Shown here piece after piece: positions 1-64,000 of a DNA stretch of 64,000 bases. Source of the stretch: Ostrea edulis (lineage: Eukaryota); assembly GCF_947568905.1 (NCBI RefSeq), contig NC_079167.1:59458001-59522000 (forward strand), read 5' to 3'. Position 1 is the first letter of the stretch, and each line of letters begins with the position of its first letter. Under the pieces are notes generated by a model. The model saw only the letters and a program-made list of their open reading frames with translations, was not told the DNA's origin and did no database searches. The translations under genes and the position numbers were made by a program.

Positions 1-1238
1 TAGAGGTTAGAAAAAGGAATCCCCTATATCACTAGAGAATTCTCTTTCCTCTTTTTGATTTTGGTCTACTCTCTGTTTTAACTTTCCTTTTTCTTTAAAA
101 CATATACAGGCTGACAAAGATTTGTATGTATTGAAAGTGTTGTGGTATTCCAGTAATTTTTGAATGGGAATTAGAGGGGTGGTATCTTGTGTCCCAAACT
201 TTCCTAATTAAACTGTCTTTGTGTAGAATTTAAAATGATATTTATGTGTGACATCAGTAACTATATATAGAATCTTTAGAAATGACAACAAATGGTTAAA
301 CCATAGAAATGATGGGAATTTTTTTTAAAATTCCCATGTAGAGGAAGGAAAGTGTTTTATATACATGTATAATTTTTGTTTGCTTTTACTAATATTAATC
401 ATAAGATATACAGCTTGCTGCAGTAATTATTATTGCATATTTGTGCATTTTTTTTGGTTTGTTCCAAGTTCTGGTCACAGCATTCACACTATTTATAAAT
501 TTTTCATGGTCAGGTGACATATACTTTCGCTCAGTCAATCTTGTTAATAGTGCCGTGTTTTCATTGTAAAATTTGTGATGGCATGCTAATATTCAGTTTT
601 AGACTTTTCAACTTGCAGTTTAAATGAATTTATTATTTTCCTGCAATATATTTTGATTCTTTATCTTGTGATCAATTGAATGTACTGAACATTAATTTTT
701 TCCAACGAATGAAAAAAATCAATTTTAATGCCATAGGCATTATGAAAAAAATTGCATATCATGGCCATAAAGTTTATTATATCAAACATAAGTACCAAAC
801 AAAAAAGTTAAAGGTCTTAGAACTCAGATGCATGGATGGTAAATATGCTTAACTACACCTGATGAAGAAAATGTTGTGATATAACTGTTAGAATGTACAG
901 GTATTTGTAAAATATTCCTTTCTTTTTTCACTGAAATATGTTAATTTTGAAAATTTCAGAAAGCAAAGACATCAGATCTAAATTGTGTTTACCGACTAAA
1001 CAGATATTATGAATGCAAGTCTGTAATTTCATAGATGCACTTCTGTTTTGGTTCATTTTTTCCTTTTCGTCTTTTTTGATTCAATATTGGTTCATTTTAT
1101 AGAATTTATCTTAATTGATTTTTATCAAACAGCACATTCAAAACAAATTCAATTGCCATAAAATTGTAGAGCTAGCAATTCATGTGTAATTTAGTAGAGT
1201 GCATAATTTTGTGCATTTTCTTTTTAAAATATTTTCAG

Positions 1239-1388
1239 CTACGCAACCAGGCAGAGACAGAACTTCGAGCACTGCGCGCAGAACTGACTCAGCAGAAAAT
1301 CCAGTTGACCTTGACCCGAAACCAGCAGCTGGCTAAAATGACACCCACCACGCATGATTCACGCCTCATGACCTCATCCTATTCGTAG
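1239..1388 (+). CDS. Terminal coding exon of a coiled-coil protein whose upstream exons lie outside the window; possibly SPATA1-like C-terminus
   Basis: Acceptor ttttcag at 1232-1238, then 49 codons LRNQAETELRALRAELTQQKIQLTLTRNQQLAKMTPTTHDSRLMTSSYS and TAG. Heptad-like pattern, AT-rich 3' UTR, AATAAA at 2503-2508. The SPATA1 resemblance is from memory only. Confidence 0.6.
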   Translation, partial: LRNQAETELRALRAELTQQKIQLTLTRNQQLAKMTPTTHDSRLMTSSYS

Positions 1389-2964
1389 CAATTTGCTGTC
1401 GGCATAGATTGTATTTCATATTGATATTATTGGTTAAAAAAATGTTCAGCTTTACAAGTAGAGAGTATATTTTGTATGATAGTGAAGTTTAATTTCATGC
1501 CATCATTGTAATGAAGGTTATATACAAGACGAAATAGGAACTAAATTAAACTAAACTATCCAAATATATAATGTGATCCAACTTATTGTAATGATTGGGT
1601 CAAATGTTAAAGGTGGATAATTAAAATAGATTTTTAGTTAATTGAAAGCTTTTGTTTTTTTAAATCGTGATTCTATTTAAAAGACTCGTTCATTTTTCCC
1701 CCCTGTTTTTGCCTTTCCAATTATTAGGCTTAAATATGCATCAGCTTTGGGTGTTGAGCCCTTATTAAAACTGAAGAATACTTTGGAATACATTTTGCAA
1801 TCTTCCTATCAATCGTCTCTTTAAAATTCCAAAGTACAATTGATGAAAGGGAAGTTAAGAAGTATTTAAAGATATGCACAACATTTGTGATCAAAAAGAT
1901 AACTGTTTCTAAATTGTGTTAATGAGCATGGGTAATCGAATCAGTCGTTAATTATACTCGTAATGAGCTGTGTTACGATTTGTTAAATATTTTTTCAGTG
2001 TCTGATCTATATGCATGTAAAGTTTGTTGATCTGTGATATTTCATCAGTTACTTTGATTCATTTCTGATTTTAATCCTGCATGTTTTGAAAGATTGTGAT
2101 GTTATTTTTGTGTTTCTCTCAATAATCAAGATGTTTTTCTATACATATATTTATAACCACTGCATACTACAAGACTCCTTTTCATTCTACATTCAAACCT
2201 TAGTTCATTTTAATACGTGTACAAAGTATTATAAATTATTAAATGTGATTTTTAAGGATATTTGTAGCAAAACTGTTATTAATAATGATCAGGAACACAC
2301 ATAAATTATAAAACTCACATAGATTATTTCTTTATATGCTTTGTTTGTATTTATATACATGTACTGAAAGCTTTTTTCTTGTATACAATGTATCAGTATT
2401 TTCTCAAACTGTCTCTTATCAAGATGATTTATTTTATTCCATCCCTATCTATATTTATGATTTGAATGACAGTATGTGGAACACAAACCCTAAAGTCTTT
2501 TGAATAAATCTTTTACGGATTAAAATTTTGTGCTTCATTTTTATCCCTTTACAGCAGATTTGCAGGTACAGTCTACTCCACTTATTTTGAAGTTGGTGTT
2601 TATTGAACTATCTGTTAGAGTGAAGTGAAAATGAATCCTCAATAACATTATATTATATAGTTTAACATTGGTTATATTGAACAATATACGTTGTTCCCAG
2701 GATTTTTAAAAGTATATCCAGAAGTAGACTGTGATATAGAAATTGTGTTGATTTGGGTATGTGCATCTGTGACAATATTGTGAATATCATATTAAAAAAC
2801 ACCATTCCCAAACATCAGTCAAGTGATGTTTGCCACAAAGATGGTAGCTGGGACTTCAATTCTGAGTAATTCAATTAAAGTATATCATTACAATGATGCA
2901 GTATACACTATCAAGGTCTTGACTACAGATACTGAAAAATAGATGTTTTCAAGAAAATGAGAAC

Positions 2965-3903
2965 TATGGAGCGCCATATTAACATAAACTCAAATAATTG
3001 AAGATGTCTTCAATTATTTGTAGATATCATCAATTCAATTATTGCTTTCTTTAATTGAATTAATGCGCGCATTAAATCAATTATTGCTCTCATCAAATGA
3101 ATTAATGTGTGCCTCAATTCAATTATTGCTCTCATCAATTGAATTAATGAGAGCAATAATTGATTGTGCGCATTAATTCAATTATTGCTCTCTTCAATTC
3201 AATTGATGAGAGCATCAATTTCGTAGAAATATTGCTCGCAATAATTAATTTAGAGAACGGTATAAATAATTTGATGATCTCTTTAATTGAATTGAAGATG
3301 TCTTTAATTATTTACAATGCTTTTGTATAAGGAGTTAATGCTCGCATCAATTCTTTTAAAGAGAGCAACAATTCAATTAAAGAGATCATTAATTCAATTG
3401 TGGATATGTTGAAGATATCTTTAATTATAAAGTTGCTCTCTCTAAAAGAATTATTGCTCTTTTCAAATGAATTTAAGATATCATTAATTAAATTGCAGAG
3501 AGCAATAATTGAATTAATGCGCGCATTAAATCAATTATTGCTCTCATCAAATGAATTAATGTGCGCATCAATTCAATTATTGCTCTCATCAATTGATTTA
3601 ATGCGTGCATTATGTCAATTGCTCTCTTCAATTGAATTGTAGCGCGCATCAATTCAATTGTTGATATCATTAATTCATTTGAAGAGTTCATTAATTCAAT
3701 TAAAGCGCTCAGCAATTCAGCTGAAGAATTAATGCTATCATCAATTCAATTAATGCGCGTAATAATTCAGAATTGAAGATATCATTAATTATTTGAAGAG
3801 ATCTTTAATTAAATTGTTGTGCGCATCAAATGAATTTATGATATCTTCAAATTATTGCAGATATCTTCAATTATTTGAGTTTATGTTAATTTGGTGCTCC
3901 ATA
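2965..3903. mobile_element. Non-autonomous TIR element (MITE), IS3EU-like, copy 1
   Basis: Termini TATGGAGCGCCATATTAACATAAAC...GTTTATGTTAATTTGGTGCTCCATA, with 6-bp direct repeat GAGAAC at 2959-2964 and 3904-3909. Interior is built of short repeats (aattcaattattgctctc, taatgcgcgcat) in both orientations. TAY..RTA ends with a 6-bp TSD match the IS3EU description. A truncated left end of another copy starts at 3962. Confidence 0.8.
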
Positions 3904-4224
3904 GAGAACTAGATGTGTTGTAGAAAGTGAGATCTAGATTTGTTTAGGATTATGAGAAATATATGGAGCGCCAAATTAACATAAACTCAAATAATTGAAG
4001 ATATTTTCAATTCTTAATAGCACTGCTTTTGGTATAATGGGTAGTGGTGGGGAAAGTTTTCATTTCTTTAAATGAATTGTATATTTAGTTTCTCCATTAT
4101 TACTTCAGAAAACTTTGGACTTCAACCTGTAATGTAAAGCTTGTTGAATTCCCTTTGGGATTATGTTCAAAGGGTGTGGCATCTCAGTTTCTCAGCAACA
4201 ACTTGAGAAGCTAGGGATTGGACA

Positions 4225-4290
4225 ATTCTCTTTAGAGAAGTGGACAGGCATAGCCTACATCCTATGCCTGTCCATTTCTCTAAAGAGAAT
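4225..4290. repeat. Near-perfect inverted repeat (29-bp arms, 8-nt loop)
   Basis: attctctttagagaagtggacaggcatag-cctacatc-ctatgcctgtccatttctctaaagagaat, with a single G/T mismatch. Confidence 0.9.
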
Positions 4291-6692
4291 AGGTTATGGA
4301 CTTCAATGTTCATTCTTACACAATGAGCTGATCTTGTGAAAAGCTTGTCCAATTTCTATGGGGTCAATAAGCATGGTCTCTTGTAAAAACAATATTGATA
4401 ATGGCTTTCTTCAGTGTAATGACTTGTTTCCCATGTAATGAATGATGCATTCTTATTCCTAGCAAATCGGGGGCAAATTACCATACCACTCCCAAAAACA
4501 AGTATGAAGAATATGTCACAATGCATTTTTCTATATACAGTGTATATGCAAATAGTTTAATACTTTCAAAGTGTTTCCTTATATCAGTACGTTGTTGCAT
4601 AGCATCTGCAATGATGAAAATAATTTCATTATACTCATGGGTTATAGGAAACAAGGATATAAGTAAAACTGATGGATGCTTCCCAAACTGCATCTAACCA
4701 ATGAACTACTTCATGTGATGAATGACTCGCATAATGATCAACAACTGTTGAAATATTGAAATGAAAGGTGTGTTTTTTTTCATACATATGGTGTATGTTC
4801 TGAGCAACCTTGACCTTTACAAAATGACCTGGAGTGACATGTCTGAAAGCCATTTACCTATTACTTATTCATTAAATATGATCAAAAACTGTTGAAATAA
4901 GAAACATTCTCCTTATAAAAGGTACAGGTATATGTTCTACAGTGACCATTGTCATTTAGTCTAAAAAGTCCCTGTCCCAAGGAATATTTGTGATCAATCG
5001 TGATCAATATCTGATGAAAAGTTTAGGAGGTATGAGCTCGGACAGATAAATCCACAAGAGAGGTTAAACATGATCAGGAACACTATTGTATGTTTAATAA
5101 TGGCATTATCTCGCTATCCAGTTTACTTCTCTGTGCAGCTGACCGTACAGTAACAATAAATAAACCACAAGATCGGTGAAAAGAGTGGGCTTCAAGAGGA
5201 ACAACTCTTCACCAGTACATCACAGTATTATCTGACAAAAATATACAGATGGTTAAAAAATGGATTACTGTTACACACTAAAGAGCTGCAAGGTGAAAAC
5301 ACTTAGTGTATTAAACTATGAACATTATCCTTGGATTTATTTTAGAGAAACAACCTGTGTGTGATTAATATACCTCTTTGTTGTTTGATATAGTAGCTCT
5401 ATTACACTGTAAAAATCTAAATTGAGCATGTAATTAAAATTATAACACACAATGGGTTTTCAGTGATTTAGCTTGTTAGGTCTCCCCTTCCCAGAAGGGG
5501 GACATTGTTTTGGTGTGAATTCTTTTCCGCTTCTCATACAAAGTTTGTCCAGGCCATATCTTTTTTGGTCTTTTGCCATAGATCTTTGATATTTGGTAAA
5601 TGGGTGTCACGTATCATTTTTGATGACCCTTGACCTTTTGTAACGGTCAAATACCAGAATTTTTTGGGCACTTTTTTTTGTTCGGACTATAACTTTTTTG
5701 TCTTTTGACATAGGCCTTTGATATTTGGATTTGGTATACCATGAGAAGACAGTGTGTCACGTGCCATTTTTGATGACCTTGACCTTTTATATAAAGGTCA
5801 ATAATAAATTTTGGGGGCTTTTTATTTTGTTAAAAAAAATATGAAAAATGAAAGGGGAGACTGTGCTAAAAGAATTCTTCCTGGTTTTTGATTTAGCGCT
5901 TTTCCATCTTATATACAATGTATAAAGTCCAAAACTAAAATATGGCCATGTACTCAGTTCAGCAGAAGCTCCCTTTCACCAAAGGTACAAGAAAGAATAT
6001 ACAGCCAAATGTAATATGCTTATATTTCTGATAATTATAAAGACTAACATTGATTTTAAACATTTATTACATTCAAGTACAATACATACTGCTGGAGATA
6101 AACCAGAGTGTCTTGCATAACAAAGATCTTTTTCTTGTAATTTAAGGAACACATAATTTTTCTTGTTAGTTTGAAATAAAATGAAATTAAGATACATTTC
6201 AGGGAGGGGGGAGGATCGCCTGCTATTATTAAGTAAAACTTCATTTATCTTTATAACATTTCTTTGTGATTTTGTAAATAAACATTCTTGATACAGATAC
6301 TCAATGAAAAACATTCAAACACTTAATACACATGCATTCAATTAGAAAAATGTACATTTCTACTCAGTCAAGTTTTTTTAAAAAGTGAATACAAAACAAC
6401 ATGAACATAATGTGATCCATTAAGTCTCCTGTACAAACAAGTATACATTCTGTTTACAACAGTCTGAACACACTGCGGGCCCCATGTTTCATGACTTCTT
6501 GAAGAAGCTTCTGTGTGCTTTTAAAAGTACCCAACCATTCAAAACTGAAAATAAGTATGTCCATACTGTCTGTCATGTATGATCGATAATCAATCCACAC
6601 TGATGAGTGACCGATGATCAACAACACCTATAAAACGCATCTGCTGCCTTTAAATCTGACGTGTCTCAGATGTCTCTAGATATCACTGTTTG

Positions 6693-17166
<10,474 letters not shown>

Positions 17167-17737
17167 TTTTCAATCTTTCAGTTTTATTTTTCAGCTTTGT
17201 TAAGATACACTAATTCTATCTCCTCGCACAGAAGAATGACACTCATTCTAATACTCGAATATCATGGAATTACATCCCGGTATTTTATGGGGGAATCTGA
17301 CTAAAGTACAAGCCTATATTATTATATCTTTAGTCAGATTGGGGTTCCACTCTATGCATTTTTTTCCAGGAGGTCTAATGTATCCTCAGGACGTATTTTA
17401 CAATCACATGCATATAGTATGTTGACGGTGTTACCCTTATTAACCTGAGGGCGCGGCGAGCGCAATCTTTTCCCCATCCTCACAGTTTAGTGATTACATA
17501 CTCTCAAGAGGGCACATGATGTCCTTTCCCAGAGTTTAGGTGAGGGGGGAGGGGGTCACCATATTTCATCACAATTTTCCCAATCTATTCTCGGGATTTT
17601 TCAACTGGAAGTGAATATTGATTTGTTTAATATTTATTTCTAACAAGCTCAGGGGATGGAGGTAGGACCACCCACCCCCTTCCCCAGTCTATATATGCGC
17701 CTCCTAACATAACTTCTACCAATAATGTAACGATGTT

Positions 17738-19189
17738 CAGGGGCGTAGCCAGGGTACTTTTTGTGTGGACGCCCGAGTAGGCACTCGGGAGGTTTGGGTG
17801 CCGCCTTAAGGCCCCCAATAGGGTCCAAGGCAAAGCCCTGGTGGGGGCCCAGGGGGTGAAGCCCCCGGAAGCTGGTAAATTTTACACGATTTCGATGTGT
17901 ATATTCGACCCTCCTGAACGCATTTTTCGTACACTTTATAAAATTTGCTACGCAGCCGTATTCAAGGTCTGTTCTGTTTTCGTATGAAATGCGGACTAAC
18001 ACTTGTAAAATCTCAAAATTGAGAAAGGGTCTGTCAAATAGCGTTGTATGACGAACTCACTACAAAATACGTATGGTATTGATCCGGTTTAAAACAGTCA
18101 GATAGAGTGGTTAACTGGTTTAGACAGACCAAGTAATTGACTGATCTCTCTCTCTCTTTCCTTTTTTGTTTTTTGGCAAACATGATGTGGACGTTTGTGC
18201 GTACAAACGTACGCCTGTATGGAGCGCCAAATTAACATAAACATTAACATAAAGATATCATCAATTCAATTATTGCTCTCTTTAATTGAATTAATGCGCG
18301 CATTAAATCAATTATTGCTCTCATCAAATTAATTAATGCGCGCTTCAATTCAATTACTGCTCTCATCAATTGAATTAATGCGCGCATCAATTGAATTGAA
18401 GAGAGCAATAATTGAATTAATGCGCGCATCAAATCTATTATTGCTCTCTTCAATTCAATTGATGCGCGCATTAATTGAATTAATGAGAGCAATAATAGAT
18501 TTGATGCGCGCATTAATTCAATTATTGCTCTCTTCAATTCAATTGATGAGAATATCAATTTCGTAGTATTATTGCTCGCAATAATAATTAATTTAGAGCT
18601 CGGTGTAAATAATTTGATGATCTCTTTAATTCAATTGAAGATATCTTTAAATCATTTACAATGCTTTTGTATAAGGAATTAATGCGCGCATCAATTCTTT
18701 TAGAGAGAGCAACAATTCAATTCAGGATATCATTAATTCAATTGTGGATATGTTGAATTGAAGATATCTTTAATTTTATAGTTGCGCTCTCTAAAAGAAT
18801 TATTGCTCTCTTCAAATGAATTAAAGATATCATTAATTCAATTGAAGAGAGCAATAATTGAATTAATGTACGCATTATATCAATTATTGCTCTCTTCAAT
18901 TGAATTGTAGCGCGCATCAATTCAACTGTTGATATCATTAATTCATTTGAAGAGATCATTAATTCAATTAAAGCGCGCATCAATTCAGCTGAAGAATTAA
19001 TGCTATCATCAATTCAATTAATGCGCGCAATAATTCAGAATTGAAGATATCATTAATTATTTGAAGAGATCTTTAATTCAATTGTTGCGTGCATCAAATG
19101 AATTGATGATATCTTCAAATAATTGAAGATATCTTCAATTATTTGAGTTTATGTTAATTTGGCGCTCCATACGCCTGGCTACGCCCCTG
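17738..19189. mobile_element. CAGGGGCGTAGCCAGG-type TIR element with 5-bp TSD, hosting a nested IS3EU-like MITE
   Basis: TIRs CAGGGGCGTAGCCAGG...CCTGGCTACGCCCCTG, flanked by ATGTT at 17733-17737 and 19190-19194. It lies ~570 bp upstream of the HDAC3 ATG. Confidence 0.75.
18218..19171. mobile_element. IS3EU-like MITE, copy 2
   Basis: Perfect 25-bp TIR TATGGAGCGCCAAATTAACATAAAC and 6-bp TSD CGCCTG at 18212-18217 and 19172-19177. Interior has the same repeats as 2965-3903. Confidence 0.85.
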
Positions 19190-20324
19190 ATGTTTATATA
19201 TATGTGGGAGAAAACAGTAAATTGAAAAGCCCTGTGCAGAACGTAATGAAGACTTAGAATATAAGAAATTATTCATAAAATCATGGTGACGATACCCTTA
19301 TGTAATAATCCTCGTGTACCATTATTGATGTATTCTTCATACAGCAAATTAGAAAAATGTCTTATTGTACATAATCCTAATCTTTCACCCACTAATTAAA
19401 TATTTTAAGATATCAAAGTAGATTCAAGCTTGCTGTATGTTACACCCCTCTCTTCCCTCACACTCCCTCCTTTTTTTTCGGTTAACGGTACATTCAAAAT
19501 CTGACCATGATCATTTGATGTAATGCTTACATCTTTTCATATTTCTCTGTCATGGTAAGTAAACAATCGTAACTACTATCGACCATTTGTTTGTGTGTGT
19601 GTGTGTGTGTGTGGTGGTGGTATTTTTTTAAAAGCCTTTTCGTGGAAAATTAATCCTAAAACAAAATGGGAGGGGGTGTCACCAGATTCCACCAATCGTA
19701 ACTAAACGGCCATTTCTGCGAGCGAAAAATGACCGAAACTTGACGTGAGTGATTGCTATTTTTAAATGCGGACTCAATGTTTGTGTTTTCTGTTGCACAA
19801 ACAAACTTTAAATTTAGATCCGCCACTGATTCGGTTGTACTTTGACATCAAAACATAGACCTCAATGTCATATATCTATCCATATTCCATAATCACCTGC
19901 ATATGGTGTTTACTAGTATGTCTCTCAAGTTCTCAACTGATTCAATACGCGAGAGCATCTTCTACGTATCTTAAAATTAAATCGAGAAAAGTTACCGACA
20001 AATAGACCCCCTACGTTGATGTTAGAAGGGTTTCAACAGTTTTGTTTGAAGTCAGTCTTTCGCAAACTTCCATGGTTGTTATGATAATCTTTTTTCAAAT
20101 ACGGCCTGTCGTTGGGTCGAGTGCTACCTGGTGTGTTTCATGCAGGTTTTCAGGCCCTTCTTTACACACTGATTTTGACTGTAGATTACTCCGTTTACAT
20201 GATCAAGATATAGTGTTCTCCTACTAGACACCTGACTCCACCTCTGGTGTGTCCAGGGATCCGCATTTGCCCTACTCTTAATTTTGTTTTCTTTAAGGGA
20301 TTTATGAGATTGATCAATCATATG

Positions 20325-20550
20325 GAGACGCATCGAGTGCCACCGACCGTGGGTTTCCGACGATGATGGAGACGTCACCGTTGCCGATGAAAGGCTGCAA
20401 AATGTAGGCCTATGGTCAGTGCATGCGGCCTTTGAGCAGGGAGGGGTCTTCTTCGTGCCACACCTGCTGTGACACGGGACTTCGGTTTTTGGAGGTCTCA
20501 TCCGAAGGACCCACCCCATTTCGGAAAATGACAAAGCCGGGAATCCACGG
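20325..20550 (-). mobile_element. SINE fragment, same family as 21405-21675 in the opposite orientation
   Basis: Shares gagacgtcacc..tgccg.tgaa.ggctgcaaaat.taggcctat, gagcagggaggg and gtgccacacctgctgtgacacggg...ggtctcatccgaaggacc with the reverse complement of 21405-21675. Confidence 0.7.
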
Positions 20551-20993
20551 ACGCTTGCATCATGTATTATTCTTCATGATAAAGTTAAGTTATAATGATT
20601 TTTTAATATATGTATATGCGTTAGTATGAATTATATGAACCGGTGGATTCTGATGATGACTTCCCGCCCAGTCCAGCTGTCTATAATTTCTACTTTCCTT
20701 GTTCATATTTACAAAATGCTGACTTCCTTCTGACATTATTTTCCGTTCCGTTTCGTTTTCCATTCCGCATTTTAGCAAAACCTCAAAAATTATTGGATGT
20801 AATGCGTATATAGACTTGAATTGTCGTAAAATGGAGTGTATCAGACTGTTTTAACACTTGCATTCAAATGGTAAATCAGACCTAGTTTCTTCTTCTATAT
20901 AGGACTGCTAAAGATAGGCCAACATCAGAAAATCACGCATTATAGTAAAACAGAATAAAAATAGATAAAATCTTTTTAAAATAACGAATTAAA

Positions 20994-21051
<58 letters not shown>

Positions 21052-21404
21052 GTGTGTGTGTGTGTGTGTACAAATTGATTGTGGATATTAGAGAAAACAT
21101 ATAGCGGAATAAATACCAGCATAGGAGTTATTGCCCTCGACAACAGCTTTTTTAAAATCATAAATGAGAAATGATCGATTATCTATGGAAAATATACACT
21201 TCCCAGCAGGCAAAGTTAGTTGGATTGACGTTGTATTGACGACGATTTCTGACGTTGGATTTACGTTGGATTGTTGTTGAAAATGAAAGTTTTTTAGACG
21301 TCTTTTTCTGACGTCTACACAATGTCAGATTTCAACGTCTACACAACGTCAGATTTCAACGTCTACACAACGTCATATTTCACCGTCACACAGACGTTCA
21401 TAAT

Positions 21405-21675
21405 CCCATGGGGATCCGGGTTATAATAGGTCTTCAATACCCCTTGCTTGTCGTAAGAGGTGACTAAACGGGACGGTCCTTTGGATGAGACCGCAAAAAC
21501 CGAGGCCCTAGCTGTGTCAAACTAGTTGTGGCATGATAAAGATCCATCCCTGCTTAAAGGCCATATAAGAGCCGAGCATAGGCCTAAATTTTGCAACCCT
21601 TCACCGGCAATGATGACGTCTCCATATGAGTAAAAAATTCTTGAGCAAGACATTAACAATATACAATCAATCAAT
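21405..21675 (+). mobile_element. SINE (central region resembling the Deu/Nin-type domain) with (CAAT)n tail
   Basis: aaaaccgaggccc...gtggcatgataaagatcc core and 3' tail tacaatcaatcaatc. A second copy lies at 20325-20550. The domain name is from recollection only. Confidence 0.65.
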
Positions 21676-21815
21676 CGACATCAAACTGACACCATTTTTG
21701 CAACATCAATAAGTTGAAATGTAATCATTTGAACAAGAGAACTCTTATTCTTGTCATTTTCCTTCTTTATTCATTGTTCATGAAATAATATTCAGTCAGT
21801 AACACTATCAAATAT

Positions 21816-22089
21816 CAGGGCGTCAAGTGAATTTTGGTCCAAAAAATATAGGACAAACCTCAGAAATATAGCACCTTTTTGAAGTAAATGTTGTATAGTT
21901 ACAAATAGATGACACAAATTGTTTGTAATATACAGTACTGGTTTTGCTTCAGAATCCAACATTTTTCGCTTACCCTAAAATATAGGAATCTATAGGAATT
22001 TCACAGAAATATAGGAATTTTTGTGGAAATATAGGAATTTATAGGAATAACCCCCAAATATAGGAACTTAAAGGAAACTTGACGCCCTG
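21816..22089. mobile_element. Small hAT-like MITE with 6-bp TSD
   Basis: TIR CAGGGCGTCAAG...CTTGACGCCCTG, with AAATAT at 21810-21815 and 22090-22095. Internal ataggaa repeats. Confidence 0.75.
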
Positions 22090-22124
22090 AAATATAAATC
22101 AAAGTTATCATTTGATTCCATTAA

Positions 22125-22543
22125 TTATTTTTCGACCCGGCCACCTCCACCTCTCCGGTCTGATGCATATTTAAGGTACTTCGCAACAGCCTCTTGGACT
22201 TCGTGTTCCGTCGCATTAAATTGATGAACTGCACTTGCTACAAAAATAAAGAAGTATTTATTAAAAATCATCTTTTACAATATCTAGTGGTAACAAGTTA
22301 GAAATTTAAAAATTCAAAATTTATTATCAAGGTTAAAGTTTCAGACAGAAAGACAAGTGAAAAACAAATTCATACCCCCTACTTTAGTTGCAGGAACATA
22401 AAATTTTTAATGACATTAAATTTAATGAAACTGACATAGATAAACATACCTATCACTGCCTGAAACACTGATGTCGTGCCAAATGCCATCTTCCCTCTTT
22501 GCCCTTTATATTCATAAGGGACATTACATCATTTGTCATTATC
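22125..22543 (-). pseudogene. Two relic 3' exons of a DUF4806-like transposon accessory gene
   Basis: Exon 22543-22450 (ttttcag...gtatgt) encodes IMTNDVMSLMNIKGK/RGKMAFGTTSVFQAVI with one 1-nt frameshift. Exon 22237-22125 (ttgtag acceptor) encodes ASAVHQFNATEHEVQEAVAKYLKYASDRRGGGGRVEK-stop. The phase-1 junction is consistent. The family call is from remembered motif pattern. Confidence 0.6.
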
Positions 22544-24965
22544 CTGAAAATGTAATTAAAATATACAGTCCATGAAACACTCTTTCCCACATTAATAGTG
22601 AGTGAATGGGAAAGTAGATCGTTACAGGGGCTTTGAAGTTACACAGGTACAGCTGTACATATAAAATCGATGTGCACATACATGTGAATAAAATATCCAT
22701 AGTGTCAGAATTAAAATGCATAAATATTACTATTAATAGTGTATGTGCATCGGTAAGGTGTTCATTTCATAAGCTACAATTCAATAGGCTATAGAGTGAA
22801 TAAATTAAGCGATATATATATATATTACAAACGAGGACAAGAGTGATGTACATATACGTTTTAGTTTATTGTTATTTTTTATTTGATATACCAAACTTGT
22901 ATATTGTTTAAACTTACTAAGTATGATTTCGTTCTACTCAAAAATTCAGAGTTATCAATCAATATAACCATGCATATCATGCTAATGTTGCATACTTTGT
23001 GTATTAGTAAATGATGTACATTTGATGTTATAGTATTTCAAAATTAATGTTCTTAGAATTTGAATTTCTTTTGTTTACAAATCAAATTATACACAGGTCT
23101 TACAATTGCCAAATATACAGAATGAATCATTTACATGTCGATGCTGGCATTTATAAGATATTAATATTAACTACAAAACTATACTCACATTACTCGACTG
23201 TTCACCAGCTCTCAGACTTTGTGTTACAAGAATGGCTTGGGTTTTCCAAAACTTTGACCTACACAGCATATCAAATCCCGAAAAAATTGCATAACTAGGA
23301 TCGGCTGTATGAGTCTTGGCCATAGCATCCCGCTGTGCCATTCCTCGTTAACTCTCGGTAAACACATTGCATGAAAGGGGGATCCTTAATTAGAATTCCC
23401 AGAGCAGAGCATGCACACCCACAAGCAAATGAAATGAATTCATTTGTTCAACATATTGTTGAGTTAAAAATACACTTTTATTATTTTTTTTGTATATTTT
23501 AAAACTGACATAAGATATGATTACCGGTATACGGTAGATGTCGTAATTTTTCTCTCTGTAGCATGGCTTTCTGCATGCATGCTGCACAATTTACATGGGT
23601 TTGGGCAAATGCGATTACTTTTAACTTTTCTTTCACAGTAAACGACCGACTGAAAATAAGCAATTGAAATAGGCCGACTATTGTCTGGCGTTCTCTTTTG
23701 AGTATAAAGATTGAACCAAAATTCTTATCGTAGTCGTAATCTACGTGAAATAAAATATCCGGAAAGTTATGGTTTAAAATAAGTATTACAACTCTAATTT
23801 GAATATAGGCTTTTGCCTATTTTAGACGACCAGACAAAATCAATTAATTACTATATCACACGCAGTTTCATAATTTCCACAACGTTGAAGAACTGACGTC
23901 GGGATATCGTCGTTTTCCCACATCAGACTGACCACAACCAATTATCAACGTCATAACGACGTCAATAGCCGACATTGATTAGACGTAGCAATTTGACGTC
24001 CATCCGACGTTGGAATTTAGTCATCTGACGTCTCGACCTAAATTCAACCAAAATCCGACGTCGATTTGACGTCACGTGTTTGCTGGGTTTTTTCAGTATC
24101 AATAGTTTACCAGATGATTTATTTTATCCATGCAGTACATAGAATTCATCTGAAAGATATATTTCTATTGTGTGCAAATTAAATTTAATAAAGATTTTTG
24201 CAAAAACCTATGAGGATCGATCGTCAGTGATTGTCCCGAGAGAATGTCCATTTTCACAAGTCAGGGTTACTTCGCGTTAGTGACGTGTGAAGATGGAGAA
24301 TGTCATGAAACTGGTTTTAATGTAGTATATTTGTAATTTGCATATTCTTTATAACAATATTGTCCAGTAATATCTCTATGCATTTCTTGTGATGTAAAAA
24401 GATTAAGCACCCCCCCCCCCTCTCTCTCTCTACATACCCAAATCGTTAATCATGTGTACCCTATGCCAGTATTGGCATTTAAGGTAAACAAGGCCTTTTA
24501 CGTGAACGTGTTTATTTTTGTGCCCCTACCCTCTTGTAAATGCCACCTCTTTTAATGACGACAGCACACACATAGATCTAGTCATTCATAATTTTGTTAC
24601 CGGAAGAAATTATGTAAATTTTAATAAATATAGCAGGCATTCTGCGTGACTGACACCCATAGCCTGTGTGTGACAAGCCCCCTGTACACGAAAAATATCA
24701 CACAGGGTGACACATGGTCCACGTAACACCAATGTAAAACCAATCCATCAGCGGTAACGTTACACCCGCCAAGAACTTCCCTTATATGTTCAGGAATCTA
24801 CTGACGCGTCATGACGTATTGAAGATTTAGTCACTTGTCGATTTATATTGAAACGTACACCCGGAGAAGTGACCATTTCTCATTCAGAATCTGATACGAA
24901 CTTGTTGATATTGTGACACGAATTTTTTCCCCGTTAATTTTAATTATCTAGAATATAAAGACAAA

Positions 24966-26735
24966 ATGAATGCATTGACTGTGATTTTAATAATTTGGAG
25001 TGTGAATATAATCTACGGACAATTTATCCCACCTGGACTTAATAATCAAGGAGGCTTCCAAGTTGGTTTTCCTCCAAATGCAGGTCCTAACCAAGGTTTT
25101 CCGCCAAATAATCAAGGATTTCCTCCCAATGGACCAAACATTTTACCAAATGCTGGAGGCTTCCCTCCGAACAATGGTCCGAGAATTTTCCCGAATGGAC
25201 CAAACAATCCAGGATTGACAGGAGGATTTCCGAGGCCATTCCGTAAGTTATGAATTTATCTAAAGCGCTGTTAAAAAATCCATGAGCATCTAGTACATTT
25301 AAAACTGCCAAATATTCCGTGAACTATATGTATTGCCACATATCAGATGTACATATGTACATGTACAAAAACTTATAAAGCTTTCTGATTTCCTTCATAT
25401 TCTAGGCCCCGGACAAAGACCTGGAACAGTGGTGTCAGGAAACAATTTTATTTACGGAACATGCTATTTCAATGAGACTGGTTCCAACGTCAGAGGGCGA
25501 GTGGACGTCAGACAAGCGGTGAGTCTCGGATTCATCTTTATACATTATATACATATGCGATGGATATTTCATGTTTCATATACAATGTACCAATATTCAT
25601 TGTAATGGGAGTGGTATTTTTTTAATATTACAGAGGACAGGCGGTCCCTGTCAGGTGCGTGTTCAGGTCGTAGGTCTGCCCCCAAGTCTGATGAGTGATA
25701 CAGAACACGGAATTCATGTTCACGAATATGGTGATCTGGGAAGAGGCTGCTATGCCGCTGGACCTCACTACGATTCAGACTCGTTCTCCTTCCATGGATC
25801 TCCTAATAATCTTGGAACGTAGGTTTTTATAAACGACTTCTATCATTCTCTCTCAATTTCCTCCGAGGGGTCTCCGCGGTCGAACTTTTTGCCGCAGCCG
25901 ACCAAGAGAACTCTCTGAAAATTCTAAGAAAAATGCATTTAAGCATTCTTGTGAAACAGTTCAAAATAATCTGAATTCCATTTACGTTATCAGAACTTTT
26001 CCAATTTCAGTGGCAACAGCCATGAAGGCGACATGGGCAATCTGCGACAGTCAAATGCCGGAATCATTGATGCGGAATTGACATTACCTCTCATGACTTT
26101 AGCCGGGGACTTGGGAATCGTTGGACGGGCTATCGTGGTGAGTAACCAATCAGCTTTTATTTCTGATATAACGAGCGATGTAACACTGACGGCGACGCTT
26201 TGATATAACTTTACCAAACGGAAGTTGCGCAGTGCCCCAGGGTATCGCGTGTTGATCTGGAAATGTCTCGTTTGGTAAACAAATCTCACCATCCTACATT
26301 GCTATGGATATTTAATGATTAAGGAGAATATTCGAAAACAAAATCATCTTAGAAATCCATATGTACATGAGATGTGTAGCCGGCACATGCACGATGAAAA
26401 GAAAACATATTGTTAATACTGTCTTTTATTTCCTTTAGTTACATGAGGGTCGCGATGATTTAGGACGAGGCGGAAATCCAATGAGTCTACAGACCGGAAA
26501 TGCAGGTGCTCCCATTGCCTGTTGTACAATAGGATTATCTGACGCGTCGAATTGGAACAACCCATTCATTCCAAGATCTAATGTTGTAAGTCAGAATGCA
26601 CCAGCAGGCAATGGTCAGTTTTCAACGCTGAATACCCAGGGCATGCAGTTTAACCCTAGTCCCAGAGGTCAACAGGGAACTCTACCCAGAAACACACAAA
26701 ATCAAGCATTTCCCGGAAATTTCCAAGGGAAGTAA
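24966..26735 (+). CDS. Secreted extracellular-type Cu/Zn superoxide dismutase-like protein A with G/P/N/F/Q low-complexity arms, 5 exons, 332 aa
   Basis: Exons 24966-25242, 25406-25518, 25634-25818, 26011-26137, 26439-26735 (999 nt, GT-AG, phases 1,0,2,0). Signal peptide [21 protein letters not shown] motifs [74 protein letters not shown] at 26971-26976. Confidence 0.93.
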
Positions 26736-26878
26736 CTCTGACGTTCTGGTTTAATAGAGGATTAAGTTCAGTGAACACACGGGTACTGGTGATTTGTTGA
26801 CAACAAAGCTATAGGAAATATCCTAAACAAATGTGATAAAGTGCAAATGACCTTAATTTGGTGCGCATAGTATGATAT

Positions 26879-26932
<54 letters not shown>

Positions 26933-27420
26933 ATTGTTGTATTACTTTTGATGACTTTAATTTTTCTACAAATAAAAGTTTGAATTTCACAAAAAAGAGT
27001 TTTTTATAATGTTATAAGTATGTCAAGCTCATATACGGACAAAAGATTAATCAGTTTGCTTGTCACCGAAATAATATACACAAAACAAGCAGATTCAAAG
27101 AAATAGGGAGGGGACTATTTATCAAAAATCACTTGGTGTGCCGTCTTGCAGTGAATATACAATATTTTTTATTTGATCGTATTATTGTGCATCAATTTTT
27201 AATAAAATGCTCATCAGAAATCTTTAATGTCTAAATTATTAACGATTGTATCTCACTGTCAAGGAGACGGAAGGAGTGGTACACGCAGTTCCCATCTCTT
27301 TCCAGTCACTCTCCAGATTTCCTCCCTTATATAGTTCTATATCTCTTGTTTTGATATATCCCTATACTTTCTTCCCTTTCTCCCCCCTTCCCACTGTCCC
27401 TCCCTTTGACTATACTCCAT

Positions 27421-27664
27421 CTCCGTGGCCGAGTGGTTAGAGCATCGCGCTCAAAATCACACGGCCTCTCGCCTCTGGTCGGCGCGGGTTCGAATCCTGC
27501 TCGCGCCAGTAAGTGAGAAAGTTTCCCAGTTTACTTTCGGAAGGTCGGTGGTCTCTTCCCAGGTGCATTGTATCTGGGTTCTCTCTTCCACCAATAAAAA
27601 CTGGGCGCCACCAGATAACTGAAAAATTATTGAGTGTGGCCGAAAACAGCAAATAATCAATCAA
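27421..27664 (+). mobile_element. tRNA-derived SINE inserted in a CT-rich minisatellite
   Basis: A box TGGCCGAGTGG (27426-27436) and B box GGTTCGAATCC (~27487-27497), body with ccaccaataaaaactgg...gataactgaaaaattattga, tail (AATC)n. Flanked on both sides by cactgtccctccct-ttactataccccat repeats (27370-27420, 27680-27825). Confidence 0.8.
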
Positions 27665-27879
27665 TCCTTCCTCCTCACCGATTCTCCCTTTACTATACCC
27701 CATTTCCCCTCCCTTTGCACTGTCCCTCCCTTTTACTATACCCCATCTCCTCCCTTCACACTGTCCCTCCCTTTTACTATACCCCATCTCCTCCTCCCTC
27801 CCCACTGTCCCTCCCATTTCCTATATCCTAGGATGTTGACGAATATTCACTGGATGAGGTGATATTGAATTCGAATATA

Positions 27880-30392
27880 CGAGGGTGAGTCAATAAGTAA
27901 CCAGCCTATCCCATTACCGATTAACCGAGACGGCCACGATTTTTATGCCTTGTTTCAATACATGTTTTATACCTGGATATAAGATTACACGCGTATCGAG
28001 TCATTCTGTGATAAGATATTGAATGTCAAACATGGCTAGTGATGCAAAGGCATGCTTTTCATCTAAAGTTGAGTACCGTGCTATAATTCGGTACTTGTAT
28101 TTAAAAGGTAAAACAGGCAAGGAAATGCACGGCGAGTTAGCCGATGTTTATAGGTCTTTTGCACCATCTTATGCTCAGGTTAAATCCTGGGTAGGGGAAT
28201 TCAAACGCGGTAGAACGTCTTTAGAAGATGAAGCAGGTCTGGACGCCCACTGGATGCCACCGACGACGCGGTTGAGTTAAGGCTTTCCCCATAAAATTTT
28301 TAATGCCAGTGCTGTACATAAATATGCTTTACCGCACTGGCACATTGCACGACGTCACAATGAAAATTACCTCATGACGAAGGTCATGACGTACATATCT
28401 ACAGTCCTTTTGTGGTTGGAAATGTCAAAATATTGTTTCGTTATTTACCACCGCTGTCAAACGGTAAACTGCAATCGCGTAAAAGTTTCTGTCAAATGGG
28501 TTATATTAATTCTCTTTGATATTGAAAAAGTTTCAATTTCTTCTTTATATAGCATACATGCTAAAGTAATATCCATATTATATTGTGATATTGATATCGC
28601 CCCTAATCTACACGTATACATGTAGTTACTTTCACAATGGACTCATTTGCATAAACAGGGTTTCCGTACATAAAAATTTCATCATTGGCACGACACCCCG
28701 AGGTTTTTAAGTGAAAGATGTTTGATTTATGTGACATGTGAACTTCAGTGCCAAAGGAAAGTTAGGGGGGCAAGTTCTGGCTTCAACAGAAAATATGTTT
28801 TTCAGGCTAGATTCAACTTCGTGTGTGCAAAAATCGCTGCATCTTGCATATCCAATGCAAAAATTAGACATGTTACAAGTCACAATAAAGTTGCGCTCAT
28901 CACTTTTCAAATTAAGAAATTAATATGCTTTGAAGTTATTTTAACTTCAACTTGCATTGATATCTGGATATCGTGCCAATTCTACGATTTATATATACAC
29001 GATACGTTTTTATCTTGGTATTTGATCACGTGATAGAGAATTGATGTGGAGACTGTCGGTATGGTGAAAAATGTATAAGAGGTCAATATGCACTTAATGA
29101 TATATACATATTGTTTTTGTATAAAAGGGTTGTGTTTACAGAATTTGTCACAAATTGATCTGTTTATTAATGCTTTTTTCCTGATATATTTCTATGGCCC
29201 TACTTGACACAACTGCGGAAGAAATGTGAACATAAGAAAGTCCGGGATCTGGTACACTCTGGTAGGCGAATTCAGGTGGAAGAAATAGCGCAGGCATTAG
29301 GCATTTCACTTGGTAGCGTTTCAACAATCTTACATGATCGTTTAGGCATGCGCAAGCCAACAGCCCTTTGGGTCCCCAAATTCCTTTGAGATGAGCAAAT
29401 GACAACCAGAGTGTCAGTATGCAGCTCCTTGTTGAAGCGTTTTAGGTCAAAAGATGATTTTCATTTGTGTCTGGCGACTGTAGATGAGACTTTGGTTCAT
29501 CATTATGAGCCAGAGAATAAAGCTCAGAGTCATCAGTGGGTAGAGCCTAGGTCCTCGAAGTTCAAAATGCAACCATCTGCTGGCAAGGTGATGACCACTG
29601 TATTTTGGGAAGCACAAGGCTTTATTATGTTGGACGTTTTACCCAGGAGAAGTACAATAACTGTAGTGTACTATGCAAACTTGCTAGACCAGCTGAGAAT
29701 TGCCATCCGTGAAAAACGCCGAGGTAAATTCTCTAAAGGTGTTTTGCTGCAACAGGACAACGCGAGAGTCCACACTTGCAATGGATGCTGTATAGAGCGA
29801 AACGGATATGAATCCAGGGCCGTAAATTACATGGAGGCGGAGGAGGCAGCTGCCTCCTCCAACTTTTGAGCCAAAAAAAATTAAAATTTAAAGTTCATTA
29901 GAATTTATGTTGTTTCCAATAACTAAGAACATGATACCTCCCTTAAAAAGCATTCCAAATCTTTCTTTTAGAATGAGTTAGTCAAGTAACATCTTAGAAG
30001 GGCCTAGAATCAAGGATTTTGCACGAAACGTGTTCAGTGTGCACAAAATGTGCTCAGCGTCTGGGGGCCGCCCAGGCCCCCAGACCCCCGCCTAATTTCC
30101 TGCCTCCTCCAAATTGAAGGTTAATTTACGGCCCTGGAATCAATACCACATCCTGTCTATTCGCCTGACTTAGCTCCTAGCGACTTCTTCCTATTCCCAA
30201 ACTTGAAAAAGGGTATCCGTGGACGTCATTTCCGGTCTGAAACGGACCCCTACTTTTTCAGTTCTGGACTGATGGCACTTGAACACCGTTGGTCTGAGTG
30301 CATTACACTAGAGGGCAATTACAATGAAAAAGAAGAGGTGGATCTCAACAACCGGAAATAAGTTAGGCTAGTTACTTATTGACTAGCCCTCG
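27880..30392 (+). mobile_element. Decayed mariner (DD34D-type) transposon with two nested insertions
   Basis: TIRs CGAGGGTGAGTCAATAAGTAAC and reverse CGAGGGCTAGTCAATAAGTAAC, with TA on the left. Transposase pieces: 28023-28265 (EYRAIIRYLYLKG...VKSWVGEFKRGRTSLED), 29218-29814 (WVPK, TVDETLVHHY, QQDNARVH) and 30137-30240 (HPVYSPDLAPSDFFLFPNLK). Stops and frameshifts present. Insertions at ~28268-29217 and 29815-30136. Confidence 0.92.
29815..30136. mobile_element. CAGGGCCGTAAATTA MITE with 5-bp TSD, copy 1 (inside the mariner transposase)
   Basis: TIR CAGGGCCGTAAATTA...TAATTTACGGCCCTG and TSD GAATC (29810-29814, 30137-30141). Near-identical to 59957-60270. Confidence 0.9.
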
Positions 30393-30759
30393 TGATATGA
30401 TGTTAACACAAAAAAGAGAGTTAACTCCGCTGAGTTTTGCCATTTAGATCCGCCGATTTTTTTATGGGTATTATTCAGTAATAATTACAAGGTTATGAAT
30501 GGTCGATATCATATCATTTTTAGTTTAGTTGAGTGATTGAGAAGAATAGTCATGTATTCCACCGAAATCTAACTTTTGGCGATATTTCAAAAAGGAGAGT
30601 GAAGTGCGAGTCGACTAGAGTTATCGCGGAACAGTGTCAAACCTGCTTAGTCATTTAAAAAACAAATTTCCAAGTCACCGAACCGAGGAGTCAGGCAACA
30701 TCCGTTTCATCTGTAAGATTTTATTGTACGAACGATCCCAAAACTTCGAAATCGACTGT

Positions 30760-30792
<33 letters not shown>

Positions 30793-31007
30793 GCGCGCTC
30801 AAGAAATTTGTTTGGCTGCTGGACTTAGCTAAACTACATACTAGCATGTAAAACGCACAAAAAGGCTTAGAATATGTGTTAATTCATTATTATTATTATT
30901 ATTAGAATTTTCCACTGGAACCAATTACGATGAAGCAAACTTTACACCCCAACTCACACAGTAAACAGATAAGAGATAACCTTCAACTGAATCAAAACGA
31001 TTTTTAA

Positions 31008-31490
31008 AGACAAAGTATCAGCGTATACAGACAACGTGTCAGTGTATACAGACAAAATATCAGCGTATACAGACAACGTGTCAGCATATACAGACAACGT
31101 GTCAGCGTATATAGACAAAGTATCAGCGTATAGAGACAACTTGTCAGTGTATACAGACAAAGTATCAGCGTATACAGACAACGTATCAGCGTATAAAGAC
31201 AAAGTATCAGCGTATACAGACAACGTGTCAGCGTATACAGACAAAGTATCAGCGTATACAGACAACGTGTCAGCGTATACAGACAAAGTATCAGCGTATA
31301 CAGACAACGTGTCAGCGTATACAGACAAAGTATCAGCGTATAGAGACAACGTGTCAGTGTATACAGACAAAGTATCAGCGTATACAGACAACGTGTCAGC
31401 GTATAAAGACAAAGTATCAGCGTATACAGACAACGTGTCAGTGTATACAGACAAAGTATCAGCGTACATGTATATAGACAAAGTATCAGC
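31008..31490. repeat. 21-bp minisatellite (~23 units) with alternating variants forming a 42-bp dimer
   Basis: gacaaagtatcagcgtataca alternates with gacaacgtgtcagcgtataca. Confidence 0.95.
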
Positions 31491-32587
31491 AAATATAAAT
31501 ATATTTTTGGTTACAATGAGTTTTATATATTTATGGTTACAATGAGTTTCGGGTCAAAACGGGCTTAGCCCCTGTGGGTAATGGGGACTCAAATTGTTTG
31601 AATGAAGGGTCACAAGTTTACGACTTGTGACAAAGGCGGGCCACAACATGAGTTTTGAAGTTTTGAAGTTTACATATGAGCCGTTCCTAGCAAAAAGGGC
31701 CCTTAAGTATATTAGTGCTAATATGTGAACTATAGAGAACATCCCTCAAAATATTAGAGCAATCTTGGTTGTCGTTAAAATATTGCAGTCAATCAAAGAT
31801 GACAACCAACTTGTGATTGGTAATCATGACCTTTTTCTTTACAAGTATACAAAAAATGACGTTGCGTTTTTTCATTATGACGTTTTTTGAAAAAAGCAAA
31901 AACATTGTTGGATAAGATAAGGGGCTTTTTTGCTAGGAACGGCTCATATAATAGGAATATACAGGAAAACGCCTTAACATTGTCTCTAGAACAACAATGG
32001 TATATACATGTATTTCAAATTAATATACAAACATACTCCTGTAAAATATATTAAAGTTTGAAATACCATGACCTGGAGTTAAGTGGGCGCACAAGAAGGG
32101 GAGGGGGTTCATATTGTACACGGGACGATGCAATGGATGATCATGTGAATGATGTCGCCCGTGGGTATCTTGTTTACCGTCTGCGGTCTGGTGGAAGTGC
32201 GCAGTGACTGGGCTATCGTTTAATATTTTAGAAATATCGCATTGGAAGTTCTAATCGAACACGGTTTTCTCTCTCTTAACTTCATGTTGTGCACATTTGT
32301 TTACAACCGTGCTTCGCATGTGTATGCATCGCTCTCGCTGTATTTATCGTTACCCACCGATGAATATCTATTTAAACATGTTTAATAGCTATTCAATGTT
32401 ATATGATACATTTTTATTTCTCTCTCATGAGTCTGTTTGTAGAAGATACATGCATGTATGTCTAATGGTATAAAGTTATGAATTTCCAGTAATAGCATGC
32501 CTGAAAACTTTTCCGAAATGGGAAATAATTTATTTTTAAAAAGGATACTTATCGTTGGGTAGTAGAGCGATGGGTACAAATGTGAAA

Positions 32588-32637
<50 letters not shown>

Positions 32638-33068
32638 CATTCCTGCATACCTGGGTGAGATTTTCATGGAGGAATCTTAAAACTATTGACGCAAAATACA
32701 CAATCTAATTAAAATCAGAACCGTTAGTCCAGTGTAATTCTAATTAGATATTGGCAATTCCCCAAACAATCTAGTCCACAATAGTGATAACAGTCAGTCA
32801 CGAACATCAATGTATGCCCTAACCATTTACAAAAACAATCAATGAAATATCGATCCTTTAATTTAATCATTTAATTATTATGATGCGAATTCAGTCATCT
32901 GAGGTGTGATGAGATTTGAAAACGTAGTCCAAGATTCTGATCCTAACATCAACACAGGTTTAAGGAAATAAGTTTTAGATATAGAATTTCTCACGTTCGA
33001 GGATGTCGTACAGATGTAATGGTACAAGTGTTTTGTATCGATGTCATGGGTAGGAACTGTAGAAATGT

Positions 33069-33835
33069 GAGCTTAAGTGAGCTTTTCTGGTCATCCGTAG
33101 TCCATCTGTTTGTCCGTTCGCCCATTTGTCTATACACTTTACAAATTTTCAACTTCTTTGAAACCACTGAACCAATTTCAACCAAATTTAGTGCGGAGCA
33201 TCCTTGGGAAAAGAGAATTCGAAATTGTTCAAACGAAAGGCCATAACATTTTTCAAGGGGAGATTATCAAGGAATGGTAAACAAAATCCTTTCCTCAAAA
33301 AAACACTGAGCTAGAAAAGATGAGACTTTTGTGAAACTTTCCTGGCATAATTGCCTCAGGGGTTAATATGGGGCCACAATTGGGAATCAAAGTTTCGCAT
33401 ATGAATATATGAGATGTTAAAAAACCTTCAGGTAGTGCTTATTCAAATTTCTTAAAACCATGAGTTCAAGGGGTAGGACGGGGCCACAATATAGAATAAA
33501 AGTTTTACAAGGGAATATATGTATATAGGGGAGGGGGGGGGGGGTCTTGAAAAACCGTCTTCTAAAAAAAACCAGCAGGGACAAAATTAAGCATATTGAT
33601 ATGTAAACATCCTCAGATAGTGTAGATTCAAGTCTAATCAAATTATGAGACCAATGATAAGATAGGACCTCAATCTGGTTAAATTTTGTTACATATGTGT
33701 GTGTGGGGGGGGGGGGGGGGGGGGGGGTCTTTGAAAATCTTCTTCTCAAGAACAGCAGAGCCATGATTAGTTTATGGATATACAAAATGTACAAGTATCC
33801 TCAGACAATATTCAAATCATGGCCGTGAAGGGTAG
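33069..33835 (+). mobile_element. Degraded HINE/Helentron-like element
   Basis: gagcttaagtgagcttttct...gtccatctgtttgtccgt head and repeated gggccacaat/ttcttctcaagaac core, the same core as 36480-37412 and 42180-42835. Confidence 0.5.
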
Positions 33836-33839
33836 AAAA

Positions 33840-33910
<71 letters not shown>

Positions 33911-33914
33911 CGTG

Positions 33915-34204
33915 CACTAATTATATGATATTATCAATTGAATTAAAGATGATGAAAGCAATAATTCAATTATTGCGTGAGAATTAATTAAATCATTGCG
34001 TGCATTATTCATTTTTCATTCAATTGGTGCGCACTAGAATTCATTTGAAGAGACTGAGCAACAATTTAATATTATGGCGCGCATCAATATCCAGCATTGA
34101 TTATTTTAAGATATCTTTAATTGAATTATTGCACGCATAACATGAATTGATGATATCTTCAGATATCTTCAATTATTTGAGTTAACGTTAATTTGGCGTT
34201 CCAT
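33915..34204. mobile_element. Degraded right half of an IS3EU-like MITE
   Basis: Ends ...tcttcaattatttgagttaacgttaatttggcgttccat with internal aattcaattattg/gcgcgcatc repeats. Confidence 0.6.
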
Positions 34205-35675
34205 TATATATAGGACTACATGTATCTATGATTTACACCCCCCCCCCCCCCAAAGTGATGTGGAAACCTCAAACGACTGCACTTTAAAGTTTAAGGCCAC
34301 TTGCTACAAACTAAGAATTGGATGCATGGTAGGCCTAGATATTTGGGGGGGGGGGGGGGGGTTATTGTGGTTGTAATATTAGTATTAAATTCCTAGAATA
34401 TTAGAAACTTGTAAATTTTCTATGATGTTCAAAAATTGCGATATATAAATCCCGAGATAACTTTATACAAAGTTCCTCACTGAATTGAATATGTAACAGA
34501 AATCGTGGTCAAAAAATTGAATTCCATCCGGTGAAATTTATTTATTTTACTTACATAGGCCTAAACATAAATTTAGTGTTCATTTTCATCATTTTCGAAA
34601 AAAAGTTTGTGTGTAGCAAGTGACCTTAGATTTTCCTTGCATAACCACAATGTGAAAATTTTCCATCGCCCAGTCATGCACAGGTCATGTACAGGTGTGT
34701 CTTGTGAAAGCCAAATTGAATGTTCAAAAAGTATACATCTCTCCGTGAAATCTACTCCATCTAATATTATATCTCAAGATACAATCAACAGGCCGTCGGA
34801 TTCTCCTTCTAGATTGAGGTGCTTCAGTCATGCAACATGCAAGGCCAGGTCTATATTTGGTCTCCATGCAATATTCCAAAAAGCGCTTGTTTCATTTACA
34901 TATCGTGCAAGTTCTGAAAAATTGGTTTGCAAAATTTTAACAAGTGTACTGAGAAGATGCACTTGATTTCAAAGATTTATTCATAGTAAATGGACGTTCT
35001 CACATTACAGCGACACGTATACGCGATTGGATGACGATAAATGTCCATGTAGGGACATTATGACCATGCATGGAAAACCGAAGGGGGATTGTCCCTTCTC
35101 TTGTGTATAATTGGTCAAAATTTGCATACAATTCACCTTGAACTCTTAAGTGCAATAGAAGTCTAAAATCGGATAAAGCTGGCTATGTACCTTTAAAATA
35201 GAATTATTTGGTACATGATTGATTCATCAATGTATAAGTGGATAAGAAGCTACTTCTTATAATTTACATTTTGAAATAATTATAAAAAAATACTATGATA
35301 AGTTTACGGTTAAGAACATTCATTAAACGAATAATTTTAAAGCTTTCCATGATATTGACCCCTTTACCAATTGTTAATATTCATGTAGTGCAAATAATTT
35401 CCGATGTCCTTTACTCTGTCAATGATTTAAATTCGATGATCTATTCAAAGAGTGTTTTAAAGCAACTGATCAAAACAAAGACGTAGATTTACATTTCTAA
35501 TCGAAATTATTATTTATTCCGTGTCTTAAGACTCTTGCGTTGATTAGACAGCCCATTCCGTTAACCCGTTTAAACTGCCCTGAGTAGTAGGTCTTGGTCA
35601 ATGAAGGATACCGTACAGGAAGGAGGTTGACAGATACTCAATCCCGTGTAAAGCAAATTTACCAGTGCTTTCACT

Positions 35676-51517
<15,842 letters not shown>

Positions 51518-54500
51518 TAGTGGAGGAATTACATCTGTGATAAATTGTTGTCAGAGGAAAACTTAGTGCTGTGAAAATTGCTACATTTTGTATGTGTACA
51601 TTTATAGATTTTCCTACACCTGATCTTCACACAGGTCTTATTAATCTCCTATTAACTATTCGTAATTTGTAAGATGTCTAACAAACAGCAAAGGGCTTTT
51701 TATACTGTATTTATACAACATTTAAGAAGAAAAGTGAAAGATGTAATTTACACACATAAACATGTATATAATTTACATATATATATATATATATAAGTAA
51801 AAATAATAAAAGAGAAACACGAAGACGCTATTTATAACATAATGTCGCCATGCTACAAAATATAAAGCTTCTGAAGATTGGAAATGAAAACACTAAAGCT
51901 TTATTAAATGTCTTCATGTTTATTTTTTGATTTTTTACACACAAACATGCACACACATGTGCGGCTTTCCTTTTTCATGCCCAGTTTGGAAGATAATGAC
52001 TCGACCATTAAAATGCTGAAAGCCTTTGATTGTACTTCCTATTCATCACCAAATTAGGAACCCCTTGTATTCTCTCCTGAGATACTTTTCCCCAATTCCT
52101 ATTTGCAAACAACTTAATGAATTGTGTGATGATTGCTATTAATAATGATTCATGTTATAAATTTTGTACAGTTCATTTAATCAAGGACAAAATTGTAAAT
52201 TATAAAGGGACAAGGTTTTCCCCCCAGGATTATGGGCATTGTATTTCTTTTGTTAGTTTTATAATAATTTCTATTCACTGATTTCTATAAGGAATATGAG
52301 CTACTCTCTACTGATATTAAAACTTTACAAAAAGAACAGACCAAATGCTAAAGCTTACTGAAATTTTCCCCGCGTTTGCTTTTGTGCCTTGGTTTGTCTT
52401 TGTTAATTTTGGCGATTTCATTTTTCTGTTCAGCTGTTTACCTCAGGAAAATTGTTCCACTCTGATGTATTTTTGAAAATTAGATATCTGAAGGATATTA
52501 TAGATGAATGTATATGCAATATTTATCATTATTGGTTATCTTATTCTAGACGATCTGTTCAGTACAGGAATCTCCCAGCATTTTTTTTTATAGGTGTTCC
52601 AGCACATCTCATTTAATTTCTAATTATTTTTTTATTCCCATTGTTTTTTATCTTCATGACTCTTAAGTGCTGCTTTATAACAGTATTCATCATTTTTGTT
52701 TTCTGTTGATGATGAAATATTTCCTTTACACCAGAAACCATTTGTCTTTCTACATCTTGAGGTATTCATTTCTCAATGAATGTACATTACACTGTGACAT
52801 GTTACATTTGTGTTACTCCATGGGTATTATAATTTTAATAAACCATTATAAAAATACATTTGTGAACCTTGCCTTTTTGTAAAGAGCAGTTTGGTTTGGT
52901 TTGAACATATTTTACTGTAATATGATTACAAAGGGATTTGCATGTGCACAAGTTCTGAAAACTTAAGCCCCCCCCCCCCTTCCCTAAATACTTGGTAAAG
53001 AGCGACATCCTTGTTTCCAACGAGCAGTTTTCTTGAAACTAGAGAGGATCAATTTCAAATGTTGTTTATACAGTTCATAGACAGTACCAAAGTTTGCTGG
53101 TTGTTGCAAAAAAAAAGTGCTGTTTCAAGATGCTTTATTTCAATTTATAATGGACCCTCAAGCATACGGTGATACTAATGACAATTTGTGAATGAGAATA
53201 TACGCAACAATAACAAGAATGGCTAAATTTTCATGTTACATTATTATAATATACACTGTATAATACACAATGGAAACTTTAATTTAACATGGAAGGTTGT
53301 TGGAGAAAAAAGATATTGCATATATTTACCGCTATATTAGAGCGACCCTGATCACCAGCGACAGCGATCACTGCTACACCTGTAGTCCGACACTCCGATA
53401 GTCCGTTAATTTGTGGACACATTAAGAGATCGCTATGTAATAGGCAGCAGAAAACAGGATTAAGTGCCGTGTGCCAGAGCGATTTTTTACGTCACAATAG
53501 CAAAACGGAAAACTTTGAACGGGTTCGACCTACATCGGGTACCTGTAAAGTGCGAAACGAAACGAAACGAAATCTACCGAAACGTAACCCACCGAAACGA
53601 GACGAAACAGATTGTATAACCGAACTCTATTAATTATAATAATTAATAATGGTGTATAAACCGAACTCTATTAATTATAATAATTAAAAATGGTATCTTA
53701 AGCCCCTGTTAAAGTTACCACATATAAATAAAATTCGCCTCCCCATTGATCGGCTTGACAGATACGAAGTTTTAAAAGTTGGAAGGGGGTGAGTAAGCAC
53801 AAAGTTCATATCCGAAGTTGATTGAATACCATGTGCAATTAATTTCGGATCCATATATTTTAGAACAGAGGATTACAATTCGGCATAAATACACGTTTCA
53901 GTTCAGTATTTGTTGCTCTGAAGACAAATCTATGTGTACATGTGGATATTGTGTATTTGTATGTAGTATATCAAACGGTGGATTCTGAGTATGTCTTCCC
54001 GTTCTCTTTGTAATTTCTGCTTCCCTTGTTCATAAGCCTTTTGAGTTTACAAAATGCTGACCTCCTCCTGATATTGCATAAAAAATTCTGTGTTCCGTCC
54101 CGTTTTCAATTCCCCGTCTTAGCAACACCACAAATGTATAGAGTTATATTTAGGCTCACTACATATCAATAATAATGTATATATATCTTACCTAATTGCA
54201 TTCATATAATATGGTATACTATGTAACTTTTTCCATTATTGAAAGTACTCGCACCTCAGCAGTTAGAGATAAAATAAAAGGTTAAGAGCTCTTCCTGCTT
54301 TCAAATTTCGCAGACACCAGTTTCTTCAAATAATGTATCTATATGCCCAAAGGCGGATCCAACGCCAGCGACCCCACCCCTTGTTTAGTGTGTTTCGCCA
54401 GACCTCTGAGACTGCAACTCTCCGTTCTGATCCCCTCCCCACTTTTTAAAATTGTTCCCTTTCTTCTTTTTTTACATGTTAGAACTCTTTTTGATCCGGC

Positions 54501-55379
54501 TGCCCCCCGAACAAATAGCTAATTCGTCGGAACAAATAGCTAATTCGTCGGAACAAATACATCTGTACCTAATTTGTCCGAACAAATAGCTAATTCGTCC
54601 GAACGAATAATATATTTATATATGGCCTTTCTACGCCGCCGTAGGTTCACACTTGAATGATTTTGGTCAAAAATTGATTGTCTGATTAATAATCAGGCCG
54701 TGTCGATTTTGGCGGTTTCTGGTAATTTCCATAAAATAATGCCTGACATGAATAAATTTTCACTCTGTTAATTAAAATTTTTGGTGATGGTCAACATATC
54801 GGACCGTCGGAATATTGAACCATCGGACTATCGGACCGTCGGACTACCGGCCCGTCGGACTATCGGACCGTCGGAATACTGGGCTTGAACCCTCGTTCTC
54901 TGTGTGTGTGTGTGTTACCAAGAGCATATCAGGAATTATTTTGTCAACAAAAAAACAGCAAAAGAATGCGATGAATTTCAACGGAAAAGGGGATAATTGA
55001 CATTTGTGAAGTTTTGTTTTTCGAATCGGATTTCCTGCGTTCAACGTTACGTTTAGTGATGTAGCAGTACATGAATCGTCACACAGCATGGTGTAGGGGG
55101 TGTGTTCCACCCTCGTAACACATCGCTCTGACGCGCTGCCCAGAAATATGCGTTGCGTCTCTTGGTCTGCTGGTACCCGTAACATGACCACGTCATTACT
55201 CATATTCCCTTGGGGTGCGGAGTAAACGGAAGTCATTCACTAACTTTCATGTGTCAGATATTTCTACGTCACTTGATGGATAGCATATAATTGAAATATA
55301 CACATTTTTCGCCAGAAACATACTAACTTTTGACGACTACACATCAAATTACTATAAGTTCAGAACTACGCAGAAAAAA

Positions 55380-56786
55380 ATGTGGAAAGTAACTTTAATT
55401 GCCGTGGTGACTTTGTTTGCGGGAACAAGTTTAGCACAGTTTAATAATTTTAACCAGCAAGGACCTCCACAGTTTGGGGGTGCCCAGAATCAACAGTCTG
55501 GTGGATTTCCTCAAAATTTTGGACAACAGAATCAAGGAGGAGGATTCCAGCCTCAGAATCAAGGTGGGTTCCCCAACCAAGGGCAGCAGCCCGGTGGCTT
55601 TCCAAATCAAGGCCAACAACCAGGGGGGAATTTTCCTCAGGGAGGACAGCAACCGGGATTTCCCCAACGTGACAATCAGGGAGGCGGCTTCCCTCAGGGT
55701 GGTCAGCAACCTGGTGGATTTCCGAACCAAAATCAAGGTTTACCGCCACAGAACCAAGGTGCTTTTCCGCCACAGAACCAAGGGGGATTTCCTCCACAGA
55801 ACCAAGGGGGATTTCCTCCACAGAACCAAGGGGGATTTCCCCCACAGAACCAAGGGGGATTTCCACCTCAGGGGCAGCAAAATGGTCCACAAGCAAATAG
55901 GCCGGGACTCGGAGGATTTCAGCCAAACGCCATTGGTGGGTTTGGAACTGTCGGCAACAGGTTTGGTAACCCTTTCGTTCCTGGAAATGTCCTTGGGGCC
56001 AATTTACCTGGTGCAAATGGAGCTGGAAATAATCAAAGTAAGTACACACAAAAAATTAACAAGGTTATAAAATTTATATTGTATTTTTGTTTTAAAAAAT
56101 GCATTTTAATTTTTATTACAGAAGGATTGTTTTATGATCCGCCGATTTATTTTCTAGCTGAATGTGTTTGCACAAATGTTAAAATCACCATCAATTTTTC
56201 GTGACTGATGTTATGATAGGTATATCTAATACACTTCCTTTAACATACCCGAATGTGTAATTACACCATTCTATATGTACAGATCAATTCACCGCCGGGG
56301 GGCAGCTGTTTATGAGCCTCTCACAGAACCCGAACAACTATCGCTACGCAACTTGTTACTTTAATTCGACGGAAAACAGTATCAAAGGACGGGCCGACTT
56401 CAGACAATTTGTAAGTTAATTTTATAAAAAGATGTTTTATTTTTTTTAAATTGCATAATATTTATGTGTAAAATTTAAGTTGCTTTGAAATGATTTTGTA
56501 GAGTCTTTATACTTTGGTTAATGTGCTCATTTGGAATTCTGATCACGACTTCGAAATTTTTTTTACAAGAACGTATTTTGTTTTAGTTGTTTGGTGACTC
56601 GGGGGTGGATATAAGAATTCAGGTGGTGGGACTTCCCACTTCACCTGTTGATACCCAGAGAGGAATTCATATTCACGAATTTGGAGACACCGGCGAGAGA
56701 TGTTCCCGAGTGGGACCTCATTTCAACCCCACTCAGTCCCGTCACGGTGGCAGAAACAGCTACCCATTGTAAGTACACCAGACCCT

Positions 56787-56853
<67 letters not shown>

Positions 56854-58057
56854 TGTTGTACATAATCAACGACGGGGATATTTTGTTCTTATTTCCTTGA
56901 TAATATTTTGAAAAATTAGTTTTATCAATAAATTGGTACCTTCATATTTCTAGCTTGCGTCATGTTGGAGACTTGGGGAACATGCTGCAGTCAGCCCAGG
57001 GCGTGACTTCTACACAGTTCAGAGATGAGGTCATTTCACTCCAGGGCCAGGGCAGTATTCTGGGCAGATCGCTGGTGGTAAGGATATATTTTTTCCAAAT
57101 GAAAAATACAAAACAAACAAAAAAAACCTTTATCTGTTTTTCTTGAATATAGATACAAATTTAAATAAGCAGTATAAAATTTATTTTCTCTATGTACATA
57201 AAATCAGCTGTTCTTCGGAGTATACCTGTTTCATGATTTTTACATATTTAATTCAAATGTAAGGAGGGATGAATTAGGTGTGATGTTTCTACGTAGAAAC
57301 CTTTTCTGGGAAAGCAATATAAAAAAATCTCTGATTATCCAGTCAATTAAAAAAAATGCAAGTAAACTTTATAGATTAATAACTTCTGTGGTTTCTAGAT
57401 AAAATTGGAGCGGGATGATGAAGGCACGGGAACAAACTCCAACAGTCAACAGAACGGGAACGCGCGCACCCCCATCGCCTGCTGCACGATCGGACGAGCC
57501 AGCCCCGCTAACTGGAGGACTCCATACTCCGAAGACGACCTGATGGTCATGTCCGGGGGAGCCTGGTCACCCAGCACAGGTAATTGATACAGATACACTG
57601 TTTTAGAGACCTTCCGATAATTTGTATGCTTTTGGGTGTTTCTTTTTATCAGTAAATGTGCACTATCCGGTAAAGTATTTGAAAATTGCCTTATCACATA
57701 CAATGATATTGATATCAGTAAGGAAGAGTTCTATGTCGACTTAGATATATCAGGCAGGGGGCATATACTATGACGACGTAAGTTCACTTTTGTCCTTGAA
57801 TTGTAGGTTCTAGTTCAGACACAAGCCTCCAGGGAGCCCAGTCTGGTGTGAACACGCAGGGAACACAGACCAGGGTCAACAATCAGGGAGCACCCACCAA
57901 TACCCAGGGAACACAGACAGGGTTCAACGCTCAGGGATCAGGTCTAGGGGGCAGAAATAGCTTTAATACAGGTGGATCACCGTTTTCAAATAACTTAGGA
58001 GGCGGATCTAACGCTGGACAGTCTTCCTTTGGTTTCTTAGGAAATCAAGGAAAATAA
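55380..58057 (+). CDS. Secreted extracellular-type Cu/Zn SOD-like protein B with a ~200-aa Q/G/N/P/F repeat arm, 6 exons, 507 aa
   Basis: Exons 55380-56037, 56283-56410, 56587-56768, 56954-57077, 57399-57579, 57807-58057 (1524 nt, GT-AG, phases 1,0,2,0,1). Signal peptide MWKVTLIAVVTLFAGTSLA. SOD motifs [75 protein letters not shown] at 58136-58141. Confidence 0.93.
56789..56851. repeat. Poly-C tract (~62 nt) in intron 3 of SOD-like gene B
   Basis: Uninterrupted C run starting ~20 nt after the exon 3 donor. Confidence 0.9.
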
Positions 58058-58290
58058 AGTTCCGTTTGTAAAATAAGTGTGTGAATGTGGTGAAAATGTG
58101 TTGCGAGTGCTTTGTTATTTATAAAATTTTTGTACAATAAATTTATAAATTGTTTCTCTTTCCTTCTCTTTTTGTGACAAGAAATCGGATCAGTGTGTGT
58201 CCGTCCTTCCGAATTCGCCTTATTGTTTTGTTAAAAAAAATATCGATTTGTTTTCACGTCCCATTCGATAATCTGTCACTCATGTAGGGA

Positions 58291-59427
58291 TGTCACCACT
58301 CATCAGCTGTAGGTGAAGAGGTCACCACTCATCAGCTGTAGGTGAAGACGTCACCACTCATCAGCTGTAAGTGAAGACGTCACCACTCATCAGCTGTTGG
58401 TGAAGAGGTCACCACTCATCAGCTGTAAGTGAAGACGTCACCACTCATCAGCTGTTGGTGAAGAGGTCACCACTCATCAGCTGTAAGTGAAGACGTCACC
58501 ACTCATCAGCTGTTGGTGAAGAGGTCACCACTCATCAGCTGTAAGTGAAGACGTCACCACTCATCAGCTGTTGGTGAAGAGGTCACCACTCATCAGCTGT
58601 AAGTGAAGACGTCACCACTCATCAGCTGTAAGTGAAGACGTCACCACTCATCAGCTGTAGGTGAAGACGTGATCACTCATCAGCTGTAGGTGAAGACGTC
58701 ATCACTCATCAGCTGTAAAGTGAAGAGGTGACCACTCACCAGCTGTAGGTGAAGACGTCACCACTCATCAGCTGTAGGTGAAGTGCCACAAAGTTTGACC
58801 TACGCTCTAGGTCGTAGCGTAGACAACGTCACCACTCATCAGCTGTAGGAGAAGATGTCACCAGTCAACAGCTGTAGGTGAAGACGTCACCACTCATCAG
58901 CTGTAGGTGAAGTGCCACAAAGTTTGACCTACGTTCTAGGTCGTAGTGTAGACAACGTCACCACTCATCAGCTGTAGGAGAAGATGTCACCAGTCAACAG
59001 CTGTAGGAGAAGACGTCACCACTCATCAGCTGTAGGTGAAGACGTCATCACTCACCAGCTGTAAGTGAAGACATCACCACTCATCAGCTGTAGGTGAAGA
59101 CGTCACCACTCATCAGTTGTATTAATCGGATCACGCGCTCATCATATTCCATAACCCGTTCATTTGCGGTTACGGGAATAGCCGAGTAGTTACGATTGCA
59201 GCTGTAGGTGAAGACGTCACCAGTCATCAGTTATAGGTGAAGTGCCAAAGTTTGACCTATGCTCTAGGCCGTAGCGTAGACAACGTCACCACTCATCAGC
59301 TGTAGGAGAAGACGTCACCAGTCAACAGCTGTAGGTGAAGACGTCACCACTCATCAGCTGTAGGTGAAGACGACACCATTCATCAGCTGTAAGTGAAGAC
59401 GTCACCACTCATCAGCTGTAGGTGAAG
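58291..59427. repeat. 29-bp satellite (~30 units) amplified from the 3' part of a minus-strand SINE
   Basis: Unit gtcaccactcatcagctgtaggtgaagac at 58292, 58321, 58350 and onward. It continues into SINE body sequence (gtgccacaaagtttgacctacg...gtcgtagcagtgaggg) and a tRNA-like head with B box (reverse GGATTCGATTCC) at ~59585-59600. Confidence 0.9.
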
Positions 59428-59640
59428 TGCCACAAAGTTTGACCTACGATCTAGGTCGTAGCAGTGAGGGCTCCTGTCCCAAAAAGATTCGTGACTCGCC
59501 TCTAATGCCGGACGCTTAACTAAGGAACAGTCACTACCTCAGATATTTTTAAAAACGTATTCGGTTTGACGCAGCGCCCATATTGGGAATCGAATCCGGG
59601 CCTACGGGTACCGATTGTGAAACGAGCGTCCCAAAATTTG

Positions 59641-60348
59641 GGGAACCAAATTAACATACACTCTTTGATTGAAGATTCTTTGTTTGAAGATATCATCAAT
59701 TCATTTGATGTGCCCAACAATTCAATTAAAGAGCTCTTCATATAATTAATGATATCCTCAATTCTGAATTATTTCGTATATTGCTTGTTGATAGCATTAA
59801 TTATTCTGCTTAGTTGATGAGCACAATAATTGACTTCATGCCGCTATAATTCTTCTACAGAGAGAGAGAGAGAGAGCAACTATTTAATGAGAGATGCCCT
59901 CCCTTTATATAACATCCACATTGAACTGATGGTCTTTAGGAATTGATGCGCACATGCAGGGCCGTAAATTACATGGAGGCGGAGGAGGCAGCTGCCTCCT
60001 TCAACTTTTGAGCCCCAAAAAATTAAAATTTAAAGTTCATTAGAATTTATATTGTTTCCAATAACTAAGAACATGATACCTCCCTTAAAAAGCATTCCAA
60101 ATCTTTCTTTTAGAATGAGTTAGTCAAGTAACATCTTAGAAGGGCCTAGAATCAAGGATTTTGCACGAAACGTGTTCAGTGTGCACAAAATGTGCTCAGC
60201 GTCTGGGGCCCCCCCAGACCTCCGCCTAATTTCCTGCCTCCTCCAAATTGAAGGTTAATTTACGGCCCTGACATGAATCCCTTAAAATTACAAAATCGTT
60301 GTAAATAAAAAGATATCTTCAATTACTTGAGTAATCTGGCGCTTCATA
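59641..60348. mobile_element. Old, degraded IS3EU-like MITE interrupted by a CAGGG MITE
   Basis: Left ggaaccaaattaacata, right tcttcaattacttgagtaatctggcgcttcata, with internal gatatcatcaattcatttga repeats. Confidence 0.5.
59957..60270. mobile_element. CAGGGCCGTAAATTA MITE with 5-bp TSD, copy 2
   Basis: Same TIR and body as 29815-30136, with TSD ACATG (59952-59956, 60271-60275). Confidence 0.9.
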
Positions 60349-62552
60349 CAAACTACTAGGTACCACTACCGGTATATACTGTACATCAGAAGACCTTGTA
60401 ACCTGTGCTTGTAGTATTTTTAGATTAATTTTTTTGTGTGCATTTTACCGCAAACTGCAACATAAAAATATACACATACTTGAAACAGAGGCTGCTCATG
60501 GCATGATCTAACCCCCAGACAAGGGACTGTGAATTTTGAGCAAAAATAATTGTCATGCTTAATTATTATCACTCATTATGCTTCGGATGGGTACTGATCT
60601 AATCCTAAAGGTCTTTGGAAAATGTCATGGTGACTTGGAAAAAAAAGTACATTGTATGTAATTTTTGTCTATTCCATTATAAAATAAGATGTACATACTT
60701 GGCAAAAAGTTTGCTCATCCTGATCAATGGTCATTTGGCCAATCTTAAGGCCACTAGAATGAATTCATATGTAATTTAGAGGAAAGCATATAATTTTTGT
60801 TGAAGCTGTATTTAGCAATGCTGAGCTAAGGTTATGACACAACTCTCATCAGAGGCCACTCAGTAAAGGACAAAGTTATTGGAATTTCAAATTCTCTTCC
60901 GAGCTGTTACTTCATAGTGCACAAAATTAATAAGTTCACACACATAAGCCAGGGATTACAATATGCCACATCTAGTTTGAAGGTGTCCGGTCAGGGGTAT
61001 AAGTGATGATTTCCAGTTTTTTTTTTAGTGTGCTTTGAAAGTGTCTTGCACGAAACAGATGAGCCAGAAAATACAGATTTATTTACATTTTATTTTTCAT
61101 AACATTCTCGCAACAACATGAATGTTCCGTCTCCCATCCGCTCACACACCATTAAATTCCTTTTTCCCTTTAAATGGAGAATCTCATGACTACTTGATGA
61201 AAAACTATTGCATTTTATGCTGGTAGGATATGTATATTTTTATAATGATTTAAAAATATCATCAAAATCATTCTTTTTAATGCAGGTATAATATGCACAA
61301 TACATTCATTTTCTATCTTAAAAGTCTGTTGCACACTCTATGAAAGAAATTTTACAAATAACTTTCTCCATGTCTGAAAAAATTGCAACTTCATGCTGCT
61401 AAGGATTGTTTTAAAAGTTTTCCCAATTGATTGTAAAACACACAACAAAGCGATAGCAACACTATTTTAAAACAGATCTACTTGCAATAGCATTTAAAAG
61501 TCACAAATCGTCTTTAAGCATATTTGTAACTTTCATACACCATTTTCTGTGAATACTGAAGATATATAAAAAAAAAAATCAGACTGGATATGCTCACTGG
61601 ATTATAAATAACAAGCTGTCAACTTTGATACCACCAATTCATTTAAATAAACACCCTAGCGATATTGTGTAAATGTGGATCTGTAATTTTCAATCATACT
61701 TCAGAACATAAATGTTTATACATTGTACCTGTTAACGTTTATTAAAAATCCTGATTTTGCCATTTTGAGAAAATCAAAATATACCCTGCTTCACGAATGA
61801 AAGAAGAGTGTTACAAAAACACTATTCAGTAACAAGACATAAATATCAACAAAAACACATATTGTTCATATAATAATCTCACAGGATATTAAATAGCACA
61901 TCTTCAAAAATACATACGGCATGTCTTCTCTTCAGCAAAAACAAACTTTGGCAAAATACAATTTTCCATTTGAGAATATGACTTTATCTTCATGTAAAAA
62001 CATCATCACATTAAAATGTACATATATATATATATACAATCAAATGCCACATCTATGTTAAAGAAAAAAAAAAAAGAAGAAAGAATTATCTAAATCTAAT
62101 ACTTTCATCACAGAAACATATCTCAAAGGCTGAGTATTTGTACTCTTCAGAAAATGATACAGCACATACTGGTTAAAAAAGGTCAGATTATTTCACAACA
62201 AAATATCTTTTATTAAAGACACCAAAATCCTACCATCATACATGCTTAATGCATCTCATTAAATAAAATATCACATTTTTTATCCTCAATAAAATGTAAC
62301 AAGTGACTTGACATACCCTTAAAGCAGAATTTTAAGCAAGGATTTAATTTTGGCATTATTAGCGAGAGTTTTGAATTTATGGTAGGTAATAGTTGTCTTT
62401 CTTGGAATCATGACGTTGCTAAAATTAGTTCTCACTATATAGTTTATAGAAAAATCACTAAAAATTCCACTTATAAGGTAATCTATTGCAAGACATGGCT
62501 GGAATACAGTTCATTATGTTCAGAAATTTGATCAGGGATTAAAATCACGGAG

Positions 62553-62708
62553 CTACAGCACTTGACTGGCAGCACTCTGACTTAGGTAAATAATAGCACC
62601 GACAAAATTCACTCCAGCCGCAATGATAAACACTGGGAACCACCGGCCGTGACTCTGAAGTACAAGTTCTGCTGTTAGTGGTCCACAAGTGATGCCTGGG
62701 ATTGTTGC
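62553..62708 (-). CDS. Terminal coding exon of an SLC17-family (sialin/VGLUT-like) MFS anion transporter; the rest of the gene is outside the window
   Basis: Acceptor ttttctatccctag, then ATIPGITCGPLTAELVLQSHGRWFPVFIIAAGVNFVGAIIYLSQSAASQVL-TAG (52 codons). ATIPG...GP...W..VF.IAA..N..GAI is the TM11-TM12 pattern of SLC17 proteins. Confidence 0.8.
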   Translation of the reverse strand, partial: ATIPGITCGPLTAELVLQSHGRWFPVFIIAAGVNFVGAIIYLSQSAASQVL

Positions 62709-63298
62709 CTAGGGATAGAAAAGAAAAGCGTATATATCAATAAAAGTTTAACATTCATGGCAAACTTATCATACGCTTTGCAAACCAAGTTTGAAGGAAC
62801 ACCTATATCTACCTATCCGTCTGTCCACAATTTTGTAATGGAAAAGTAGTAAAAGTTCACAATACATATCAAAAAGGCTGCTTAGGATATTAAGAGGGTC
62901 TATCTAGACTTGAATCTTGAGTAATTTAAAAGGGTTAAAATCACAGGGTTGGCACGGAAACTAACACTTATTGCAAAAACTGTTAGTAATGCAGAGTTGA
63001 AAGAACTTATACTTGATACAGACAATGCTTACAACAAGAGAGGGTGCCATGAACTTACTATGTAATCTCAAATATCAGTCACTAAAATATGCATAAAATT
63101 CTTGTTTGTGATGTCCCTTCCTAGAGTAAGAATTGTAGGAACATTTTTTTTTCTTCACATGCTTTCGAATATATTATCAATATATAAGAAATTTGGATGT
63201 CAACCACTTATACTACATTCAGTTAAAATCTTAGCTGCAGGATTGTGTAGCTCTCATGGATGGGCTGGACCAACGAGCTACAGATACAGCCATCTTAA

Positions 63299-64000
63299 TG
63301 AGAGGCCCATAAGCCACAATGCTCACCTGGGTCACCTTGGCTCTACTGCTCTTCAGAAGAGTACAGAAAGATTTCGACCCTCTTTATTCCCATGAAAATT
63401 TTACTATGACCTCATCCTAACCCCATTTGGGCATGACTTAACCAAAGTTGAATCCGCACAACATTGAGATATTACTGGTCAAGATTTTTTTGCCTATATC
63501 TATGTATTACGTAAAATTTTATCCCTGCCTTTAGTCCCATCCTAACCACAGGGTATGATTTGAAAAAAAAAAATCTGAATCCACACAACTTGGGAATGTT
63601 TGCATATCAATATAATATTGTGTAGCCCTGCTACTCTTGAAAAGAATTTTTAAAAATTTCCTACATATTCTCATGTAAAACTTTCAATCCCTATTTTAGC
63701 TAACCCTATTCCCAAGGGTCATGATTTGAACGATATGAATCTGCACTACATTGGAATGTTTGCACCAATCATTGGTTCTTGAGAAATTTTTTTTATCATA
63801 TATATTCCCATGTAAAACCATGAATCCATATTGTGGCCCAAACCTACTCCTGGGAATTAATGTGAACCAACTTGAACCTGCATTTCCTGGGAATTATATG
63901 ATTGATCCTGGTCCTGGTGCTATTGGCAATAAAAAAATTTCCTGTATTTTCCTTCCTCCCCATATAAAACTTTACTTCTCCATTGAGGCTCCATCCTACC
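63299..64000 (-). mobile_element. HINE/Helentron-like element running off the window end
   Basis: gagaggcccataagccacaatgctcacctgg matches the reverse complement of the 37412 end, followed by repeated catgatttgaac.aa.tgaatc..cac.aca units. Confidence 0.55.

What the first reader, a model, noticed from the sequence alone, without database searches (positions are those of the whole stretch)
26493..26540. Catalytic Arg143 replaced by Pro in both SOD-like paralogs while gene A keeps all seven metal ligands
Seen: gene A reads [14 protein letters not shown] and gene [15 protein letters not shown], against SOD1 TGNAGSRLACGVIG and SOD3 NGNAGRRLACCVVG, so Pro sits at the Arg143 position in both. Gene A retains equivalents of H46, H48, H63, H71, H80, D83 and H120. 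Established: Arg143 positions superoxide at the Cu, and substituting it sharply lowers activity. Inference: gene A binds Cu and Zn but dismutates poorly, and may act as a metal carrier or as an oxidase/peroxidase-like cross-linker. The shared Pro implies the change predates the duplication and has been conserved. Gene B has an Arg two residues upstream that might partly compensate.
Basis: partly seen in the sequence, partly recalled or inferred. Interest (0 to 1): 0.7.

Follow-up and report, generated by a model that had tools for sequence, protein, structure and literature searches.

The report
Arginine-less secreted SOD-like pair in bivalves
Two neighbouring flat-oyster genes encode secreted proteins with the copper/zinc superoxide dismutase fold in which the catalytic arginine is a proline; this change is real, dates from before living bivalves diverged and is under strong selection, so these are probably not ordinary antioxidant enzymes, though their activity is untested.

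Summary
The window is Ostrea edulis. Gene A (24966-26735, 5 exons, 332 aa) and gene B (55380-58057, 6 exons, 507 aa, identical to LOC125670441) both have Pro at the Arg143 column of human SOD1 and SOD3, in a gapless alignment. Gene A keeps all seven metal ligands. Gene B has Lys at His120.

The Pro codon is unchanged in two other DNA samples and in spliced transcripts of a close relative. Those transcripts differ from gene A at 15 coding sites, all synonymous.

Relatives form two families, A-like and B-like. Named members come from oysters, pearl oysters, scallops, mussels, unionids, heterodont clams and the protobranch Solemya. Pro sits at 143 in 31 of 32 members. A and B together form one clade (100/99), so a single Arg-to-Pro change preceded a duplication older than crown Bivalvia.

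Gene A has also lost the other steering charges (E132N, E133M, K136Q). Published surveys list the oyster and scallop orthologs and report a more-than-200-fold rise at gastrulation in scallop. None of the four bivalve SOD papers and one review I text-searched discusses the arginine.

Best reading: SOD3-derived metal-binding modules in embryonic or larval secreted proteins, not fast dismutases. Activity, metal content and site of expression were not tested. The scan's only other notes on these genes are on this same window.

The parts
24966..26735 (+). Gene A: 5-exon gene for a 332-aa secreted SOD3-like protein. It has a signal peptide, an N/P/G/F-rich N-terminal region, a Sod_Cu domain and a Q/N/G-rich tail. 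Exons: 24966-25242, 25406-25518, 25634-25818, 26011-26137, 26439-26735.
   Evidence: Model. All four splice joints are seen in spliced contigs of X19/X20. Pfam Sod_Cu. Compared with the relative's transcripts there are 15 synonymous and 0 nonsynonymous differences.
26511..26513 (+). Gene A codon CCC = Pro259, at the Arg143 position of SOD1.
   Evidence: Gapless phmmer alignment to SOD1 and SOD3. Family alignment. No variant at this codon in X13, X15, X19 or X20.
25715..25795 (+). Gene A exon 3 ligand codons: H158 (H46) 25715-25717, H160 (H48) 25721-25723, H175 (H63) 25766-25768, H184 (H71) 25793-25795. Cys169, the C57 equivalent, also lies here.
26021..26032 (+). Gene A exon 4 ligand codons: H196 (H80) 26021-26023 and D199 (D83) 26030-26032.
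26442..26444 (+). Gene A H236 (H120), the fourth Cu ligand.
55380..58057 (+). Gene B: 6-exon gene for a 507-aa secreted SOD3-like protein with a long GGFPPQNQ-type repeat region before the domain and a Q/G/T/N-rich tail. Exons: 55380-56037, 56283-56410, 56587-56768, 56954-57077, 57399-57579, 57807-58057.
   Evidence: Model. Identical to P0169, Ostrea edulis LOC125670441. Pfam Sod_Cu on exons 3 and 4.
57471..57473 (+). Gene B codon CCC = Pro389, at the Arg143 position.
57402..57404 (+). Gene B codon AAA = Lys366, at the His120 (Cu ligand) position.
   Evidence: It is Lys in 15 of 16 B-like proteins and Thr in Solemya.

Best explanation
Genes A and B are the Ostrea edulis members of two old sister families of secreted, SOD3-derived proteins. 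Every named member is a bivalve.

Shown here. A canonical Cu/Zn-SOD beta-barrel carries the SOD3-type extra cysteine pair and a conserved N-x-T sequon. It sits between low-complexity Q/N/G/P-rich regions, behind a signal peptide. On the stem of the two families the catalytic Arg143 became Pro. The families then duplicated before the last common ancestor of living bivalves. A-type proteins of oysters, pearl oysters and scallops keep all Cu and Zn ligands, Asp124 and Thr137, but have neutral residues at every steering position (E132N, E133M, K136Q, R143P). B-type proteins additionally replace the Cu ligand His120 by Lys. Both genes are under strong purifying selection.

Inferred. The barrel is kept as a metal-binding and structural module: Cu plus Zn in A, essentially Zn only in B. 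It is not kept as a diffusion-limited dismutase. A would at most have the residual activity of Arg143 mutants, and B would have none. Given the published burst of expression from gastrula to D-veliger and the matrix-like repeat flanks, I think they most likely act in an embryonic or larval extracellular matrix or secretion. What they do there is open.
For: Alignment to SOD1 and SOD3. Site table for 32 family members, with Pro in 31 of 32, ligands conserved and H120K in B. Tree with A+B at 100/99, A at 98/93 and B at 100/100, each including Solemya, unionids, heterodonts and pteriomorphs. AlphaFold models with pLDDT 82 and 91 that superpose on SOD1 at TM 0.93 and rmsd 1.6-1.7 A. Spliced transcripts in a relative, with dS about 0.064 and dN 0 (p about 4e-10). 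The roles of Arg143 (orients and H-bonds superoxide, limits anion size together with Thr137, anchors the electrostatic loop to the disulfide loop) are reviewed in PMC8247289. Cu-only SOD and CSRP domains that lack most of the electrostatic loop still keep the active-site Arg (PMC12217663). In scallop, Cu/Zn-SOD2 (P0013, A-like) and Cu/Zn-SOD3 (510 aa, B-like by length and pI) rise more than 200-fold at gastrulation and stay high to the D-veliger (PMC6949909). In oyster, two ec-Cu/Zn-SODs with 6 and 7 conserved ligands, which I take to be these orthologs, rise from the gastrula; cg_XM_011436744.3 (335 aa, the probable A ortholog) is described as not expressed in adults (PMC9118643).
Against: No enzyme assay, metal analysis or localisation exists for any member. 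From memory of the mutagenesis literature, not checked here, Arg143 substitutions leave roughly 1-40% of activity, which could still be a useful extracellular SOD. Full ligand conservation in pteriomorph A proteins argues that the Cu site itself matters. The larval-matrix role rests only on expression timing and amino-acid composition. A larval-shell proteome paper (PMC6231486) does not mention SOD in its main text.
Confidence: 0.6

Rival explanations
1. Gene A is still an efficient extracellular Cu/Zn SOD. Another basic side chain (Arg at position 55 or 123) or the geometry of the Pro-bearing loop replaces Arg143. Long-range steering charges are dispensable at seawater ionic strength.
For: All seven ligands, Asp124, Thr137 and the disulfide are conserved in pteriomorph A proteins. 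R167 (position 55) is A-specific and R239 (position 123) is family-wide. Elsewhere a basic residue sits directly before an independently acquired Pro143: P0099 has K-P and P0031 has R-P. The fold is canonical.
Against: Gene A has Ala, not a basic residue, at position 142. Arg at 123 also occurs in SODs that keep Arg143 (P0060, P0046, P0026), so it is not a specific compensator. Three A-like lineages (Potamilus, an unnamed one, Dreissena) and all B-like proteins went on to lose His120, which suggests Cu catalysis is not the conserved function.
Confidence: 0.2
2. Gene A uses its Cu site for other redox chemistry, such as peroxidase, thiol or catechol oxidase activity or protein cross-linking. 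Removing Arg143 opened the channel to larger or neutral substrates.
For: Arg143 and Thr137 limit the size of anions that reach Cu (PMC8247289). The protein has matrix-like repeat flanks and is expressed at the time the first larval shell is formed (PMC6949909, PMC9118643).
Against: There is no direct evidence. Recurrent loss of His120 in the family argues against a conserved Cu-redox role.
Confidence: 0.1
3. Gene A is a decaying or functionless copy. PMC9118643 suggested that the C. gigas ortholog might be a pseudogene or nearly functionless.
For: The C. gigas ortholog is described as not expressed in adults and not induced by stress (PMC9118643).
Against: The reading frame is intact with GT-AG introns. 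Transcripts in a relative are spliced. There are 15 synonymous and 0 nonsynonymous differences. The SOD domain is 97% identical to Saccostrea and 79% identical to scallop. Orthologs are present across the bivalve orders sampled.
Confidence: 0.02
4. The Pro is an assembly or sequencing error, or a private allele.
For: None found.
Against: The same codon is present in independent DNA samples X13 and X15 and in X19/X20, in gene B, and in 31 of 32 family proteins from other species.
Confidence: 0.01

Closest known systems
Vertebrate extracellular SOD (SOD3, PDB 2JLP)
   Same: Secreted. Same barrel. All seven ligands in gene A. Shares the Cys in strand 1 plus the Cys-Cys pair after position 143, and a Trp a few residues downstream. 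It is the best-scoring single-domain PDB sequence match for gene A exon 5.
   Different: SOD3 has Arg at the 143-equivalent position, an N-terminal oligomerisation helix and a basic heparin-binding tail. The oyster proteins have Pro, no charged steering residues, and Q/N/G/P-rich low-complexity flanks.
CCS domain II (SOD1-like domain of the copper chaperone)
   Same: A SOD-like barrel that keeps the Zn site but has lost Cu-site residues and is not a dismutase (review PMC13017621). Gene B parallels this with His120 replaced by Lys.
   Different: [quoted passage not shown] Genes A and B are secreted, have no such domains, and gene A keeps all four Cu ligands.
Oyster dominin / cavortin / Cg-EcSOD type plasma proteins
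   Same: Bivalve extracellular SOD-fold proteins regarded as devoid of SOD activity (PMC13017621, PMC9118643).
   Different: Those proteins lack an intact Cu site, are about 180-190 aa without repeat flanks, and are highly expressed in juveniles and adults. They fall in other clades of the oyster SOD tree (PMC9118643). A and B keep 7 and 6 ligands and are embryonic or larval.
Cu-only SODs and animal CSRPs
   Same: Extracellular derivatives of the Cu/Zn-SOD fold. Oysters have them too.
   Different: Those have lost the Zn ligands and most of the electrostatic loop but keep the active-site Arg and are active (PMC12217663, PMC13017621). Here it is the reverse: the Zn site and a full-length loop are kept and the Arg is lost.
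Engineered SOD1 Arg143 mutants
   Same: Same position altered with an intact metal site. This is the only experimental guide to the consequence.
   Different: Those are laboratory point mutants in a background that keeps E132, E133 and K136. As far as I recall, no Pro substitution has been characterised.

Membership tests
Cu/Zn superoxide dismutase superfamily (Pfam PF00080, Sod_Cu) | Significant profile match | tested here: met
   Exon 3 alone scores 42.2 bits (A) and 46.2 bits (B) against a cut-off of 28.9. Exons 4 and 5 match adjoining parts of the profile.
Cu/Zn superoxide dismutase superfamily (Pfam PF00080, Sod_Cu) | Eight-stranded Greek-key barrel with zinc loop and loop VII | tested here: met
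   AlphaFold models (pLDDT 82 for an A-like domain 97% identical to gene A; 91 for gene B) superpose on SOD1 structures with TM 0.93 and rmsd 1.6-1.7 A.
Catalytically competent Cu/Zn SOD (EC 1.15.1.1) | Four Cu ligands (H46, H48, H63, H120) | tested here: inconclusive
   Met in gene A (H158, H160, H175, H236). Not met in gene B (K366 at position 120).
Catalytically competent Cu/Zn SOD (EC 1.15.1.1) | Zn ligands (H63, H71, H80, D83) and Asp124 | tested here: met
   Present in both genes. In gene A the loop between them is 4 residues longer than in SOD1.
Catalytically competent Cu/Zn SOD (EC 1.15.1.1) | Active-site Arg143 | tested here: not met
   Pro in both genes.
Catalytically competent Cu/Zn SOD (EC 1.15.1.1) | Charged steering residues of the electrostatic loop (E132, E133, K136) | tested here: not met
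   N, M, Q in gene A and N, N, Q in gene B.
Catalytically competent Cu/Zn SOD (EC 1.15.1.1) | Measured superoxide dismutation and Cu/Zn content | not testable with these tools
   Needs recombinant protein.
SOD3-type extracellular SOD | Signal peptide, plus a strand-1 Cys and a Cys-Cys pair | tested here: met
   Hydrophobic N-termini followed by Gln, read by eye. C112 and C262-C263 in A; C244 and C392-393 in B. No signal-peptide predictor was run.
SOD3-type extracellular SOD | Basic heparin-binding C-terminal tail | tested here: not met
   The tails are Q/N/G/T-rich and end in Gly-Lys.
CCS (copper chaperone for SOD) | The other Cu-binding domains that CCS carries fused to its SOD-like domain | tested here: not met
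   Pfam finds only Sod_Cu in the exon pieces scanned, and nothing in the gene B N-terminal region. The flanks are low-complexity.
Cu-only SOD / CSRP | Loss of Zn ligands and of most of loop VII; tandem domains in animals | tested here: not met
   Zn ligands and a full-length loop VII are present, and there is a single domain.

The most novel reading that the evidence does not exclude
A and B are a co-evolved, co-expressed extracellular pair analogous to SOD1 and CCS. In this reading the Cu-competent but Arg-less A protein and the Cu-site-deficient, Zn-keeping B protein associate through the conserved SOD dimer surface in the embryonic or larval matrix. There they would handle copper, for instance by storing it or passing it to the copper enzymes that harden the first shell or periostracum, or carry out non-dismutase Cu chemistry. 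That would be a new function for the Cu/Zn-SOD fold, kept for roughly half a billion years.
Probability: 0.12. Interest if true: 0.75.

Novelty: new variant of a known kind. Interest (0 to 1): 0.5.

Why it matters
Derivatives of the Cu/Zn-SOD fold described so far lost metal sites (CCS domain II, dominin) or lost zinc and the electrostatic loop while keeping the arginine (Cu-only SODs, CSRPs). This family does the opposite. It keeps the bimetallic site and the loop backbone but removes the arginine and every steering charge, and it has kept that state under purifying selection across bivalve orders.

Three consequences follow:
- Counting metal ligands, as published oyster and scallop SOD surveys do, can misjudge which extracellular SODs are active.
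- The suggestion that the C. gigas ortholog might be a pseudogene is contradicted.
- There is now a clean natural experiment on what an intact Cu/Zn site does without Arg143, in a protein that rises sharply when the larval shell is first made.

Tried and rejected
1. Shell-field lead. The Dreissena single-cell study (PMC9261976) reports a bivalve-restricted shell-field gene with SOD similarity. Its supplement shows that Gene104051 has two adjacent SOD domains (residues about 291-444 and 446-605) covering a third of the protein, so it looks like a multi-domain, CSRP-type protein. I rejected it as evidence for A and B.

2. Larval shell proteome (PMC6231486). The main text does not mention SOD, and no supplements are held.

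3. Literature. No paper combines Arg143, superoxide dismutase and bivalve. K1RAH2 is cited nowhere in the library. A search for assayed bivalve extracellular SODs found nothing on this family.

4. Arg at position 123 as a specific compensator. Rejected, because it also occurs in SODs that keep Arg143.

5. Side-chain geometry around the Cu site. Not possible, because the structure tool returns no coordinates.

6. The full-length gene A protein could not be given to search tools by reference, since it is spliced. I used exon pieces and the Saccostrea ortholog P0156, which is 97% identical in the domain. No O. edulis gene A protein turned up in the protein collection.

8. No run on record as RNA holds gene A in O. 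edulis itself.

Full report
**What is there**

The window is eukaryotic, with 35.6% G+C and one 200-N gap at 46883-47082. A scan of all six frames for SOD motifs found two loci on the + strand.

I built both gene models by hand from GT-AG sites.
- Gene A: 24966-25242, 25406-25518, 25634-25818, 26011-26137, 26439-26735; 332 aa.
- Gene B: 55380-56037, 56283-56410, 56587-56768, 56954-57077, 57399-57579, 57807-58057; 507 aa.

Gene B's product is identical to P0169, 'uncharacterized protein LOC125670441 [Ostrea edulis]', so the window is European flat oyster. Public runs labelled 'oyster metagenome' also hold the stretch.

**Checking the observation**

Pfam Sod_Cu matches exons 3-5 of gene A and exons 3-4 of gene B. 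The exon 3 pieces alone exceed the gathering score.

phmmer of gene A exon 5 against PDB sequences gives gapless alignments to human SOD1 and SOD3. In both, Pro259 (CCC, 26511-26513) falls on the Arg143 column: GNAGAPIAC against GNAGSRLAC and GNAGRRLACC. Gene B has Pro389 (57471-57473) in the same column.

Gene A has His or Asp at all seven ligand positions: H158, H160, H175, H184, H196, D199 and H236. Gene B has six of them, with Lys366 at His120. This agrees with the scan's separate note s1-279358.

One caveat applies to gene A. Its zinc loop is 1 residue longer between H63 and H71 and 3 residues longer between H71 and H80 than in SOD1. That may be why PMC9118643 counts six ligands for the C. 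gigas ortholog in one passage.

**Is it real DNA and a real gene?**

I laid four public runs on 24800-26900.
- Two DNA samples from other studies (X13, X15) cover the gene. In the coding sequence they differ from the window only at 26128, a synonymous change. The Pro codon is unchanged.
- Two runs of a closely related organism (X19, X20) hold spliced contigs with exactly the four predicted joints: 25242/25406, 25518/25634, 25818/26011 and 26137/26439. The gene is therefore transcribed and spliced as modelled.

Across the whole coding sequence, the contigs of these four runs differ from the window at 15 positions. All 15 are synonymous. With 76% of sites nonsynonymous, that has a probability of about 4e-10 under neutrality; dS is about 0.064 and dN is 0. 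This contradicts the suggestion in PMC9118643 that the C. gigas ortholog might be a pseudogene or nearly functionless.

**Relatives**

The spliced proteins have no reference, so I searched an exhaustive HMM of the two exon 5 pieces against 1.84 billion representatives. There were 379 hits at E<=0.001. The motif scan over the best 150 found Pro at the 143 column 30 times.

Word searches seeded with full-length hits supplied names.
- A-like proteins (236-353 aa): Saccostrea, Pinctada, Azumapecten farreri 'Cu/Zn-SOD2', Argopecten, Ylistrum, Potamilus, Mactra, Dreissena and Solemya.
- B-like proteins (about 450-540 aa): Ostrea, Saccostrea, Crassostrea, Magallana, Mytilus, three scallops, Potamilus, Sinanodonta, Mercenaria, Dreissena and Solemya.

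Every named member is a bivalve. The nearest named non-bivalve hits are ordinary Arg-bearing SODs, for example from a starfish and a mole. Unnamed transcript fragments could come from other classes, so restriction to bivalves is not proven.

**Site table**

- Pro is at position 143 in 31 of 32 members. Solemya A has Arg142-Ala143.
- All A-like proteins of oysters, pearl oyster and scallops keep the seven ligands, Asp124 and Thr137. Their steering positions are N, M and Q at 132, 133 and 136.
- His120 is Lys in three A-like lineages (Potamilus, one unnamed, Dreissena). Dreissena A has also lost the Zn site.
- All B-like proteins have Lys at 120 (Thr in Solemya), Asn at 137 and usually Arg at 141.

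Residues that define both families include the CYFN-x-T sequon, Arg at position 123, Pro143, and Asn-Trp after the Cys-Cys pair. Arg at position 55 is specific to A.

**Phylogeny**

I ran an IQ-TREE analysis (LG+C20) of 60 complete single SOD domains.
- A+B form one clade at 100/99 on a long branch, apart from all Arg-bearing domains.
- A (98/93) and B (100/100) are reciprocally monophyletic.
- Each contains the protobranch Solemya, unionids, heterodonts and pteriomorphs.

One Arg-to-Pro change on the common stem, followed by a duplication older than the crown of Bivalvia, is the simplest history.

The two genes lie 29 kb apart here. In Potamilus (locus tags 019450 and 019453), Argopecten and Dreissena, the two proteins come from contigs of identical length. 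In scallop they are on one chromosome (PMC6949909). In Solemya they appear to be on different chromosomes.

Pro, or another non-Arg residue, at 143 has also arisen independently in other SOD3-like proteins: P0099 has Lys-Pro, P0031 has Arg-Pro and P0085 has Val.

**Structure**

AlphaFold models were made from family alignments.
- The A-like domain (P0156:95-285, 97% identical to gene A's domain) gave pLDDT 82 and pTM 0.80. It is weak only at the zinc-loop insert and part of loop VII.
- The gene B domain gave pLDDT 91 and pTM 0.88.

Both superpose on SOD1 crystal structures with target-normalised TM 0.93 and rmsd 1.6-1.7 A. Pro begins the last strand, where Arg143 does.

Coordinates are not returned.

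**What is known**

Arg143 hydrogen-bonds and orients superoxide. With Thr137 it limits the size of incoming anions. Its guanidinium also ties loop VII to the disulfide loop (PMC8247289). Cu-only SODs and oyster CSRP domains, which lack most of loop VII, still keep an active-site Arg (PMC12217663). A 2026 review regards CSRP as the only active extracellular SOD of oysters and does not mention this family (PMC13017621).

The genes themselves are catalogued. In oysters, cg_XM_011436744.3 (335 aa), cg_XM_011436741.3 (524 aa), cv_XM_022460203.1 and Sgl011058/Sgl011055 match A and B by length (PMC9118643). I did not check them by sequence. In scallop they are Cu/Zn-SOD2 (284 aa, which is P0013) and Cu/Zn-SOD3 (510 aa) (PMC6949909).

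Those papers report expression rising from the gastrula in oyster. In scallop it rises more than 200-fold at gastrulation and stays high to the D-veliger. Adult expression is low, with eye and male gonad highest in scallop. None of the four bivalve SOD papers and one review I text-searched discusses the arginine, and a library-wide search for Arg143 together with bivalve found nothing.

**Interpretation**

Shown:
- an old family pair of secreted SOD3-derived proteins, all named members bivalve;
- loss of Arg143 before their duplication;
- loss of all steering charges in A and of a Cu ligand in B;
- strong purifying selection;
- transcription.

Inferred:
- They are not fast dismutases.
- The barrel serves as a Cu/Zn module in A and a Zn module in B.
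- They work in an embryonic or larval extracellular setting. This is suggested by the timing of expression and by flanks resembling those of matrix proteins.

Recurrent replacement of His120 by Lys in both families suggests that copper catalysis is not the conserved function of the whole family. Against that, pteriomorph A proteins, including this one, have kept a complete copper site. The main rival reading is that A is still a competent SOD through a relocated basic residue. Only an assay or coordinates can decide.

**Verdict**

The evolutionary inference is supported. The functional inference is plausible but untested, and the proposed carrier or cross-linker roles are speculative. This is a previously unremarked variant of the Cu/Zn-SOD fold in already annotated genes, of moderate interest.

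Noticed in passing
window 24966-25242, 26540-26735, 55380-56037, 57807-58057; also P0010, P0021, P0024, P0013: After the predicted signal peptide both proteins start with Gln, and both end in Gly-Lys. Orthologs end in Gly-Lys-Lys, Gly-Arg-Arg-Lys-Lys or plain Gly. These look like pyroglutamate and amidation signals conserved across bivalves. This is the subject of the scan's note s1-279328.
   Followed up: partly
window 25406-25480 and 56340-56370: The sequon N-E-T / N-S-T directly after the strand-1 cysteine (CYFN-x-T) is invariant in both families. It is a likely conserved N-glycosylation site on the SOD barrel.
   Followed up: partly
window 44324-44520 (+): An exon of the glycine cleavage system P-protein (glycine dehydrogenase; Pfam GDC-P, E 1e-31) lies between the two SOD-like genes.
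   Followed up: partly
window 28023-29869 (+): A decayed mariner/Mos1-type transposon, with HTH_48 and a partial DDE transposase domain in separate ORFs interrupted by stops, sits just downstream of gene A.
   Followed up: partly
window 30954-31545: About 590 bp that read as a 7-residue (21-nt) repeat in several frames (for example ADTLSVY repeated), so probably a minisatellite.
   Followed up: no
window 56789-56853: An uninterrupted run of about 65 C in intron 3 of gene B. It could be an assembly-prone homopolymer.
   Followed up: no
window 26882-26925 and 27420-27500: A (GA)n microsatellite lies in or just beyond the gene A 3' UTR. About 500 bp further on there is a tRNA-like stretch (probably a SINE head) that ARAGORN does not call as a tRNA.
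   Followed up: partly
P0099, P0031, P0085 (hits): Arg143 has been lost independently in other SOD3-like proteins, twice with a basic residue moved to position 142 (Lys-Pro, Arg-Pro). The family to which P0099 and P0085 belong looks vertebrate-like from its loop motifs.
   Followed up: partly
window 25634-25650 (gene A Cys136): Gene A has a fifth cysteine (C136, strand 3) that gene B and scallop A proteins lack. It could be a free thiol or form an intermolecular disulfide.
   Followed up: no
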